Source: a virus (taxonomy: Duplodnaviria > Caudoviricetes). Taken from it: 64,000 bases of DNA. The notes under the pieces are model-generated. The model was not told the DNA's origin and did not search any database. It worked only from the letters and a program-made list of their open reading frames with translations. The stretch covers positions 1 through 64,000 of IMG/VR virus record IMGVR_UViG_3300033121_001944. One strand, given 5' to 3'. Positions 1 through 64,000 of the stretch are shown here, one piece after another. Within the stretch, counting starts at the first letter, position 1. Each line of letters opens with the position of its first letter. Position numbers and translations under genes: made by a program.

Positions 1-230
1 GGGCGTCGCTCAACAGTCTTGAACGCGGGCGGTGATTTCTTGCGGCATTTAGGGGGCTTTGCGTTTAACCGCATATTTTCGGCACCCCCTGCCAGTTTAA
101 CCGATTGTCGCCATTCTTTGCGGTTAGCCGCATTAGCTGTTTCAATCAGTTGTTTTGCTTCGCTTTCGATAGCTTCCGCCATCGTGCAAAGCACTTTTTT
201 CTTTTTTTGTTTTTGTTTGCGTTTATTCAT
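1..230 (-). CDS. Hypothetical protein with basic N-terminus (MNKRKQKQKKKKVLCTMAEAIESEAKQ...), truncated by window edge
   Basis: ATG at 230 (minus) preceded by GGAAGGGA SD; frame is open to position 1; not in the supplied ORF track. Confidence 0.7.
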   Translation of the reverse strand, partial: MNKRKQKQKKKKVLCTMAEAIESEAKQLIETANAANRKEWRQSVKLAGGAENMRLNAKPPKCRKKSPPAFKTVERR

Positions 231-249
231 AGTCCCTTCCCTTGTCGGT

Positions 250-620
250 CCCAGCTAAGAATCTTTACATCGTCCGTAGACATCCCATTACGGCGACCCG
301 CAAAAGGCAACCTTACCAGAGAGAGTAAGGGGGAGAATTTCGATTTACGGTTTCCCGCTTCTACTCTAATCCACAGTTTATAGATAGACTTTTAACCGCA
401 TCCGACAACGTAAGAAAAACGATTGTCTGAATCGTGTCTATGTGAACAGTCCCGCAGATACGGTTTCCCGTATTGTTTAGGCTGTCTCCCGAATTGCCAA
501 TGAACCCCGGAAAAAACTATCGCGTCTCCAGCCCGTTAACGGTTAGGTGTGCCGCTAAGCTTTCGCCTAGAAGTATTGACCTATCGTCCGGCATACTTGC
601 GGGTGGTCTACCACCATTAT
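250..620 (-). ncRNA. Candidate structured non-coding RNA or long structured leader
   Basis: No credible ORF. At least 7 hairpins: 270-296, 311-330, 347-358, 419-435, 458-473, 555-570, 602-615. Three of them close GAAA tetraloops when read on the minus strand. Confidence 0.5.
346..470. repeat. 12-bp direct repeat TACGGTTTCCCG (346-357 and 459-470)
   Basis: Exact match read in the sequence; each copy is a CGG-GAAA-CCG stem-loop on the minus strand. Confidence 0.85.
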
Positions 621-624
621 CTAA

Positions 625-708
625 TTATTCGTTCCATGCAAGGTAAAGCATGCCACCAACAGACGACAGGAAGACAACCGCGAAAGTTACCGTCATGATA
701 GTCAGCAT
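625..708 (-). CDS. 27-aa single-TM peptide (MLTIMTVTFAVVFLSSVGGMLYLAWNE)
   Basis: AAGGGG SD before ATG at 708; TAA at 625-627; hydrophobic; downstream of the predicted promoter at 749-776. Confidence 0.55.
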   Translation of the reverse strand: MLTIMTVTFAVVFLSSVGGMLYLAWNE

Positions 709-748
709 AGCTTACCCCTTGTTTGCCGGACTTCTGTCCGACTCCCCG

Positions 749-776
749 ATTCTACCATATATAATCGGCAACACAA
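749..776 (-). promoter_or_regulatory. Host sigma70-type leftward promoter (extended -10 TGGTAGAAT)
   Basis: The minus strand reads TTGTGT-N16-TAGAAT with the TGn extension, pointing into the peptide, RNA and ORF unit. Confidence 0.5.
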
Positions 777-1023
777 TAGATCGACGCCAATAATTCCGAA
801 AAGATTCCATAAAGATATAGTGGGGCGGCTTGCCGCAAAATCTAACGATTGGCTGACGGCAGTCTTGACATGGGGGCATTTATAGCGTTTGGATTCCATT
901 GGTGGGGACACCCCCCAAAAGGCGGGCGGCGTCTACGCAAACCTCCCAAACTTTTTCCAACAATGTAACAACCAGACTAATTAGATCCCCATCCCCCCCT
1001 TTCTTACTGCGGACACAGTACGC

Positions 1024-1035
1024 GGTGTATTTATA
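1024..1035 (+). promoter_or_regulatory. Putative phage late promoter motif GGTGTAT-TTATA
   Basis: One of 9 copies of GGTGTA(T/A)+AT-rich tail at gene starts; upstream of 1077. Confidence 0.65.
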
Positions 1036-1076
1036 CATTAGTAACTCAACTCATTTTTTTAAATAAAGGACCCACA

Positions 1077-2534
1077 ATGGGAATCTATTCGAACAGTGTC
1101 CCCCCTAACAAACGCCCCCGCCTCGGTATTAACTTAGAAGACCCCTCCTATTATATGGAGGAAGTTCCCTTTACCGATTTGGGAAAGGTTATCTCCCACT
1201 GGAATTCATCTAGCGGCGGTTTCTACAATAATGGTCAAACTCTCCCCATTAATGCGTTTGGTTACCCTTCGGGCACGTTCCCCCCTAACCATCAGGCGAT
1301 GTTCCAGATTGATATGGGTTCGGGTCACCCGCCCGGCTACTATAATGTTCGCTGGCTCCCAACGGGCGTAGCCGTTTCTATTGATAATGCCACCCCCAAC
1401 TCATTCACCTTCCTAAAGGGAACGGGGGCTGTACACTCTCAGCTTATTCGCGTCGGCTCCGGTATTACCTACTTGGGTATTACTAGATCGGGAGATCCCT
1501 ACACAGATGCCGACCAAGTCTTTCAAGAGCCTTTCTTGAGACGGTGCCGCAATTATGAGGCAATCCGCTTTATGAACTGGCTCCTAACTAATACGGATCG
1601 CACCGTCACTTGGGAGAATCGGACCCCCTCCGGCTACTTTACAAATTCCATCACGAATGGAAGTGGTGCCGCCATCGAATATATGGTCGATTTGTGCAAC
1701 GCGACCCAAACTGATATGTGGTTTTGCGTACACCATAAGGCTACCAACGATTATATTATTAAGGCGGCGGAATTCATTAAGGGCAGGCTGAAGCCCGGTC
1801 TCAAGGTTTATTTGGAGCACTCCAACGAAGTTTGGAACGCGGCTTTCCCCCAATACGTTTACTCGACAGGAGTTGGCGTCGGTCCCACCGGAATTGCAGA
1901 CACATACGCTCGCGCCTACGCTTGGCACGTTGCCCGCACCGCCACCGCAGCCCAAATTTTCAAGGCGTCGGGCATCCCCACCGTTTCTGTCCTCGGTGTC
2001 CATTTTGGCAACCCCGGCTTCACCCCGTTTGCGGTCGGTCAGGGCGTGACCATCTCTGGTAACATTGACGCCTTCGCCGTGGGACCCTACCTCGGTAACA
2101 CTTTCTATAGCTTGCCCCACGTTGTGAGCGGCGTTAAGGCTTACGGTGTAAACTGGACGCTCGGCGAACTCTGGCGGGATCTTTACCAGCAGCGGCTTTT
2201 GATGAAGCAGTGGATGGATAATTGTCGCACCTACGGCAAGCAGCTCATTGCATACGAGGCGGGGCAGCACCTAGCTGTTAGCTCGGCTCAACATAGTGAT
2301 ACCGCCCTCTGGCAAGCCTTCATTGATGCGAATCGGCACCCTGGCATGTACGACATTTATCGGGCTTTCCTACAGATGTGGTACGAGGAGACAGATAACT
2401 CCCTAATGATGCTATTTAATAGTTGTCAACATTACGACCAATATAGTAACTGGGGACTTATGGAATATGATAACCAGCCCAACGCACCAAAGTACCGTGC
2501 CGTTATGGACCATTTGTCAGATTATAGATATTAG
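1077..2534 (+). CDS. Putative clan GH-A-like (beta/alpha)8 glycoside hydrolase / polysaccharide depolymerase
   Basis: Motifs LGINL..PF.D, IRFMNW, IEYMVDLCN..D.WFC.HH, LEHSNEVWN (NE acid/base) and AYEAGQH (nucleophile) match a bacterial family often annotated cellulose-binding protein. Confidence 0.65.
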   Translation: MGIYSNSVPPNKRPRLGINLEDPSYYMEEVPFTDLGKVISHWNSSSGGFYNNGQTLPINAFGYPSGTFPPNHQAMFQIDMGSGHPPGYYNVRWLPTGVAVSIDNATPNSFTFLKGTGAVHSQLIRVGSGITYLGITRSGDPYTDADQVFQEPFLRRCRNYEAIRFMNWLLTNTDRTVTWENRTPSGYFTNSITNGSGAAIEYMVDLCNATQTDMWFCVHHKATNDYIIKAAEFIKGRLKPGLKVYLEHSNEVWNAAFPQYVYSTGVGVGPTGIADTYARAYAWHVARTATAAQIFKASGIPTVSVLGVHFGNPGFTPFAVGQGVTISGNIDAFAVGPYLGNTFYSLPHVVSGVKAYGVNWTLGELWRDLYQQRLLMKQWMDNCRTYGKQLIAYEAGQHLAVSSAQHSDTALWQAFIDANRHPGMYDIYRAFLQMWYEETDNSLMMLFNSCQHYDQYSNWGLMEYDNQPNAPKYRAVMDHLSDYRY

Positions 2535-2558
2535 AAAAAGCCCCCCCCCGCGAAGCTA

Positions 2559-2586
2559 TTGACTTACCCCCCGACAAAGCTATAAT
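2559..2586 (+). promoter_or_regulatory. Consensus sigma70 promoter TTGACT-N16-TATAAT
   Basis: TTGACT at 2559-2564 and TATAAT at 2581-2586; ATG of the sigma-like gene follows after a 6-nt gap (2593) with no SD. Confidence 0.8.
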
Positions 2587-2592
2587 GCTTAT

Positions 2593-3201
2593 ATGATTAA
2601 TATTAAACCCAGCGGCTTTTATCGCCCAGTGAGCGAGGCGGACCTCATCGAGGCTGTCGAATCGGCTTCGAGCCGCCTTGCCTATAAGTTTAGATTTGGT
2701 TACCACACAGCAGAAGATATTAAGCAGGAGGCATGGGTGCTCGCCCTGCGTATTATTGATGCGGGAAAGTGGGACGAGGTGCGACCCCTCAAAACGTTTC
2801 TTTATATCTGCCTTCATAACCAATTGTATAATTTTAAAAGAAATAAGTATTTTAGACCGAGTTGTCCATGTGATAAGTGCCCCCTAAACGCTTACGTTAA
2901 GGATACCGACCATTGTTTAGAGTACGCCTCCAAAGACGAATGCAAACACTTCTCAGCCTGGATCAAACGTAATAATGCTAAAAAGGCATTAATGCACCCC
3001 ATCGACATAGAAACTATCTTTAATAATCATGTTAGTACCGGGCTTACCCCAACCGAAATCGCGGAATACCTGGACTGGGTAGAGCGGCGGCTCCCGTTAG
3101 AGTTTGCCGAAACTTGGCAGCTAGCTCGCTCCGGCGAACGTTACAACCAAGCCAACTTTCTAGAAATGGTGGGCTGGCTACAAGAGAATATTGAGCTATG
3201 A
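2593..3201 (+). CDS. Phage-encoded sigma70/ECF-like sigma factor (probable late sigma) with Cys-rich insert
   Basis: Region-2 pattern AEDIKQEAW...RPLKTFLYICLHNQLYNFKRNKY; CPCDKC...C...C insert; short degenerate region 4 (RRLPLEFAETWQL). Confidence 0.7.
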   Translation: MINIKPSGFYRPVSEADLIEAVESASSRLAYKFRFGYHTAEDIKQEAWVLALRIIDAGKWDEVRPLKTFLYICLHNQLYNFKRNKYFRPSCPCDKCPLNAYVKDTDHCLEYASKDECKHFSAWIKRNNAKKALMHPIDIETIFNNHVSTGLTPTEIAEYLDWVERRLPLEFAETWQLARSGERYNQANFLEMVGWLQENIEL

Positions 3202-4028
3202 GCGAAGAGCACAAAAGGGGCGCCCTCTCCACTAAGGAGATGGAGTTCATACGAGCTAACGTAGGCGTGATGGAGCCCGCCGTTATTGCTGCCCATCTTA
3301 ATCGTAACCCCGAACCTATTATTAGGTATATTGCCCGCAACCGGGTAGGGAAGACCTTCGAGGAAATTAAGGGCGAGGCAGAGAAGACTGAGCAGCAGAT
3401 CTTTACCCAGCTTAAGTCTAAGTCTTTCTATAAAAATTTGAAAGAGCAGCTTTCTATAGCGGAGCTTGATTATTTTGCCGACCATTGGGTTTCGCTCGTC
3501 CTTCAGTTTAATGGCGACCTTGCAGCCTCCGAAGAGATGGAGCTGAAAGAGCTGCTTATTTTGGAGATTCTTAAAAATAGAGAGACGGCGTCAGAGTACG
3601 GGCGTATGCAGCTCCTCGATAGTTTGCAAAGTCAGATCCGTGACGAGATGAAAAAGCCGCTCGGTGTACGCGATCAGGAACTTATTGGTAATTTAAGCTC
3701 GCAAGCTTCCTCTATCAAGGTGGCGTCCTCAGCCTATATTAAGAACTTTAAAGATCTTTGTGACCGGGCTGAGAAAATGCGAAAAGCACTGCACGCTTCG
3801 CGGCAGGATCGCGTAAAACATTTAGAGAATGCCAAGGTAGACTTTGTCGCATTCCTCCGGCTATTGGAAGAGCACGGCGAAAAAATAAAGGTGGGTAAGG
3901 AAATGGAGATTATCCGTGCCTCCAAAGAGAAAGAGCAGCGGCGGCTTGCTTCCCTTCATACATTTAGTGATGGAAAGGTAGATCGCCCAATTCTTAGTGC
4001 GGAGACTTTAGATGAAAACAATAATTAG
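3198..4028 (+). CDS. N-terminal HTH plus coiled-coil protein, possible terminase small subunit
   Basis: HTH-like N-terminus (LSTKEMEFI...IAAHLNRNPEPIIRYI), long helical region, located upstream of TerL; the function is positional inference. Confidence 0.4.
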   Translation: MSEEHKRGALSTKEMEFIRANVGVMEPAVIAAHLNRNPEPIIRYIARNRVGKTFEEIKGEAEKTEQQIFTQLKSKSFYKNLKEQLSIAELDYFADHWVSLVLQFNGDLAASEEMELKELLILEILKNRETASEYGRMQLLDSLQSQIRDEMKKPLGVRDQELIGNLSSQASSIKVASSAYIKNFKDLCDRAEKMRKALHASRQDRVKHLENAKVDFVAFLRLLEEHGEKIKVGKEMEIIRASKEKEQRRLASLHTFSDGKVDRPILSAETLDENNN

Positions 4029-4287
4029 CGGGCTTCACTGGTTTATTACTATTATACTTGTTTGTATAGCCTTTTTATCTTATAATAAGATGCGAAATTT
4101 AGAGACTGAGTTTGGTTATTTGTGCGAGATACAACGCACTATTATTATGAATATTTTAGTAGAAGAGGAATTGAAGATTGAAGAAAACAGCCATAGTCAC
4201 GGGATGCCCAGGGCAAGTAGCCACCCATTTAGTACGACACCTATTAAGCTTGAATTATCGAGTTGTCGGGACCTACCGGTACAGTAG
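4012..4287 (+). CDS. Hypothetical protein with N-terminal TM helix
   Basis: Hydrophobic stretch LHWFITIILVCIAFLSY; overlaps both neighbours, including 110 nt of gmd. Confidence 0.4.
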   Translation: MKTIISGLHWFITIILVCIAFLSYNKMRNLETEFGYLCEIQRTIIMNILVEEELKIEENSHSHGMPRASSHPFSTTPIKLELSSCRDLPVQ

Positions 4288-5221
4288 TCAGCCATTTGCT
4301 GAACGTTTCAAAAATTACCCCGCTGACGCGAACTTTATTCCTGCATCAGTAGATATTGTGGACCCATCCGCAGTTTTGAGCTTGCTCAAGGAGTGGGAGC
4401 CAGACGAGATTTATAACTTGGCGGCAGCCGCACATGTGGGAGAATCCTTTAAAAACCCCTCTTCAGTGTTTGATATTAATACTAAGGCAGTTGTCAACTT
4501 CTTAGAGGGGCTGCGGCTTTACCCAGGCACGCGATTTATTCAAGCTTCTACTAGTGAGATGTGGGGATCAAACTATTCGACAGACTCGGCGGGCGTCCGC
4601 TACCAGGATGAGCAAACACCTTTCTTTGGGAATTCACCTTACGCCGTAGCAAAGATTGCCGCCCACAATATGGTCGATCTATACGCAAAGTCGTATGATC
4701 TGTTTTGTTGTAGCTATATTGCTCACAATCACGAGGGCGAATACCGGGGCGAAAATTACGTCACGATGAAGATTGTTAAGTGGGTGGCGGCTTTTAAAAA
4801 GTGGGAACTGGCACACCCTACGGGAAAGAAGACTTACGACAGTGACAATATCTATATTGATGGCGACCCATTTCCGAAGCTTCGCCTCGGCAATATTCAC
4901 TCCGTACGAGACTGGTCCTACGCCGGTGACTTTGCGGAAGCTGCTCATCTTATCTTACAGCAGGAGGAGCCCAAAACTTACGTTCTAGCCAGTGGGCGTG
5001 GGCGTTCCGTAGCCGAATTCTTAGAGATTGCCCTCCGCCATGTGGGTGTCCGCAATTGGCAAGATCATTATATTGTTGACCCCGCCTTTTTCCGACCGTG
5101 CGAGGTTGAATTCCTCCAAGGACGGTCAGACCTCATTAAAGAGGAACTCGGATGGGAACCGAAGGTTAGCTTTGAAGAAATGGTAGAAAGAATGTTCAAT
5201 TATGTTAATTCTAGTCGATAG
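4178..5221 (+). CDS. gmd: GDP-mannose 4,6-dehydratase
   Basis: AIVTG..GQ, EPDEIYNLAA..HVGESF, QASTSE, SPYAVAK, NHE...RGENYVT.KI, LGN....RDW and FRPCEV motifs of Gmd; TTG start. Confidence 0.9.
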   Translation: MKKTAIVTGCPGQVATHLVRHLLSLNYRVVGTYRYSSQPFAERFKNYPADANFIPASVDIVDPSAVLSLLKEWEPDEIYNLAAAAHVGESFKNPSSVFDINTKAVVNFLEGLRLYPGTRFIQASTSEMWGSNYSTDSAGVRYQDEQTPFFGNSPYAVAKIAAHNMVDLYAKSYDLFCCSYIAHNHEGEYRGENYVTMKIVKWVAAFKKWELAHPTGKKTYDSDNIYIDGDPFPKLRLGNIHSVRDWSYAGDFAEAAHLILQQEEPKTYVLASGRGRSVAEFLEIALRHVGVRNWQDHYIVDPAFFRPCEVEFLQGRSDLIKEELGWEPKVSFEEMVERMFNYVNSSR

Positions 5222-5690
5222 CCGGGAGCAAAAACCGTGGAAGTTTAAAGATTACGAATGCCACCGCTGCACGTTAGAGACTGGCGATTATGCTATGGCA
5301 ACGGAGCCCCGCTCTAAATATAAAGATAGTGATCTTAACCACCTTCTTTGTATTGATAGAAAGGGCACCGCCTCGGAACTCTATCAGAACGTTACCCAGG
5401 TCCGCTTTAAGAAAGAGATAGAGCGTATGAAACTATTTAAACACTCTTATCTTATTCTTGAATTTACAGTTGATGACATCATGCGGTTCCCCGTTGGATC
5501 GGATGTGCCGCGTCGCCGCTGGAAGTATTTGAGGGTAAAACCACAATTTGTTATGGGCTACTTAACTACTCTTATGCTTGAGGGTATCCAAGTTATTTTC
5601 GCCGGTAATGCCGCCAACGCACAGCGTATTGCCCTTTCATTAATGAAAAAGGTGTATACGGAACTGGAGGCGTCCAATGACACAAATTGA
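5202..5690 (+). CDS. ERCC4/XPF-family nuclease
   Basis: ILVDSREQ, LETGDY, IDRK...EL and RFKKEIERM motifs. Confidence 0.8.
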   Translation: MLILVDSREQKPWKFKDYECHRCTLETGDYAMATEPRSKYKDSDLNHLLCIDRKGTASELYQNVTQVRFKKEIERMKLFKHSYLILEFTVDDIMRFPVGSDVPRRRWKYLRVKPQFVMGYLTTLMLEGIQVIFAGNAANAQRIALSLMKKVYTELEASNDTN

Positions 5691-5814
5691 AACAGACCTA
5701 AAGGTCAAAGAGGAAAAGGCTCTAGCGGAAGAAGTTAAGAGAGAATTAGAGGAACAGGAGAAGGGCGAATTAACAATCGCCGAACTGATTGAGCGATCTA
5801 ATAAAGTACGATGA
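5677..5814 (+). CDS. 45-aa acidic helical protein (MTQIETDLKVKEEKALAEE...)
   Basis: GGAGG SD at 5666-5670, ATG 5677, TGA 5812-5814; overlaps the ERCC4 stop and the TerL start; missing from the ORF track. Confidence 0.6.
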   Translation: MTQIETDLKVKEEKALAEEVKRELEEQEKGELTIAELIERSNKVR

Positions 5815-7840
5815 GTATAGTGATGCTTGGCTAGGTTTAACCATAGAAGAGCTGGACGTTAAACATAATCCACTTATCACTTTTGACCCATTCTTTAAAG
5901 AAAATCCCCACCTCCAAGTTATTGATCTGCTGAGAAATCCAGATTATCTCGCCTACACGGTGTGGGTCCTTTTCGGGGTAAAGCTGCTTCCATTCCAGGC
6001 TGTTATTCTATCTGAACTATGGCGCCGCCCCTTCCCGCTGTTCGTTGGCTGCCGTGGATTGGGTAAAACCTATCTGTTGGCAGTTTACAGTATGTTGCGG
6101 GCGATGTTCATGCCTGATTATAAAATCGTGGTGGTTGGTGCGGCGTTTCGTCAATCTAAGTTTATTTTTGAATATTGCGAAAAGTTGTGGGAGAATGGTC
6201 CCGTCTACCGCTCGATGTGTTCTACCAATAGTGGTACACGCCGCTCTGTTGATAAGCTCACCTTCCATATTAATGACTCGACTATTACGGCTATCCCCGT
6301 AGGAACTGGCGAAAAGATTAGAGGTTTGCGTGCCAACTCTATTATAGCTGACGAGTTTGACTCTCACAATAAAGAAATCTTCGAAACTGTTATTCAAGGC
6401 TTCGGCGTGGTCTCGGCTTCTCCCGCTGATAATGTGGCAAAGATGGCTAGACTACGTAGATTGCAGGCTGATGGCGTTGTTATTGATGAGGACGATTACA
6501 GGATTGCCTCCAATCAGCTTATTATTAGCGGCACCGCAGGCTATTACTTTGGCACCTTCTTCGAGTACTTTAAGAAGTATAGGGCTGTTGTTGAAAGTAT
6601 GGGGCGGGAGGATGCCTTACTAGAAATCTTTAATGGGGAGATCCCTGACGGGTTCAACTGGAAAGATTGGTCCGTTATCCGAGTTCCTTACCAACTTCTT
6701 CCAGAAGGATTTATGGACTCCAAAATTATCTCGCGTGCCCGTGCGACGACTAATAAATCTATCTTCGCTATGGAATACGAGGCGGTTTTTGCTGAAGATA
6801 GCGAGGGCTTCTTCAAGAGATCTACTATAGAGCGAGCTATCGCAAATGATAAGAATTGTCGCGACCCCAATTGGTTCCCGTGGTGCCCAACCCCGTTCGA
6901 TCCGCAGTTACGCGGCAACTCAAAATCAACATACGTTATGGGGATAGATCCAGCCAGCGAAATTGACAACTTAGCCATCTCTATTCTCGAATGTAAAGAT
7001 GAGCATGCACGCCTAGCTTACGTTTGGACGACGAATAAAAAACAATTCCAGAAGAGGCGGGCGGCTGGTTTTATTCACGAAGACGGGTACTACGCTTTCG
7101 TCGCTAGAAAAATTCGCGACCTCATGAAAGTATTCCCTTGCGAGCGGATCGGGATGGATACTCAGGGGGGCGGTTATGCCTTGATGGAAGCTCTAGCGGC
7201 AAAGAATAATTTACTTCCTGGGGAAGAGCCGTTTTGGGAAATTCCCGGTGAATACGACAAACCAAAGCCTACAGACAGCTATAGCGGCAAACATATTATT
7301 GAGCCAATCCAGTTTGCTAATTATACGTGGACACATGAAGCTAACTTTGCTTTACAAAAAGATCTTGAGACGGGCAAATTGCTTTTTCCAAGGTTTGATC
7401 CGGTAACGATTGAGCTATCTATCTTAGATGACAAAGCCCGGATTGAAAAGTTAGAGCGTGATCAGCCAGATATCGCCCACGAAGTATTAATGTATGACAC
7501 TCTAGAGGATGCCGTCCTAGAAGTCGAAGAATTAAAAAATGAGCTTGCTTCCATTATTGTTAGTAAGGCACCCGGCGTGACAGCTAGATTTCGCTGGACT
7601 GTGCCCGAAATCCGCATAGACGCTAACAGGAAAGCTCCATCCCGTAAAGACCGCTATAGCTCACTTCTTATCGCTAACTATATGGCTCGCCAAATTTATG
7701 GAGAAGCCCCAGATAAGGTTACTTATAGACCAATTGGCGGACTTGTTGGTGGACCAGTTAAAAAGACCGGTAAGGGGGCGCCCCTTTATACTGGACCAGA
7801 ATGGTACACTAAGCAATTTAATCGTATCTTTACCAAATAG
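5789..7840 (+). CDS. terL: Terminase large subunit
   Basis: Walker A GCRGLGKT, IRGLRANSIIADEFD Walker B, EYEAVF, RNase H-like MGIDPA...D...D; TTG start. Confidence 0.92.
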   Translation: MSDLIKYDEYSDAWLGLTIEELDVKHNPLITFDPFFKENPHLQVIDLLRNPDYLAYTVWVLFGVKLLPFQAVILSELWRRPFPLFVGCRGLGKTYLLAVYSMLRAMFMPDYKIVVVGAAFRQSKFIFEYCEKLWENGPVYRSMCSTNSGTRRSVDKLTFHINDSTITAIPVGTGEKIRGLRANSIIADEFDSHNKEIFETVIQGFGVVSASPADNVAKMARLRRLQADGVVIDEDDYRIASNQLIISGTAGYYFGTFFEYFKKYRAVVESMGREDALLEIFNGEIPDGFNWKDWSVIRVPYQLLPEGFMDSKIISRARATTNKSIFAMEYEAVFAEDSEGFFKRSTIERAIANDKNCRDPNWFPWCPTPFDPQLRGNSKSTYVMGIDPASEIDNLAISILECKDEHARLAYVWTTNKKQFQKRRAAGFIHEDGYYAFVARKIRDLMKVFPCERIGMDTQGGGYALMEALAAKNNLLPGEEPFWEIPGEYDKPKPTDSYSGKHIIEPIQFANYTWTHEANFALQKDLETGKLLFPRFDPVTIELSILDDKARIEKLERDQPDIAHEVLMYDTLEDAVLEVEELKNELASIIVSKAPGVTARFRWTVPEIRIDANRKAPSRKDRYSSLLIANYMARQIYGEAPDKVTYRPIGGLVGGPVKKTGKGAPLYTGPEWYTKQFNRIFTK

Positions 7841-7843
7841 TCT

Positions 7844-7855
7844 GGTGTAATTAAA
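7844..7855 (+). promoter_or_regulatory. Putative late promoter GGTGTAA-TTAAA
   Basis: Starts 4 nt after the TerL stop; followed by AGGAG SD and ATG 7876. Confidence 0.7.
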
Positions 7856-7875
7856 GGGTAAGGAGAATTCTTTAA

Positions 7876-10239
7876 ATGTTCACAGTTGGTACAACAGTCG
7901 GTGGCGGTGGCGGCGGCGGTAGTAGCCCTAGCGATCTTGTCAATGTCGTTCCTCACGCTACTGGCGTTAAAGGTCTAAGTACTACCCTTACAAATAATAG
8001 TATTATCCAAACATTCGGACATTCCACCAGCGGGAACGGTCCCGCCTCTTATTTTTACCAAACAAACGGTACGGGCTTAGTTAATAGCGGTACGATCTTC
8101 TTTGGTCCTGGGGGCAGCGGTCGAATGAATCTTATCGGCGATGCTTACGTAGTTGACGTGACCAAGTTCGGTGCCGTTGGAAATGGTACAACGGACGATA
8201 CGGCTGCTATTACGAGAGCTATCAGCTATGCCAGTGCAATGTCTACTTCATATCGACATCCCCTACTGTATTTCCCGCCAGGACGTCGCTATTTAGTTAG
8301 CCTCCTTAACGTGCCCCGCTTGATCGATATTGATATGACGGGCTCCGCCATTTTCTCGGCTAGCACTCAATACGATCAGCCCATTTTGTCGATTGGTAGC
8401 AGCGGTCAAGGATCATTTACCGCAAACTTTGCCTCGAAATTTAAAGGTCTCCACGTCGAATACAACGGGGCTCCAGCCACTCACGGATATCCCACATCTG
8501 GCATTAACGATTATTTTGGTATCCGCATTATCAACGCTCTAGACTGTGAAATTGAAGTTCTGGAGGTTAACGGATTTTGCGGCGGTGTGCAACTTTTATC
8601 CAGCGGTGCATTTGGAGATACGCCATGTGCTCATAACACGCTAACCATCGGCTCCATCTATGGCTGCAAAATTGGTTTAGATTTACGAGCATGGGAACGA
8701 GGTTATACCAACGAAAACCTAATCTTCAATGGCAACTTTGCCCCAGGCACTGAAATTACTAATTATGGGTCAGCTTACGGCGTGAGATTCTCCCGTGCTG
8801 GTGTCTCGCATTACGCTGGACAAAACAACAACGTATTTATGAAGCCATGCTTCCAGCTTGGAAACTGGAGACTAGATTGGTCAGCAGGTCTTGTTATCGG
8901 CACTAATTATAGAGTGTACTATAACGGAAATGAATACTTAGCTCTTAATACTGGCACCACGGGAGCTACGCCCCCTACTCACACAACGGGCACTGCCTCG
9001 GACGGCACTATCAACTGGAGATACCTCGGTCCATACCGACGAAGTCCTGTTTACCACGAAAACGCCGGTGCGTTAAATCGCTTTATCGGTAGCCGCTGGG
9101 AAGGCGCCATTGGCTCGTTCGCCTTTATTAGCGGTACGGGCATTCAAGGTCCGTCTGTTTACGAATATGAATGGTACAACCTAATCGATAGCGGCAACGC
9201 GACAAGGCAGATTGAAGATATTGAAAATGCCACTGATGTCACTGTAAGTTCTGCTCAATCTTTTATGTTGCAAGGTAAAGATATCATTCGCCCTCAGTCG
9301 ATTGGCATTGATAATCTTCACCACAGGGCAGTCGCTGGAGCGTCGGGCTGGACCGTTGCCGGTCTAGGCTTCAATCATTATTATACTAATGCCTTTAGAA
9401 CGTATACATCTGGCGAACTAAAACTTTGCCGCGATTCTCTCTACATTAATTGCTATAGTAATCCAATGAGCGGATTTACAACTGTACAGGTGGCGGACTT
9501 GCTTTGTGCTGTTGTAGACGTTCAGCAAAATCATCGCTTCCGATTAGATCGTCAATGCGGTGGTGGATTGTCAGATCCATTAACGAATGGTGGTAGAACT
9601 GGTCGTGTTTATATGGGTCCCCTTAATGATTCATTCTCTCGAATGGACTTTGAGACTGGTGGAGTTGTTAATCGCCCCATCTTGCTTGCCGCAGATTATA
9701 GCGGAATGAGCGTGTTAACCGTAGACCTTATGCGAACTGGTGCTGATACTGCAGTTAACTTAGGTATTGTGGCTCACAGCTCGGTTCCTTACGTGCTGAT
9801 TGGATTCTTTGATATGCACCTTGAGGGCTTTACTGCCACCAAGGTTATGGAAAGCTTCCCGTATTTGAGGTCAAATGACATTGCGATGCTAAGTCGAGAT
9901 ATGATCTTTGGCGAAACACAACGCTCTAGCGTCGGAACCCCACGATGGGGCTACTTCGGTAAGCGCGGCGAAATTATCCAAAATCACATGGCAAGCGTTG
10001 GCAATCCCGCTTACTGGGTAGTTACTACGCCCGGCATTCTAGCTCCGACCTTTAATACTGGCGCTACCATCGTTAAGGGGGAGTTACGCCAAAACGGCAG
10101 TAATGTGTATGCGGCAAACTCGGCAGGTACGGCTGGGGCTACCCCGCCAACTACGACCGGGTCTGGCATTAGCGACGGCACTTTGACGTGGGATTATATT
10201 GGAACGACAGCAACTTTGACTCCAGGACCGAATCTCTAA
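7876..10239 (+). CDS. Tailspike / beta-helix depolymerase with two carbohydrate-binding-like repeats
   Basis: Pectate_lyase_3-type start VTKFGAVGNGTTDDTAAI..AI; duplicated Y/QNG..Y.A...GT.GATPPT.T.G..SDGT..W.Y.G module. Confidence 0.75.
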   Translation: MFTVGTTVGGGGGGGSSPSDLVNVVPHATGVKGLSTTLTNNSIIQTFGHSTSGNGPASYFYQTNGTGLVNSGTIFFGPGGSGRMNLIGDAYVVDVTKFGAVGNGTTDDTAAITRAISYASAMSTSYRHPLLYFPPGRRYLVSLLNVPRLIDIDMTGSAIFSASTQYDQPILSIGSSGQGSFTANFASKFKGLHVEYNGAPATHGYPTSGINDYFGIRIINALDCEIEVLEVNGFCGGVQLLSSGAFGDTPCAHNTLTIGSIYGCKIGLDLRAWERGYTNENLIFNGNFAPGTEITNYGSAYGVRFSRAGVSHYAGQNNNVFMKPCFQLGNWRLDWSAGLVIGTNYRVYYNGNEYLALNTGTTGATPPTHTTGTASDGTINWRYLGPYRRSPVYHENAGALNRFIGSRWEGAIGSFAFISGTGIQGPSVYEYEWYNLIDSGNATRQIEDIENATDVTVSSAQSFMLQGKDIIRPQSIGIDNLHHRAVAGASGWTVAGLGFNHYYTNAFRTYTSGELKLCRDSLYINCYSNPMSGFTTVQVADLLCAVVDVQQNHRFRLDRQCGGGLSDPLTNGGRTGRVYMGPLNDSFSRMDFETGGVVNRPILLAADYSGMSVLTVDLMRTGADTAVNLGIVAHSSVPYVLIGFFDMHLEGFTATKVMESFPYLRSNDIAMLSRDMIFGETQRSSVGTPRWGYFGKRGEIIQNHMASVGNPAYWVVTTPGILAPTFNTGATIVKGELRQNGSNVYAANSAGTAGATPPTTTGSGISDGTLTWDYIGTTATLTPGPNL

Positions 10240-10240
10240 T

Positions 10241-10252
10241 GGTGTATAAGTA
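10241..10252 (+). promoter_or_regulatory. Putative late promoter GGTGTAT-AAGTA
   Basis: Intergenic, 2 nt after the tailspike stop, upstream of the portal. Confidence 0.7.
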
Positions 10253-10275
10253 ATCAATAGGATTAACCAATACCA

Positions 10276-12348
10276 TTGAGTGAAGAACAACAAAAACCCA
10301 CATTTTATGTAAAAGCTGAAACTGGAGAGGATTACAGCCACATTGCTCAAGCGGCGATGCGAGGCGTGCCCCTCCAGGACGGCAATACTACAGGTCGCGT
10401 AGGTTTTTCTCGCCAAGATTATGAAGACCAGCGCCTATGCTCTACCCTACCTGTTCACCATCATGACATCATGAGAAAGATGGATGAGGTCTACGATAAT
10501 GTAGGTCTCGCCCGCCATCTACTCGACCTTATGGCGGATTTTACCGTGCAAGGCATCGAGGTTGTTCATGAGAATAAGTCTATTGAGACTTTCTATAAGA
10601 ATTGGTTCGCTCGCGTACAAGGCGTAGATCGCTCAGAACGCTTTGCAGCCAACCTTTATAAATATGGCACATCTATAGTAAAAAGGCGGTGGGCTACTCT
10701 TACGAAAAAGGATAAGAAGAAAATCCAAAGGGCGGCTGCCTCAGATCTAACGATTGATCATTCGCAGGCACCGTCACGTAAGATCCCCATTCGTTACGTG
10801 TTTCTAAATCCCGCCACTGTAGAAGTGTTGGGCGGCGATCTAGCCCGCTTTGTCGGAGGCAAGCTTCGCTACGGATTGCGCGTCCCTTTCACTCTTACCA
10901 CTGCTTTGGGCTCCCAAGCTGCTGGCGTGAAAAACGAGCAGGCTATTATTGATGAACTGATGAGCCAGCTTCCAGATGAAATTAAGGAGGCGATGAAGGG
11001 TAGTGGCGGAAAGATTATCCCTTTCAAGGAAGACGTCTTAGTATTCCATTATAAGAAAGAGGATTGGGATCTTTGGGCTAAACCTATCATGTATGGCATC
11101 CTGCAGGACATCGAGGTGCTTGACAAATTAAAGCTGGCTGATTTAACGGCACTTGAGGGCGCTATTGATAGGGTGCGCATTTTTAAATTGGGAAGTCTAG
11201 AGCACGGACTCGCCCCAACAGAAGCTGCTTTCGAGGCTCTTAACGCTTTACTGCAAGTCAATACTGGGGCTGGCGTTCGCAATATTATCTGGGGTCCAGA
11301 CCTCACAATTGAGGAAAGCTCCGTTGACTCTTACCAATTCTTAGGTGAGGAAAAATACAGACCAACCCTCTCTGCAATATTTGCCGGGCTTGGCATCCCG
11401 CCGTCCCTAACTGGCACGAGCGAGATTGGTGGAACAACTAATAATTTAGTTAGCCTAAAGTCCTTCATTAAGAAGTTAGAGTACGGGCGAAGCAAGCTAG
11501 TTGACTTTTGGGCTCAAGAGTTCGAGCTAGTTAGACAAATTATGGGATTCCAAAAGGCGGCGGTCTTGCAGTTTGATCAAAACAACCTGGGCGACGAAGA
11601 GGCTGAGAAAAAGCTCTACATCGATATGGCTGATCGTGACATTATCCCATTTGAGGTTGTACATAAGAAGTTTGGTTTAGACAGCGCCGTTACTTCTAAG
11701 AAGGTGCAGAGCGAGTGGCGTGAGCGAAAGTCCAAGAGGCGCGTTAAGAAAGCTGACCCATTCCACGACGGCGGCAACGCTGAGAATGCCCTTAAGAAAT
11801 CACTTTTGGATAAGGGGATCGTTCAACCATCCGAGGTCGGTCTTGAACTAGACGAGAAGAAGCCCGGCGAGAACTTTAATATGTTACCCGCTCCGGTAGC
11901 CCCCACTGGAGGGGTTCCAGCTAAGAAGCTTAAGGGTAAGGCGGGTCGTCCACAGAATAGTCGCGACACCGTCCCCCGCAAGCAGCGTGCCTTTAAGCCG
12001 ATCATTAAGGCGACTGAACTATGGGCAGCCACCGCACAAGAACAGATCGCCCAATTAGTTAATCCTGTTATTTTGGCACGTTTTGAAAAGAAGAATATGC
12101 GGAGCTTGACCGAGGCACAAACTGATGAGTCGGAGCAGCTCAAGTTCCACATTTTCATGAACATGGCGGCTTTCACAGAAATTAACGATAAGACTATTGC
12201 CGAGGCTGTAGCTAAACCATTCCCACAAGGGGCGTACGCTACATACCTAGAGGCTGCTAAGGAAACTAAACAGGTGCTGGGGCGAGAACTTACGTTTGCA
12301 GAACTGCATTCTATACAAATAGGAGTATATGTAGATGTCCAAGATTAA
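10276..12348 (+). CDS. Portal protein
   Basis: Size, position between TerL and the head genes, helical pattern (VYDNVGLARHLLDLMADF; IFAGLGIPPSL; FDQNNLGDE); TTG start. Confidence 0.8.
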   Translation: MSEEQQKPTFYVKAETGEDYSHIAQAAMRGVPLQDGNTTGRVGFSRQDYEDQRLCSTLPVHHHDIMRKMDEVYDNVGLARHLLDLMADFTVQGIEVVHENKSIETFYKNWFARVQGVDRSERFAANLYKYGTSIVKRRWATLTKKDKKKIQRAAASDLTIDHSQAPSRKIPIRYVFLNPATVEVLGGDLARFVGGKLRYGLRVPFTLTTALGSQAAGVKNEQAIIDELMSQLPDEIKEAMKGSGGKIIPFKEDVLVFHYKKEDWDLWAKPIMYGILQDIEVLDKLKLADLTALEGAIDRVRIFKLGSLEHGLAPTEAAFEALNALLQVNTGAGVRNIIWGPDLTIEESSVDSYQFLGEEKYRPTLSAIFAGLGIPPSLTGTSEIGGTTNNLVSLKSFIKKLEYGRSKLVDFWAQEFELVRQIMGFQKAAVLQFDQNNLGDEEAEKKLYIDMADRDIIPFEVVHKKFGLDSAVTSKKVQSEWRERKSKRRVKKADPFHDGGNAENALKKSLLDKGIVQPSEVGLELDEKKPGENFNMLPAPVAPTGGVPAKKLKGKAGRPQNSRDTVPRKQRAFKPIIKATELWAATAQEQIAQLVNPVILARFEKKNMRSLTEAQTDESEQLKFHIFMNMAAFTEINDKTIAEAVAKPFPQGAYATYLEAAKETKQVLGRELTFAELHSIQIGVYVDVQD

Positions 12349-12586
12349 TATCGAGTTTGATACAGTCACTAAGGAAATGGTGGTCATGAAAGACGGGGCT
12401 GCCATTTCAGATGTTTGTTACATATCCGTCCACAAGAGTTATGAAGAGGATGGGAAGTTCAGCATTTCTTTGGAAAGCGAACAAAAGGATGAGCAAAATA
12501 AGAGTGTCACTCGCACCATTATTTACGCAACCGAAGCCCCGCGATCCGAATTTGCAGCCGCCGTAGCCGCTCGCTATGGTGTATAA
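12335..12586 (+). CDS. Hypothetical protein
   Basis: 83-aa ORF coupled to the portal stop. Confidence 0.65.
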   Translation: MSKINIEFDTVTKEMVVMKDGAAISDVCYISVHKSYEEDGKFSISLESEQKDEQNKSVTRTIIYATEAPRSEFAAAVAARYGV

Positions 12587-12589
12587 ATC
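12578..12589 (+). promoter_or_regulatory. Putative late promoter GGTGTAT-AAATC
   Basis: Overlaps the last codons of the 12335 ORF; followed by AGGAG and ATG 12609. Confidence 0.7.
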
Positions 12590-12608
12590 AGCAGGAGAAA
12601 ACTAAGAG

Positions 12609-15416
12609 ATGTCCGACATTTTTCGTATAGATACTAGCGACAATATTAAGCTAACTGGGGGCGCTCAGAATGAGGGTATTTGCACCCACATCGATACGAG
12701 AGATGTCCGAACCAGAACTGAGTTGGAGTCCGGTGCCCAAAATGCTGGCGGTAACGACTCTACACCAGACGGTGGCGGGATTAGCTCCGTTTATGTGACT
12801 GGCTGCCTAACGGGAAGTGGAACTGAGTCTCTTCCAATCAGCGTTATTATTGATCCTACGGGCGGAATTTCTTGCGGTCCCAACGGCTTGCTTGTTACCA
12901 ACCTTGTCGTTGTCACTGGCGTTACTGCTACCAGTATTGTTGTAAGTGGCTGCCTTAGCGGAAGTGGCACCCCATCTAACCCGGTCGTCGTCTCGCTTAA
13001 TCCAACGGGCGGTATTCAATGTACTGCGGCGGGGCTGGCTTTACAGACTACTTATTTGACCTCCGTCACAAAATCAGGTTGCTTAACTGGCTCTGGAACT
13101 GCTGCTAGTCCCCTCGCACTATTTTTAAATCCTACTGGTGGCATCCAATGCACCGCTGATGGGCTTGCCGTCCAATTCCCTAGCACGACCGGCGTGAACG
13201 TCACCTCTTGTCTGTCAGGTGTTGGTACGTCAGCTAGTCCGCTAACCATCTTATTTAATCCGACAGGTAAGATTCATTGCACGGCGGCTGGTATTGCCCT
13301 GCAGGAAGTCTACCTCACTCAAGCGATCACATCAGGTTGCATTGGCGGTATTGGCACTGCCGGTAGCCCCATTGTCCTAACCATTAATCCTACTGGCGGC
13401 TTACAATGCACGGCGGGAGGTCTTGCTCTTTCAACGCTTGTTAGTGCGACGGTTCCCACTGGTTGTTTAACCGGCTCCGGTACTGTAGCGAGCCCGCTCA
13501 CCATTTTGTTAAACCCAACTGGCGGTCTCCATTGCACGCCTAGCGGCTTGGCTGTCAATTTGGCTGCCCTGTCTTCGACCGGTACGGTCTGCTACGCATT
13601 CAGCTACGAGACTGGCACTGCCCCAGCTTCGCCCACTATGCCGACGACTCCGCTTACGAGCTTGTCTTCAGGTAATGTGCAGGTCGAAGTTTACGATAAC
13701 GTCATCAGATTTTGGGCTTACAATCCATCAGGCTTCGTCCTCGATAAAGAGTTTAGCGGCGGATCGGGCGGAACTCCAGCAAGTCCGGCAAACTCCGTCC
13801 AATTTAATAACGGCGGTTCATTCGGCGGGTCGGCTAACCTAACGTGGGACGGCTCTACCGTTGGCGTATCAGGCACCATCAATATTAGCGGGGCTACATT
13901 AGCTAGTGACTCTGCTCATATTTTTGCTCAACGCAATGGAACGAACGCTCAAGCATTCCGCCTCTATAACACTTACCTAACTACCGGCGTCTATGAAAGA
14001 GGCATCTTCGATTGGGCGGGATCACCCGGCGTTTTGCAAATCGGCACACAGCATGGCGGTTCCGGTGTCCCTCGCGGTCTTCAACTAATTACGAGTGGTA
14101 CGCCTCGCATTGACATTAGTGCGGGCGGCGCCATCCAATTTAACAGCCTATATACTTTCCCACAAGTTAATGGGTCGAGTGGTCAAGTCCTAACGACCAA
14201 CGGGGCTGGAACACTGACATGGGCGAACGCTAGTGGTTCTGGTGGCGGGTCTGCCGCTTCACCTTCGGGCGCTGTCCAATTCAATAACGGAACGACCTTT
14301 GGTGGTGCGTCTAACTTTACGTGGGATAATGTAAATAATACGCTCAATGTTACGGGCACTATTACGACCCGCAATATCACCAACGTAGTCTACGCGATCA
14401 CTGACGGTACGGGCGTTGATATTAATCCTAATGATGGCGCTATCCAAGTTTGGTCGCTAGGTGGTAGTCGCACTCCGACCGCCAACTTCTTCAATCCCGG
14501 TCAAGCAGTCACGCTAATGATTGACGACGGATCTGGAAACACTATTAACTGGTCTACAATTAATCCTACGTGGATCGATGGGGCTGCCCCCAGCTTGCCA
14601 GTTAGCGGTTATGGACTAGTTGAATTATGGAAAGTGGGCTCTACGATCTTCGGGGCTTCGCTCGCAAGTGGCGTTGCTTCCGGTGGCGGTACGCCCGCCT
14701 CACCACTCACGTCAGTGCAATTTAATAGCGGCGGCTCCTTCGCGGGTTCGTCCGATTTTACATGGAATGGTTCTACCTTAAGTGTAACGGGAACGATTAC
14801 TGCTAAAAATATAGCGACGTCCATTTATACCATTTCTGATGGGACGGGTGTTGTAATCAATCCGGCTAACGGCGGCATCCAATTGTGGACGTTAGGAGCT
14901 TCACGCACACCGACTGCCCCGGCTTTTGCCGCTGGCGAATCTGTCACTTTGATGATTGATGACGGGTCCGGCTACACCGTAGATTGGAACTCGATCAATG
15001 TTAACTGGATTGGCGGCTCCGCCCCAACTCTAGCTACGAGCGGCTATACCCCAATTGAACTTTGGAAGGTTGGCTCAACCGTTTATGGCGTGGGCGTTGC
15101 GGCAAGCGGTGCCGCATCAAGCGCTGACTACTTCATCGACGAAACGGATGAGGGCAACTCGGGCACCTCCATCACGATCAACTTTGGTAGCAAAGCTAAC
15201 CACAAATTAACACTAACTGGGCATTGCACCTTAGCCTTTACGGCTCCTGCAAGTGCTCGCGAAACAAAAATCCGCTTCGTTCAAGGCGGTACTGGCGGCT
15301 ATACGATCACGCTCCCAAGCGGAACGCTCGGAACCACCCCAGTTTTACCAACCGGCGTTGGGCAACAGTCTGTAGTCTCGTTGTTCTACGATCGTGACGG
15401 CAACTGGCATGTTTAG
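12609..15416 (+). CDS. Repeat-rich G/S/T virion fibre protein
   Basis: Six Cys-pair repeats, three PASP..SVQFN.GG.F.GS..TW repeats, two DG.G..INP..G.IQ.W...KVGST domains and a C-terminal beta domain. Confidence 0.75.
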   Translation: MSDIFRIDTSDNIKLTGGAQNEGICTHIDTRDVRTRTELESGAQNAGGNDSTPDGGGISSVYVTGCLTGSGTESLPISVIIDPTGGISCGPNGLLVTNLVVVTGVTATSIVVSGCLSGSGTPSNPVVVSLNPTGGIQCTAAGLALQTTYLTSVTKSGCLTGSGTAASPLALFLNPTGGIQCTADGLAVQFPSTTGVNVTSCLSGVGTSASPLTILFNPTGKIHCTAAGIALQEVYLTQAITSGCIGGIGTAGSPIVLTINPTGGLQCTAGGLALSTLVSATVPTGCLTGSGTVASPLTILLNPTGGLHCTPSGLAVNLAALSSTGTVCYAFSYETGTAPASPTMPTTPLTSLSSGNVQVEVYDNVIRFWAYNPSGFVLDKEFSGGSGGTPASPANSVQFNNGGSFGGSANLTWDGSTVGVSGTINISGATLASDSAHIFAQRNGTNAQAFRLYNTYLTTGVYERGIFDWAGSPGVLQIGTQHGGSGVPRGLQLITSGTPRIDISAGGAIQFNSLYTFPQVNGSSGQVLTTNGAGTLTWANASGSGGGSAASPSGAVQFNNGTTFGGASNFTWDNVNNTLNVTGTITTRNITNVVYAITDGTGVDINPNDGAIQVWSLGGSRTPTANFFNPGQAVTLMIDDGSGNTINWSTINPTWIDGAAPSLPVSGYGLVELWKVGSTIFGASLASGVASGGGTPASPLTSVQFNSGGSFAGSSDFTWNGSTLSVTGTITAKNIATSIYTISDGTGVVINPANGGIQLWTLGASRTPTAPAFAAGESVTLMIDDGSGYTVDWNSINVNWIGGSAPTLATSGYTPIELWKVGSTVYGVGVAASGAASSADYFIDETDEGNSGTSITINFGSKANHKLTLTGHCTLAFTAPASARETKIRFVQGGTGGYTITLPSGTLGTTPVLPTGVGQQSVVSLFYDRDGNWHV
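12798..13556 (+). repeat. Six tandem ~40-aa repeats C(L/I).G.GT..SP.....(N/D)PTG.I.C...GL
   Basis: Read directly in the translation; two invariant Cys per unit; DNA is diverged at synonymous sites. Confidence 0.9.
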
Positions 15417-15434
15417 AAAGACCTTGGTTGAGTA

Positions 15435-15569
15435 ATGCGTAGTCGTATTTTACGAATAATTAGTATTGCAAGGCGTATCGTAGCAAGTGTGGCGAGCGCC
15501 TTTAAGACAGAGTCTGATGACAATCTCTTATTGGAGGACGGGTCCCGCATCTTACTAGAGGACGAATAA
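15435..15569 (+). CDS. 44-aa fibre-associated peptide (ends LLLEDGSRILLEDE)
   Basis: ATG 15435, TAA 15567-15569; LLLEDG..ILLE motif recurrent in phage fibre loci; not in the ORF track. Confidence 0.65.
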   Translation: MRSRILRIISIARRIVASVASAFKTESDDNLLLEDGSRILLEDE

Positions 15570-15570
15570 C

Positions 15571-17286
15571 ATGGCTGATCAAAAAATATCTGAATTACAA
15601 CTCGTAGTAGCTACTGGCGTTGCAGCCACTGGTATTTACGTTCCTCTTTATACCCCCATGCTGGCACCGGCTAATAGGCGGATTTCAGCGGCTGAGTTTT
15701 TCAAAACGCCTAAACGAATTGAGGTGAGCGATCCAGCCCTTGCCGGTACGGGCGAAGTGATGACTTTGACCACCAGTTATGGGACCGTCTCCCTTCGGGC
15801 AGGCACGAATGGTAAATTTATCGTTGGCGGAGATATCGCGGGAGTAGGTAGCGTATCGGTTGTTTCTGATAGTTCCCCACTTACACTTGGTGCCCTTGAC
15901 GACGTCAAACTTTATAGGGATGCTTCGGGCGTACTTGCCCTCCGCTATGACAGAAATGCCCAATCTCTTAAGGTTTATAATAGTTATACTGGCACTCATA
16001 ACGAGTTTGTCACGTTGCGCTTTTTAAGCGGTGCTGCACAGCTTGGAACATTCCAGGATGGGACTGGTATCGCTCGCTCTCTTAATATTTTAACGAGCGG
16101 CGTTGCTAGAATTAGTGCCCCGGCAGCTTCTGGCTCCGCAGTCACCATTACAAGTTATGACACTTCACAAGGTGGGGTGCTTGATTTAACCTCTCCACTA
16201 GGAACTGCCAATCTTCGCGTTGGTGCAGGCGGGCAACTTGCAACTCTAGCAGCTTTCTCTGCCGCTGGAGACATATCTTTAGTTAGTGACTCTGCCGCTT
16301 TAAAATTAGGTCTGTCTAGCGACGCCCAATTGTTTAGAGATGCCGCAGATACCCTAGCTCAACGACGTAATACAAACGCTCAAGCATTTCGTGTGTATAA
16401 CACTTATGTAAGTACTGGCGTAAACGAATATTTAAGCCTTGGCTTCTCCGCTAATACTGCCTTATTAGGCACGTTACGATCTGGCTCTGGCGTTGTACGT
16501 GATCTTAACATTTTATCAAGTGGTATTCCTCGCATTACTGTGCCTGCCGCCCACACTTCGGCAGTTGCTGTATCTGGTTTAGTTAGCATCAGCGGCATGG
16601 TAAACGGTGCGACATCGACACCAAGCCTCGCCGTTACGCAAGTTTGGGATAACGCCGCCACCGCCTTCAATGCGATGACGGTCAGCATTATTCCATCCAA
16701 CGCTAGTGCAAGCTCAAACTTCATTGAATTCTTATCTAGCGGAACCTCATATTCGAAACTTACTCAGTTTGGTGACTGGCAAGCCCCGTCATTTACTGCG
16801 GCAGACGGCAATACGAGAATTGGTAGCTCCGGCATTAAAGTCGGCGTAACGGCTCAATACACGTTCGTGCATGCGACGGGTGCATCTAGCCAAAACATCG
16901 CGGCTGGTCTTACCCTTGGTGGATCTGGTGTAGTCCGCGTGACAGATGGTTTTGCTAACACTGGATCTATCACGGTACGTAACACTAACTCAACTGTTTT
17001 TTCTATCCCTGACGGGGTGAGCGTAGATATCAATCCTGCCAGCGGTGCTATCCAGACTTGGGTTTTAGGCTCAGGACGAACTCCAACAGCCAATAACTTT
17101 GCGGCTGGACAGTCGGTTACTTTGATGATTGACGATGGTAGCGGGTTTGCCGTTAACTGGGGCTCGATGGGTGTAAGTTGGCTAAATTCTACACCTCCGG
17201 CGCTGCCGACTAGCGGATATGGTGTAGTTGAACTATGGAAGGTTGGTAGCACGATTTACGGAACATCTGTAGGAAACGTTGTCTAA
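15571..17286 (+). CDS. Tail fibre-like protein
   Basis: MADQKISEL N-terminus; two RDA...LA.R...AQ...VYN.Y modules; C-terminal domain shared with gp12609. Confidence 0.7.
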   Translation: MADQKISELQLVVATGVAATGIYVPLYTPMLAPANRRISAAEFFKTPKRIEVSDPALAGTGEVMTLTTSYGTVSLRAGTNGKFIVGGDIAGVGSVSVVSDSSPLTLGALDDVKLYRDASGVLALRYDRNAQSLKVYNSYTGTHNEFVTLRFLSGAAQLGTFQDGTGIARSLNILTSGVARISAPAASGSAVTITSYDTSQGGVLDLTSPLGTANLRVGAGGQLATLAAFSAAGDISLVSDSAALKLGLSSDAQLFRDAADTLAQRRNTNAQAFRVYNTYVSTGVNEYLSLGFSANTALLGTLRSGSGVVRDLNILSSGIPRITVPAAHTSAVAVSGLVSISGMVNGATSTPSLAVTQVWDNAATAFNAMTVSIIPSNASASSNFIEFLSSGTSYSKLTQFGDWQAPSFTAADGNTRIGSSGIKVGVTAQYTFVHATGASSQNIAAGLTLGGSGVVRVTDGFANTGSITVRNTNSTVFSIPDGVSVDINPASGAIQTWVLGSGRTPTANNFAAGQSVTLMIDDGSGFAVNWGSMGVSWLNSTPPALPTSGYGVVELWKVGSTIYGTSVGNVV

Positions 17287-18101
17287 TGCGAAGTGGAATG
17301 CTGAGATCTAGCAGCCAGTATGGAGCCCCCAGAAAGCTGCTAGACACTTATATTGGGGCGGCTGGCGTTTACTCGCTTAGGCAGTTGCGAACTGGTTATA
17401 GCGGTCCCGCCATTCGTGTTCGTCGCTCTAGTGATGATACCGAACAAGATATTTATTTTCTAAATGGCATTTTAGATACAGTATCTTTACTTGCTTTTTG
17501 CGGGGCGGGCAACGGATTTGTCCGTACTTGGTATGACCAGAGCGGGTTTGGCAGACATGCACAGCAAACAACTAATGCGGATCAGCCACAAATTGTTTCT
17601 AGCGGCGCCGTAATTACGCAAGGGTCTAAGCCCGCCATTGACTTTTTGGGCACCAAAGGTTTTACGGCTTACTCAGCTCTTTATGCGACAGCACCGTCAG
17701 GCTTTAATACATTTTGCGTAGCTTCTCCGGGGGCTTCTGGAAGTTTCCGTGGCTTGTTCAGCCCTGGATCTTCAGTAACCCAACATATGTTGTTAAGCCA
17801 GCTTACCAGCGATGGGGTGTGGGGCTCTTTTTCTACATCTGGTCAGCCAGCCTCGGGCACTTTTAATACTCGCTCCCTCCTAGAAATGCAATCTGCTGAC
17901 GGAGAGACTGGCGACTTTTTCTTTAATAACTCTGGGGCTGGCAGCTTTGCAACCTCCATTGGGCAGTCAACTCTAATTGGTGGTGCCCCAGGACAAAAAC
18001 ATGACGGAACTATACAAGAGATTATTTATTTTGAGTCTAATCAGGCGCCTGTTCGGGCAACGATAGCGTCTGGGATTAATTCGTTTTACAGTATTTATTA
18101 A
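17286..18101 (+). CDS. Virion-associated ConA/LamG-like protein with GH54 (ArabFuran-catal)-like N-terminus, paralog 1
   Basis: YSLRQLRTGYSGPAIRVRRSSDDTEQDI...WYDQSG.GRHAQQ motif. Confidence 0.6.
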   Translation: MRSGMLRSSSQYGAPRKLLDTYIGAAGVYSLRQLRTGYSGPAIRVRRSSDDTEQDIYFLNGILDTVSLLAFCGAGNGFVRTWYDQSGFGRHAQQTTNADQPQIVSSGAVITQGSKPAIDFLGTKGFTAYSALYATAPSGFNTFCVASPGASGSFRGLFSPGSSVTQHMLLSQLTSDGVWGSFSTSGQPASGTFNTRSLLEMQSADGETGDFFFNNSGAGSFATSIGQSTLIGGAPGQKHDGTIQEIIYFESNQAPVRATIASGINSFYSIY

Positions 18102-18121
18102 GATTTTAAGAAAGGTTTGTT

Positions 18122-18376
18122 ATGAATAAGAATGATGCTTTAGTTTTGTTGGATAGGATTTCCCAGTTTGTCCCATTAACCCATGATCAGCATGAATTGT
18201 TGGCTAAGTCTTTCAAGGTTCTCCTTAGTAATGAGGGTAACGCAAAGGAAGCCCTGTCGGTTGTTGATCAAGTTGTAAAGGCAGCTCCTCTGGTCCGGGC
18301 TGAATATGAGTTATCGCGGAGGGCGGTTCAATTGTTGGCTGCGCCTGAAGTAGACGGGGGTGACGGTGCTTCGTAA
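18122..18376 (+). CDS. Small helical protein with internal duplication
   Basis: NKNDALVLLDRISQFVPLTHDQHELL.. aligns with NAKEALSVVDQVVKAAPLVRAEYELS.. Confidence 0.65.
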   Translation: MNKNDALVLLDRISQFVPLTHDQHELLAKSFKVLLSNEGNAKEALSVVDQVVKAAPLVRAEYELSRRAVQLLAAPEVDGGDGAS

Positions 18377-19208
18377 TCGGATGATGAGAGGGGCGGGATA
18401 TTCTCGCCTACAATCTCCTCTTTTATTGGATACATACGGTGGAGCTGCCGCCGCGTACTCGCTTCGCAAGCTGCGAACGGCCTACGCTGGCGCGGCGATT
18501 CGCGTCAGACGTTCGTCGGACTCGGCGGAGCAGGACTTTGGCTTCCTGAATGATGTGCTTGACACGGCGGCGATGCTTAGCTGGGTCAATCAGTTAGGCA
18601 CTGCCGAGGGCTTCGTCACGACGTGGTATGACCAGTCTGGCAACGCGAGAAACGCAACTCAGGCGACGGCGACAAATCAACCAAGAATTGTAGCTAGCGG
18701 TGTCGTGGAGGATGGGATTCGGTTTGACGGGAACAACGACATGCTCACCGTCGCTCCTAGTGTAAGCCTTAACTCTAATCCAATGACAGTGTGCGGTCGT
18801 GTAATGGTCGTGAATGCGACTTTGTTTGATGTGCTGTGGACACGTGCGTCAAGCCCGTCGTGGAAGGATGGATTCGGATTGTATGTTGAGGCAGGATCAA
18901 AGGTCAGGTCATGGAATCACTGGTACAGTCAAGCCGGAAGGTTTCGAGACGTTGCATACACTGCAAATACCTGGACAACCTTTGCGCAGGTTGCGAACTC
19001 AACAAACTGGAGTACCTACAAAGACGGCAGTTTACATGGGACGGACACTGTCGGAGCGGACTACACCAAAAACGCATCGACAAATAGCCTTTCAATTGGA
19101 GGTTATGAGCCAACTTACTTCGGAATAGTAAGGATTAGTGACTTAATCATCTGGAGCAGCGACCAATCAGCCAGTATGTCTGCAATCCACACTGCGATCA
19201 CGCCATAG
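18360..19208 (+). CDS. Virion-associated ConA/LamG-like protein, paralog 2
   Basis: AYSLRKLRTAYAGAAIRVRRSSDSAEQDF...WYDQSGNARNATQ; C-terminal LamG-like IRFDGNNDML...ISDLIIWSSD. Confidence 0.6.
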   Translation: MTVLRNRMMRGAGYSRLQSPLLLDTYGGAAAAYSLRKLRTAYAGAAIRVRRSSDSAEQDFGFLNDVLDTAAMLSWVNQLGTAEGFVTTWYDQSGNARNATQATATNQPRIVASGVVEDGIRFDGNNDMLTVAPSVSLNSNPMTVCGRVMVVNATLFDVLWTRASSPSWKDGFGLYVEAGSKVRSWNHWYSQAGRFRDVAYTANTWTTFAQVANSTNWSTYKDGSLHGTDTVGADYTKNASTNSLSIGGYEPTYFGIVRISDLIIWSSDQSASMSAIHTAITP

Positions 19209-19217
19209 AGGCAAGCC

Positions 19218-19622
19218 ATGCCATACGTCTTAATCAGCCCAGAGCAAGCAGAGCCATTCAGCCGCGCACTGTGCCGCCTGATGCGACCAACGCACCTGCG
19301 AAGCGAGCGTGATGTCACTGACCTCTATTGCCCAGTGCACTACCACGAGAGCAACGGATGGGCAGCACTGGAGCTTCCCGATGTGGAAACGGTCCCAATT
19401 CATATCGAGGCGACGGGAGAAGAGTTAGCTGCTGTACTTCAAATTTTTGTTAACGATGCCGCCCTAACCGCCGAGGAAGCCAACAACATTACTCTAGCCG
19501 TTAGTTCTGTGGCTGGTCAAGAAATACGTATTGCGGACTTCATTCCTTCAGGCTGGGCTCCATACATACTCACTCACGATCAAATGATAGAAGGTGGGTG
19601 GCTTGATGTCCTCAGTCCATAG
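19218..19622 (+). CDS. Hypothetical protein (possible fibre assembly factor)
   Basis: GAGG SD; ends the fibre cluster. Confidence 0.6.
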   Translation: MPYVLISPEQAEPFSRALCRLMRPTHLRSERDVTDLYCPVHYHESNGWAALELPDVETVPIHIEATGEELAAVLQIFVNDAALTAEEANNITLAVSSVAGQEIRIADFIPSGWAPYILTHDQMIEGGWLDVLSP

Positions 19623-19635
19623 CGGAAAATTAGTA

Positions 19636-19647
19636 GGTGTATATTAA
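19636..19647 (+). promoter_or_regulatory. Putative late promoter GGTGTAT-ATTAA (leaderless)
   Basis: Exactly 8 nt separate GGTGTAT from ATG 19651; no SD. Confidence 0.7.
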
Positions 19648-19650
19648 TAC

Positions 19651-19917
19651 ATGCTAATTGCCGTTCTAACAAAGCCACCTAATTCAGTTAACTCTTACAC
19701 GATGGACTGGTCCGATCTTGGGGAAACCGTTACGTCTTCCTCTTGGTCGGTTCCTTCCGGCTTAACGCAGATCTCAGGTTCTTTTGGGGCTTCCTCTAGT
19801 TTTATCCAGGTGAGTGGCGGGGTGGCTTGCAATACATACGAAGTGACAAACTTTATTAACACAAGCAGCGGGCAGACATCCAGCCGCTCCGTTGTTTTCC
19901 ATTTTAGGAGCTGGTAA
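19651..19917 (+). CDS. Small Ig-like virion adaptor protein
   Basis: K.P.....YTMDWS.L....TSSSW.V..GLT......VSGG...TYEVTN.I.TSSG....RS pattern of small phage fibre/tail adaptor proteins. Confidence 0.55.
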   Translation: MLIAVLTKPPNSVNSYTMDWSDLGETVTSSSWSVPSGLTQISGSFGASSSFIQVSGGVACNTYEVTNFINTSSGQTSSRSVVFHFRSW

Positions 19918-19918
19918 T

Positions 19919-21337
19919 TTGATTATTTATAACGATGAACAAGATATAGCAGATATTGTTAGGGCAAGTCGAAGTGTGGCTTATGCAGCCCAGGTTCTCC
20001 CAGCAGAGCCAGCCGACATCCCTTCCGCCGTGCGTGCCTCTCTATATACTGATACGCCCGATACGCCCGACCTATATTATACGAAATCAGTCCTTTGCAC
20101 CACGTCGATGAACAAGAATGATGACACCTTTCTACCTCACGAGGTGTGGGCAGCCCGCAAGACCCCAGTCGATAAGTTCAGTAATTTAAATCACGATCCC
20201 AATAAGATTGTCGGTCATATTACCTGCACTTGGGCAATTGACGAAGCTGGCGCTATCCTTGCAGATACCCTTACGGCGGAAAGCCTCCCATCCTTATTTC
20301 ACTTGTGCAATGGGTCTGTTATTTACAGGCGATTTACTGATGAAAATCTACAAGCCCAATCCGACGAGCTAATTGAGCAAATCCAGGCTGGCGAAATGTT
20401 TGTTAGTTTGGAGGCGTTTTTCTCAAACTTTGATTACGCCCTAGTGCAAGCTGATGAACTGGTCATTATTCCGCGCAATAGCAGCACTTCGTTTTTGACG
20501 AAGAAGCTTCGCTGTTATGGCGGTGACGGAATCTATGATGGAGTGAAAATTGGGCGGGTCCTAAAGAACATGACGTTTGGCGGTGTAGCGTTTACGCCGC
20601 GTCCAGCTAACCCAGATTCTATTATTTTTTCTAAAATTCACAAATTCGAAAAAATTTCTGAAAAAACTGGTGTAATTAAAAAGAGTGTAAGTAATTTACA
20701 GGAGAACACTATGGCAGACAATCTATTGGAAAAGCAAATGGACGAACTGAAAGCTGAGCTTAAGAACGTTCTTGCTACCAACAAAGAGCTAAACGATAAG
20801 TTGGCTAGTGCAAGCACCAGCAAGCTTGAAGCTGAATTGGCAGCCGCTCGCGAAGCCCTTGCAAAGGCAGAAAAAGATATGGAGGACGAGAAGTCTTCCA
20901 AGAAGATGGCAGAGGATGCAAAGTGCGGTCTCGCTACCGAACTTGAAAACCTCAAGGCTGAGTACGACAAGGTAAAGGCTGAGCTGGCTACCATCAAGAC
21001 TGATTTGGTGAAGTCAAGCCGCGTTTCGAAGCTTTTGGCTGCTGGTCTTTCTAAGGAAGATGCAGACGCTAAAGCCTCCACTTTTGCCGGTCTCAATGAT
21101 GAACAGTTTGACAGCTTGGCAACGATTCTTGCTTCTGTAAAGAAGCCTGAAACTGCTGAAGCTGAAAAGGTTACAGAAACACAAAAAGCGGAAGCGGCTG
21201 AGCAAGATCTTCAAGCCTCGGAAGAGGATAAGGATATTGACGCCACAGCTTCTACGAAAGAGTCCGTCTCTGAGTTGATCGCTCTTGTACAGGCTCATTA
21301 TGAAGACAAGTTCGTTGTTAACAAGGAGAAAAAGTAA
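19919..21337 (+). CDS. Prohead protease-scaffold fusion
   Basis: AGGAG 19906-19910 before TTG 19919 (the track start is 19892). NLNHD, VSLE and TFGGVAFTPRPANPDS protease motifs; acidic coiled-coil C-half. Confidence 0.8.
   Translation: MIIYNDEQDIADIVRASRSVAYAAQVLPAEPADIPSAVRASLYTDTPDTPDLYYTKSVLCTTSMNKNDDTFLPHEVWAARKTPVDKFSNLNHDPNKIVGHITCTWAIDEAGAILADTLTAESLPSLFHLCNGSVIYRRFTDENLQAQSDELIEQIQAGEMFVSLEAFFSNFDYALVQADELVIIPRNSSTSFLTKKLRCYGGDGIYDGVKIGRVLKNMTFGGVAFTPRPANPDSIIFSKIHKFEKISEKTGVIKKSVSNLQENTMADNLLEKQMDELKAELKNVLATNKELNDKLASASTSKLEAELAAAREALAKAEKDMEDEKSSKKMAEDAKCGLATELENLKAEYDKVKAELATIKTDLVKSSRVSKLLAAGLSKEDADAKASTFAGLNDEQFDSLATILASVKKPETAEAEKVTETQKAEAAEQDLQASEEDKDIDATASTKESVSELIALVQAHYEDKFVVNKEKK
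20669..20680 (+). promoter_or_regulatory. Internal putative late promoter GGTGTAA-TTAAA inside the protease gene
   Basis: Followed by CAGGAG SD and in-frame ATG 20711. Confidence 0.65.
20711..21337 (+). CDS. Nested in-frame scaffolding protein (MADNLLEKQMDELKAEL...)
   Basis: Has its own promoter motif and SD; coiled-coil and acidic; same frame as the protease. Confidence 0.65.
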   Translation: MADNLLEKQMDELKAELKNVLATNKELNDKLASASTSKLEAELAAAREALAKAEKDMEDEKSSKKMAEDAKCGLATELENLKAEYDKVKAELATIKTDLVKSSRVSKLLAAGLSKEDADAKASTFAGLNDEQFDSLATILASVKKPETAEAEKVTETQKAEAAEQDLQASEEDKDIDATASTKESVSELIALVQAHYEDKFVVNKEKK

Positions 21338-21338
21338 T

Positions 21339-21803
21339 ATGGCTCTTAAAGGTCTTAGAAAGTATGACGAAGGAACTGACATCGCCCACGTCCTCAACGA
21401 AGTCGCTGAGGCAGGTATCGTGGTCATTCATAATTATCCGACGTCAAGTGGTACCGGTAAGCCCGGTGATGCAAACAACATCCTAGATGTTCCTACGAAT
21501 GCAAGTGGTGCGCCTCTTGGCATTTTGGTTACGGATGTCGTGTCCATTGATCTCAGTCGATACAATCACATCGCTCGATTCCATCGAGATGAAGTGAACG
21601 TCTGTAGCCCGGTAACCGTTGTTACTCATGGCTATGTTTACACTAATCAAGTTTCAGGTACTCCTAAAGCTGGCGATTCTGCTTACTACACTGTAGGCGG
21701 TCTTGTTACCCCGACCAATACTGGCAGCGTTGTTGTTGGTAAGTTCCGTGGTAAGAAGGATGCTGATGGATACGCTGGCGTTGACGTGAATGTTAGAGTA
21801 TAA
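21339..21803 (+). CDS. Capsid decoration/cement protein
   Basis: AAGGAG SD, ATG 21339 (the track start is 21285); beta-rich ~154 aa directly upstream of MCP. Confidence 0.65.
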   Translation: MALKGLRKYDEGTDIAHVLNEVAEAGIVVIHNYPTSSGTGKPGDANNILDVPTNASGAPLGILVTDVVSIDLSRYNHIARFHRDEVNVCSPVTVVTHGYVYTNQVSGTPKAGDSAYYTVGGLVTPTNTGSVVVGKFRGKKDADGYAGVDVNVRV

Positions 21804-21816
21804 TTAGGAGTAACAC

Positions 21817-22812
21817 ATGTTTAAAAATAAGCGTAATTCAGTTCTAGACAATCAATTGATGGCAACCGCTAATCTCGATGAGACGCTTGCCGCCAAGGCT
21901 CAGTTTGAGTTCGTTAAGGCTCTTGAGCTTCCACTTCGTAAGGGTATTATGAGTGGTGACCTAGTTGGTGATATTTTCGAGATGCAGGATTTCTCAAACG
22001 TACGACACGTTGAGTATCCTCTCGACTTCCTCACTCCAGGTTCCGAAGCAGATTATACTGCTTATGTGATTCCTAACTGTGGTTATATCCCTCAGAATTC
22101 AGTACAAGGCGACTTCGTCGTGGTCCCGACCTACATGGTTGGTAACTCGATTGATTGGTGCCTAAAGTACGCCCGCGACGCCAACTGGAATATTGTTGAT
22201 CGCGCCCTTGAAGTTTTCCGAAACGGTTTCGTGAAGAAGATCAATGACGATGCTGTTCATACGCTGCTTGCAGCCGGTATGGATCGTAACGTTATCGTCT
22301 ACGACTCCGCTGCAGCTTCCGGTCAGTTCACCAAGCGATTGGTCAGCATTATGCAGACCTTTATGCGAAGAAACTCCGGTGGTAACTCGTCTTCGACGGG
22401 TCGTGGTAAGTTGACGGATCTCATCATGTCACCAGAAGCTATGGAAGATATTCGCAACTGGAATATTGATCAGGTTGATGAGGTAACTCGTCGTCAGATC
22501 TTCACCAGTGCAGATGGCTTGACCTCAATCTTCGGTGTTCGCTTGCGAGCATGGGACGAATTGGGTGAAGGTCAGGAATATCAACTGTACTACTCAGACA
22601 TTCTCGGCGGTTCACTTCCTCCGGGCAAGGTTGAATTGGTACTTGGCTTGGACCTGTCTCGCAATGACAGCTTCGTCATGCCAGTTCGCCAAGAACTCCA
22701 GATGTTTAACGATCCTACTCTCCATCGTCAGATGAAGGCGGGCGTTTACGGCTGGATGGAAATGGGTGTTGCAGTGTTGGATATTCGTCGAGTTTTGCTC
22801 GGTGCTATCTAG
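21817..22812 (+). CDS. Major capsid protein (HK97 fold)
   Basis: Strong SD (AGGAG), 331 aa, located after the scaffold and decoration genes, followed by a strong terminator. Confidence 0.85.
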   Translation: MFKNKRNSVLDNQLMATANLDETLAAKAQFEFVKALELPLRKGIMSGDLVGDIFEMQDFSNVRHVEYPLDFLTPGSEADYTAYVIPNCGYIPQNSVQGDFVVVPTYMVGNSIDWCLKYARDANWNIVDRALEVFRNGFVKKINDDAVHTLLAAGMDRNVIVYDSAAASGQFTKRLVSIMQTFMRRNSGGNSSSTGRGKLTDLIMSPEAMEDIRNWNIDQVDEVTRRQIFTSADGLTSIFGVRLRAWDELGEGQEYQLYYSDILGGSLPPGKVELVLGLDLSRNDSFVMPVRQELQMFNDPTLHRQMKAGVYGWMEMGVAVLDIRRVLLGAI

Positions 22813-22841
22813 TAAAAATCCCTAGTTATTAACGAACTTTG

Positions 22842-22874
22842 AGAGCCCAGCCGAATAAGCTGGGCTCTTTTTTT
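22842..22874 (+). terminator. Rho-independent terminator after MCP
   Basis: Perfect 10-bp stem AGAGCCCAGC/GCTGGGCTCT, 7-nt loop, T-run. Confidence 0.9.
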
Positions 22875-22876
22875 AT

Positions 22877-22888
22877 GGTGTATTAAAG
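22877..22888 (+). promoter_or_regulatory. Putative late promoter GGTGTAT-TAAAG (leaderless)
   Basis: Immediately after the terminator; 8 nt to ATG 22892; nearly identical to the 7844 copy (GGTGTA.TTAAAGGGTA). Confidence 0.75.
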
Positions 22889-22891
22889 GGT

Positions 22892-23425
22892 ATGACAACA
22901 ATCGCAGAATGGTCGCCGGGCGCCATAACTATGTTTCGAGCTTTTGCGGGCGATATGGGTGACGATCCCACTTGGGCTGATTCCCGAGTGCTACAAATAT
23001 TGGTAGCGTCCGCCTATAGCGTCATTACTGAAATATCAACATGTATAGATGTTCCGACATTTAATATGTGCAGTGCGGAATTTGGAGATGACCCATTTAA
23101 CTATCCTGGCTTTGTAAACCTATGGATATTGCGGGCTGTCTGCTTAGTTGACCAGGGGGCTGCTCGCTCTCAAGCGGCAATGCAAGGATTGAAAGCTGTG
23201 TGCGGTCCTGTCTCTATGCAGGTTAGTGACGGCACTAAATCCTATGAGCTATTATTTAATCAGGGCGCTTGCTCTAGCTTTAATAAGCTTAAAGAAGATT
23301 TGTGTTTTAGAAATCCAATTATGAGTGCAGCCTACTGCAAGCAAGTCGTAGGAGTGTTCACCTCGCCAAATTATAATTCAGAAGGGTATTGCGGTCATGG
23401 CAACTGTTCATGTGATCAACGCTAG
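22892..23425 (+). CDS. Head-tail connector/adaptor-like protein, Cys-rich
   Basis: First gene after MCP; helical; 10 Cys in 177 aa. Confidence 0.55.
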   Translation: MTTIAEWSPGAITMFRAFAGDMGDDPTWADSRVLQILVASAYSVITEISTCIDVPTFNMCSAEFGDDPFNYPGFVNLWILRAVCLVDQGAARSQAAMQGLKAVCGPVSMQVSDGTKSYELLFNQGACSSFNKLKEDLCFRNPIMSAAYCKQVVGVFTSPNYNSEGYCGHGNCSCDQR

Positions 23426-23585
23426 TAATAGTGTTAACTGTGGGAAGGGGGTAGTTCTAAAAGGCGTCAATTGTACGCAAAGCTGGAGCCCCTATACTTT
23501 TAATTGTCCTACTGTCATTGCGAGCGGATGGCTAACTCGCTGGGACGACGTTTGTTACTATACAACTTGCAGTGGTGGAGTCTAA
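23397..23585 (+). CDS. Small Cys-rich hypothetical protein
   Basis: 62 aa, 5 Cys, fills the gap between the flanking genes. Confidence 0.5.
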   Translation: MATVHVINASNSVNCGKGVVLKGVNCTQSWSPYTFNCPTVIASGWLTRWDDVCYYTTCSGGV

Positions 23586-23588
23586 TTA

Positions 23589-25031
23589 ATGGTTTTAAGA
23601 CAATCGTGCGGCGGTAGCTCTGCCGGTACTGGCATTTCCAGCGTAACAATTTCGGGGTGCCTGGGCGGGTCCGGCATTCCTGCTTCCCCGCTTTACATTC
23701 GGATTGATCCCACAGGCTTAATTGGTTGTGGCTCTGCAGGCATCAAGTTATTGAATGCTCCAAGTGGTGGTGGTGGTGGTGCCGGGACTCCAGCTTCTCC
23801 CCTGACGTCAATTCAATTTAATAACGGGGGCTCTTTTGGCGGATCTGCTAATTTAACGTATAATGGGACCGGGGTTACTATTACTGGCGTAGTCACCAGC
23901 GGCATCCCATCGTTAGTCGTTTCCCAAACCTGGTTTGGTCCAGCCAGCACAAATTACAGTGGCGTAATCTTTAACTATATTGATCCTAGCTCCGCCCTCT
24001 CTTCGAGCAAGATGCTTGATTTGCAGATCAACGGTACGTCACAGTTTTACGTTTCAAAGAATGGCACTACGACATCTTCCTACTTTGTCACTGCAAATGC
24101 AAGTAGTGCCGGTTTTTATGCTAGAAGCAATACCTCTCCACAATTCTCGTTAGGCGCTTCTGACGATGTGGTGCTGACTCGTGATGCCGCCAATACTCTT
24201 GCCTTACGCAATGGGTCTGGTGTCCCACAAGCGTTACGCATTTACAATAGTTACACTGGCACTAATGATGAATATGTTACCCTGCGCTTTTCCGGTAATA
24301 TTGCTCAACTAAGCACGATTAATAATGGTGGATTAGGTAGATCTTTAACGATTGGTACTAGTGGCGTTCCTCGTATTACGCTTGCTCCAAGTGGTGCCAT
24401 TACTTTTAATCAAGCCTACACTTTTCCGACTGACTTAGGAACGTCTGGTCAAGTTCTTTACAACAATGGTGGCGGCGTAATTAAGTGGGGGAATGTAAGT
24501 GGTGTTGCTGGTGGTGGAGCGGGAAGTAGTGGCGTTACATCTCTTTCTCTAAGCCTAACTGGTGGCGGAACTCATGCCGATCCTACAACGGCTGTCAACC
24601 TTGTTTACAACAACAGTTCTGGCACCAATACTATCGATTTTCGCCCACTCATTTACTTTAACTTTGGGCAGGCTGGCACACTGTCAGCCGAAAGCGCTAT
24701 TGTTGATCAGCCACGATTTATTGTGCCTGAAGGTTTCCAGATTGAAATCTGCAAAGCTTATCTAACGATTGGTTCTCCAGGTGATGATGTCACTACAGTA
24801 CAACTCCAAAAATATACTCCGACGACGGATTGCACGGAACCGTCAACTGATGGGACCCCGTTCTCAAAAGATATTTCTGGGGGATGTACATGGGTAGAGT
24901 GGGTAGAGGTCGAAGGTATGACGCTCAGCTCATTAGCTCAACTTAACTTTAGAGTTTTAACTCCGGGGACAAACGCAATGAACCTTGTTGCTCATTTGTG
25001 GGCACGAGTCACAGTTTGCTACGCACCATAA
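23589..25031 (+). CDS. Neck/collar fibre-like protein sharing modules with gp12609 and gp15571
   Basis: One Cys-pair repeat, one PASP.TSIQFNNGGSFGGSANLT unit and one RDAANTLALRNG..QALRIYNSY module. Confidence 0.65.
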   Translation: MVLRQSCGGSSAGTGISSVTISGCLGGSGIPASPLYIRIDPTGLIGCGSAGIKLLNAPSGGGGGAGTPASPLTSIQFNNGGSFGGSANLTYNGTGVTITGVVTSGIPSLVVSQTWFGPASTNYSGVIFNYIDPSSALSSSKMLDLQINGTSQFYVSKNGTTTSSYFVTANASSAGFYARSNTSPQFSLGASDDVVLTRDAANTLALRNGSGVPQALRIYNSYTGTNDEYVTLRFSGNIAQLSTINNGGLGRSLTIGTSGVPRITLAPSGAITFNQAYTFPTDLGTSGQVLYNNGGGVIKWGNVSGVAGGGAGSSGVTSLSLSLTGGGTHADPTTAVNLVYNNSSGTNTIDFRPLIYFNFGQAGTLSAESAIVDQPRFIVPEGFQIEICKAYLTIGSPGDDVTTVQLQKYTPTTDCTEPSTDGTPFSKDISGGCTWVEWVEVEGMTLSSLAQLNFRVLTPGTNAMNLVAHLWARVTVCYAP

Positions 25032-25537
25032 TGGCTAATCCTTTTTCCGGCTTAGTCTCGCCGCTTTTTAAACAGACCTTCAATAACATGATTGATGCTC
25101 TCCTGGAGGAGGGGGCGTGTACGGTACCATGCACGCTTGTTTTTGGAGGTCAAAAATTTGTCGCTTGCTCCAACTGTGCGGGCGGCATTTATGTGCCAGG
25201 GGGTCCGATCCCTTTCCCTAACGGGAAGATTTGTCCTCTTTGTAATAATAAGCCAATCCAAGTTGAGGAAACAGAAGAGGTACACATCGTTGTGCTTTTC
25301 GACTCAAAGAAGTGGCGAACGATGGCAACCCAGACATCGCCCAAAACTTTTAATGAGATGGCGGAAACTATGTGCCATATGACACTTTACCCAAAGATAA
25401 AGGCTGCCAAGCATATCATTCTTGATAATACTAACGAGCTTTATTCAAGGAACGTGTATAAGAGAATGGGTGAGCCGGAAGCTCTTGGGTTAGGCGATAT
25501 GAGATATATTTTAACGCCGTGGGAGCGAGTTAATTAG
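25031..25537 (+). CDS. Head closure/stopper-like protein with Zn-finger-like CxxC pairs
   Basis: ATG overlaps the upstream TAA (the track start is 24998); CSNC and CPLC motifs; neck position. Confidence 0.5.
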   Translation: MANPFSGLVSPLFKQTFNNMIDALLEEGACTVPCTLVFGGQKFVACSNCAGGIYVPGGPIPFPNGKICPLCNNKPIQVEETEEVHIVVLFDSKKWRTMATQTSPKTFNEMAETMCHMTLYPKIKAAKHIILDNTNELYSRNVYKRMGEPEALGLGDMRYILTPWERVN

Positions 25538-26202
25538 TGCCCCTATTTAATAGAACTGATAGCAGAAAACTAGCTAAAGGCTTAATGACCCAGGTCAGAC
25601 AGCGCTATCGTTCTACGTACCCACAAATTAAGGCGGCTGTTAAAGAGTTGTTTTCCGAAAAGTTGAGAGGACAGTTCTATATTAATGAAACTGTAGACTC
25701 TTGCATTAACGGGATTTTGAAGGCAGAGCTTGGTTTACAAGAGCCCGCTGCCTCTATGGAAGCTATTTTACTACGCATGTTAAGTACGCTCACTATTAAT
25801 GTGACGGCACCTAAAGACCAGACTGGCGTGTTACGTATTACCGTTCAAGCTGTTAAGGACGACCTTAACGATCTCATCGGATTAGCGGCGGCAAGTCAAG
25901 ACTGGACCGACAGAACTGGCTCCACCATTAAGGGCGAACCACTTCCATGGTTAGAATGGCTCTTAGTTGAAGGTAATAACGTTATTATACAAGACTACAT
26001 CTTTCGCGGCGATAAACAGATCGGTCGTAGCGGCGAGAAGGCGATCATGCAAGAAGCTGAGGGCAAGTTTTGGAAAGTTCCCAAGCAATATCAGGGCACG
26101 TTAACTGATAACTTCATCCTAGATATTTTAACCAAAACAGAGAAAGAGATGAGGAAGAGTTTATGGGAAACTGTGCGCCCTGTAATAGCTCGGCTTTCTT
26201 AA
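25537..26202 (+). CDS. Neck/tail completion protein
   Basis: GTG start coupled to the upstream stop; LPWLEWLL and WKVP..YQGT..DNFI motifs; positional call. Confidence 0.45.
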   Translation: MPLFNRTDSRKLAKGLMTQVRQRYRSTYPQIKAAVKELFSEKLRGQFYINETVDSCINGILKAELGLQEPAASMEAILLRMLSTLTINVTAPKDQTGVLRITVQAVKDDLNDLIGLAAASQDWTDRTGSTIKGEPLPWLEWLLVEGNNVIIQDYIFRGDKQIGRSGEKAIMQEAEGKFWKVPKQYQGTLTDNFILDILTKTEKEMRKSLWETVRPVIARLS

Positions 26203-27137
26203 GTTTTAACCGAGTTTGCCATTACGGAAAATCTAATATTATTAGGCGGCTTGAGGTCGGGCTTCGCTATTTCTATGAATGGGCTCTCTTAGGAATTGGG
26301 GCGTGGGCAGATGTTACTTACGATATGCCTACCTATGGCAGTGGGAATGCCTCATCTTTACGAGTGGCTAACTCTTACGGCTATTTAACTAATCAGGTTT
26401 GGGAAGGCTTTCGCACTAACTGGGTTTATGAGACGGGAGTTACCTATACTGATTATACTGGCGGGACTCACCAGCCGTTGCCCGTTAATGTTTATGTAGC
26501 TAACGTTCTACAACCTACTGGCAATTACAATATTAATTATAAGCTCGGTCAGGTCATTTTTAACTCAGTCCCGGCATCAACTAACGTTAAGGCTTCTTAC
26601 TCCTTTAAGAATGTGCAGGTGTTATTGTCGGACGAGGTTCCGTGGTACCAGGAATTCCAGTATCAGAGCTGGACTCCAGATACTGACATGTTCACCCAAA
26701 ATGATCGCGGCGACTGGTTTGTTGGCGGTAATCATCGCGTCCAATTCCCTTGTATCATTATACAGGCAGCCGCCAAGGGCACGAAGGAAGCAGCCCATTT
26801 AGGGGGCGCCATGGTTTATCGTGAGCAAGATGTTCAATTTCACATTCTCGCAGAGGATAGTATCATGCGGGACAATTTACTGGACTTAGTTTTATTACAA
26901 GGAGATCGCTGCATTCAGCTTTTTGACATTGATGCGGCGGCGGCGGCACTAGATATGCCACTTGATAATAACGGGCTGAGAGTCGGCAAGATGTACCCCT
27001 ACCTCCTAGAGAATTACTGCTGGGCAAATACTCGTATTGAAAATGCCCGCATTACCTCAAAAACTTCGTACAATTGTGGGTTGCATGATGCCACGATTAA
27101 ACACACTTATTCCGTATATTTCAGCAACCTTTGCTAG
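26163..27137 (+). CDS. Tail terminator-like protein
   Basis: Directly upstream of the tail tube; C-terminal FPCIIIQ...DVQFHILAED..MRDNLLD pattern. Confidence 0.5.
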   Translation: MGNCAPCNSSAFLSFNRVCHYGKSNIIRRLEVGLRYFYEWALLGIGAWADVTYDMPTYGSGNASSLRVANSYGYLTNQVWEGFRTNWVYETGVTYTDYTGGTHQPLPVNVYVANVLQPTGNYNINYKLGQVIFNSVPASTNVKASYSFKNVQVLLSDEVPWYQEFQYQSWTPDTDMFTQNDRGDWFVGGNHRVQFPCIIIQAAAKGTKEAAHLGGAMVYREQDVQFHILAEDSIMRDNLLDLVLLQGDRCIQLFDIDAAAAALDMPLDNNGLRVGKMYPYLLENYCWANTRIENARITSKTSYNCGLHDATIKHTYSVYFSNLC

Positions 27138-27141
27138 AAAT

Positions 27142-27153
27142 GGTGTATTAAAA
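27142..27153 (+). promoter_or_regulatory. Putative late promoter GGTGTAT-TAAAA
   Basis: Intergenic; followed by CAGGAG and ATG 27172. Confidence 0.75.
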
Positions 27154-27171
27154 ATACAGGAGATATAAAAT

Positions 27172-28371
27172 ATGGCAACAACTTGTGGTGGCATTAAGTG
27201 GCCCACGCAACAATTTGGTATAAAAAATGTCAGTGGGGCTGTTAATTATCAGTTCACCTGTGCGAATTTGCTTTCTGGCGTCCAGGCGGTTGGTATGAAT
27301 GCCAACTTTGACCTTCAGCCCATTTTTACTTTTACCCAATCTGAAATTTATGAGTTGAACGAAGGTCTGCCTCAGATCGAAATGACGGTTAACCGCATTT
27401 TGGACGGAAGCTGCCCAACTTATTTGATGGCGTCTGTTGACGCCCCAAATCCGACGTTGTTCGGTCGAACTCCCTCCAAGTCTATTCTTGGCTTATCCAT
27501 TTTCCCATGCACGTTGGATAGAGCGACGGGAACCCCGACCTCTATTCTAGCCGTTTCCGGTGCTCAGGTTAGCTCAATCGGCTATAACTTCGGTGTAGAC
27601 GGTCCTTTCACGGAAGATGTTACTTTCGTCGCCAATAACATGATCTGGGATCAGACTAGCGTTAGCGGTCATAAGGGTTATGTTGGACAGAACCTTAGCT
27701 CACGATTCCTTGCCGATATTGCTACGCTGCAGTTTAGCGGTTGCAATGCAACGAATAATGCTACTCCTCGCGATCAAAACGTCGGCGTGGCTTTCCGAGA
27801 AGATTTGAAGTTCACCTTCGACAGCGCCTATGGTGTTGACTCGAACGGAGCTATTAAAGATCCCGATTCTACCATTCTACCGCCCGATATTTACGGCATT
27901 ACATCTAGCGGAACGAATACATCTAACGTGCCCCTCCAATCGATTTCCGTAAGTGTAGACCTTAATCGAGAAGACATTAATATTCTTGGTAAGCGCGGTC
28001 CTCAGAACAGAACGATTACGCTGCCAATTCAGGTCAGCACTAATATCGATGTGACGAGCGATACTGACCACCTCGTTTCGGCAATTGAAGACGGTATTAT
28101 CCGTACGACTGGATCTGGAACGTGCTTAACTTCACGGAACTTGATTAATCGTACGATTCGTATCGCAAGTTGCGAAGGGCTCCGAATTTACACGGGTCTC
28201 CGCAATAAATTGTTGAGCGTGTCGCGAAGCGGCGGTGATACTGGTGGTGGTAACGTAACGATTACTTACAGTTTCCAAACCTACAACACTTTCGTCGTGT
28301 TGCATGAACATGACCTTAACCCGTCTGGCGCTGGCTGGTGGGCGAGTCGTTCAACCTACCTTGCTGAGTAA
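27172..28371 (+). CDS. Major tail (tube) protein
   Basis: Strong SD and own promoter; beta-rich; QSISVSVDLNREDINILGKRGP..R...PI.V tube-like motif; precedes the chaperones and TMP. Confidence 0.7.
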   Translation: MATTCGGIKWPTQQFGIKNVSGAVNYQFTCANLLSGVQAVGMNANFDLQPIFTFTQSEIYELNEGLPQIEMTVNRILDGSCPTYLMASVDAPNPTLFGRTPSKSILGLSIFPCTLDRATGTPTSILAVSGAQVSSIGYNFGVDGPFTEDVTFVANNMIWDQTSVSGHKGYVGQNLSSRFLADIATLQFSGCNATNNATPRDQNVGVAFREDLKFTFDSAYGVDSNGAIKDPDSTILPPDIYGITSSGTNTSNVPLQSISVSVDLNREDINILGKRGPQNRTITLPIQVSTNIDVTSDTDHLVSAIEDGIIRTTGSGTCLTSRNLINRTIRIASCEGLRIYTGLRNKLLSVSRSGGDTGGGNVTITYSFQTYNTFVVLHEHDLNPSGAGWWASRSTYLAE

Positions 28372-28400
28372 GCAGGCTTTTAAAAAGACTTTGTTAGAGA

Positions 28401-29357
28401 ATGAAAGATTTGATAGCTCATGTGCTCTCACCTTACAGACAGGTGAGGGTTTGGGGCAAGACTTATAAAGTCAAACAAAATATAAGTTGGGAGCTGCAAG
28501 AGGAGTCTCAAGCTCTCGTCGATTCAATCATTCACAAGCATCGTTTTGAACATTTACTGCGACGTAGCCAAGTAGAGCCCATCCTTCAACGGTTGGGCTT
28601 TTCTATTGAGGCGATGCCTGAGCTGGCAGATCGCATTAAATATTTAAAAAAAGAACTCTATAAGAAGTTTCCAGACCTCGTAGCCCAGCGACCTTATCGA
28701 TCTCAGCTTTTGGGCGGTAAAAAGGAGCTGCTCTCTCTACATGCCGAGATTGGTTCACTTGACACGCACACGCTCGAATTCTTTGCTGAAAAGATGGGCT
28801 CCTTTCATTGTATTAAACATACTATTTTAAAGTGCCCGCGACATTTACGAAACGATTTCTCTTTTCTTGAGAACGCCTATTATGCGCTTTTACGGGAAAC
28901 CGTATCAGTTGATAGACTAAGGGGGCTTGCTCGCAATGACTTTTGGCGTAGCGTTTGGTCTTCCAAAAAGATGGGAGCTTTTCGCCTCCACCCCCTAACT
29001 GAAGAGCAATTGGCTTTATCCAGCTATAGTCGTATGTATGATAATATTATGAATCATTCAGAGCCGCCCCCCCAGGCAGTAATTGATGACGATGATATGT
29101 TGGACGGGTGGCTCTTAATACAGCAGGAAGATCGGTCGAAAAAGAAGCAGCCTACTTATGGACATAAGATTGATAGCGCCAAAGAGATTTTTGTTATGGC
29201 ACAAGGTCAAGATCACGCCAACAGTATTTATGAAATGAACGATCCAGAACAGCGTGCCATTCAGAACGTTCGTCAAAAACAATTAGGCATGCGAGGTCGA
29301 ATAGAGTTCGGTCAATTTGCCGACGTACAAAGGAATATTCAGAATGCATCGCGATGA
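28401..29357 (+). CDS. Tail assembly chaperone-like protein
   Basis: Lies between the tube and TMP; C-half RMYDNI..H.EPP...VIDDDDMLDGW motif. Confidence 0.5.
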   Translation: MKDLIAHVLSPYRQVRVWGKTYKVKQNISWELQEESQALVDSIIHKHRFEHLLRRSQVEPILQRLGFSIEAMPELADRIKYLKKELYKKFPDLVAQRPYRSQLLGGKKELLSLHAEIGSLDTHTLEFFAEKMGSFHCIKHTILKCPRHLRNDFSFLENAYYALLRETVSVDRLRGLARNDFWRSVWSSKKMGAFRLHPLTEEQLALSSYSRMYDNIMNHSEPPPQAVIDDDDMLDGWLLIQQEDRSKKKQPTYGHKIDSAKEIFVMAQGQDHANSIYEMNDPEQRAIQNVRQKQLGMRGRIEFGQFADVQRNIQNASR

Positions 29358-29655
29358 CTTTAACGCTAAATATAAGCTAAAAAATGGTGTAGCTATTAGT
29401 ATCAAAACTGTCATGATCGGGGCTCTTTCTATCTTTGAGAAATATTTTGCAAAGGAGATAGAGGAGAATCCTGAAAAATGGGAAGCTGCACGTAATGAAA
29501 TTTTAGGGCGGGGGCATGAAAGTTTAGAAATTGCCTCTAACCATTTTAATCGGTTTTGTGTGAATTTTAAGAATTTTGTCAAAGACTCAGAAGGAGAATT
29601 TCAGAATGGCAAACCAAGAGACTTTCGAACTGGACGGCAAGACTTACAAGGTTAA
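29344..29655 (+). CDS. Hypothetical protein
   Basis: ATG overlapping the upstream stop region (alternative start 29317). Confidence 0.5.
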   Translation: MHRDDFNAKYKLKNGVAISIKTVMIGALSIFEKYFAKEIEENPEKWEAARNEILGRGHESLEIASNHFNRFCVNFKNFVKDSEGEFQNGKPRDFRTGRQDLQG

Positions 29656-30256
29656 GCTTCCTAACTCTAAACAGCGAGAAGAGGGCGAGCGAATTCATGC
29701 TCGGGCATTTGCTCTAGCACTTAAGAATGGCGGCTTCCTAGAGGGCAATATTTATAAGGTCGCTCGTGAGAACGGCTTGTGGGACGATCAAAAGGAAGCG
29801 GAGATGGCGGCTATTCGGCAAGAACTGTCCGACAAAGAGCGTATCCTCGAAGAGGGCGGCATCGAGCTAGAAGAGGCTGAGAAGGTAGCCAACGAGATGA
29901 AGGAGCTTCGCTATAAGCTGTTGGTTAGCAACTTTATTCTAGAAGAGATTCGTGCCCAGTCAGTTAATCGCAAGGCGGACTCTGCAAAGATTGATTACTT
30001 TGTAAGTTGTTGCACTTTTGATGAGCGAGATAAGCCCGTTTTTTCCAATTTGGACGATTATTACACTAGACAGAATGAGGACATCGTTGGCGTCGCTACG
30101 TTGGCTTTTTCTAAGATCTGGTACAACTATAACGAAAATACTTTTAAGTTTGCGGAAGATGAGTTCCTTGAAGAGTTTAACTTAGTTAAGCCCGCACCGG
30201 AGCCCGTTAAACGTAAACCTTTCTTAAAGGGTGGTGTTCCGGTAAATGGCGAGTAA
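29606..30256 (+). CDS. Tail assembly chaperone-like protein
   Basis: AAGGAG SD, ATG 29606 (the track start is 29576); acidic and helical; immediately before TMP. Confidence 0.6.
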   Translation: MANQETFELDGKTYKVKLPNSKQREEGERIHARAFALALKNGGFLEGNIYKVARENGLWDDQKEAEMAAIRQELSDKERILEEGGIELEEAEKVANEMKELRYKLLVSNFILEEIRAQSVNRKADSAKIDYFVSCCTFDERDKPVFSNLDDYYTRQNEDIVGVATLAFSKIWYNYNENTFKFAEDEFLEEFNLVKPAPEPVKRKPFLKGGVPVNGE

Positions 30257-33200
30257 CCTAGATTTAGATCTTGTATTAAAACTAAAAAATGCTGATGCGA
30301 TTGTTAGGGAGCTACAAAATAAGCTAAAAGGTTCTAACCTTCAGAACCTTGGCAATATTTCTCTCCCTAAGGGTTTCGCTAAAGATCTACAATCTATCGC
30401 CAGGGCGTTAGGAACATCTAAAAATATTTCTCAAGAGGCTAAGAAAGCTTTTAGTGACTTAGCTTCTACTGCAGGTAGAGCGGGCTCCAATATTAAGGGA
30501 GTGACGTCTGTCTTGGGAGCGTACTCTACCGCTATGACGGCGGCTAAACGGTCGCAAGAGCAGCTTAATAAGGAGCAGACTCGCAGCATCGGGCTATCTG
30601 AAGAGTTTGGTCGTCAGACGGGGTCCATCGCTAAGAGGTTCGGCGGCTTCCTCATTGCACAAGCAATCGTTAGACGGCTAGGCGAAGCCTTTAAGGAAGC
30701 GGCACGACAAGCTATTGATTTTGAGCGGGAAATCATTAAGCTTGCCCAATTTCAAAATACTACGATTGAGCAAGCTAAAAAGCTCGGCGACTTTGTTGAA
30801 CAGTTATCATTTAAATTTGGCACAAGTTCTGAATCCCTAGTAAAAAGTGCTCAAATTCTAGCCCAGGCTGGTCGGTCGGCTGGTGAGATTAAGTCTATTT
30901 TGGCTGCTCTTGCACCCGCAACATTAACGGCGTCGTTCGAAGATCTTGGCGGGGCTACTGAATCGCTAAATGCCTTACTTGGTCAGTTTGATATTAGTGC
31001 ATCTAAATCTACACAGGTTTTAGATGAGTTGAATGCGGTAGCAGAAGCTTTCAATGTTAGTATTGACGAGCTGTTTGACGGTCTAAAGAGAGCTGGTTCT
31101 ACCTTCGCCGCTTTGTCGGGTGTTAAGGAGGGGATTACGCCCGGCACTCAAGCGTTGAGGGAATACGCCGCCTTATTCACTACTGTCATTGACACGACTC
31201 GTGAAGGTGCCGACACAATTGGTACAGCCCTTAAGACCATTTTGCCTCGTTTACAGCGTGGTGAAACTCAGCAGCTATTAAAGAGCTTTGGTATTGACTT
31301 ACTTAGCGATAAGGGAAAGTTCGTAGGTCCACTAGAAGCCTTCAAGCGGATTAGCGAGGGCTTGAAAGATATTAGTGCTCAAAGCCCCGCCTTCTCCAAG
31401 ATTGTGGAAGAGTTGGGTGGTAGCCGCCAATTCGGTAGAGTGTTACCACTCTTAGAAGAACAAACTAAAATACAGCGTGCTATAGAGATCGCTAATAATG
31501 CGAAGGGCTCAGTTTATGAAGATGCGGAACTTGCCCAACAGTCTTTACAAGTACAAATTCAGAAAACGATTGAACGATTTAAGGAATTGTTGCGTGAGTT
31601 AACTGGCACGTCTACCTTTAAAGCTTTAGCCGCTTCCTTCTTAGGTCTAGCAAACTCCGCCATCACATTAGCGAATTCTTTAAAAGAATTATTGCCGCTT
31701 ATTACATTGTTTGCAACTGCACAAGTTCTAACGAAGATCCCACCTTTCTCTCGCGGGTTTTCTCAAGGTATTGGATTCTCACGTAGAGCGACGTCCAATC
31801 CGTCAACTGGCTTTAGCAATGGTGGTATTGCAGCTAAGGTTACTCCCGGCGAAATGATCTTCAGTGCGGCAGCCGTCAAAAGAGAGGGGCGTAGTACACT
31901 CGATTATTATAATAAGACGGGTGACCCTTCGCGACTTAAAAGTCTTGCTGGCACCTACATTGTCCCAGGTACCGGCAACTCTGATACTGTAAATATGACA
32001 TTAGAAGATGGCAGCTATGTCATTAAGAAGTCTAGTGTTAACAGATCGCGACGCGGCTTTAATATGGGTGGGCATGCAGCCAAGAGACAGTACTATCAAG
32101 ACGGTGGAAGCACAAATAAAGATCCTATTCAATTTTTATTAGATTCTTTAAATAAAAAAGCTAAGTCGGGTCAAGCCGCATTATTTATAGATAATAATAA
32201 ACAGGTCACTGCAATGGTTAAGCAATTGCAACAAATCGCAAAGGCAGCCAATGTACAACTTGCTTTCTTTAAGGGATCAAAAAGTATCTTTGGAGCCGCT
32301 AATAGTAAAGGCATTTTACTTAACAGTAATCTTACAGAAAATCCTGGTGGCGTAAAAAATCTATTAACAACTTTCTTGCATGAATTAACTCATGCACTAC
32401 AAATAGATAATACGGACACTAAAGTGCCATCATATGTCGCTCGTCAAGGAGTTAGGGAGTACGAAAAAGCAAACGGTAGAACTTTATCTCCAATAGAGGC
32501 TATGCGAGAATCGCGAGCTAAAGTTTTTAATCTAAACACTGTCTCCCCCTTTGTCAGTAAAAAAGATGCACAGAATACCTTAGATTATTTAGCGTCGTCT
32601 AACTCTGGTAATATTAGAGAGAGATTAAAAGCAAAACTAGAAGGTGCCGCTAAAAGAATCGATGATGATTATCTCGCTAAAGCACGACGTCGAGTTAATC
32701 AGATTGATGCAAGACTACAAAGGTCAGGTGGGGGGTCTCTATCTGCTGAAGCTCGCCAATCGCTACAGACCACTATAGCGGATCGGCTAATTGCTAGGCG
32801 AGGCGGCTTTCAAGAGGGGGCGTCTTCGCCGATTTCTTTATCTGGACCGAATCAGCCGATCTTTACCTCTTCAAATGCTGGGATGACAGAAAGATTTGTA
32901 AGTGGGGCACGCGGAGCCGCTCAAAATACTCGCGCCTTTTTCAGGCGTCCAATCTCCAATGAAACCTTTGGTAAAATCCAGACTGGCTCGTTCGCTTTAG
33001 CTTTAGCTGGCGGGCAGTTTGCTAACTCGCAAACGGAGACTGGTCAACAAATTGGAGGCGCTCTGACGGGAGCATCTATTGGACTACAGTCTTCGCTATT
33101 AACAGCTAATCCGCTGATCATCGCCTTCGCTACTCTTTCGGCTGCCGCTATAGGGGCTGCTTCTGCTCTAAAAGAATTTAGGCTTCAACAACAAAATAAA

Positions 33201-35438
33201 AGAGACAGTAGTGCTGTAGAACGCTTCTCGCAAGGTAAAGCGAGTTTAAGCGAAATTGACGCTGCCCTTGCTCAGTCAACGGCATTCGGCTTTAAAGATA
33301 AGCCTCTAAAAAAAGGAGCTTTTGCTTCTTTAAATGTTTCATCTAAGCCAGAATTAGCCGACGCTTTTCGCAACACATCGCTTGGCGAAAGATCAAAAGT
33401 TTTTTTTAGTCTAGACGGTTTATTATCTGAGTCTTCTAGCTCAATCAACGTGGCAAAAGCTGCACGAGCTAAAGAGTTGGAGCGTGTTCGAGGTAATTTT
33501 GCTGTAGCTTCTGAATCTCAAGCCGATTTAGTCCGCGAAAAAGTAGTACGCTCAATTCGTGCTGGTGCGCCTATCAGTAATGAGGCGTTAATAGCTAAAT
33601 TTACAAAAGATCCAGCTCAAGCGCGCCTGCTTGCACTTCAAAATAAGGCTTTAAAAGATCCACGCCAATTAAATATTGATAAACAAGCTGTAGATCTTGC
33701 TGCCGGAGCAATACGCCAACTTGCTGATGAGACGCGCGACCTTAATAAGCCAATGGGCGAGTTATCGAAAAAAATAGCTGATGCCGCAAAAAGCTCAATC
33801 TTATTATTTACAGCTTTTGATCGTATTAATAGTGGCTTAACTACTCTAAGTGCTGTCTTATCGCAAACTGATCAAGCAATTGAGGCTACATTATCTGGAG
33901 GAATCACCAATAAGACGTCGATCAACAATTTTGCAAATCCGTTTGGAGTAGGTCGCCAAGTTTTTGGTGACTCTATTAATAATCTGGCATCTCAACTTGG
34001 CATTAATGAGTTACAAAATCCCGGCTTTCAGGCGGCGGCTCAAGCTGCTATGATGGCTAATTTAATTAAGACTGAACTTCCCACATTACTTAATGATGCA
34101 TCTGCAAATTCACCTTTAGATACGACGATCAGTCAAACGCTGACAAAAGCCCTGCCAACGGTTTTGACGCCTCAGCTCCGCGAATACTTTTCCGGTATTA
34201 TCGCAACCAATTTTGAGGGGGAGCAAGATAGGTCCGTTAAAGGACTTAGCGAGCAGGAAATTGAGGCGATTGTACAAAAATTTGGCGGTGCTGCCGGTGT
34301 AGGAAAAGACATATTATCGACAGTCCAGGAGTTGGCGAATCAAAATATTGTTCGTCAAAATCAGCAAGCGGCTTCGTTAGCTGGAGCCAGATTAGATGTT
34401 GCCCGTCAACAGATTGGATTGAACCAGCTTGATACACGACGGCAAGTAACCGCCTCTGAAATTTTGGGAACAAGATCCCCGCTCGCCGATAGGGGTGCAG
34501 CCATCGCCTCTTTACGTGGTGACGCTGCCACAATTCTACGTGGTCAGCCTAACTCTGCCGACATCAGAACTCGTCTTGCCGAAATTAATAAGACTGGCGT
34601 TACCGCTGAAAACGTGACTGAATTTACCCGCCTAACAGAGGCTCTCAAATTATTGAGCACGGATACTCGCGTACTTGACGCTACGATGCAGAAAAATAAT
34701 GAACTGAATCAAGCTCAGCAAGGCTCTCGCAACATAGCTGACCGTTTACTGGGGGGACCTCAGGAAATTGTAAAGTTCAATCAACAATTGGATGACTTCC
34801 GCAGAATAGCGGCGGGCGGAGATGTGGGCGGACCACGCGCCTTGGAAGCTTTAAATAATATGGAGCAGCTCTTACAAGCATTTACTCCAGAGCAATTTAA
34901 GAAAATTACCGGTATTTCCAAAGATGAGGGCGAACAAGCTTTAAGAAATATTAGGGGAGAACAGACAGGTCGCATACTCGGCGGTGAAGCGGGGGCTGCG
35001 ATTATTGGAAATATTCGTGGAGACGGACGTAAAGCCCTAGTGGATGAAGCTAATCAAGCCTTTGAGGTTATGCGGCGGGCTAGCGAAATTCTTAAGGAGC
35101 AGAATGAGGTTCAACTGGCTAAATCTATAGAAATGATGGACGCTCAGCAAAAAGCTTTTACGGTTGGTATACAGGAAGCCTTCAATAATGCGTTTAACTC
35201 GCAAGGCAGCTTAGATCTACAGAAAGCTCTCAATAATTTTAGCAACTCTTTTGGCGGCGAGGGGGCGTCCGTTGAGATTACTGGCAAAACCGACGTCGTT
35301 GTCTCTTTCAATGGGGCAAATGGTGTATTCAAAGATATCCAGAAAGATTTAGAGGGGGCTATCGGAAGAATCGTGAACGAACAAATTAAGAGCGCTCTTA
35401 AGACAAATCAAGGAATTGCGGGAGCCAACTCTCCATAA
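30246..35438 (+). CDS. Tail tape measure protein with internal HEXXH domain
   Basis: 1730 aa, A/L/S/Q-rich helical; TMP motifs (A..FERE..KL; VPGTGNSDTV; VTPGE); HELTH at 32379-32393. Confidence 0.92.
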   Translation: MASNLDLDLVLKLKNADAIVRELQNKLKGSNLQNLGNISLPKGFAKDLQSIARALGTSKNISQEAKKAFSDLASTAGRAGSNIKGVTSVLGAYSTAMTAAKRSQEQLNKEQTRSIGLSEEFGRQTGSIAKRFGGFLIAQAIVRRLGEAFKEAARQAIDFEREIIKLAQFQNTTIEQAKKLGDFVEQLSFKFGTSSESLVKSAQILAQAGRSAGEIKSILAALAPATLTASFEDLGGATESLNALLGQFDISASKSTQVLDELNAVAEAFNVSIDELFDGLKRAGSTFAALSGVKEGITPGTQALREYAALFTTVIDTTREGADTIGTALKTILPRLQRGETQQLLKSFGIDLLSDKGKFVGPLEAFKRISEGLKDISAQSPAFSKIVEELGGSRQFGRVLPLLEEQTKIQRAIEIANNAKGSVYEDAELAQQSLQVQIQKTIERFKELLRELTGTSTFKALAASFLGLANSAITLANSLKELLPLITLFATAQVLTKIPPFSRGFSQGIGFSRRATSNPSTGFSNGGIAAKVTPGEMIFSAAAVKREGRSTLDYYNKTGDPSRLKSLAGTYIVPGTGNSDTVNMTLEDGSYVIKKSSVNRSRRGFNMGGHAAKRQYYQDGGSTNKDPIQFLLDSLNKKAKSGQAALFIDNNKQVTAMVKQLQQIAKAANVQLAFFKGSKSIFGAANSKGILLNSNLTENPGGVKNLLTTFLHELTHALQIDNTDTKVPSYVARQGVREYEKANGRTLSPIEAMRESRAKVFNLNTVSPFVSKKDAQNTLDYLASSNSGNIRERLKAKLEGAAKRIDDDYLAKARRRVNQIDARLQRSGGGSLSAEARQSLQTTIADRLIARRGGFQEGASSPISLSGPNQPIFTSSNAGMTERFVSGARGAAQNTRAFFRRPISNETFGKIQTGSFALALAGGQFANSQTETGQQIGGALTGASIGLQSSLLTANPLIIAFATLSAAAIGAASALKEFRLQQQNKRDSSAVERFSQGKASLSEIDAALAQSTAFGFKDKPLKKGAFASLNVSSKPELADAFRNTSLGERSKVFFSLDGLLSESSSSINVAKAARAKELERVRGNFAVASESQADLVREKVVRSIRAGAPISNEALIAKFTKDPAQARLLALQNKALKDPRQLNIDKQAVDLAAGAIRQLADETRDLNKPMGELSKKIADAAKSSILLFTAFDRINSGLTTLSAVLSQTDQAIEATLSGGITNKTSINNFANPFGVGRQVFGDSINNLASQLGINELQNPGFQAAAQAAMMANLIKTELPTLLNDASANSPLDTTISQTLTKALPTVLTPQLREYFSGIIATNFEGEQDRSVKGLSEQEIEAIVQKFGGAAGVGKDILSTVQELANQNIVRQNQQAASLAGARLDVARQQIGLNQLDTRRQVTASEILGTRSPLADRGAAIASLRGDAATILRGQPNSADIRTRLAEINKTGVTAENVTEFTRLTEALKLLSTDTRVLDATMQKNNELNQAQQGSRNIADRLLGGPQEIVKFNQQLDDFRRIAAGGDVGGPRALEALNNMEQLLQAFTPEQFKKITGISKDEGEQALRNIRGEQTGRILGGEAGAAIIGNIRGDGRKALVDEANQAFEVMRRASEILKEQNEVQLAKSIEMMDAQQKAFTVGIQEAFNNAFNSQGSLDLQKALNNFSNSFGGEGASVEITGKTDVVVSFNGANGVFKDIQKDLEGAIGRIVNEQIKSALKTNQGIAGANSP

Positions 35439-36955
35439 TGGCTGTTACAATGACTTATGGCGGGTATCAGTTTGAGCCCGTCCCACAGCTAACACTCTCC
35501 GTTAACCATGTGAGAGATGATGCGGGCAACCTCATCAATATCCAGCATGTTGCCAATCTTAATGGTAAGTTAGTATCTCTAGGTAGACCTAATCAGGGTG
35601 CGGCTGACCTTTTTGATCAGCAGAACGACCTACGAGCAGCTCTGGCAGATTGCGGTAACTGTAAACGACTCTATTTAGAGTGCGACGGCACCGTCCTTCT
35701 TAGCGCCTCTGCACAGCCCCGCAATTTAACTTTTAGCCCCACTTCCGACAACTGGGTCTTCACGACTGATTACTCTGTCGAATTTTACTGGAATGCCGTT
35801 AATGACTCTATTCTCATGGCGGCTACTGGCGTAGACCTATCATGTTTAAAGTGCTTAACGACTACTAGTGAAAGCTGGGACATCCAACAGCTAGAACCGC
35901 CCGCTATGTACGTGCCTACCGGTGTGTGCCCAACGGGTATCCCACAGATGTTAAATATTACACATACTGTGAGTGCTAAAGGGTATAACTGCTGCTTGCC
36001 AAGCGGGCAATATTTGCAGGGCTATCAAGTTGCCAAACAGTGGGTGGAAGATCGCATAGGTTTTTCTACCGCGATTTTGAATGATATCAGTGGTACGACT
36101 TTCCGACTAGATCCCGCTTTATTTGCCGCCTTCAATCATAATCGCCAAATCTCCATCAACAAGAGTGCCGGAGAGTATGCCGTTACCGAGACGTGGACGG
36201 TTATAGGAGATAGCGGGCTTAAACCATACCTTGAAGATTATACTGTAGAGCAGACGACAGATCAATCTAACAGATTTACCACCATCTCTATACAGGGAAC
36301 AATCAATGGGCTGGAAACACGTAACTCGGTCCATACTTTGCTAACGAGCAAGTGGCAAAATGCGATGATTGGCTGGAGCGCGATTGAGCCGCAACTTTAT
36401 TCGCGTGCTTCCTGCTTAGCTACTAATGCAACTTTACGCTGTCCGCTGAATACAAATCCTATTTCGACGTCAGTTTCTAAAAACCCATCGACTGGTACCG
36501 TCAACTATAACTATACGTACAATAGCAAAGTTCAGCTAGTTTCAGGCTCATTATCAGAAAGTGTAACTGTCTCTGACGCACTAAAAAGTTCCCAAATTAT
36601 TGAGGTCGGCGTAATTGGTAGACGAGCCGGTCCTATCTTATATGATACCCGCCAAAACAATGCTCGCGAACGCAGCGTGAATATATCTATTATAATGGCT
36701 CAACCGACTGGCTGCTATACGTCGGGAACTTCGTGTGCTACCTTCCTGCCATTATTTTTAACCCCACCTACGGGTGGAGTGAACGCCTTGCTATGTTGTT
36801 TGGAACAAAATTTAAGCGGGGTAGCTGGCTCTTATTATTTAACGAATAACCAGCAAGACTGGGACCCAATTAATGGGCAGTATACTAGAAATGTGACATG
36901 GCGATGGACTGAACCGTGTGCGACTGCAACGGGACCATCTGGTTTCTGTGGTTAA
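35438..36955 (+). CDS. Distal tail/baseplate protein, Cys-rich
   Basis: First gene after TMP; beta-rich with internal repeat-like halves; 16 Cys in 505 aa. Confidence 0.55.
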   Translation: MAVTMTYGGYQFEPVPQLTLSVNHVRDDAGNLINIQHVANLNGKLVSLGRPNQGAADLFDQQNDLRAALADCGNCKRLYLECDGTVLLSASAQPRNLTFSPTSDNWVFTTDYSVEFYWNAVNDSILMAATGVDLSCLKCLTTTSESWDIQQLEPPAMYVPTGVCPTGIPQMLNITHTVSAKGYNCCLPSGQYLQGYQVAKQWVEDRIGFSTAILNDISGTTFRLDPALFAAFNHNRQISINKSAGEYAVTETWTVIGDSGLKPYLEDYTVEQTTDQSNRFTTISIQGTINGLETRNSVHTLLTSKWQNAMIGWSAIEPQLYSRASCLATNATLRCPLNTNPISTSVSKNPSTGTVNYNYTYNSKVQLVSGSLSESVTVSDALKSSQIIEVGVIGRRAGPILYDTRQNNARERSVNISIIMAQPTGCYTSGTSCATFLPLFLTPPTGGVNALLCCLEQNLSGVAGSYYLTNNQQDWDPINGQYTRNVTWRWTEPCATATGPSGFCG

Positions 36956-36971
36956 GATTTAGGATTATAAA

Positions 36972-39900
36972 ATGACTTGTTGCGATACTTTAACTGCACC
37001 TCCACAACAGACCTTATTTTTAGGGTGCTCCATCTCTAGCTTTAGTGCTAGTATGCAGTGGAATGCTGGACAAAGTGATTTAAGCGTCGTTCTTAGGGAA
37101 GATCAGTGTGCCGGACAAAGGGTGTGGTATACTACCGCCCTTAATGTTAGCAGCGGTGTAACTGCAGACCTTGGTTTTTTTGGAGAGAATCGCTATAGGA
37201 GAGCTTCGAACGGAACTGAATATAGTTCTTGCATAAAAGAAGATGCGGCTGATACACTTGTTCGTTCTGCTATAGATTTAGCTGGCACCCCCATCTATTT
37301 TCGACTGGGCAGCTTTGAATTTGCTGGTCTGTTATCAGATTGGACTAGAACCAATTCTCCCAATGACGCCCCCGAATACCGCGTTAAGATTGTTGATCCC
37401 CGCCTAATCCTTGAGGGCGTCCAACTTATTATTGGTGATTATACTGGATCGGTATCTGGAGTAGTAGATATCATTGATGGGGGAACCGGCTACCCACAAA
37501 CCAACCTATTTAACATTTATGGGTTCCTCGAACAATTTGGATTAGTCTGCCCGTCTTACTCCCAGTGCTTGCCCGGCATTTATGCGGCTTCCTCATCGTG
37601 TCCTAACGCTGTTGATGGACCCCAATTCGGCACCCTAGTTGGTGGCTTTGGCGGCTCGCTCATCAACAATAATGGTATGCCTTATAATCATATCATAACG
37701 GGCTTTAATTATTTAGCGAATTCAGTACCTAATCTATCAAACCCATTTTCGCCTTACGGTCGGGTAGCTTTTCATACTACGACCATACCCGGCTCCCTAG
37801 CAGCTTCGGGCTGTGGCTTGATCGTCCAGGACAACTTCGGCGGCATCTACGCTAATAAGAATTTTTACTTCGTAGACCTGCGTGAATTACCATCCTTCCC
37901 CAGTACAGCCTATCGTTATGGCGGCACCTCGATGAGCTTGCTTGACTTGGTAAATCAGGCAAGTGAGGACCTCAACTTTGATTACTATTTTGAGTTATTG
38001 CCCATTAAGGATGCGGGACACACTTACAGTAATACTGATGTAGCAAAAGTTATTAAGCTGCGGACCACTCAAAGACAGGTACAGCCAGATCTTGATAAAA
38101 TTTGCGAGTTTATCCAAGATTCAAACTGTGTCTTATCAAGTAGTGTGGGCGAAGAGCTTCGTAATGAAACGGTCTCTAAATTTCTGATCGGCGGCAATAA
38201 ACAAACCATTTTCCAGATTGAGCAAAACACTAATCCTGACGGTGGATCTACATCTCAGATTACTAGTTTAGATTCAGCTCTTGGCGGAGCGCGTACGGAC
38301 AGTGGCTGTAATCAAATAGATGATGTTATCATCCCATATTTTGGCACCGACTATAATGGAGACTTAATAGTCCCCTGCATTAGCGGAGACCCGTACTGGG
38401 GCGACATTTATTATTTTAGGGCACCGCTCTGGACAGTTCAGAGCGAGTTACAAACTTTGCACTTTTCTGGGCTGACTCACGCTATCATTACAGAAATTGA
38501 GCTGGTTGCCGCCCTTTCGTCTTATACAAGTTGGGAAAGCTATATTTATGCTGCCCATACAGATACTTGGAAAGCAATGCCAGCAGGTTCTGTAGCAAGT
38601 AAAGATATAGAGGCTATCGAGTTTCTAACCGAGGGACGTGCCCGTATACCACAAGATCTCTCTAATCCAAAGTTAAGTAAAATTAGAACAGACACTGATT
38701 CGCTTGCAACTCGCAAGATATCAGATATGAATGCTATTTACAATTGGGTTCGGTCTTATGCCTCAGATTATTATGGTAAAAAGTTTGCGGTGCGCGTTCC
38801 TTTTACTTGCGTAACCCTAGATTCGGATTCTTACCAGCCAATCATTAGCGAGAGCCCAACCAATGATGGCGGATGGAGTGAGGTAGGTAATATATTGGGC
38901 TTAACCAATAATGGACCGCTCACATTAGATAGCGATGACCCGCTCAACTTCTTCCGCAATGAAGAACAAAAAATTACCCCGTTTGTGAGAATTGATAATG
39001 CTGTCAATTTAGATGTATCTAATCTCCCTAAAGACTCTTTCTATATGATATGGGAGATCACTTCAGGTACGCCAGCTACTGGAAATGGACCACCTTCGGG
39101 AGCCCCAGGAAGCTCAATTTGCTATCAAGATAACTTGACGGGCATAATCTGGGTCTACTACTTTTCCGAATGGTTGCCTATTAACGAAGTTTGCATGCTT
39201 GGCGGACAAGGTGCCCCAGGCGGAGATTTGGTTGGAAGTTTAACTCAAGGGGAATTTTGCCCAGTTTATAAAGATTTAGATAGTCAAACTGTTTATATAG
39301 CGGGCGACTCTAATTACACAAGTCCAACAACGGTTACTGTTAGCGATTGGGACATACAAGCAACGATGTATTTGTATGTGAAAGTGAACGTTGAGGAGGA
39401 GTACGTTTATCACGATAAATCTAACTTCTTTGCCCCTCGTGTTATTGTGGAGTTGCCAGACTCTATTCCTATGGCAGATGATCAGGCGGCACACGTTCGA
39501 CATGTAGAGGAGTCATTAAGGGCTTTAAATCGCAGAAAAGGTGGTACGAAAACTGATCAAGAGATCGCCGACATTAAAGACTCCCTCATGGTAAAAACGG
39601 GGGCAGACTCTAGCTGGATTGGCGGTGGTCGTTTTAGAGCCTTCATTGACGCTGCCGCTATTCCATTACAACATAAAACGCTCACATACGGTCCATGGTT
39701 TAATCCGACTATCGTTGGTAGGGTTGAGGTTATTAATGATCCCAACCTAGTGCCTTGGCGATATAACGGCATGGCAGGCTTAAACACGGCTGCCAATCAC
39801 TTATGTAATGAATCTCGCGTATTCATGAGAAAGGGCGAACTGGGCTCCATCACAGTTGCAAGCGTTCCCACAATCCCCTTGGGAGCTGAATTAACGGCTA

Positions 39901-42137
39901 TCAATGCTGGTTATTATGGGGCGGGCACCCATCTTGTAGAGAATAGAACGGGCAATTTATCGACGGCAAGCGGCTATGATTATAATGGCGCTTTGGTAAG
40001 TGAAGATTATTTAGGCATTAACTTTCCATCAACTTGGAATGGAACGTACGGACCCAACGTGACTGACATTAACGTTCAGGTAGACGTTAGCTCTTTCTCA
40101 ACCACTTACAATATGAGAACGTTCGCTCCCCGGCGTGGGTTCTTCGAGCGGTTCAACGCTAATCGCATCCAGCAGTTTAGTACGAACCTATCTAAGATTG
40201 CCAAGCTGATGAGGGAAGAGGATGCTGCAAGAAAACGGCTCCGTAGCGTAATGAACGCAGGTAGCACTGTTAACGATAGTGAATGGCAACCTTTCCTTTA
40301 TGATGAACAAAGAAAACCATCTACGACAGCCCCCGTCCTAGTCGGTGAGATCATTAGAAATAGCGACCCCAGAAGTGCCATTGCCGTCATGCCTCTCACT
40401 AGCTGCCAAACTGAGCTAGGTAGCGGCTTTGCCAAGAAAGCGTTCAGTAGCTGGGACGTCTTAATAAGACCGGTCTCACTAGATGGTGACGGCGGGCTAC
40501 CTCGCTTTGCACGTTATGCGGGCACCAGCGGCGTTCTCCAAGATGATCTTATCCCCATGACTAACCCCTCTGGGAAGAATCGTAGCCACGTTGCACGAAA
40601 TAGAACGGTTATTGGGGCGGCAAATCATATGGGTCACGATTTCGAGATCCTCGGTAGAAGTGGAGCTGATGCCAGTGGCTTGATGCATAAGCTTATTAGC
40701 GGGCAAGCTAAATATACTAATGACTATAGGTTTATGGCTCTTCGCGGTCCGCTAATCGTTAATGGGTGGGGCTTTGACACTGAGGGCTACCCAATTCCGA
40801 ATGAGGTTGATAACGCCTTAGCGGCTAGTTCTGGCGTATACGAAACGGCTGGTCGGACAGATAAGTTCATGTCTGGTCACCTTCAACGTCCAGATACCTG
40901 GGTGACTGCCCCAGTTGATTTAAGGTTTGACCGCAATAGGGGCGTCTGGGTAGCGGGAAGCGGGACCACACCAGCCACACAAACGGCTGCCGCTAGAGAC
41001 CCCATTGTTGTTTACTTGCAGAGCGATAGAAATAGTTGCTGTCTATGGAGCGGAATCCATAAAAGAGTGTTAAGTTACGAAGATAGTTTATGTTTACCTC
41101 TTGTAGAATATGAAGAGATTTTACTTTACAACCCATGTAATATTTTACAGAGCGGTAATTGTGTAGTTGCCCGCCCTATGGAAGGAAGCGGCACTTTATC
41201 TAGTGGATGTAACCCAGAAAATCTATCCATCTATCGTTTCTTAACTATGGCGACTGGTCCTGCCGATAAGACGCCGTGCGATTGTTGCTGTCCAACTAAT
41301 GTGTCAGGACAAATCATTGAATTAAATATAGTTGAACCTAGCTGTATTACATCTAGCGGTCATCAACTTTATTATCAGACAGCTATTGAAAACCAAGGCT
41401 GGTTCCGAGACTGCAATGGAGATGATTATGCCGCCTTAGATATTAGCTTGCCCTTAGACGGCTTTGCTTTACAGTCAGGCACTTTTATTAATATTACAGT
41501 CGCCTATCCGGTAATCTTGGTAGCCCTAGATGGCTCCAGTCCAGACTCGCCCTGGTCCGGCACCTATTGGGCTCGCACTAGCTATAGTACGTGGACTTAT
41601 CAAAGTTTATATGTGGAAGATGAATTCATCAGTGAAAAGCTTATTCCGGCGACCAATGTGACTTTGACTGGAGTGAACGGGCAAACTACTGTTTTAACCG
41701 ATGATAGCGGAAATATAGTAACAGAGAATGTAACATTCCGTTATAAGGTATTTATACAATGTGACGATAGTGGTGGGGATGTAGCTCAAGTTAAACTATT
41801 CCATTTTACCCCACTCGGCTACCCCCTCAGTGGTATTATCGGTGATCACTTAAATATTATGTCGCAGGCTTATTGTGCGTTTAATAGAGCGGTTGCGAAC
41901 TCTGCCTCATTAGATTTTGGATCTGGAAGTAGCTGCACTATTACCGTTGCGGCTGAGGATAGTGTTAATTATAACTTCTCCCCATTCATCTTACATTATT
42001 TTGGAATGTGTAAGTGCTCAGGCGTAAGTTATCCAGTCACTAGCTTCCCCGATATACCAGCGGAGTTTAATATTGCCCCCGCCTCTTGCTTACTCACCAC
42101 ATTAGAGCCCATTAGATTGGAATTCATATGGGACTAA
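36972..42137 (+). CDS. Large tail tip / baseplate hub protein
   Basis: 1721 aa, last large late gene; Cys clusters (MTCCD, CCLW, PCDCCCP). Confidence 0.6.
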   Translation: MTCCDTLTAPPQQTLFLGCSISSFSASMQWNAGQSDLSVVLREDQCAGQRVWYTTALNVSSGVTADLGFFGENRYRRASNGTEYSSCIKEDAADTLVRSAIDLAGTPIYFRLGSFEFAGLLSDWTRTNSPNDAPEYRVKIVDPRLILEGVQLIIGDYTGSVSGVVDIIDGGTGYPQTNLFNIYGFLEQFGLVCPSYSQCLPGIYAASSSCPNAVDGPQFGTLVGGFGGSLINNNGMPYNHIITGFNYLANSVPNLSNPFSPYGRVAFHTTTIPGSLAASGCGLIVQDNFGGIYANKNFYFVDLRELPSFPSTAYRYGGTSMSLLDLVNQASEDLNFDYYFELLPIKDAGHTYSNTDVAKVIKLRTTQRQVQPDLDKICEFIQDSNCVLSSSVGEELRNETVSKFLIGGNKQTIFQIEQNTNPDGGSTSQITSLDSALGGARTDSGCNQIDDVIIPYFGTDYNGDLIVPCISGDPYWGDIYYFRAPLWTVQSELQTLHFSGLTHAIITEIELVAALSSYTSWESYIYAAHTDTWKAMPAGSVASKDIEAIEFLTEGRARIPQDLSNPKLSKIRTDTDSLATRKISDMNAIYNWVRSYASDYYGKKFAVRVPFTCVTLDSDSYQPIISESPTNDGGWSEVGNILGLTNNGPLTLDSDDPLNFFRNEEQKITPFVRIDNAVNLDVSNLPKDSFYMIWEITSGTPATGNGPPSGAPGSSICYQDNLTGIIWVYYFSEWLPINEVCMLGGQGAPGGDLVGSLTQGEFCPVYKDLDSQTVYIAGDSNYTSPTTVTVSDWDIQATMYLYVKVNVEEEYVYHDKSNFFAPRVIVELPDSIPMADDQAAHVRHVEESLRALNRRKGGTKTDQEIADIKDSLMVKTGADSSWIGGGRFRAFIDAAAIPLQHKTLTYGPWFNPTIVGRVEVINDPNLVPWRYNGMAGLNTAANHLCNESRVFMRKGELGSITVASVPTIPLGAELTAINAGYYGAGTHLVENRTGNLSTASGYDYNGALVSEDYLGINFPSTWNGTYGPNVTDINVQVDVSSFSTTYNMRTFAPRRGFFERFNANRIQQFSTNLSKIAKLMREEDAARKRLRSVMNAGSTVNDSEWQPFLYDEQRKPSTTAPVLVGEIIRNSDPRSAIAVMPLTSCQTELGSGFAKKAFSSWDVLIRPVSLDGDGGLPRFARYAGTSGVLQDDLIPMTNPSGKNRSHVARNRTVIGAANHMGHDFEILGRSGADASGLMHKLISGQAKYTNDYRFMALRGPLIVNGWGFDTEGYPIPNEVDNALAASSGVYETAGRTDKFMSGHLQRPDTWVTAPVDLRFDRNRGVWVAGSGTTPATQTAAARDPIVVYLQSDRNSCCLWSGIHKRVLSYEDSLCLPLVEYEEILLYNPCNILQSGNCVVARPMEGSGTLSSGCNPENLSIYRFLTMATGPADKTPCDCCCPTNVSGQIIELNIVEPSCITSSGHQLYYQTAIENQGWFRDCNGDDYAALDISLPLDGFALQSGTFINITVAYPVILVALDGSSPDSPWSGTYWARTSYSTWTYQSLYVEDEFISEKLIPATNVTLTGVNGQTTVLTDDSGNIVTENVTFRYKVFIQCDDSGGDVAQVKLFHFTPLGYPLSGIIGDHLNIMSQAYCAFNRAVANSASLDFGSGSSCTITVAAEDSVNYNFSPFILHYFGMCKCSGVSYPVTSFPDIPAEFNIAPASCLLTTLEPIRLEFIWD

Positions 42138-42373
42138 TCCTACGCTTCCTGCGTGAATATATAAAGTGGAATTTAGCCGGTAGACCGCTACGCACAGATC
42201 AAGAAATGGGGCGGATCTTCTCTATTTGTGAAGAGTGCCCCTTCTTTCAAAGGTATGCCCCTGGAGCCACCTTCGGTACGTGCGGGAAGTGTGGCTGCAA
42301 TCTAGATAAAACCGATAAGGGGCGTAATAAAATAGCTTGGGGTACTACGAAGTGCCCAGAGAAGAAGTGGTAA
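42128..42373 (+). CDS. Small Zn-binding protein (ICxxC...CxxCGC...KCP..KW)
   Basis: The Cys pattern matches a common small phage protein family (DUF6171-like). Confidence 0.65.
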   Translation: MGLILRFLREYIKWNLAGRPLRTDQEMGRIFSICEECPFFQRYAPGATFGTCGKCGCNLDKTDKGRNKIAWGTTKCPEKKW

Positions 42374-43028
42374 ATTCTGGCGGCACACCCTTGGTCTGAA
42401 ACTCATTAAGCAACGACAATAGATTAATGCCGTCAGACTCCGTCAGATTAGTGAGCCCCGCGTCAAACTCTACAACGTCCACGCCAGCATGTGCGGCTAG
42501 GAACTTTTGCTTGTCAACCTCAAAGCGGTCGCAGAGCAAATTAATAGTCTTGACTTGCCGCTCGTTAATCTTCTTATAGTCGTTTTCACTCTCCAGCATT
42601 TCTTCATGAGTGTGAATCTTTAGATTGAGCAACATTTTTAGGGCACGCCCAATAGCTTTAGTTTCCGCCGTGGCTACTGGATGTTTATTGAATGGGCTCT
42701 TCGTGTTGTATTCGTACACGTCTGCTGAGCCAGAAAAATAGCCAACAAAATCTTCGGGACCATTGTTGACGTTTACGGTTGCTGTTACCGTAGCCGATCT
42801 ATCTGTCGAAGTGGGCGCTTTGTGAATAGTGGTAGATATATTAACTGTCTGAAATAACAATCTTGCCACTCTCATCAAACCAGGAGCTGAAGGGAAACCG
42901 TCAATCATTTCATCTTTTTTGAGGAGGGAGAGGACAAACTCTTGCCATGCATCCGTATTATAAAGCGGACTAACAACTGCATCTCGCCACTCCTGTGTAC
43001 CGACCTTAGGTTCAGATTCGTTCGACAT
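42345..43028 (-). CDS. Rad52/Sak/ERF-like single-strand annealing protein
   Basis: ATVTATV..., ATAETKAIGRALK.LL.L....EEM motif; C-terminal extra domain. Confidence 0.7.
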   Translation of the reverse strand: MSNESEPKVGTQEWRDAVVSPLYNTDAWQEFVLSLLKKDEMIDGFPSAPGLMRVARLLFQTVNISTTIHKAPTSTDRSATVTATVNVNNGPEDFVGYFSGSADVYEYNTKSPFNKHPVATAETKAIGRALKMLLNLKIHTHEEMLESENDYKKINERQVKTINLLCDRFEVDKQKFLAAHAGVDVVEFDAGLTNLTESDGINLLSLLNEFQTKGVPPEFTTSSLGTS

Positions 43029-43788
43029 CTATAATCCTTAATTCATTGGACAACGTAGGCAGAACATTTTTCAGTACCTCAAACATATTATAATGGTCTC
43101 GTTTATAGAGAGTACGCCTATGCTGTAACCGTATTATAGAAGCGCCCAGCCCCAATACAAGACCGTTTTTCTTCTCATCGGCTTGCATTTGACTTCTATA
43201 GTTATCAATCCCTAAATTGGTGGCAAAGTGGGAGGGACCGTCGATTTCAACAACACAATTGTATTCTGGTAAGTAAAAATCCACTTCCAGTTTAGTTCCA
43301 GGTAGCAAGCTCTTATAATGATGGATATATCTGATCTTGTGCTCATCAAACATTTTAGCGAGGGCGTGTTCAGCTTTACTTCCATAAAGAGAGGCATCTC
43401 GAATAGCTAAAGCCCCCTTACGGCGGAACTCTTCCTTATTCGGCATGTTCTCAAAATTCTCACGCTGAACATCGGCTCGCCGCTTTCTCTCCTCTTCTGA
43501 AAGCTTGCTCCACGCCTCATGCTGCTTCTTACCTAGATCTCGCTTATGTTCTTCACTCCAGGTTTTACCCTTCATATGAGGGTTAATTCTTTCAGAGTCA
43601 TACCCAGCACGTAAACTTTCGCTCTTGCTAAGTACGGGGATATTTCTCTTATTGCAAAAACGCAGTAATCGTACAGCGTTTGTGTCTAGACGTCGAGCCA
43701 GCTCTCTCAAGGAGATTCTATTGTTACAATGCTCTTCGCGTAGAAAAGCGTCTAGCTCATCGTCCGAGAAGTCTTTTAATGTCCTCAT
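43012..43788 (-). mobile_element. Free-standing homing endonuclease (HTH + NUMOD3-like + Vsr/DUF559 nuclease)
   Basis: KGKTWSEEHKRDL NUMOD3-like; SKAE..L, EVDFYLPEY..VVEIDGPSH, DEKKN...IIRL nuclease motifs. Confidence 0.7.
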
Positions 43789-44173
43789 AATTCCAATTTC
43801 TCACTAACTTCGGCTCTTTAAAGGTAGCTTTAACGAGCGGAGCAAAAGTGGGCTCGCAAGCTAATTCCATTGACGTTGCCGTTAAAACGTCCATTGCTGT
43901 AAATTGCTGGTTGTTCCAATCGATGTTGTTGATGTAAAAATACTTATCTTTAATCAAAGTATATTCGGTTAAATAGCGGGCGCTAAAGATGTCGCCAGCA
44001 ATAATAGGTCCACGAAAGTCCCAAATGTTAAATGAGGGCAAAATCGCTATAGGTGAATGAACGTCTACTGGTCCAAAATTATTCAGGAATAAGACGACCT
44101 CTGTTTGTTTAGCCAGCCTAAATACTGATTCTACCCAAGGGAAGCTTAAATGATCTAAATATACGCCTATCAC
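43757..44173 (-). CDS. Glycosyltransferase-associated / degenerate Rossmann-like protein
   Basis: 138 aa alpha/beta; located in the GT cluster; weak call. Confidence 0.35.
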   Translation of the reverse strand: MIGVYLDHLSFPWVESVFRLAKQTEVVLFLNNFGPVDVHSPIAILPSFNIWDFRGPIIAGDIFSARYLTEYTLIKDKYFYINNIDWNNQQFTAMDVLTATSMELACEPTFAPLVKATFKEPKLVRNWNYEDIKRLLGR

Positions 44174-44916
44174 AGTGCGACTCCTATTAACTGTTCTAAT
44201 TGCCCACAGAACTGACTATAACTTAAAATCTTTTCCTCATATTTATTGATGATAGATTTTGGTTTAGAGATCGTATCCTTAATCACCTGATTAATAGTGG
44301 CAGGCGTAAAGACCGGGACTTGTAAATTATTCTCAGTATCTGTAATGACTGTGCAGCCCAACTTTAATAGGTCAATTGCTTGCTTAAAGCCAAAATCAAT
44401 ACACACTTTAGCTGACTTGCATAGCTTCGACGACTCATCTGGAGATTGCACTCTGCCAATATAGCTAACGTGCGGCAATGCGATATTTCCAGCCGCCCTC
44501 CACGTAAAGCCATGCATAATAGGATCAATTACATTTAAACATTGAGCTTGGGACTCTTTCTCTAATGGATAAATGGATAGATAGAATGCGTCAACAGACA
44601 GCCCGCGATGAAAATAAGCTGGCGGAAAAAGTATAGTATCTGCTAAGTCCGGCAAGCTTTCAAACTTGAACTTCTTTTCAGCCTTACATTCCTCTGGCGC
44701 ATCACATTTAATAAATAAATTAACTGCCTTAGCCGTTGCCCCAAACACTCTATATCCCATTTTGGAGGCGTCTGTAAAAAGTGCGACATCCGGCTTAAAA
44801 TCTTTTAGATCTTGCTGGCTGGGGTCCCACCATAATACGTCATGGTGCCGATGAGTTAGAGCGTTGAAAAGCCCCACAATATCTCTATCTTGTGACTGCT
44901 GTATAGATATCTTCAT
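44170..44916 (-). CDS. Divergent GT-B glycosyltransferase-like protein (CgeB-like)
   Basis: HDVLWWD....DFKPDVALF, DTILF.P, YIGRV....SKLCKSAKVCID pattern. Confidence 0.45.
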   Translation of the reverse strand: MKISIQQSQDRDIVGLFNALTHRHHDVLWWDPSQQDLKDFKPDVALFTDASKMGYRVFGATAKAVNLFIKCDAPEECKAEKKFKFESLPDLADTILFPPAYFHRGLSVDAFYLSIYPLEKESQAQCLNVIDPIMHGFTWRAAGNIALPHVSYIGRVQSPDESSKLCKSAKVCIDFGFKQAIDLLKLGCTVITDTENNLQVPVFTPATINQVIKDTISKPKSIINKYEEKILSYSQFCGQLEQLIGVAL

Positions 44917-45604
44917 AATGTAATTTCTGTAATCCTAAAACTTCAATTTCCTTCAAAATTTCTCGTAATGGTAATGGTCTAATCTGATATAGCCCATTTG
45001 GAAAAATTAACATATTTTCTTCTTCAATGCAGCCAAACCGTAAATCTTGATAGTTGATACGATTTGACAGCTCTTCAAAAAAGTTTGCAGGTAAAATAAT
45101 AGGCGGCTTAACAAAAACGTAGAACTGGCTCTTATGTTGAACCATCATATTGTCTCGCCAATCCGTGGGCATATCTACGAACTCTTGATGAGACCATCGT
45201 GCTTTCAAGCCCGTCATCTTCATAATATCAAAGTTTATTTTTGTTTGTCCGCTAAAGTCTACGCCAACTATCTTTTGTGGCTGTAAAGTCTGCTTATTGA
45301 AGGTGAGAAGTGCCTGCCCAAAATTATCATAAATGGGGCTAGTTTCAATAAACACGTTATACTTAATCTTGACCTCTTCGTCTAAAAGATCTACTTTATC
45401 ATCCATATCTTTGTCTGGATACCACTTGTCGGCTTCTCGCTTAAAATGACACATACGGCGGAAAATTCGCTCGCCATCACCGCCATAGAAAAATTCTTCC
45501 TCTTCCATATGACGTACAAGGCATCCGACCTGTTCTTTACCTTCATAATCAGCAAAGCAGCAGTTTTTACATGATGTTGTCGAGCTGTTTTGCGACTGAC
45601 TCAT
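44885..45604 (-). CDS. Hypothetical protein: N-terminal Cys cluster plus possible degenerate GT-A domain
   Basis: CKNCCF...GC...C motif; LTFNKQTLQPQKIV resembles GT2 N-termini; weak call. Confidence 0.3.
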   Translation of the reverse strand: MSQSQNSSTTSCKNCCFADYEGKEQVGCLVRHMEEEEFFYGGDGERIFRRMCHFKREADKWYPDKDMDDKVDLLDEEVKIKYNVFIETSPIYDNFGQALLTFNKQTLQPQKIVGVDFSGQTKINFDIMKMTGLKARWSHQEFVDMPTDWRDNMMVQHKSQFYVFVKPPIILPANFFEELSNRINYQDLRFGCIEEENMLIFPNGLYQIRPLPLREILKEIEVLGLQKLHYEDIYTAVTR

Positions 45605-46661
45605 AGCTGAATTTCTCCTTGATGTTATAAACTGAACTAGAGGCTAACTTATTATTATAAGCCATTCTCATTAATTCTTGTGCATGTAATACGTTAGGCT
45701 TCATCCACGTTTCCCACGATGTATATAGGAAGGGAACCGGGGGATATGCGGTAACACAGGGCATTTCCATAGAATCTACTTTAGCGATATTTAGCGCTGA
45801 ATCAATAGCTCCAATGCCTTTTGTGCAGATTACTGGCTTTTCTTTATAGGCTGCATCAATTAAAGGGCGGCAGGTAGACTCACCATAACTGAGCGTTATA
45901 AAGCAATCACAGGTGTTATGGAGCTTAACCATATTTTCGTCAGATAGCCGATCTAGCAAAAAGATAACTTCTGGGTAATGATGTGGGTAGTCATACATCC
46001 TTGCCGTTGCCTTAACGTGCTGTAATAATTGTTGCACCTTCTGGTTGGCGATAATTGGATCTACGTTATTAGCTACACTCGTCTTAATGACTAAGACTGC
46101 ATCATCTTCCTTGCGGAACTCTCTCCAAAAGGCAGTTAATAGATCAAATATATTTTTTCTATCTACTAACTCTCCGATAAAGTAAAAAGCGAATCTTTTA
46201 TTGATAACTGAAGCTAAACCATCTAGCTGCCCGCTAACGTCCAATGCTTGAAAATCCATTGGCATGGGAACCACATGAATGGGCTTTGTAACTCCACTAT
46301 CAACCAGATTAAGCTTTTCCTGCTCAGTGGCAACTACCAGCTCTTCCATTTCATTCATTCTATCGACCCAGCCAGTCTGCTCTAAATGGCGGGTTTCTGT
46401 AAAACAGGACCCCACATGTTTTCTTACATTAGGGAATCTTTCGAAGAATTGCGGTAAGCACTGCTGAAAATATACGTCCGGCACATCGCTTTCTAGTTGT
46501 GGAGGTATCCAGTCCGGCAGCTTATTTAATAGAACACTGCCTAGAACAATGGGCTGCACCTTAATTTCATGTGAAGTAAGGGTAAAAGCTTTAAGGTAAT
46601 CTCTGGCGGCTTTGCCCCACCCGTCGTTTTGTGGGTACGTACTTTTAACAGCTACTTTCAT
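45567..46661 (-). CDS. GT4-family (GT-B) glycosyltransferase
   Basis: Start MKVAV at 46661; GWGKAARDY, FYFIGELVDRKN..L.AF, LHNTCDCFITLSYGESTCRPLID....KPVICT. Confidence 0.85.
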   Translation of the reverse strand: MKVAVKSTYPQNDGWGKAARDYLKAFTLTSHEIKVQPIVLGSVLLNKLPDWIPPQLESDVPDVYFQQCLPQFFERFPNVRKHVGSCFTETRHLEQTGWVDRMNEMEELVVATEQEKLNLVDSGVTKPIHVVPMPMDFQALDVSGQLDGLASVINKRFAFYFIGELVDRKNIFDLLTAFWREFRKEDDAVLVIKTSVANNVDPIIANQKVQQLLQHVKATARMYDYPHHYPEVIFLLDRLSDENMVKLHNTCDCFITLSYGESTCRPLIDAAYKEKPVICTKGIGAIDSALNIAKVDSMEMPCVTAYPPVPFLYTSWETWMKPNVLHAQELMRMAYNNKLASSSVYNIKEKFSYESVAKQLDNIM

Positions 46662-48229
46662 GCTAGATAGTCCTCTGGCTGAATTTGCTCCAAACCGCAT
46701 CGAACACGTTCGCACCAGTTCATATGTTCTACCATTCCTTTATATTTCTCAATAATACTTTGTGGAGTTACTGCAGCCATTGTTTTGCCTTTTAGCTCGT
46801 ATTGGCAATTCAAAGACTTAATGTTAAGTAAGTTAAATACATTCCAGCTAATATCTGGGATATGCGAAGTCATAGCATGGATAAATTGAGTAACACTCAT
46901 CTCGCCAGAAAGCTCTGGGAACGAATATTGTCTAAAAGAGGCTGTCCAGCTTCTCTTGGGCATATCCGCCTTATCTAAAGCCATAATCCACTTATCAATA
47001 ATAAGTTGCCAAGTATATTTCTGTAACACTACAGCCCTACTATTTACTACCGGCTTACGTAGGGCGTGATCTACCATGACTTCTGCCCATAACTCAATAT
47101 TTTGAGTAGCTCGCTTAGCGTCAATATTATGCTCAAGCGTCACGGCTGCTGGCTTAACTGGGGTCCCGCCAAACTCCCTTACTAGCTCTGACATTGCAGA
47201 ATAATCGGTCGCCATAATGGGGATATTACTAGCGGCAGCCTCAATTTGAGGATAGCCCAGTCCCTCACAAGTACATGGCTGAACATAATAGTCCATTATA
47301 TTATAGACCTCATTGAGTAATACGTCGGGAGGAGAAAAAATGACGTTAGGTGAGAATGCACTCATATCTTGACCTAGAGGAGAATAACATCTCTCCCCCT
47401 TGAATGTAGAAAAGAAAATACCATTCGTTTTTCTACAGTGGTAAGTGAAGAGCACCTTATTAATTACGCCATGCTCTAGCAGTAGTGGGATAAGGTTCCA
47501 CCCCTGGTCTACAAAGCTCGTATGTAAAAGTAGATAGGACCGGGCGGCAATTTCTGGAGGAGCCATTTTCAAGTAAAGAGAAAAGCTCTCAATGATGTCG
47601 GGGAACCGCTTCCGCATTTGATTGCGGGCAACGAAACCAAAAATGATAGCATTTTCAGGTAAATTATACTTTCTGCGTAAAGCTGACTTATCAAGTGGGC
47701 GCATGATATTTGGGTCAATACCCATCCCAATAGAGCCAATAGCTGGTATATTTTGTTCTCGTAAATACTCTGCAGCCCAATCTGTGTACGTATACACGCT
47801 ATCAGCTTTAGCGATGATTTGCAAGAAATCTGTCCGTTGAGGAAGAGAGTCAACTGTAGGAGATATCATCCAGTGATAGTATGGACGAAGTGGACACGTC
47901 TGTTCGTGAGCAAATTGCCAAGGATCAGCAGAGGAAACAACATGTGTTGGTTTATAGTGTAGGCAAACCTTATCCCATCTCCATACGCCATATTCATTGA
48001 ATGGATTTGACGCAAACTCCTTGAAGCGGGGATCTGTTGGTTGAACGTTTGTCGGGTAATATTTCCAGGGGACTTTATCTTTTTGTGAAATGTCGCCGCC
48101 AAACCCTACTTCTGCCACTGACTCAAAAAGACCTGAATCCATCAAGCCCTTTAGGAGGTTCCTCTTGTAAACAGCGAATCCGCTATTTGCAGTTGAGGTA
48201 TCACCTCCGATGATGATACGTTTTCCCAT
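46658..48229 (-). CDS. GT4-family (GT-B) glycosyltransferase
   Basis: SGFAVY..NL, FGFVARNQMRKRFP.IIE.F, VYNIMDYYVQP..CEGLGYPQIEAAA..IP..ATDYSAMSE (EX7E). Confidence 0.88.
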   Translation of the reverse strand: MGKRIIIGGDTSTANSGFAVYKRNLLKGLMDSGLFESVAEVGFGGDISQKDKVPWKYYPTNVQPTDPRFKEFASNPFNEYGVWRWDKVCLHYKPTHVVSSADPWQFAHEQTCPLRPYYHWMISPTVDSLPQRTDFLQIIAKADSVYTYTDWAAEYLREQNIPAIGSIGMGIDPNIMRPLDKSALRRKYNLPENAIIFGFVARNQMRKRFPDIIESFSLYLKMAPPEIAARSYLLLHTSFVDQGWNLIPLLLEHGVINKVLFTYHCRKTNGIFFSTFKGERCYSPLGQDMSAFSPNVIFSPPDVLLNEVYNIMDYYVQPCTCEGLGYPQIEAAASNIPIMATDYSAMSELVREFGGTPVKPAAVTLEHNIDAKRATQNIELWAEVMVDHALRKPVVNSRAVVLQKYTWQLIIDKWIMALDKADMPKRSWTASFRQYSFPELSGEMSVTQFIHAMTSHIPDISWNVFNLLNIKSLNCQYELKGKTMAAVTPQSIIEKYKGMVEHMNWCERVRCGLEQIQPEDYLA

Positions 48230-48231
48230 TA

Positions 48232-49872
48232 CTAGATCTGTTGAATCCTATTAATTAATAGCGAGCCTTCTCGCCCCTTATTGCCTCGCGAGCCCATTAC
48301 GAGGACTTTATTGCCTTGAAAAAGTTTAGAGCGAAACTCTAACCACACTTCAGGAAATGCGGTCGCGCTCAGCTTTTGGGTCCCATCTTTCAGTTCTATA
48401 AAAGCCATTTCTCTACCAGCATCTTTACCTTTGGTAAGATACAACTTAACATTATTGATTGTAGCAGCAATTCTGTATTCGTCAAGCTTTTTCTTTTCAA
48501 GAAACTCTTCACATGTACAGTTTGCAACTTCTCCCCCGTCTACCTCTGAGCAGGTGAAGGCGTATCCTAAAAAGTGGTTTTCCCACTCAAATAATTTGCT
48601 CTTAGGGTCCATCATAGAAATCGGCGGCTTTTCTAGCTGGCTGGCAATCTGCATAACTTTATTTAAGGTGACCTGGGTAGCGCAAAGCTTGCCCTTCCCC
48701 TTACCCATATGAGCGACCTCTCTTAAGGCATCTAAAAACGACCCTTTATAATCTCTGACAAATTCCTTAATGCCCTCATTGAGCTTACCAAATTTATCTG
48801 ATTCATACAGCATTTTTGTGCGGGTCTTACCAATGTAGTCGATAGCTCCGCTCTTTATTAGAGCCTCTGCCGCGTCTGATGAGGTATGGTCTAAATGCCA
48901 CATCATTTCATTCCAAGTGCTGCCGCTGCTGGCAATATATTCATGTCCATTAAAGGACTCCCAGAATTTAGCCAATTTGGTAGCCCCGACACTTTTAATG
49001 CGGGCTAGACCAAAATGAATCGTACCTTTCTCAAGTGAGAAATCTGCATTGCGCACCCTCAGGTCCGGCTTTACAATCTTCACTTTAAAATTTAAGGCAT
49101 CATCTATAACGGCACCAATATCTTCAATAGTCTTAGCGTGCTCTAGTTCAGATAGGAAAAATACGCGGGGAAAATGAGCTTTTGGATAAGCTGAGAAATA
49201 GAGGGCGTCCAGAGAATAGGCAAGCGAATGGCTTTTATTAAAACTGTAACGTTGCCCCGCCTCGATAATAGAAAATATAGCTTCTGCCTCCTCTTGGGTC
49301 AGCTTTGCATGAGATTTACACCCGTCTATGAATTTATTTTTAAACTTAGCCATTAGTTCTGGCAGTTTCTTAGCACATGCCTTTAGTAGGGCGTAAGACT
49401 CACTTCCATTAAACCCCGCCAACTCCGTAGCGATCTTCATGTAGTCTTCTTGGTAGAGTCCTAAGCCGTACCCATCTTTTAGAATTTCTGACAAACTAGG
49501 GTGAATTGGAACTACTGCATCCACCCCGTTCTTTCTGTCAATATAGTGCTTTTTAAGAGTTTTACCGTCCATTTCGGCATCTCCCACGCCGGGGCGGATA
49601 ATAGAAATGACGTCGCTCAACTCTTCTTCCGTGATCGGTTTGCACTGATAGGCGGCATTCTGACCGAGAGGGGTCTCCAATTGGAAAACCCCTTTTGTCA
49701 AGCCGGTAGAAATAAGTCCCCAAATACGGGGGCATCTAATATTGGCTTTTTCCGGTTCGTAATTAACGCCAATGATCTCGCCATCTTTTTCGGCGACTTC
49801 CCATTGGCAACCACAATCAAACGTCTTTAAGTACCTGCGGACGCCATGTAACTCTTGGTGCGACTCGTTCAT
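48232..49872 (-). CDS. dnaE: DNA polymerase III alpha, C-terminal half (fingers, HhH, OB)
   Basis: TKGVFQLE, LYQED.M.IA..LAGF, YSFNKSHSLAY, IHFGLARIKSVG, E...LGY and MAF.EL.DGT OB motifs. Confidence 0.92.
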   Translation of the reverse strand: MNESHQELHGVRRYLKTFDCGCQWEVAEKDGEIIGVNYEPEKANIRCPRIWGLISTGLTKGVFQLETPLGQNAAYQCKPITEEELSDVISIIRPGVGDAEMDGKTLKKHYIDRKNGVDAVVPIHPSLSEILKDGYGLGLYQEDYMKIATELAGFNGSESYALLKACAKKLPELMAKFKNKFIDGCKSHAKLTQEEAEAIFSIIEAGQRYSFNKSHSLAYSLDALYFSAYPKAHFPRVFFLSELEHAKTIEDIGAVIDDALNFKVKIVKPDLRVRNADFSLEKGTIHFGLARIKSVGATKLAKFWESFNGHEYIASSGSTWNEMMWHLDHTSSDAAEALIKSGAIDYIGKTRTKMLYESDKFGKLNEGIKEFVRDYKGSFLDALREVAHMGKGKGKLCATQVTLNKVMQIASQLEKPPISMMDPKSKLFEWENHFLGYAFTCSEVDGGEVANCTCEEFLEKKKLDEYRIAATINNVKLYLTKGKDAGREMAFIELKDGTQKLSATAFPEVWLEFRSKLFQGNKVLVMGSRGNKGREGSLLINRIQQI

Positions 49873-50500
49873 AAATTCCTAGAAACCTTTTAATAATGTC
49901 GGCACAGTCTATAACGTCTTTTTTAGCGTCGTGAGCACCAAATTTATCAATGCCGAAGAAGTCTCGCAAGCTATCTAAACTTAAGCTTTTTGGGCGATCA
50001 TCAGCCCACATAAACCATTGGGTAGACAGATCTAGTAGGTCAACAACCTCATTTTCTCGCTTGCTAAATGGGATCTTCTTCTTGAATTTCTCATTATAGC
50101 GAGCTGTAATCGGTAGGTCAAATCCGCGAATGTTTTGTCCGCCAGCCATTGGGGTTTCGTCAAATTTACTACTTTTAGCATAACTCTTGACGTATTTATA
50201 GAATTCATCCCAAGCTTCCTTTTCTGGGACCCCTTGGAGCCATCGCTCGTGAACTTCACTTGCGGTACACCGCTGATGTTTAGAGTGCCACTCTATCGTT
50301 TGTTGATGAGCGGCAAAGTATCCTTCTTGATCAGCATCATCTGGACGAACATCTATATTAAAGACTTCGTCCACTAGAATGTCAAGATTCCTCAGGTCCA
50401 TTGGGACTGCCGCTATCTGGACTATCCCCAATTGGTTGATCTTGTCCGGCGACCAGTCCGTCTCGTAATCGAACACTATCAAATAACGATTCCTGCTCAT
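49817..50500 (-). CDS. dnaQ: DnaQ-like DEDDh 3'-5' exonuclease
   Basis: IVFDYET, IVQIAA, GQNIRGFDLPI, LSL..LR.FFGI, AHDA..DV motifs. Confidence 0.88.
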   Translation of the reverse strand: MSRNRYLIVFDYETDWSPDKINQLGIVQIAAVPMDLRNLDILVDEVFNIDVRPDDADQEGYFAAHQQTIEWHSKHQRCTASEVHERWLQGVPEKEAWDEFYKYVKSYAKSSKFDETPMAGGQNIRGFDLPITARYNEKFKKKIPFSKRENEVVDLLDLSTQWFMWADDRPKSLSLDSLRDFFGIDKFGAHDAKKDVIDCADIIKRFLGIYERVAPRVTWRPQVLKDV

Positions 50501-50690
50501 TCAAATCTTCTTTCTTTTTCTTTTTCTTGGGTTTATCAATCTTCTCAACGAACATCATGGTGGGGAACTCTCGCGCCTCACCTGTATGGCAGTTTTCGCA
50601 AATCCCTTTACGCTTATCTTTTAGAATAAAATCGTTATCGCCAAGTCGGAAGTAATCTCCGACGTTTAACATACATAACCTAGGCTTCAA
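50382..50690 (-). CDS. Small beta-barrel hypothetical protein (paralog of 50680-50862)
   Basis: L..LNVGDYFRLG..DFILK...N...F....VEK; the 3' part overlaps dnaQ. Confidence 0.55.
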   Translation of the reverse strand: MKPRLCMLNVGDYFRLGDNDFILKDKRKGICENCHTGEAREFPTMMFVEKIDKPKKKKKKEDLNEQESLFDSVRLRDGLVAGQDQPIGDSPDSGSPNGPEES

Positions 50691-50862
50691 GTTTTTCTAC
50701 CTCCTGATTGGCATCGAACGTTTTCTTGACATCTAAGTTTCCGTCAACATGAGCGTTATAAAGGATCTTGCAACAGCTCTTCTTAACGGGAACAACTTTG
50801 ATCCAAGTCAGTCCGTCATATTTAAATTTTGCACCCAGAGCGATAGAACTAAAACGCACCAT
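50680..50862 (-). CDS. Small beta-barrel hypothetical protein
   Basis: FSSIALGAKFKYDG..WIK...NA...F....VEK; coupled to the dnaE-N stop. Confidence 0.6.
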   Translation of the reverse strand: MVRFSSIALGAKFKYDGLTWIKVVPVKKSCCKILYNAHVDGNLDVKKTFDANQEVEKLEA

Positions 50863-52510
50863 TTTTAAGTCTCCTTCTGATATAATCAGCTTTATCTAAG
50901 AGGTCCAACCCGAGTAAATCTAGCTTTACAAGCCCAAGCTTTTCAGCATCATCCATATTTACGCCAACGACATATCTGCCCGCTGAAACGTCCCATATGA
51001 GTGGGGCTTTCTTGTAGATCGGCTCGTTAGCTAGAGCGTAAGCACTCGCATGGCGCCCCCTACCTTGGATAACCTTATCTATCGCGATGGCGGCTTGAAA
51101 CTCTTGACCGTACGGTCCATCAAATTCCTTGCTACACCACTGGGCAAATTCTTCCATATTATTAATACACCACAGAATGAGAGAGTCGGTGCCTGTCTCA
51201 TCCTTCTGGACCTTCAGCTCTGGGGCGATTTTTGCCTCGGGAGGCATTTTCTTCGTGATAAAATTCTGTTCAGAAGCATCAACCCCTAGTGCCCTAAATA
51301 CCGTTTTGAGACCAGCCGCCCCTTTTAATGTGTTAAATGTGGCAAGTTGAGCGAATCTCTCTGGTCCATACTTACTCTCGATATAAGCGATAATGTCATC
51401 TCGTTTAGATGGGGGGACGTCCGTATCGATATCTGGCAACCCGCCACGGTCGGCGCTATAAAACCGCTCAAATAGGAGGTTATACTTGATGGGGTCCACA
51501 TTAGTGATCCCAGTTAAATAAGATGTTAGGCAGCCCCCAGCACTTCCTCGTCCCACCCCCACGAGAATGCCTTGAGACTTAGCCCACCTAATAATGTCCT
51601 GCATAATGACGAAATAGCCAGAAATATCGGCTTTAGCTATGACGTCTAACTCTAGCTTAATCCGATCAATATATTCTTGAGAATTCAGCCCCTTCGACTT
51701 ATAGCCGTCACGGCAAAGCTGTCGCAAATAATCTTCCTGGCTAACCCCCTTTGGCGTGTCGAAGTGGGGCAGCTCTTGCTTATATGTAATGGAAAACTCT
51801 TCGATCTGACTATAAATCTTGCCAGTATTATCAATCTCTTCCTGAGAGAGCCCCCGCGATCTAAGATCTTCCTCCGTTAGGATATAGTAAACATTCTCTG
51901 AGAATAAGCGATGCGACGACCCTTTGATTGTAGTCTTTAAATAGTTTGCAAATAAATATTGGTTGATGTGCCACTGGCTGGGTTTCAAATAATGGTTGGG
52001 GGAAATAGCAACCTTTGGGAGGCAGGACTTTCTTAATTCGTCAAATTTCTCGGGGTACGAGATCGGGTCCAGCCCAATGAAAACATCTCCCTTATCGCAA
52101 TGACGCTCAAAGATGTCAACGAACTTATCTCTAATAACGACAATTAGGTTGCCGCGTAACCTCTGAATAAATTCAAAGGCGTCCATCCTGGGTCCCATTT
52201 TGTAGTTAGCTGGGTCATTTGCTTTATACACTATATATAATAGCTCTTCCCACCCAGCTTTATTTTTGGCATAGACGTTCACATACGTTTCCTCTTCTCC
52301 ACCTATAAGCTTGAGCTGCATCCCTAGCATGGGCTTCAGACCCGCTTTCTTCATGGCAGAGTCGTATTTAACACACATAAATAATTGGTCTACATCAGCC
52401 AGCCCGATAGATAGATAGCCAGCTTCCTTAGCGAACTGTGCGACCTCGTCTGGGAAGATCTGAGAGACGAGTGGCGTGCCGTGTGTTAAACACATCAAGG
52501 GAACGTACAT
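50849..52510 (-). CDS. dnaE: DNA polymerase III alpha, N-terminal half (degenerate PHP, palm, thumb)
   Basis: YF.I.QDII.WAK, GVGRGSAGG.L..YL.GIT.VDP, LFERF, PDIDTD, GRHAS, GLVKLDLLGL. Confidence 0.95.
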   Translation of the reverse strand: MYVPLMCLTHGTPLVSQIFPDEVAQFAKEAGYLSIGLADVDQLFMCVKYDSAMKKAGLKPMLGMQLKLIGGEEETYVNVYAKNKAGWEELLYIVYKANDPANYKMGPRMDAFEFIQRLRGNLIVVIRDKFVDIFERHCDKGDVFIGLDPISYPEKFDELRKSCLPKVAISPNHYLKPSQWHINQYLFANYLKTTIKGSSHRLFSENVYYILTEEDLRSRGLSQEEIDNTGKIYSQIEEFSITYKQELPHFDTPKGVSQEDYLRQLCRDGYKSKGLNSQEYIDRIKLELDVIAKADISGYFVIMQDIIRWAKSQGILVGVGRGSAGGCLTSYLTGITNVDPIKYNLLFERFYSADRGGLPDIDTDVPPSKRDDIIAYIESKYGPERFAQLATFNTLKGAAGLKTVFRALGVDASEQNFITKKMPPEAKIAPELKVQKDETGTDSLILWCINNMEEFAQWCSKEFDGPYGQEFQAAIAIDKVIQGRGRHASAYALANEPIYKKAPLIWDVSAGRYVVGVNMDDAEKLGLVKLDLLGLDLLDKADYIRRRLKNGAF

Positions 52511-52520
52511 TGATCAATCC

Positions 52521-52922
52521 TTAAAACGGGATATCTGCGTCTAGCTCTTCATCAATTGCGACTGGAGTATCCTCTAGTGTCTTACGAGACACCTTTCCTC
52601 CTCCACCACCGCTAGAACCAGAAGATACCTTCTTATAGTCATTTACCTGAACGGTAAGGTATTGCTTGCTCTTATACTCCCGAAAATGGAGCGCGCCAGT
52701 TACGAACACTAGGTCTCCATCGCTCAAGATTTTGGCGGCAGTTTCACCTCTCTTGCCCCAGACTGACAAGGTCATCTCTACTGGATCGTCGCTGTCCTTG
52801 TAAGACCAAGCGTGAGTGGCTGATAGTTCTGTGACTGTACTAGAGCCTACCTCCCTCTCCTTCGCATTCCCATTAATCCTAAAAAGCCCATTAAATGAAT
52901 TACACACTTTTAGCTCTCCCAT
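52521..52922 (-). CDS. ssb: Single-stranded DNA-binding protein
   Basis: OB fold (SVWGK.GE....L..GD.V.V.G.L), Gly linker, acidic tail ending DIPF. Confidence 0.88.
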   Translation of the reverse strand: MGELKVCNSFNGLFRINGNAKEREVGSSTVTELSATHAWSYKDSDDPVEMTLSVWGKRGETAAKILSDGDLVFVTGALHFREYKSKQYLTVQVNDYKKVSSGSSGGGGGKVSRKTLEDTPVAIDEELDADIPF

Positions 52923-53913
52923 TTTCTATTGTGGATTCTAGTCCACGGTAATCAAGAAAAACTTTAACGCTATCACAAACACATGCTTTACCATCTACAT
53001 CGTCAAAATGTGGATTAGTGAGCTTTGTATGAGAAATATTTAAGTCAGAACGTCCCCAGCTCTCAAAATTAGTCTTCTTAAAGGGACACATATTACATTT
53101 CCAAGTATAGCGTGGCTGAGGCTTTCGCATACCCTTAATCCGAGAAATTGTTGCTTCAACCTTCTCCATCAAGTGAGATTCCTGTTCACGACTAAAGATA
53201 TGTGTGAATGCCTTACCCACTTTAACAAACCAAAGATTTGCTACAATATCTTCTTCGTCTGGAAAATGGTGGCGTAGAGCCCAATAATACATGCAGAGCT
53301 GAGTATCGTAGATAAGGTGGGCTGTATCTTTTTCCTTATCGGTTGCCCAATCTTTTGTAGATGAGCCAAATTTATAATCAATAAAGTTCAGCGTGCCTCG
53401 CTTGTCTCGAAATACAAGATCGATAAAGCCGTTAAGCTGGATATTCCCCCCTTCAATTTCTCCATCTGTAAGGTAAGAGTATTTAGCCCAAGACTTATTA
53501 ATCGGAAGAAAAAAGTCGCTCTCTGGCTGAATAACCTCTTTATGGTTTTCTGGAAAAAGGCGGTGAGCTTGAGCTTTACGTATATTTGAGCAAACTTCCC
53601 TATAGTCTTTATCTGTAAAAGTTAGGTGTGATTCAAGCTTCGTATAATATTCATAAATAATATCTGTCCATTTTTGGATATCGTAGTCAGCTTTAATGTC
53701 GCCAACTATTTCGTCCTCTAAATGGGTCAGCCCCCCTTGCCTAACTAATTTAGATTTAGCTATACACTCTAGTACATAATGGCAAATAGTGCCTAATACT
53801 GCCGCTCTACCTGATGGTTCGCGGTAACCTAATGTATATTGCAAAAACCACTTTAATTCGCAAGAGTCGAATGTATTAATCGAGCTTGCACTTAACTTTT
53901 TTAACTTAATCAT
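52900..53913 (-). CDS. RecB/Cas4-like PD-(D/E)XK exonuclease
   Basis: LSASSI..F..C..KW, GT..H..LE, GFIDLV, IDYK, QL..Y, C..CPF. Confidence 0.85.
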   Translation of the reverse strand: MIKLKKLSASSINTFDSCELKWFLQYTLGYREPSGRAAVLGTICHYVLECIAKSKLVRQGGLTHLEDEIVGDIKADYDIQKWTDIIYEYYTKLESHLTFTDKDYREVCSNIRKAQAHRLFPENHKEVIQPESDFFLPINKSWAKYSYLTDGEIEGGNIQLNGFIDLVFRDKRGTLNFIDYKFGSSTKDWATDKEKDTAHLIYDTQLCMYYWALRHHFPDEEDIVANLWFVKVGKAFTHIFSREQESHLMEKVEATISRIKGMRKPQPRYTWKCNMCPFKKTNFESWGRSDLNISHTKLTNPHFDDVDGKACVCDSVKVFLDYRGLESTIENGRAKSV

Positions 53914-54737
53914 TTAATCTTTGAAAAAACCTCTAGTTCCTTTAATGACTCATAAAGAGTGCGGTTCAAACAGCGGACATCTTCACAATTTTGATTATCC
54001 ACGATAGCGTCCCATCTGTTAAAATCTACAAAACCGTTTTCGCTCGCATGCTCACCAGCATTTACCGGTACATGCTTATTTAAATAAATACAGAGACCGC
54101 CAGCCTCTTTAATTGCTGTCGCCTCATTATCGAATCGACAGTCGTAAACAATGGCGATCTTAGGGGCATCTCGCCGAATTTGGTTCATCAAATAATTGAT
54201 CCAGCAGTTCGAATGGATTTTGCGACAAACTTCTGTGCCAAAATATTGAAGTATATCCCTGATTGACATATAGCCGGGCTCATGATAATAGACTGAGAAC
54301 CCCTCATCTTTCATCCCGAGCAAGCTTTCTCTTTTCTCAACAAACTTTTTGGTGGCTTGAAAGAGGTCTTTTCTTGTCATAATGCCGGGCATATCTTGCC
54401 AGCGAATGTGCGTTAGCTTATTTTTATCGGCATCGCTACCGAACGCATCTTTAATATTTAGATTAAATAAATCACAAACGATATGTTTGAGACCATCTGC
54501 GAATCCATATAACTTAACAAATGATGGGGCAATATCGTTAACATGTACAGTTTTTCCATCTACTGAAATCGATCCATCTTCGTTAGATTTAAATTCTTCG
54601 ACATAGCCATGGGTTACTAGATTAATGCCCGCAATAAAATTAGCTGAAGCGTTTTTCCCTGACTTAATTCTGCCGCCTATTCCGATAAGTCGGCTAGTAT
54701 TGGCAAGACTCTCTCTTTGATGTGTTGAATCGGACAT
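53910..54737 (-). CDS. Deoxynucleoside monophosphate kinase
   Basis: IGIGGRIKSGK, FAD.LK, R.ILQ.FGTEV.R, W, DCRF.NE...I...GG, H.SE. Confidence 0.85.
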   Translation of the reverse strand: MSDSTHQRESLANTSRLIGIGGRIKSGKNASANFIAGINLVTHGYVEEFKSNEDGSISVDGKTVHVNDIAPSFVKLYGFADGLKHIVCDLFNLNIKDAFGSDADKNKLTHIRWQDMPGIMTRKDLFQATKKFVEKRESLLGMKDEGFSVYYHEPGYMSIRDILQYFGTEVCRKIHSNCWINYLMNQIRRDAPKIAIVYDCRFDNEATAIKEAGGLCIYLNKHVPVNAGEHASENGFVDFNRWDAIVDNQNCEDVRCLNRTLYESLKELEVFSKIK

Positions 54738-55645
54738 TCACCTAAATCCTCATAATCTATTTTTGGGATAATAATATTATATAAGCCCTTGAGCTTTTTT
54801 ACAATTCGTGCTGTGGCATTTTTTCCAGCTTCTCCATTGTCCATAGCTAACACTAAATTAAGAACGCCATAATGGCTGAGTAGCCTCATTTGCTCAAAGC
54901 TAATTTCTGTTCCAAATAAGGCGAGCCCGCAATGAATGCCAGCCTCTTCCAATCGCCAGATGTTTCCGGGGCTTTCTACTAAAATACAGGTATTTGTTTT
55001 TTCTATATGTTTTTTAGCAAACCAGCTATTGTAAAGAGTTTTATTTCTTTCAAAGTTACTGTGGAGCCATTTAATCTTACTTTTTCCAGTAATATCTCGC
55101 CCCGTATATCCAACAGCGAACTCATATTCTTCATCATAAATCGGAGCTACACACCTATTGTAAAAATCAGACTTCTTATTAGTGCATAATCCTATATCGT
55201 ATTTATCAAGAACTTCAGGCGTGTATCCTCGCCCCAAATAATAGTCTGCCGGAATATTTAGTCGCTTTCTAACCTGCTCTCTAGTCGCTTTAGGTGAATC
55301 TCTCTTATCATCTTTCAGGAAGAAGACGTTGTTAATGGAGTCAAACTCAATCTTGAATTTGCCACCTAGCAAATCATTGATAAACTGATGAGCCTCTCCA
55401 AAGGTAACTTCTTTACCAAGCTTTTTTTCAAGTAAGCAGCGTGTTAGCCCAAAAATTCCGGCGCCGTATTTCTCATGGCAGCCCAACGTGAAGCATCGCC
55501 ACGCGCCACTTTCTTTATAAACAGAAAAAGCTGTTTCGTTATCCCCATCATGTATTGGACAATTACAGCTATATCTATTGATATATTCTTTTGGCTCAAT
55601 ATTAAACGCTTTAAAAATGGCGTCAATTGCTTTGCTGTAATCCAT
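54677..55645 (-). CDS. dnaG: DNA primase (CHC2 Zn finger + TOPRIM)
   Basis: CPIH.GD...F......W.CF..GC; ILVESPGN; LAMDNGEAG. Confidence 0.8.
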   Translation of the reverse strand: MDYSKAIDAIFKAFNIEPKEYINRYSCNCPIHDGDNETAFSVYKESGAWRCFTLGCHEKYGAGIFGLTRCLLEKKLGKEVTFGEAHQFINDLLGGKFKIEFDSINNVFFLKDDKRDSPKATREQVRKRLNIPADYYLGRGYTPEVLDKYDIGLCTNKKSDFYNRCVAPIYDEEYEFAVGYTGRDITGKSKIKWLHSNFERNKTLYNSWFAKKHIEKTNTCILVESPGNIWRLEEAGIHCGLALFGTEISFEQMRLLSHYGVLNLVLAMDNGEAGKNATARIVKKLKGLYNIIIPKIDYEDLGECPIQHIKERVLPILADLSE

Positions 55646-57068
55646 GTTTCTTTGCCAATCTCAACTCTTCAGAAAAAGCTACCTCTTCAATATAAGCGCA
55701 GTTACGGCGAGCATCACATGAAATATATTCGCCTGGGGGTAATCCTGGTCCATGCCTGCATACAAGAGGTGCAAGTTTAAAATTCCCACTTTCTATACCG
55801 TCTTCAGCGATTTCTTCCGCCGTTTTGGGTTTAAGGATTGAGAAGTTAGAGCAAAGCCAGATGATGCGATCTGACTGAGATACGGAAGCCACACTCTCTC
55901 GATCAAGCCCCTCGCGATTTAACTGCACAAAGCTAACAATGGGGATGTCGTACATGACCGCAAAAGCATGAAGCTTCGTCATCATAAACCCCATGAGCTG
56001 GTGCTCAGCTAGCTTATTGAGCCCCTCAGAATCCATCAACTTTAAGTAGTCGTAAACAATTACGCATGGGTTAGCTTTCCTATCAGATGTAACGCCCACC
56101 TTCTTAAAGAGCCACCGCCTCATAACGGCAACCTGCTCTTCGAATGAAAAGCCAGAAATACTTTTATAGTCGAGCGACTTACCTTTAGTAGCTAGATCTT
56201 CAGCCGCCTGTAGAACGTTGGAGGCTACCGATTCATCCTGACCAAAGCTCCCAGTCTCAATATCTCTAATAGAAGTTTTAGACTGGCAGGCAGTAAACCT
56301 CATTTGCTGGTCTTGCAGAGTCATTTCCGTGTCCAGATACAGTACTGGCAAACCCAACATGGCAATATTGCGAGACATGTTTAAGGCTAAACCTGACTTA
56401 AATCCCTTAGCGCGGGCTCCGATCATATTAATGGTGCCACCACGTAATCCGCCACCAATTGTAGCGTCCCATCTCTTAAAGCCAGTAGAGATTCCAGGCT
56501 GAGAGACTGGAGAAGCTTTAAGCTCTTGCAAGAGTGCTGTCAAGCCATCAGATAGAGATACGGGATCTTCATCCCTCTGATCAAGAATAGAGGAGAAGTT
56601 AAATACTTGATCTTCTGCAATAGATAAGATTTCGGTGATAGTTTCAGCTCCAGTAATGCCTAGGAGCTGTTCTTGTGCTACCTCCAACTTCTCAAACATT
56701 AGGCGGGCGATTTCCAGCTTGCGAATCTTCTGAGCAAACTTTCTTAGGTTAGCGGTCGAAGACTGAAAATCAATAATCTGCCTAATATGCTTGCTACATT
56801 CACTGCGATTAACGACCTGACCGATACCAAGCTCATGAGCTGCAGCCTGGAATGCCGCTATATCACATCGCTGGATCTTAGTAACCTCATAGCAATGTTT
56901 AATGCATAAATACATTAATTCATTATAACTTTCTCTGAAGCTTGTATTTCTGATAATGTCGCATACATCATAATATGCATCAATGCCGCCATTATAGATA
57001 GCTGAGAGTACAGCTTTTTCTGCCGCTGGGTTACTTAGAGATTCCATTATCGTCCTGTCGTACAACAC
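55623..57068 (-). CDS. dnaB: Replicative DnaB-like helicase
   Basis: AEKAVLS, GISTGF..WD..IGGG.R, GARAKGFKS, YLDTEM, IVYDYLKLM, QLNR, SDRI, RHGP. Confidence 0.9.
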   Translation of the reverse strand: MLYDRTIMESLSNPAAEKAVLSAIYNGGIDAYYDVCDIIRNTSFRESYNELMYLCIKHCYEVTKIQRCDIAAFQAAAHELGIGQVVNRSECSKHIRQIIDFQSSTANLRKFAQKIRKLEIARLMFEKLEVAQEQLLGITGAETITEILSIAEDQVFNFSSILDQRDEDPVSLSDGLTALLQELKASPVSQPGISTGFKRWDATIGGGLRGGTINMIGARAKGFKSGLALNMSRNIAMLGLPVLYLDTEMTLQDQQMRFTACQSKTSIRDIETGSFGQDESVASNVLQAAEDLATKGKSLDYKSISGFSFEEQVAVMRRWLFKKVGVTSDRKANPCVIVYDYLKLMDSEGLNKLAEHQLMGFMMTKLHAFAVMYDIPIVSFVQLNREGLDRESVASVSQSDRIIWLCSNFSILKPKTAEEIAEDGIESGNFKLAPLVCRHGPGLPPGEYISCDARRNCAYIEEVAFSEELRLAKKHGLQQSN

Positions 57069-57508
57069 TTATTACAGTAGTAAGCCGCTTCTTCCGTTTG
57101 TCCAGTTTCGTTACGATTCTTGAAAACTAAACCTCTGTCAATCCGATCCTTTTTTCCACACCGTTTACATTCTACGGTCACTAGGTTATTGGGTCTATCC
57201 CTTTCTGTGGGGGCTCGATTTGCCCACAATTTTTTGTCGGTCTCTACATCCTGCTTATTTGCATGAAAGAGGGGGCTATCTTCAAATTCATTAACATATT
57301 CGCCCTTCTTTCTTTTTTGAGTGGGGCGTGGCTCTTGTTTTTCTTGTGGATCTACAGATCGCTCTTCTTTCTTATAATGCTTACGACGAACCTTCTTTCG
57401 CTCCTCTTTTGCATTATTTCCAGCAATAGCTTGAATTAGCTTCTGCTGCTCTTCTGGGGAGAGTCCCTCGATGAGCTTTAAAATGTCGTCTTGATTATTC
57501 TTTGCCAT
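57047..57508 (-). CDS. Hypothetical protein with C-terminal Zn ribbon
   Basis: CKRC...CNKC. Confidence 0.65.
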   Translation of the reverse strand: MAKNNQDDILKLIEGLSPEEQQKLIQAIAGNNAKEERKKVRRKHYKKEERSVDPQEKQEPRPTQKRKKGEYVNEFEDSPLFHANKQDVETDKKLWANRAPTERDRPNNLVTVECKRCGKKDRIDRGLVFKNRNETGQTEEAAYYCNKCCTTGR

Positions 57509-57971
57509 ATGCGCTCCTCATCAGTAAATCACTTAAATGATCAATAATCTTTGGTAGCCCCTCTAAATCTTGCATACGGATTTCCGCATGATTCTTAATT
57601 CTCAATAATTTAGATGCTGCCACATTCTCTCTAGCAATAGCCGCTATCTTCATTTCATCTTTAAAGATATGACGATAATTTTCCCATTCTCCAGCACAAA
57701 TATTGGAGAGAGAGGCGTTGCAGAATTTTACGCGGGCTCGCTCTCTATTAAAAAGCCGCTGGATATACATGGAGTGCTGAGCAAGTTGCATAGCAATCTC
57801 CTCTCTATCATTGCGGCTTAAAGACTCAATATAATCTCTAGACATATTCCAATATGGAGACATGTCGTGAGAAAAATTTGGGAACTTTAGATTGTGGGCA
57901 TTTTCATATTCGTCAAGAATTTTGTCCAACTGCTCGTCTAAGTTTGTCTGCCCACTGTTCGGCTGATTCAT
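57495..57971 (-). CDS. Hypothetical helical protein
   Basis: 158-aa ORF coupled to its neighbours. Confidence 0.6.
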   Translation of the reverse strand: MNQPNSGQTNLDEQLDKILDEYENAHNLKFPNFSHDMSPYWNMSRDYIESLSRNDREEIAMQLAQHSMYIQRLFNRERARVKFCNASLSNICAGEWENYRHIFKDEMKIAAIARENVAASKLLRIKNHAEIRMQDLEGLPKIIDHLSDLLMRSAYGKE

Positions 57972-58329
57972 TATAAGCTAACTCCACATACCTAAATTCG
58001 TTAATCTCACACCACTCTTTTTTCAGCTCATCATTTAGTTTAGCTCTTCCGAATCGGTGCTTGTGACCGTGAAAATGGGGCACAAACTCATAATGCTGCT
58101 GTCCATGCACTTCAATAACCAAACATAATGTCGGAACATAAATATCTAGATAGAGATTTAGCCCCTTTTTAACTCTAACTGCTACTTCATCAATTGTAGC
58201 CATCCGTGGGAAAACTTCCTTCAACACTTCCTTAGCCTGTTGATGGAGCTTCGATTTTTCCCTAGTCTTACATTTTTTCTTTGAAATCTTCAGATCGTAA
58301 ATGTTGCCATCAAGATCTTTAACTTCCAA
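57913..58329 (-). CDS. Vsr/DUF559-like endonuclease
   Basis: SKLH, LDIY.P....IEVHGQQHY, D..K..WC..N. Confidence 0.75.
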   Translation of the reverse strand: MEVKDLDGNIYDLKISKKKCKTREKSKLHQQAKEVLKEVFPRMATIDEVAVRVKKGLNLYLDIYVPTLCLVIEVHGQQHYEFVPHFHGHKHRFGRAKLNDELKKEWCEINEFRYVELAYNESAEQWADKLRRAVGQNS

Positions 58330-59305
58330 GGCGTGCCTTCACTTCCTCTATGATAGCTTGAGCGATTGCGGGGTCTTCACGCATTTTTTCTATGAATTTT
58401 AGGTCACCTTGAGCCTTAAACTCGCCGAAGGAATACCATGACCCCTTCTTAGTAACGACTCCGGTATGTTCGCCCTGAGCTAAATCGAACCATTCAGCCA
58501 TCTCATCTATACCAATGCCGTAGCGTAACCGACCGTCAATTGCTTGACCTGGAGGACCTAAGGCGGAGTTTTCGCACTCCCAATGGATTAGCTGACCTAT
58601 TTGCTTTTTATTCGTGCCATCCACCTCTTCCCATGGAGAAGCCCATTTAGCCCACAACTTAAAGGAGTTTGCGTACTGGATCTTATTTCCTGAAGTCTCA
58701 GCTTTAGTAGCGTGACCGGGTCCAGTATTGGCGATATCGTGGGTAATGCCAATGCAGATATTGTCCGTAATATTTAAAATGGGTAAAGCTCTTTTACAGA
58801 ACTTAGATAGTGTTAATGGCATAGAATCTCTCGTTCTCTCAGTGATATCGCCTATCGTGTTATCTTCAGACAACAACTGAGAAAAAGAGTCAAAGTATAC
58901 TACACATTTTTCGTATTGTTGTAACTTTAAAAGCCCAATAGCAACGAATTCTTCTCCTGAAAGTGGGGCGCTAGCATCATTTGACTGAATCACCTCAAAT
59001 TTCTCTGGAGATAGGTCTAGTCCAGGAATGGACTCTAGGTCGCGACGGGTAAGGCGTGCCTCAATGTTAAGGTATACAATCCTATACCCCTGCTCTTGAG
59101 CTTTCTTGGCAAAGTGCAGACAGGTGGTGGTCTTTCCAGCCTTATACTTACCACGAATGATAACTAAGCTTCCAGCCTGGATACCGCCCCCCAACATAGC
59201 GTCAATGGCAGGGCTTACAGAAATTAACGTTCGTTCCCTATCAATGATAGAAGCCGCACTAATTGTGGACTCTTCTACTCTCTTATATAATTTGTCTTTA
59301 CTCAT
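58319..59305 (-). CDS. recA: RecA/UvsX-like recombinase
   Basis: SP.ID..LGGGI..G....I.G..KAGKTT, Y..IE.RL, V.FDS, GG/GNKIQY... Confidence 0.88.
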   Translation of the reverse strand: MSKDKLYKRVEESTISAASIIDRERTLISVSPAIDAMLGGGIQAGSLVIIRGKYKAGKTTTCLHFAKKAQEQGYRIVYLNIEARLTRRDLESIPGLDLSPEKFEVIQSNDASAPLSGEEFVAIGLLKLQQYEKCVVYFDSFSQLLSEDNTIGDITERTRDSMPLTLSKFCKRALPILNITDNICIGITHDIANTGPGHATKAETSGNKIQYANSFKLWAKWASPWEEVDGTNKKQIGQLIHWECENSALGPPGQAIDGRLRYGIGIDEMAEWFDLAQGEHTGVVTKKGSWYSFGEFKAQGDLKFIEKMREDPAIAQAIIEEVKARLGS

Positions 59306-59759
59306 CTAAATTACTCAGTTTGCTCTTTCTATTAAATCTGCCTTGAGATGGTTGTTCAGCCACCTTAATATCCTTCTTCTCTATAGCGGAAGCCCTATTA
59401 TTTACTTCGATCATTTTCTTTTCAAGGGCTTGTAATCGAAGAGAAAAGGCGTATGGAATCTCTTTGACGGCTGTAAGAATTACCTGCTCAGTATACTTTC
59501 TTACTAACTTATTAGCTAATAAGACCTGCATGGTAAAATACTGCTTCCATTCCTTGGAAGTTTCCCAGAACTGGTGAGGAAGGTCAATGTTATCAGCCTT
59601 TGCCTTCCTTCCACACATCATTTCAGCGAGATATTGAGCGAACGTTACAAATTTATCAGGAGAATATATGGACGGATAGCTACTTTTTTCTGTTTGGCGA
59701 TTGGACATGGAAGACATAATCCGGTTGGTGTGCTCTTGCTCGTGCCTGTAAACTCTCAC
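59298..59759 (-). CDS. Hypothetical protein
   Basis: ORF in operon; start uncertain. Confidence 0.6.
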   Translation of the reverse strand: MRVYRHEQEHTNRIMSSMSNRQTEKSSYPSIYSPDKFVTFAQYLAEMMCGRKAKADNIDLPHQFWETSKEWKQYFTMQVLLANKLVRKYTEQVILTAVKEIPYAFSLRLQALEKKMIEVNNRASAIEKKDIKVAEQPSQGRFNRKSKLSNLDE

Positions 59760-60270
59760 CTTTAGTAGAGGCGCCTTCGGTCATGACCGCTACGCCCTTT
59801 TCCCCGGACACTCCCTGCCTGATCATCAATTCGCGAGCGCCCACATTCCGCATCGCTTCATTGTAAATCTCGCTAACTTCAGCCGACCGCCCCTTAAATT
59901 TTTGCAGCGCTTTCTCAATCAGACGAAGAGCGTCTTCACCATGAATGCCAGCCTGACTCATTTTAGATAAGACTGCGTGATGATCGTAAGTAACATTATA
60001 GTCTTTAAGAGCTTTCTTCGTCTCTGTGTAAGCCTGCGTTTCTTTCCGTTTGGGGGCTGGCTCTTCTCGTGAGTTGTCAACTAGCTCTTTAAAGAATTTA
60101 GTTTTCTGCTCTTCCTCAAAGGTCTTAAGAAAGCTCTCAAGAAAGAGTTCTACAGAGCGGGAACTGTCGCTTCGCCCAACAGCCTCCTTAATCTCCTCGG
60201 TAGAAGCTCCAAGAAAGTGCATTCCAATGACAGTATACTTTTCCGTAAGTTTTAGTGGTCCTTTACTCAT
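59680..60270 (-). CDS. Hypothetical protein (possible HTH)
   Basis: 196-aa ORF in operon. Confidence 0.6.
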   Translation of the reverse strand: MSKGPLKLTEKYTVIGMHFLGASTEEIKEAVGRSDSSRSVELFLESFLKTFEEEQKTKFFKELVDNSREEPAPKRKETQAYTETKKALKDYNVTYDHHAVLSKMSQAGIHGEDALRLIEKALQKFKGRSAEVSEIYNEAMRNVGARELMIRQGVSGEKGVAVMTEGASTKGESLQARARAHQPDYVFHVQSPNRKK

Positions 60271-60695
60271 TAGGCGCTCCCCAAATCACGTCGTGCAATA
60301 ATTAAAAAGTTTTGATTTCTAGTTTTTAAAAAGTGAGCATAATGACAAAAGGTCGTATACGCCACATTTGTATATTTCCAAACCGGAAGATTATTTTCCT
60401 GCCTGGAAGATGATGAAAGATGGTTGGTGTCAATAGGATTAAATAATTCACCGTTTCTATTGATCTTTAAATAATATCGGTGACCAACCTTTTTTGCACA
60501 TGCAGTCTTGCGAGATTCAGCCTTTACCTTGGCTGAGTCGTAGATTGCCGGAATGTCATCATGCATATAATCATGCTCTCCACGAATGGTGAACACCACT
60601 TCTCTAACTGGCTTGTAATCAACAACCCCCTCTAGCTCTTTTTCCTTCTTTGGGGTGAAGACTGAAGATTCTACATCTTTAATGTTCAATCTCAT
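60270..60695 (-). CDS. Hypothetical protein
   Basis: 141-aa ORF in operon. Confidence 0.6.
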   Translation of the reverse strand: MRLNIKDVESSVFTPKKEKELEGVVDYKPVREVVFTIRGEHDYMHDDIPAIYDSAKVKAESRKTACAKKVGHRYYLKINRNGELFNPIDTNHLSSSSRQENNLPVWKYTNVAYTTFCHYAHFLKTRNQNFLIIARRDLGSA

Positions 60696-60951
60696 ATTTA
60701 TCTTTCTTTTTCGGGTTCAGTGAATCTTGAATATCAGTTTTTTGATCTTCTGTCATCTTTTTTGAATTTTTATCAGCAAATGAGCCTAGCGTTTTTTGAG
60801 GCTCAATAAATCTTACTTTATCAGCTACGTAATCCCTTACCATTTTTTCCAAACATTGCGGGCAAAACTCCGGCTCTCCAGCCTTAGCCATCTCTTTAGA
60901 GATCTCAAAAGAAACTTCGCAATGCTCGCAGTTATATGTGTAAAGCGGCAT
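60679..60951 (-). CDS. FmdB-family Zn ribbon protein
   Basis: MPLYTYNCEHC...FE.........CPQC. Confidence 0.8.
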   Translation of the reverse strand: MPLYTYNCEHCEVSFEISKEMAKAGEPEFCPQCLEKMVRDYVADKVRFIEPQKTLGSFADKNSKKMTEDQKTDIQDSLNPKKKDKYEIEH

Positions 60952-61364
60952 TAAGTTGTAGCCTTTTTTGGAGTAAAGAGCCAGTTGCCAAGCTTCATTA
61001 CATTATAAAATAGCATTAGGAGACCAAAAACTGCAAACCCTAATACTGTATTGATAATTCTCTTATCGTTATTCTTAAAGAAATCAGCTACTTGCACAAG
61101 CCCCCCATGAGCTACAATAATTTGCTGAGTATTGTTTTGAATGCCCAACAAGTTAATATTAATCTGGTTGATTCGCTCTCTAATATTTAGAATATTTTCT
61201 CCGAGAGCTTTTTGTTCAACTAGCAAGGCATTTTGCCGCTCACTGCACTCTCTTAGAGCGTCCAAGAGTGGTTGAGCTTGAGTTGCATTAACAACTTCTG
61301 GCTCTTGAGCGGAGGCGGTTAGCGGCAAAGCAAGGAAGCAAATCAATAGAATCTTCTTAATCAT
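60951..61364 (-). CDS. Exported coiled-coil protein with signal peptide and C-terminal TM anchor
   Basis: MIKKILLICFLALPLTASA-Q signal; TVLGFAVFGLLMLFYNV TM; the ATG overlaps the upstream stop (the track start is 61433). Confidence 0.65.
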   Translation of the reverse strand: MIKKILLICFLALPLTASAQEPEVVNATQAQPLLDALRECSERQNALLVEQKALGENILNIRERINQININLLGIQNNTQQIIVAHGGLVQVADFFKNNDKRIINTVLGFAVFGLLMLFYNVMKLGNWLFTPKKATT

Positions 61365-61779
61365 TTCTCTTATCTTTTCTAAAAATCTTAGCGGCTCCTC
61401 GCGTAATTCCTGTCTGCGCGTTATAACCAACATTAACCATGTTCTGGAAGCCGTAACCGGTCTTATTATATACTACAATACCGTCTTTTTGAAGCCTAAT
61501 TACTTGATACTCGCCAGATTCTCCCATGGGGATCATCTCGCCTTGAGGATTAACCCACGTATCACTGTTCTCGATATAGATCAGATCTCCTGGCTTAAGA
61601 TCTTCCCATGAAACCTCCTTATATAGCTTAGACTTTTTAGGGGGTCGAATAATATAAAAGATATGCCCACATTCGCACCTCTTTGTGGATGCGGGCAATC
61701 TCATTCCGCATGGGCAATCCTTATACCCACGTCCTCGATCAATGTCAGGACAATCCTTGTGACCAATCGCTTTATCCAT
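61357..61779 (-). CDS. Hypothetical protein with Zn ribbon and SH3-like domain
   Basis: CPCG...CECG; W.DLKPGD.I. Confidence 0.6.
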   Translation of the reverse strand: MDKAIGHKDCPDIDRGRGYKDCPCGMRLPASTKRCECGHIFYIIRPPKKSKLYKEVSWEDLKPGDLIYIENSDTWVNPQGEMIPMGESGEYQVIRLQKDGIVVYNKTGYGFQNMVNVGYNAQTGITRGAAKIFRKDKRND

Positions 61780-61783
61780 TCTC

Positions 61784-62482
61784 TCACTTTATATTTTGGA
61801 TTTTAGTGCAGATACGATAGATATGCTTATTACGCTGAATATCCTCTTCAGTCATTCTCACCTTGGCGACTTCTTCATCTTCCAATTGATCAAACATTTT
61901 AGCAAAAAAACATTGACCGTCAGGAACCTGATTCCGATCTCCAATCATGACCAATTTAGACTCTCGATCCATTCGGCTCAAAAAGAGTAAGATATCGTCC
62001 TTAGACGATTCCTGCACTTCCTCAGCGACTACGAAAGTTCTACGAAAAGAACGCCCGCGAATAATTGAGGCGGAAGTTAGTTCAATTACGTGAGACTTCC
62101 AGTATTTATCAAATTCCGCAGGACCTAAAAATTCCTTAAAGTATTCAGCGACTTGATCAAATAAGGCAAAGCCCTTCTCTTCCCAAGTTCCTGGAGCGAA
62201 ACCAAATTCTTTAATGAGGTGGCGGGAATTCCTGACGAATACGATCTTATCTACTTTACCACCAAGCAGATATTGGCAAGCCATACCTACTGCGATAAAC
62301 GTTTTGCCGGTTCCCCAAGGACTGTCGCATAGAATAAAGTCCTTCTCGTTAATAGCCTGAATAAAATCCTTTTGATTGGTAGTTCGCCCAACCACTTGTT
62401 TAAATTTGCTGGTCAAAGATGCATCTTTCGCTGATAAGTTATTTAAGAGTTTCTCGTAGCTTTTCCAGGACAACATCATCAA
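61784..62482 (-). CDS. phoH: PhoH-like ATPase
   Basis: T.NQ..F, GTGKTF.A, GFAPG...EK, RGRSF, EEVQ, LSRM...SK.V.IGD..Q. Confidence 0.88.
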   Translation of the reverse strand: MMMLSWKSYEKLLNNLSAKDASLTSKFKQVVGRTTNQKDFIQAINEKDFILCDSPWGTGKTFIAVGMACQYLLGGKVDKIVFVRNSRHLIKEFGFAPGTWEEKGFALFDQVAEYFKEFLGPAEFDKYWKSHVIELTSASIIRGRSFRRTFVVAEEVQESSKDDILLFLSRMDRESKLVMIGDRNQVPDGQCFFAKMFDQLEDEEVAKVRMTEEDIQRNKHIYRICTKIQNIK

Positions 62483-62621
62483 TATTATCTAGATTAATAT
62501 TTAATTTCCGAAACTCAGCGTAACCTATAAGCATTAAAATGACCCCCGCTGTTAACTGAAGATTTGCGGTACCAGCGAGTAAAGCACCGACGACGAACAG
62601 AGCGATAAATGCGAGTTTCAT
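62439..62621 (-). CDS. Small two-TM membrane protein
   Basis: GGAGG SD; hydrophobic N-terminal 35 aa, charged tail. Confidence 0.6.
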   Translation of the reverse strand: MKLAFIALFVVGALLAGTANLQLTAGVILMLIGYAEFRKLNINLDNIDDVVLEKLRETLK

Positions 62622-62633
62622 AAAACCCCTCCC

Positions 62634-63197
62634 CTAAAGTATACACCGGGCTTTTTGAAAAGCTAGTAGAAATTCTTTGTAAGCTTTTTTGGGCTCCCAA
62701 CAATTAATTGTAACATTGAGAGTAGCTACATTCTCGTGAATTAGATATCCGCGTAACTTTAAGGATTCAGCATTCACCATCATTTTATCGATTTGCTTTA
62801 CAAGTGGGTGGGAGAGATCTATGGGGAGATCAAGACCTTCCAGCATTACCTTGCTAATCCGGTTCTCCAGCTCGCCTATTGTTACAATTTCTCCGTTTGG
62901 CGGTAGAGCAACAGCATAATTTGCTTTACATGGTTTGACGTGGTCAATTGCGGTTAACCCCTCACATCCATCATGAATTAGGCAAGCCATTTGGACTTTT
63001 GGGTCTTTTGTGAGTCCCAAGCTAGCTTGCCAGCATAAGACTGAATGTTCAGCCGTACTGTAAAAATCCTCAAGATGCCCGCCAAACCTACAAGTATTGG
63101 ATAGGCTTTTGGCTATATCCTTAATTTCAATATCAGAGGGGGATAACGCTAACGGGCAGATGACCTTACCAGTGTAGGTCCGAATTAAGGGCTTCAT
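62634..63197 (-). CDS. HD-domain 5'-deoxynucleotidase (YfbR/YfdR-like)
   Basis: TYTGK, DIA.SLS..CRFGGH...FYS.AEHS, LIHD..E. Confidence 0.85.
   Translation of the reverse strand: MKPLIRTYTGKVICPLALSPSDIEIKDIAKSLSNTCRFGGHLEDFYSTAEHSVLCWQASLGLTKDPKVQMACLIHDGCEGLTAIDHVKPCKANYAVALPPNGEIVTIGELENRISKVMLEGLDLPIDLSHPLVKQIDKMMVNAESLKLRGYLIHENVATLNVTINCWEPKKAYKEFLLAFQKARCIL
62636..62647 (-). promoter_or_regulatory. Putative late promoter GGTGTAT-ACTTT on the minus strand
   Basis: Same motif, overlapping the last codons of the HD gene, followed by GGAGG and ATG 62621. Confidence 0.5.
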
Positions 63198-63619
63198 AGG
63201 AAACCAATACTAAAAGGAGGTGAAATATGATTAACAGGCTCAATACATCCTCTGGCTATTCCAGCTTTTCCTTCTTGGAAATACTGCTTTTGCATACCCA
63301 ATACAAGATAACCTGCCCCGCGAGGAACCTTTCCCCCTAATGATTGCCAATAATCTATCATATTTGGTATTCTGCATATTTTATACATCGCACCATTTTT
63401 AGAGATATGAAAGTATGGCTCATTTTTTACGCACTCTGGAAACAGCTCAACAGGGGCAAGAATGGGTCCAAGATTATAGTTTAAGGCATGTCTAAAATAA
63501 GGGGCAACGGTTTTTAAATTAACTGGACGCTCATAACCTATATGTGGCTCGTGAACCTTTAAAAAAGCATATAGCTCTTCATTATAACATTTTCTTATGA
63601 TTGCATCTAAACCGTACAT
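63194..63619 (-). CDS. Hypothetical protein
   Basis: 141-aa ORF with GAGG SD. Confidence 0.6.
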   Translation of the reverse strand: MYGLDAIIRKCYNEELYAFLKVHEPHIGYERPVNLKTVAPYFRHALNYNLGPILAPVELFPECVKNEPYFHISKNGAMYKICRIPNMIDYWQSLGGKVPRGAGYLVLGMQKQYFQEGKAGIARGCIEPVNHISPPFSIGFL

Positions 63620-63624
63620 ATACC

Positions 63625-63774
63625 TCAGAGGATACAGCTAAACATGCTAAATCCTACTAGAAGTATAGACAACAAAATAGATAAAATCAAGGCTCCAACC
63701 AGCGTTTTTATTAATCTGGGAAAAAACCACAAACAGAAGAAGCTGATTATAAAAAGGAGCGGCAGGCTAAGCAT
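63625..63774 (-). CDS. 49-aa two-TM hydrophobic protein (MLSLPLLFIISFFCLWFFPRLIKTLVGALILS...)
   Basis: The ATG overlaps the thyX end; TGA at 63625-63627; fills the gap; not in the ORF track. Confidence 0.6.
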   Translation of the reverse strand: MLSLPLLFIISFFCLWFFPRLIKTLVGALILSILLSILLVGFSMFSCIL

Positions 63775-64000
63775 TCAGCTCTTCCCAAATCTTCATCGTT
63801 TCCGGATAAAGCCCCATCATAATCTCTTTCATAGCCCAGGCAACCCGCTGAATTTCCCATTGGGCGTGTGGATGAAGGCGGAGTTTTAGAAAATGACAGG
63901 CATTATGCAAGCTGACCGTTCCATAGTACTGAGTGTACAGATTTTGTGGAAGAATCATGCGAGCCATTTCGCGGGCTACGCCAGCCTCAATCATTCGCTG
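63767..64000 (-). CDS. thyX: Flavin-dependent thymidylate synthase, C-terminal part (truncated by window)
   Basis: GVAREMARMILP...T......SLHN..HFL.LR...HAQWEI. Confidence 0.92.
   Translation of the reverse strand, partial: QRMIEAGVAREMARMILPQNLYTQYYGTVSLHNACHFLKLRLHPHAQWEIQRVAWAMKEIMMGLYPETMKIWEELNA

Follow-up and report, generated by a model that had tools for sequence, protein, structure and literature searches.

The window analysed here comprises bases 1-64000 of an 89,383-base IMG/VR virus record, a linear record of an uncultured phage that is about 57% complete. Close to its first base, a non-coding gap (231-1076) separates two diverging genes, a minus-strand ORF (3-230) for a small basic protein and a plus-strand ORF (1077-2534) for a protein of 485 aa (Table 1). 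The contig start falls within the basic-protein gene (window 1-3), therefore the remainder of the early operon is missing from the record. A first-pass annotation had placed a candidate structured RNA on the minus strand of this gap, between a 27-aa ORF and the next SD, and we confirmed this position: the RNA is bordered by the peptide ORF (625-708) on one side and by the SD (233-241) and ATG (228-230) of the basic-protein gene on the other. The basic protein gave no match in Pfam or PHROG, and the linked proteins gave none in Pfam, PHROGs and two ESM Atlas look-ups. AlphaFold2 models the basic protein with a confident long N-terminal helix (pLDDT above 90) that is basic and Lys-rich, and with a low-confidence remainder. 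A second gene of 174-201 aa, which follows the basic-protein gene and is also conserved, was seen only in L014, L007 and L024 (related metagenome contigs are denoted by L numbers); its structure model (mean pLDDT 66) resembled no fold in the PDB at E up to 0.001. The 485-aa protein also has metagenome homologs at about 27-37% identity, including some in MAGs labelled Tepidisphaerales and Planctomycetota, which may hint at the host range or at a host-derived gene.

The first-pass annotation further placed the RNA at the start of an early transcript. Promoter-like sequences are consistent with this placement, which is not itself observed in a window that begins at a linear contig's end. From the sequence we infer that the extended -10 element at 749-757 works as a promoter, and likewise where the transcript ends. 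Boxes of the form TGnTAnnAT occur in the same place in L020 (TGTAGAAT), L008 (TGGTACAAT), L013 (TGATATGAT) and L006 (TGGTAGATT), and the hairpin just past the putative transcription start has counterparts at the same position in L020 (GUCGGGUG-GAAA-CGUCCGAC) and L008 (CGCGGGG-GCGA-CCCCGCG). L010 has the promoter and 5' hairpin in common with L020 and then diverges before its contig ends. Further upstream, a second block on the minus strand (GUUGUUACAUUGUU...CGCCGCCCGCCUUUUGGGGGG...GCUAUAAAUGCCCCC, window 872-977) is common to L013, L014 and L010; it includes a conserved TATAAAT block at 872-886, a putative promoter, and resembles a further promoter or operator region of the early genes. The gaps of L008 and L006 hold several copies of TTGTTAC-type words, and within the L007 gap a stretch of 107 nt is repeated at 74% identity (L007, L008 and L009 are one sequence).

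Table 1. Coordinates of the genes, signals and RNA elements near the start of the window (position 1 is its first base)
Feature	Position	Strand	Remarks
Downstream gene	3..230	-	Small basic protein MNKRKQKQKKKK..., cut by contig end; 121-124 aa in relatives
SD GGGAAGGGA (233-241) and ATG (228-230) of downstream gene	228..241	-	
Whole structured RNA, about 395 nt	231..625	-	From peptide stop codon to next start codon; alignments with L013, L014, L020
Long-range helix, 3' strand AGAUUCUUAG CUG GGA CCGACAA	242..264	-	Ends one base from SD
Hairpins CCUUUUGCGG-GUCG-CCGUAAUGGG (284-307) and GUC-UACG-GAC (272-281)	272..307	-	
Hairpin CCUUAC-UCUCUCUG-GUAAGG	311..330	-	Covarying
Hairpin GCGG-GAAA-CCGU	347..358	-	Then (G)UAAAUC; inside tiered stem
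Switch segment CGUUGUCGGAUGCGGUUAAAAGUCU	386..410	-	400-410, P1 3' strand; 386-408, long-range helix 5' strand
P6 hairpin ACGAUU-CAGAC-AAUCGU	419..435	-	Then U-tract 412-419; invariant in type A
P5 outer helix GACAGCCU/GGACUGUU	445..486	-	Around AUACGG-GAAA-CCGUAU (458-473); compensatory changes
Conserved segment UUCAUUGGCAAUUCGGGAGA	485..504	-	Nearly invariant in window, L013, L020, L014
P3 compound stem CGC/GCG, GCC/GGC, GACG/CGUU, UAGGU/ACCUA	517..601	-	Variable tip
P2 hairpin GUGG-UAGA-CCAC	603..614	-	Two pairs changed on both sides in L020
P1 5' strand AUUAGAUAAUG	615..625	-	Pairs with 400-410; weakly supported
27-aa hydrophobic peptide ORF MLTIMTVTFAVVFLSSVGGMLYLAWNE	625..708	-	Stop codon overlaps first base of P1 5' strand
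5' hairpin GUCGGAC-AGAA-GUCCGGC	725..742	-	Just past putative transcription start
Promoter-like extended -10 TGGTAGAAT	749..757	-	TTGTGT 16 nt upstream; read from sequence
485-aa ORF	1077-2534	+	No family in Pfam and PHROG

The 27-aa ORF upstream of the RNA is probably genuine and encodes either a small membrane peptide or a leader peptide. In L020, a homologous 29-aa ORF (L020:95-184, plus strand) ends in GGMLFLAWNE, sharing the C-terminus GGML[YF]LAWNE with the window, and in both sequences the stop codon overlaps P1. L013 has lost the peptide ORF by a precise deletion that left its last three codons and kept the RNA, and neither L013 nor L008 has an upstream ORF of this kind. At the same position, L014 carries an unrelated 52-aa ORF (MKFKITFLYRG..., L014:3397-3555, minus strand) with a strong SD and a stop six bases before P1. 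Judged from these sequences, the recurring feature is some ORF ending at the 5' edge of the RNA, not one particular peptide.

The stretch 231-625 is non-coding. As the first-pass annotation had stated, it holds no credible ORF, and this is the case under code 11 as well as with any single stop codon reassigned. Most insertions and deletions among homologs (23, 3, 1, 1, 2, 2 and 12, 2, 1 bases) have lengths not divisible by three, and substitutions fall evenly on all three codon phases, without codon periodicity. The three GAAA hairpins described earlier (CUAGGC-GAAA-GCUUAG at 555-570, AUACGG-GAAA-CCGUAU at 458-473 and GCGG-GAAA-CCGU at 347-358) were all recovered on the minus strand, as were the stems at 602-615 (GGUGG-UAGA-CCACC), 419-435 and 311-330. 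Pairing is also present at 270-296, but what had been taken for one stem is two hairpins (284-307 and 272-281).

GNRA hairpins with a stem of at least 4 bp number three, compared with 0.37±0.60 in 1000 dinucleotide shuffles (6 of which reach three), i.e., about eight times the shuffle expectation, and the plus strand contains none with a stem of that length. Both the GNRA loops and the G·U pairs are confined to the minus strand, as had been noticed before. Folding was better than in shuffled controls: the minimum free energy of 231-624 on the minus strand is -123.7 kcal/mol (z -2.07, with 5 of 100 shuffles as good), compared with z -0.09 for the plus strand, and the leaders of the homologs gave z-scores of -3.50, -4.22 and -3.68, which none of 100 shuffles equalled. 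The opposite strands of the homologs fold equally well (z about -3.6), and the folding z-score was for this reason dropped as an indicator of strand. We assigned the strand instead from the G·U pairs, the GNRA loops and the direction in which the promoter and the genes point.

Homologs of the RNA were found in five other metagenome contigs, namely L013, L014, L020, the diverged L008 and the partial L024. The 485-aa protein has six close relatives (65-89% identity) in Logan/ENA assemblies, whose contigs were examined. Relatives are contained in the DNA runs SRR14126297, SRR12762282/85/87, SRR25392350, SRR23285957, SRR33541896, SRR22000166, ERZ27275552 and ERZ27275390. The L013 RNA is 93% identical to that of the window over 252 nt, where the contig terminates inside the RNA, yet its 485-aa protein is only 71% identical. 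L014 and L020 contain the full leader, at about 69% and 79% identity, respectively. L020 was reached via the downstream protein, as was L024, via a distant homolog of it (E 6.6e-12), and these two were the only yield of the final homolog searches. L008 is strongly diverged and keeps UUGGCAAUUCGGGAGA and CGGAUGCG at the same spacing; a covariance model of the core (R1, window 378-505) matches it at 22.5 bits (E about 0.01), and both of its P5 helices are rebuilt from different bases. Only 285 nt of upstream sequence are present in L024, and these have the same layout, P5-J-P6-GUAUGCGG and then a tiered hairpin with UAAA behind it. In L006, the 485-aa protein is the most similar of all (89%), but the RNA is missing and the early genes are unrelated; its whole early module (L006:3203-4000, minus strand) is swapped, with a promoter of the TGGTAGATT type kept and a leader of only about 150 nt. 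The early region is mosaic among the relatives, as read from their sequences.

Beyond these contigs, blastn against GenBank phages returned no match to the RNA, and exact-pattern scans of IMG/VR, JGI metagenomes and GTDB genomes gave chance matches only. A search for related loci that started from the 485-aa protein yielded only relatives that are distant and not syntenic, and one that started from the basic-protein alignment yielded nothing. L016-L019 and L021-L023 were rejected as homologs, having only a seed word in common with the RNA, and so was L026, in which the match lies within a tape-measure gene. No second copy of the RNA was found in the genome. The RNA is rare: six sequence variants of it are known to date, each from an uncultured phage. 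It occurs together with the basic-protein gene, and immediately upstream of it, in all five loci in which the downstream gene is known, and both are absent from the one locus with a different module (L006). Its conservation is similar to that of the flanking protein genes, and the neighbouring intergenic DNA is not alignable.

The first-pass annotation had named the lack of covarying homologs as a result that would speak against the RNA; covarying homologs were found. RNAalifold, applied to the window, L020, L014 and L013, predicted 69 pairs, 18 of them with compensatory changes. In a curated model of 60 pairs, 89.9% of cells are paired across four sequences, compared with 34-45% once the 3' partners have been moved along by 1-3 columns. 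Thirteen pairs of this model are changed on both sides, compared with 5.7±1.7 in column shuffles, none of 500 reaching 13, with the reservations that related sequences may beat shuffles even without structure and that there are only three independent full-length type-A sequences, so that the statistics are thin. The model has P5a one column off register (the RNAalifold pairs have the correct register), and its figures consequently understate the support.

Compensatory changes are distributed along the whole RNA. P2 changes from GGUGG/CCACC to GGCAG/CUGCC in L020, and in P3 the helix GACG/CGUU reads GGAA/UUCC in L020 and ACGA/UCGU in L014. At its variable tip, P3 has the GAAA hairpin 555-570 in the window, CGG-GUAA-CCG in L014 and no hairpin in L020. 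Four outer and two inner pairs of P5 have compensatory changes according to RNAalifold: P5a changes from ACAG/CUGU to ACUA/UAGU and AUGG/CCAU, and P5b from AUACGG/CCGUAU to UUGCGG/CCGCAA, while L008 keeps both helices with entirely different sequence. P6 is replaced by GUUAACG/CGUUAAC in L008 and by UAUCGG/CCGAUA in L024. The GAAA hairpin 347-358 is kept in L020, L014 and L008, and the flanking GA/UC pair changes to GG/CC. Hairpin 311-330 reads CCUUGC/GCAAGG in L020 and L014 and CCUACG/CGUAGG in L008. In L014, hairpin 284-307 is rebuilt as a perfect 10-bp helix (UCUAGUUCAA/UUGAGCUAGA) and 272-281 becomes GUU-UACG-AAC. The helices are interspersed with unpaired blocks of almost invariant sequence (GGCAAUUCGGGAGA, UUCRCAUAGA and GGAUGC). 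No pairing of segment 485-504 is backed by covariation, and its UUGGCAAUUCGGGAGA persists in the diverged L008. Two further pairings were dropped, an RNAalifold hairpin UCC-GGGGUUC...GAAUUC-GGGA (about 484-508) that shows no covariation and is not conserved in L008, and a pseudoknot candidate between GCAAUUCG and CGGAUGC in which both sides are invariant. Altogether, the sequence comparison shows at least a dozen helices to be maintained by compensatory substitutions, and we are highly confident that the locus encodes a genuine conserved structured RNA.

The first-pass annotation could not assign the RNA to tRNA, tmRNA or introns, and our searches agree. ARAGORN reported 0 tRNA or tmRNA genes in the window. 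Of the 4227 models of Rfam 15, none matched window 1-3000 at E up to 10, none reached its gathering score anywhere in the whole window, and none gave a hit at E up to 10 inside the RNA of L020, L024, L013, L014 and L008. These models included riboswitches, ribozymes, group I and group II introns, RNase P, tmRNA, 6S and phage pRNA, and also GOLLD, ROOL, OLE, HEARO and raiA. Short-motif likenesses to RNase P, T-box and cobalamin RNAs seen by eye were dropped, as Rfam gave nothing. The RNA is thus a new family without an Rfam counterpart, of a general kind that is known (structured regulatory leaders or large ncRNAs).

The 3' part of the RNA connects the fold to the start of the downstream gene. 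A long-range helix of 20 pairs joins 386-408 (UUGUCGG...CGGUUAAAAGUCU) to 242-264 (AGAUUCUUAGCUG...CCGACAA); 95% of its cells are paired, compared with 27-53% when the strands are slid, and five pairs are changed on both sides (e.g., CCGAC/GUCGG to CCAAU/AUUGG). The SD and start region (AAAGGAAARRACUAUGAAU) is conserved in L020 and L014. The SD is predicted to be mostly paired in the window, L020 and L008 (mean unpaired probability 0.23, 0.25 and 0.34, respectively) and mostly open in L014 (0.64). In all three full sequences, the U-tract that follows P6 (412-417) is complementary to the SD, a complementarity of low complexity, and L008 has a perfect 10-bp complement (UUCCUAUCUU) of the SD region (AAGAUAGGAA) adjoining the conserved core.

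The 5' strand of the long-range helix shares bases with P1, the pairing of 615-625 with 400-410. P1 is complementary in four sequences (93% of cells paired, compared with 30-48% when slid), with mismatches in the window and L013; it shows no excess over column shuffles, and all of its changes are one-sided, via wobble pairs. Forcing P1 or the alternative fold gave -116.7 and -129.0 kcal/mol in the window, -118.9 and -122.2 kcal/mol in L020, and -123.1 and -121.8 kcal/mol in L014, i.e., the alternative is favoured by 12 kcal/mol in the window and the two are near-isoenergetic in L020 and L014. It is plausible that P1 closes the 5' domain into a multi-helix junction.

Our leading interpretation, which we hold with about even confidence, is that the RNA works as a cis-acting translational control leader for the gene behind it. 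The RNA of about 390 nt would belong to an early phage transcript and act in cis on the basic-protein gene. In an off state, the long-range helix and the U-tract would mask the RBS, and in an on state P1 would capture the shared strand, leaving the RBS free. The balance between the two could be set by a ligand or protein bound at the conserved 5' domain, by the basic protein itself in an autoregulatory manner, or by ribosomes terminating on the upstream small ORF, the stop codon of which overlaps P1. Such a conformational switch and its effector are inferred from the pairings described above. The first-pass annotation had offered an ncRNA, a ribozyme or a regulatory leader; nothing supports a ribozyme, the structured RNA or leader stands, and among the three the anatomy favours a leader, because the fold ends at a helix abutting the RBS of the next gene and because the RNA always accompanies that gene. 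A leader of 390 nt is, however, far larger than masking an RBS requires, which suggests an additional or different function.

This size, with at least 12 helices, three GNRA loops and invariant unpaired blocks, would be accounted for if the RNA were a stable stand-alone ncRNA, or formed an RNP with the adjacent basic protein, after processing from the early transcript. Such an RNA would act in trans, e.g., as a scaffold, decoy or host-takeover factor, like the large ornate bacterial and phage RNAs. The co-inheritance of RNA and basic-protein gene fits this explanation, as does the long Lys/Arg-rich N-terminal helix confidently predicted for the protein, which is of an RNA-binding kind. However, co-inheritance may merely reflect synteny among a handful of relatives, no terminator or recognisable processing site separates the RNA from the gene, the covarying terminal helix extends right to the SD, and neither a second genome copy nor any Rfam likeness to GOLLD, ROOL, OLE, HEARO or raiA was found, so that we consider a stand-alone RNA rather unlikely. 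A role for the basic protein also underlies antitermination of the N/nut (or put) type, in which it would bind GNRA hairpins in its own leader, modify RNA polymerase and repress its own translation. The layout matches lambda pL-nutL-N (an early promoter, a long structured leader with GNRA hairpins and a small basic first gene), and the protein model, with a confident basic N-terminal helix and a low-confidence, possibly disordered remainder, would suit an N-like protein. Against it, boxA (CGCUCUUA-like; [CT]GCTCTT[TA]A with up to one mismatch) is absent from the leaders of the window, L020, L014 and L008, the stems of 3-9 bp carry tetraloops (GAAA, GUAA or GCGA) and not boxB pentaloops, and the P3 tip, one of the three hairpins, is dispensable, L020 having none there. 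The protein is rich in Lys, not in Arg, and belongs to no Pfam or PHROG family, and nut sites span about 30-40 nt, whereas the whole 390 nt covary here, which together make antitermination distinctly improbable.

It is very unlikely that the RNA processes or truncates the early transcript as a transcription attenuator, self-cleaving ribozyme or self-splicing intron. Hairpin 311-330 with its moderately U-rich tail appears terminator-like in a consensus scan, a hairpin and tail of similar type occur in L020, L014 and L008, and a U-tract directly follows P6. Nevertheless, these stems are weak for terminators (6-7 bp with 3 G-C pairs), the one terminator-like site in the region (330-311) is no more than shuffles give, the U-rich tail doubles as the 5' strand of the covarying hairpin that follows, and it lies within the span of the covarying helix 386-395/255-264. 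As to ribozymes and introns, no homolog matched Rfam at E up to 10, nor was there a match to RF00028, and no exons could be joined, because the downstream gene owns its conserved SD and ATG and because L013 and L008 have no upstream exon-like ORF. Least probable of all is that the locus has no function at the RNA level and that its hairpins arose by chance or from DNA-level signals such as operators, an origin or a recombination hot spot. The mosaicism of the region, with different sequence in L006 and L010, the equally good folding of the homologs' opposite strands, and the 93% identity between the window and L013, which could stem from recent exchange, are compatible with this explanation. 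It is contradicted by the many pairs changed on both sides, in helices with strands up to 160 nt apart, by the restriction of G·U pairs and GNRA loops to one strand, and by conservation at the level of the flanking protein genes, unlike the unalignable intergenic DNA nearby.

Returning to the cis-acting leader, the features by which a riboswitch sensor is recognised, i.e., covarying helices, invariant junction nucleotides and a position upstream of a gene, were all found. It is tempting to speculate that the RNA is the first example of a previously undescribed class of large sensor RNAs (about 390 nt) in early phage transcripts, which read the state of the host, although we consider this extension unlikely. 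The blocks GGCAAUUCGGGAGA, UUCRCAUAGA and GGAUGC would then form a pocket that binds a metabolite, ion or protein of the host; via strand 400-408, which the two pairings share, its occupancy would determine whether translation of the first early gene takes place. If true, this would add a new riboswitch class, carried by a phage and reading the host at the start of infection. Few structured RNAs of more than 300 nt are without an assigned function, and each of those studied has revealed new RNA biology. The candidate described here offers clear helices, strand-specific features and a testable link to the RBS of an early gene. Its confirmation would provide a new RNA family together with a new means by which phages time or gate early expression, and would give the always-linked basic protein its first functional clue. 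For now, it is a well-supported candidate and not a mechanism.

Among known systems, translational riboswitches likewise combine covarying helices around invariant junction nucleotides with a peripheral stem that varies in length, and the 3' side of their closing helix can pair with the 5' end or, alternatively, with a segment adjoining the SD. In contrast to them, the RNA described here matches no known class in Rfam, its P1 is weakly supported, its 'platform' holds about 150 nt of extra conserved hairpins, and the gene regulated would be a phage early gene rather than a metabolic one. Phage autoregulatory operators (T4 gene 32, gene 43 and regA; the MS2 coat/replicase hairpin) offer the analogy of a phage protein with affinity for nucleic acids that could attach to a structure at the RBS of its own gene. 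Each of these operators consists of one hairpin or pseudoknot of 20-60 nt, in contrast to the RNA described here with its about 390 nt and many helices, for which a complex with the basic protein is putative.

With GOLLD, ROOL, OLE, HEARO and raiA the RNA has in common a length of several hundred nt, many helices, GNRA loops and an unknown biochemical function, and some of the large ornate RNA classes are described as phage-associated (10.1101/2024.12.08.627333). Unlike them, it is fused to a downstream RBS and known from only six sequence variants, and it does not match the Rfam models of these five classes. In lambda, the N gene follows nutL at a distance of about 200 bp, with a highly structured leader between them, and N together with Nus factors represses N translation (PMC5725501). 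The leader described here differs from that of lambda N in having no boxA, in carrying GAAA tetraloops instead of boxB pentaloops, and in being about twice as long and covarying over its whole length; nor is its protein detectably related to N. The arrangement of an early promoter, a long structured leader with GNRA hairpins and a small basic first gene is nevertheless that of lambda pL-nutL-N, where the translation of the first gene is controlled through the leader (PMC5725501).

Follow-up and report, generated by a model that had tools for sequence, protein, structure and literature searches.

To our knowledge, the C-family polymerases that replicate all bacterial chromosomes have been regarded as single-chain enzymes, except where a split intein rejoins the chain. 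Family B includes replicative polymerases that are split without an intein. In the C family, the cyanobacterial dnaE-n/dnaE-c pairs (Ssp and Npu) and the "fractured" dnaE loci are rejoined by split inteins, at sites other than the one described here (Dassa et al. 2009, PMC2677866). Non-covalent complexes of intein-free halves have been reported for DNAP-N/DNAP-C of the PhiKZ PolB (bioRxiv 10.64898/2026.09.30.755723) and, as cited in PMC2677866, for gp43 of T4-related Aeromonas phages. In phage Aeh1, NrdA is encoded as NrdA-a and NrdA-b together with mobE, and its assembly requires new tails at the break (PMC3045599). Finally, a minimal two-protein catalytic module of Pol III alpha was computationally inferred for T4-like jumbo phages (Iyer et al. 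2021, PMC7824862).

No paper describing an intein-free two-piece DnaE with an exonuclease gene in the gap was found in the literature. Such an arrangement is present in a 64,000-nt stretch of a Caudoviricetes virus (positions 1 to 64,000 of IMG/VR record IMGVR_UViG_3300033121_001944), referred to here as the window.

Organization of the dnaE Locus

The five collinear minus-strand ORFs of the original prediction were confirmed, coordinates included (Table 1). The DnaE-N and DnaE-C ORFs lie 976 nt apart with three ORFs in between. Neighboring ORFs overlap in their stop and start codons and are equipped with SD-like motifs, each half having its own translation start. The s1 ATG overlaps the last DnaE-N codons and follows an AGGAG motif 8 nt upstream, while the end of s2 and the beginning of the exonuclease gene share 119 nt. 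No excess of terminators was seen in the dnaE operon region. This translational coupling, in combination with the co-conservation described below, suggests that the products may form the complex of 3-5 subunits envisaged at the outset.

The DnaE pair is the only detectable DNA polymerase of this phage. A search of the 89-kb record for PolA, PolB, a clamp, and a clamp loader was negative, and PF00136 (family B polymerase) also gave no match there. Because the record is ~57% complete according to CheckV, the missing part could still encode a second polymerase or a clamp.

Table 1. Features of the split dnaE locus and the adjoining replication genes (window coordinates).
Feature	Position	Strand	Description and basis
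DnaE-N	50849..52510	(-)	553 aa; degenerate PHP domain, palm, thumb, last palm strand
s1 microprotein	50680..50862	(-)	60 aa; ORF and sequence, HMM, alignment, AF2 model
s2 ORF	50382..50690	(-)	102 aa; TTG start; Lys-rich middle
DEDDh (DnaQ/RNase T-like) 3'-5' exonuclease	49817..50500	(-)	227 aa; PF00929 and phrog_192
DnaE-C	48232..49872	(-)	546 aa; 33-aa Cys-rich leader, fingers, HhH/beta-binding domain, OB fold
DnaE-C leader, residues 1-33	49774..49872	(-)	alignment of C-half N-termini
Upstream replication module	52521..57068	(-)	same orientation as the DnaE genes
SSB	52521-52922	(-)	Pfam SSB on the window's own protein
PD-(D/E)XK nuclease	52900-53913	(-)	Pfam PDDEXK_1 on the window's own protein
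dNMP kinase-like gene	53910-54737	(-)	assigned via Pfam on the 92% relative L092 and other relatives
Primase	54677-55645	(-)	assigned via Pfam on the 92% relative L092 and other relatives
DnaB helicase	55623-57068	(-)	assigned via Pfam on the 92% relative L092 and other relatives

The Two Polymerase Halves

Instead of the single polypeptide expected of a DnaE-type polymerase, two ORFs are found here and in the relatives. The N-half matches Pfam PHP (E 1e-11) and the complete PF07733 (profile 1-260 of 260, E 7e-65), and the C-half matches the fingers family PF17657 (from profile position 19), HHH_6 (PF14579), and OB (PF01336). Positions 44-606 of phrog_405 are covered by the N-half and positions 615-1071 by the C-half. 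In the alignment to Taq Pol III alpha (2hpi), the N-half reaches Taq 637 with its residue 550, the C-half resumes at Taq 639 with its residue 34, and the cut is therefore seamless. The N-half extends 3 residues beyond the last Taq-alpha-homologous position and bears no new tail at the break. DnaE-C could be aligned to Taq 639-953 as well as to the OB region and has no tau-binding C-terminal domain.

All three catalytic Asp, D360/D362 (PDIDTD) and D531 (KLDLLGL), are invariant and lie in the N-half, which terminates 22 aa past the last of them. Pfam, phrog_405, and the Taq alignment thus bear out the proposed division of domains, with the three catalytic Asp in one half and the fingers, HhH, and OB in the other. 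An AF2 model of DnaE-C (pLDDT 82.8) retrieved the Pol III alpha structures 7pu7, 2hpi, and 5fku in Foldseek, with E values down to 2e-20. In the window's lineage, the PHP metal ligands appear to have been lost, the HxH, TDHG, GxE, and PDxH motifs being replaced, whereas the main split clade retains them.

Conservation of the Split

A survey of related contigs revealed that the gene order N/s1/exonuclease/C is kept in at least 70 of 80 IMG/VR loci (30-41% identity), and the order N/small ORF/exonuclease/C was also found in relatives at 92%, 60%, 40%, and 35% identity. The median gap between the halves of the IMG/VR split loci is 868 nt. More than 1,300 N-half-sized homologues were detected, and no contiguous form was found above about 33% identity.

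The incomplete record, the degenerate PHP domain of the window's lineage, and the lack of a tau-binding domain and a clamp would be compatible with two halves that do not constitute one polymerase, either as a decaying gene or as proteins with separate functions, in a phage replicated by a host or other phage polymerase. This reading is nevertheless improbable. Against the 92% relative, synonymous/nonsynonymous codon differences number 220/46 in the N-half, 208/59 in the C-half, and 67/31 in the exonuclease, and both halves are under strong purifying selection. Moreover, all motifs for catalysis and dNTP binding remain invariant even though identity within the clade drops to 30%, the halves always co-occur and in order, and no other polymerase family was found.

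Absence of Splicing or Rejoining Elements

Split-intein dnaE genes are known from cyanobacteria and from metagenomes of marine and freshwater origin, an endonuclease gene lying between the halves (PMC2677866), and inteins do invade the present dnaE family. At other sites of dnaE they were found in relatives P0009 and L049, which served as positive controls, and the P0009 intein carries the canonical C1 and HN followed by S. It is nonetheless extremely unlikely that a cryptic or atypical split intein unites the halves studied here after translation, through protein trans-splicing as in the cyanobacterial or fractured dnaE. The identical search that picks up the P0009 intein gave no match of Hint or intein models to the junction fragments even at E ≤ 10, in agreement with the original prediction, and neither a Cys1 block nor HN followed by C/S/T was seen at the half ends. 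These ends are far too short for a Hint domain because they hold only 3 and ~33 extra residues. Homing endonucleases were likewise not found between the halves, the intervening ORFs giving no HNH, GIY-YIG, LAGLIDADG, or Vsr match.

Phage polymerase genes, including dnaE of Bacillus phages, are often interrupted, and joining at the RNA or translation level by a 970-nt intron with ORFs, ribosomal bypass, or frameshifting was therefore considered, but it is just as hard to credit. No Rfam family, intron RNA included, was detected in 48000-52800 at E ≤ 1. No usable frameshift joining the halves was found, a TGA directly preceding the exonuclease ATG and a TAA lying 9 codons past the N-half TAG. 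In addition, the gap is composed of conserved, translationally coupled genes with invariant catalytic residues, and in some relatives it reaches ~4 kb and holds unrelated cargo genes. Because nothing is present to splice the halves, non-covalent assembly is most likely.

Although the record is metagenome-derived, an assembly or gene-calling artefact of one contig can be dismissed, as the split layout is shared by contigs of the 92% relative from two independent sequencing runs (80% nucleotide identity), by ENA, JGI, and Logan contigs, and by the IMG/VR loci counted above.

The C-Half Leader and the Genes in the Gap

The novel leader of the C-half, initially put at ~45 aa, is in fact ~33 aa long, residues 34-50 being homologous to Taq 639-655. 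Alignment of 64 C-half N-termini revealed a conserved motif, F-x-CGC-x-F ... C47-x2-TW51, in which C47 and W51 are invariant and C20 and C22 nearly so. No fourth metal ligand was identified. The AF2 model predicts a three-stranded beta unit in this region (strands 11-17, 23-29, and 32-37; pLDDT 81-89). Neither of the unsplit relatives P0121 and P0122 has the leader motif, and both the motif and s1 are missing in the nearest unsplit relative. By comparison, 61 of 72 split loci possess the leader motif and 64 possess s1, so that the Cys-rich leader and s1 appear to accompany the split. The CxC leader is lacking at the other 11 loci, and in some split lineages an unrelated ~80-aa ORF replaces s1; neither element is strictly required, because split lineages without one or the other exist.

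The s1 HMM matches at 70 related loci, and the alignment contains the invariant residues F13, C30, C31 (SCC motif), and V55. Its AF2 model (pLDDT 95.6) is a five-stranded small barrel of generic SH3-like fold, for which no significant PDB match was obtained. The s1 family comprises 215 representative clusters, nearly all of them stand-alone proteins of 56-70 aa, among which a fusion to any part of a polymerase was not found. The two small ORFs had been taken for paralogs, a view that was not upheld: the s1 HMM misses s2, and hhalign returned a probability of 9%. s2 is confined to the window's sub-lineage and weakly constrained, with homologous ORFs of 94-102 aa in the relatives at 60% and 92% identity and 16/16 synonymous/nonsynonymous codon differences relative to the latter.

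The DEDDh set of the exonuclease (D11, E13, D128, H190, and D195) is invariant in 42 sequences. In addition to PF00929, the protein matches phrog_192, annotated as "DNA polymerase exonuclease subunit", and among its PDB profile matches are the exonuclease domain of PolC and Exo I. From gene position and co-conservation, it is presumed to be the proofreader. The exonuclease gene also adjoins an unsplit dnaE (L090), for which reason its place in the gap may be a historical accident rather than functional. Because the PHP metal ligands appear to have been lost in the window's lineage, proofreading there should depend on this separate exonuclease.

A Model for the Split Replicase

Taken together, the lack of an intein or intron, the seamless cut, the gene order conserved across a deep clade, purifying selection on both halves, and the agreement of independent assemblies support the central claim of a natural intein-free split C-family replicase with an exonuclease gene in its break. 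Very probably, the replicative polymerase of this phage is a DnaE-type Pol III alpha cut in two, whose separately translated halves reassemble non-covalently, with the gap genes contributing to the same particle. The dnaE gene would have been cut at a variable surface linker ~20 residues past the third catalytic Asp, and one operon would yield the two halves as separate proteins that regain the normal alpha fold. The N-half would contribute PHP, palm, thumb, and the catalytic triad, and the C-half the dNTP-binding fingers, HhH, and OB. The gap genes would be translated in step with the halves and most likely belong with them: proofreading would fall to the DEDDh exonuclease, and s1 would be a small subunit with an accessory or assembly role. 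The Cys-rich leader and the SCC microprotein would have arisen with the split and may serve as docking elements, possibly metal-bound, that compensate for the missing peptide bond, for which the split NrdA of phage Aeh1 provides a precedent with its tails.

A more specific version is tentative and rather unlikely as it stands: the leader (CxC ... C) and s1 might form one shared, possibly metal-bridged docking module that evolved with the split, holds the halves, and places the exonuclease at the palm/fingers junction. If true, this would be a third proofreading architecture of the C family, next to epsilon on the PHP domain (E. coli) and the exonuclease within PHP (PolC).

A very large and deep clade of uncultured phages, with hundreds of relatives, keeps DnaE as two proteins, which suggests that the palm/fingers interface can hold without a peptide bond. 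The split arrangement would offer a natural system for studying Pol III alpha assembly, the coupling of fingers closure to the palm, and proofreader recruitment. Furthermore, its ready-made split points and possible docking modules (leader and s1) could be used to engineer two-part polymerases, and it supplies a clean metagenomic marker of this phage clade.

Comparison with Known Systems

Single-chain Pol III alpha (Taq 2HPI/3E0D/4IQJ, E. coli 2HNH/5FKU, M. tuberculosis 7PU7, and gp47 of Bacillus phage 056SW001B) has the same domains in the same order, and the two window halves, taken as one, can be aligned with Taq alpha end to end. The window differs by the cut after Taq 637, the 33 extra Cys-rich residues of the C-half, the missing tau-binding domain, the apparent loss of PHP metal ligands in its lineage, and two to three genes in the gap. 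The E. coli Pol III core (alpha-epsilon-theta) and PolC likewise combine a degenerate PHP with a DEDDh proofreader, with a small third gene adjacent, although no sequence or fold link was found between theta and the all-beta barrel of s1. Unlike the exonuclease of PolC, that of the window is not fused inside PHP, and a binding to PHP such as that of epsilon in E. coli would be conjectural.

The two-protein module of jumbo phages is without PHP and other domains, is cut in the nucleotidyltransferase core, and is encoded at distant loci beside a family B polymerase. By contrast, the window encodes a full-length DnaE with PHP, HhH, and OB present, in adjacent halves separated at palm/fingers, and a further polymerase was not found. 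The supposed uniqueness of the split has to be moderated, since intein-free split family B enzymes are known and the dnaE of the cultured Rossellomorea phage phiT1 (PV767480) is cut at the same linker. Its gp20/gp19/gp18 (573 aa/49-aa ORF/469 aa) are without exonuclease, s1, and CxC leader and fall outside the split clade on the tree. In the cultured Bacillus phages Jayan and vB_BceM_WH1, dnaE is also annotated in pieces, with the cut elsewhere, near window residue 360.

The split-intein dnaE loci likewise encode a C-family replicase as two genes, which in the fractured loci are adjacent with a gene between them. There, the intervening gene is a homing endonuclease, whereas the window has a DEDDh exonuclease and a microprotein, and no intein. 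PhiKZ PolB, gp43, and Aeh1 NrdA are collinear split replication enzymes that work as stable complexes, as the window's halves probably would. The Aeh1 tails may be paralleled by the C-half leader, which is conserved, confidently folded in the model, and absent from unsplit relatives. These enzymes, however, belong to family B or are ribonucleotide reductases, with a homing endonuclease or nothing functional in the gap. In the window's case, the break holds the gene of the presumed proofreader, an arrangement that is fixed throughout a very large clade.

Locus Anatomy and Neighborhood

Pol III alpha is encoded in the window as two separate pieces, DnaE-N and DnaE-C, which form part of five minus-strand ORFs arranged in succession with overlapping or abutting ends, the gap between the halves holding two small ORFs (s1 and s2) and a DEDDh exonuclease gene. 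Genes for SSB and a PD-(D/E)XK nuclease, a dNMP-kinase-like gene, and the genes for primase and DnaB lie upstream of DnaE-N in the same orientation. A run of glycosyltransferase-like genes is located directly downstream of DnaE-C, and an association of the polymerase module with two such genes is kept in relatives at 35% identity and also beside the unsplit polymerase P0122.

No PolA, PolB, beta clamp, or clamp loader turned up in the 89,383-bp IMG/VR virus record to which the window belongs (CheckV completeness estimate 57%); the split DnaE is thus the only polymerase detected, the absence of these proteins being unproven in an incomplete record. The structural genes gave weak PHROG matches for terminase and portal only, with five large ORFs lacking any PHROG match, and due to this divergence no cultured relative hints at the host. 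A near-DNA search with the window returned zero matches among GenBank phages.

Coordinates of the split polymerase locus and of features in the window and in related loci
Feature	Positions	Strand	Remarks
Five successive ORFs	48232-52510	minus	
DnaE-N	50849-52510	minus	553 aa
PHP domain region	51700-52510		N-terminal ~270 aa of DnaE-N
s1	50680-50862	minus	60 aa
s2	50382-50690	minus	102 aa; extra ORF of the window's lineage
Overlap of s2 and exonuclease gene	50382-50500		119 nt, other frame
DEDDh exonuclease	49817-50500	minus	227 aa
DnaE-C	48232-49872	minus	546 aa
Glycosyltransferase-like gene run	43757-48229		
Structural genes	5789-28371		highly divergent
~80-aa ORF, locus L002	10103-10345		motif YQVH..DS...Y...EA..KF
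~80-aa ORF, locus L069	8195-8443		same motif
~80-aa ORF, locus L077	8562-8810		same motif
~80-aa ORF, locus L084	8893-9135		same motif
Cargo in gap, locus L057	9048-11552		
Cargo in gap, locus L002	10293-13875		
Cargo in gap, locus of P0023			
Region with intein in fingers domain, locus L049	7707-10046		
Region with LAGLIDADG gene upstream of exonuclease gene, locus L090	3410-4911		

Position of the Cut

The N-half contains a PHP match and the whole of PF07733 (profile 1-260 of 260), and the C-half a fingers domain match starting at profile position 19, followed by HHH_6 and an OB fold. Along phrog_405, the phage DnaE family, the N-half spans positions 44-606 and the C-half 615-1071. In alignment to Thermus aquaticus (Taq) Pol III alpha (2hpi), N-half residue 550 corresponds to Taq 637 and C-half residue 34 to Taq 639, with no sequence lost or doubled at the junction. 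The cut falls about 20 residues past D531, the third catalytic aspartate (KLDLLGL), in a linker of variable length among contiguous DnaE proteins, and D360, D362, and D531 are invariant throughout the relatives. The C-half terminates past the OB fold, the tau-binding C-terminal domain being absent, and its AlphaFold model (pLDDT 82.8) can be superposed, across ~530 columns and with E values as low as 2e-20, on the alpha structures of M. tuberculosis, Taq, and E. coli.

Search for Elements Rejoining the Halves

The original prediction of a split without an intein was upheld, since the junction fragments (149 residues from the N-half end, 100 from the C-half start) matched polymerase domains only, with no Hint/intein model at E<=10, in a search that detected a full intein with LAGLIDADG in the positive control P0009, an N-half of 55% identity. 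This insertion lies between GRG and S323 in the palm GS motif, not at C327, and has canonical ends (Cys1, and HN followed by S). Classical inteins are found at two further positions in this split gene, the second being within the fingers domain at L049. A split intein at the junction itself can be dismissed, as the non-homologous ends of 3 and ~33 residues are much too short. No Rfam family, introns included, was found at E<=1 in 48000-52800, and promoter-like and terminator-like sites showed no enrichment. A TAA nine codons past the N-half stop and a TGA immediately 5' of the exonuclease ATG mean that neighboring genes are not fusable by slippage or read-through; the latter codon also rules out an s2-exonuclease fusion through slippage on an A-rich run.

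Conservation Among Relatives

Two contigs from independent sequencing runs, L092 and L093, display a layout identical to that of the window at 92% protein and 80% DNA identity, which excludes an assembly artefact. Between these and the window, synonymous/non-synonymous codon differences amount to 220/46 for the N-half, 208/59 for the C-half, 67/31 for the exonuclease, 15/9 for s1, and 16/16 for s2. The split locus is neither artefact nor decay. The order N-half, small ORF, exonuclease, C-half is retained in relatives at 60%, 40%, and 35% identity, where the surrounding module is RecA-DnaB-primase-kinase-nuclease. A pattern scan of IMG/VR yielded 578 relatives, and among the best 80 loci, which were examined, both halves were present in 74 (median gap 868 nt) and s1 in 70. 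More than 1,300 N-half-sized homologues carrying PHP and PF07733 only were retrieved from the protein database, while the best contiguous DnaE among 5,026 longer homologues is only 31% identical; none of these 5,026 contains an exonuclease domain or represents a fused N-exo-C ancestor.

The C-Half Leader and the Small ORFs

The N-terminal leader of the C-half, first described as ~45 aa long, is shorter than proposed: about 33 residues are novel, and from residue 34 to 50 the sequence is that of an ordinary DnaE. The leader has a conserved F-x-CGC-x-F motif, followed further on by an invariant C47-x2-TW51, both of which are missing at the junction of the unsplit P0121 and P0122; CxC occurs in the leader of 61/72 split loci. 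Residues 11-37 are modeled as three beta strands (pLDDT 81-89), and the first turn contains CGC. The s1 product is modeled as a five-strand barrel (pLDDT 95.6) with invariant F13, C30, C31, and V55, the CC pair being kept in 64/64 copies. Foldseek against the PDB gave generic SH3-like/EF-P domain I matches only, all weak (E>=0.2), and the matches from the ESM Atlas were unnamed viral clusters. Profile searching against 1.84 billion representatives returned 215 clusters, almost all of them free-standing proteins of 56-70 aa; it gave no fusion with DnaE or with the exonuclease that was informative, the few long matches being chimeras or repeats.

Two N-half cysteines were considered as a fourth metal ligand and rejected: C459 is invariant but shared with the unsplit P0121/P0122, and C327, though characteristic of the split clade, is located in the palm GS motif, which makes it an unlikely interface ligand. 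Paralogy of s1 and s2, also proposed earlier, found no support, as the s1 HMM does not match s2 and hhalign gives 9%; the 113-aa tandem form P0372 hints at a duplication but proves nothing. The s2 tail that overlaps the exonuclease gene is of low complexity and, given the equal synonymous and non-synonymous differences, may be non-functional.

Unsplit and Independently Cut Forms

In a maximum-likelihood phylogeny built on 62 N-half equivalents, 38/38 split sequences of the group fall in one clade (SH-aLRT support 100%), to which a contiguous group is sister. The contiguous P0121 and P0122 are also placed inside this clade, with their basal position unresolved in the tree. A cultured phage, phiT1 of Rossellomorea, has its dnaE cut at this linker too (gp20 573 aa, gp19 49 aa, gp18 469 aa) and lies outside the clade, so that the site was either cut at least twice or subject to re-fusion. 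The cultured Bacillus phages Jayan and WH1 have dnaE cut away from this linker, near window residue 360 in the former and into three pieces in the latter.

At L090, the locus of the nearest unsplit relative, P0122, a homologous exonuclease (27% identity, E 2e-17) is encoded upstream of the unsplit dnaE, and s1 was not found. This layout suggests that a cassette containing the exonuclease may have moved into the dnaE linker. A free-standing LAGLIDADG gene lies directly upstream of this exonuclease gene, and such an endonuclease gene is a possible vehicle for the cassette.

Variation in Gap Contents and PHP Domain

In divergent split lineages, the s1 position is taken by another conserved ORF of ~80 aa, unrelated to s1. 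In relatives the gap also holds cargo, namely an RCC1-repeat protein (834 aa), a uracil-DNA glycosylase, a SIS-domain protein, or a Dam-type methyltransferase, which separates the halves by up to ~4 kb and fits their independent translation.

In the window's 12-member sub-clade, the PHP metal ligands are replaced and ~40 residues deleted, whereas the main clade retains the canonical site: HxH becomes C-L-T-H, TDHG becomes ADVD, GxE becomes GMQ, and PDAHY becomes SPNHY. Judged from these motifs, the polymerase has switched within the clade from PHP-intact to putatively PHP-degenerate. In E. coli alpha, the inactive PHP domain binds epsilon; by analogy, with the PHP ligands lost, proofreading in the window's lineage should rely on the separate DEDDh exonuclease, in which all five catalytic residues are invariant.

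Proposed Mechanism and Comparison with Known Systems

From this operon, both halves would be produced in step with s1 and the exonuclease. The anatomy of the locus and its evolutionary pattern are shown directly; we infer that the halves would then rebuild the alpha fold non-covalently, with the exonuclease as the probable proofreader and with the leader and s1 perhaps aiding docking, possibly via shared cysteines.

Split inteins reconnect the halves of dnaE in cyanobacteria and at the metagenomic 'fractured' loci (PMC2677866), where the split sites differ from that of the window's dnaE. Also different is the minimal split Pol III module that Iyer et al. reported, alongside PolB, for T4-like jumbo phages (PMC7824862). 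In the literature, no description was found of a full-length DnaE divided at palm/fingers and having an exonuclease gene in the gap. Intein-free split enzymes working as complexes are represented by PhiKZ PolB (bioRxiv 10.64898/2026.09.30.755723), by T4-like gp43 as cited in PMC2677866, and by Aeh1 NrdA, the assembly of which is driven by new tails (PMC3045599). Taken together, the split and presumably non-covalently assembled phage replicase of the DnaE type is real and widespread, and apparently undescribed; split replicases of this kind are already known from phages, and the DnaE cut at palm/fingers appears to be a new variant of them.
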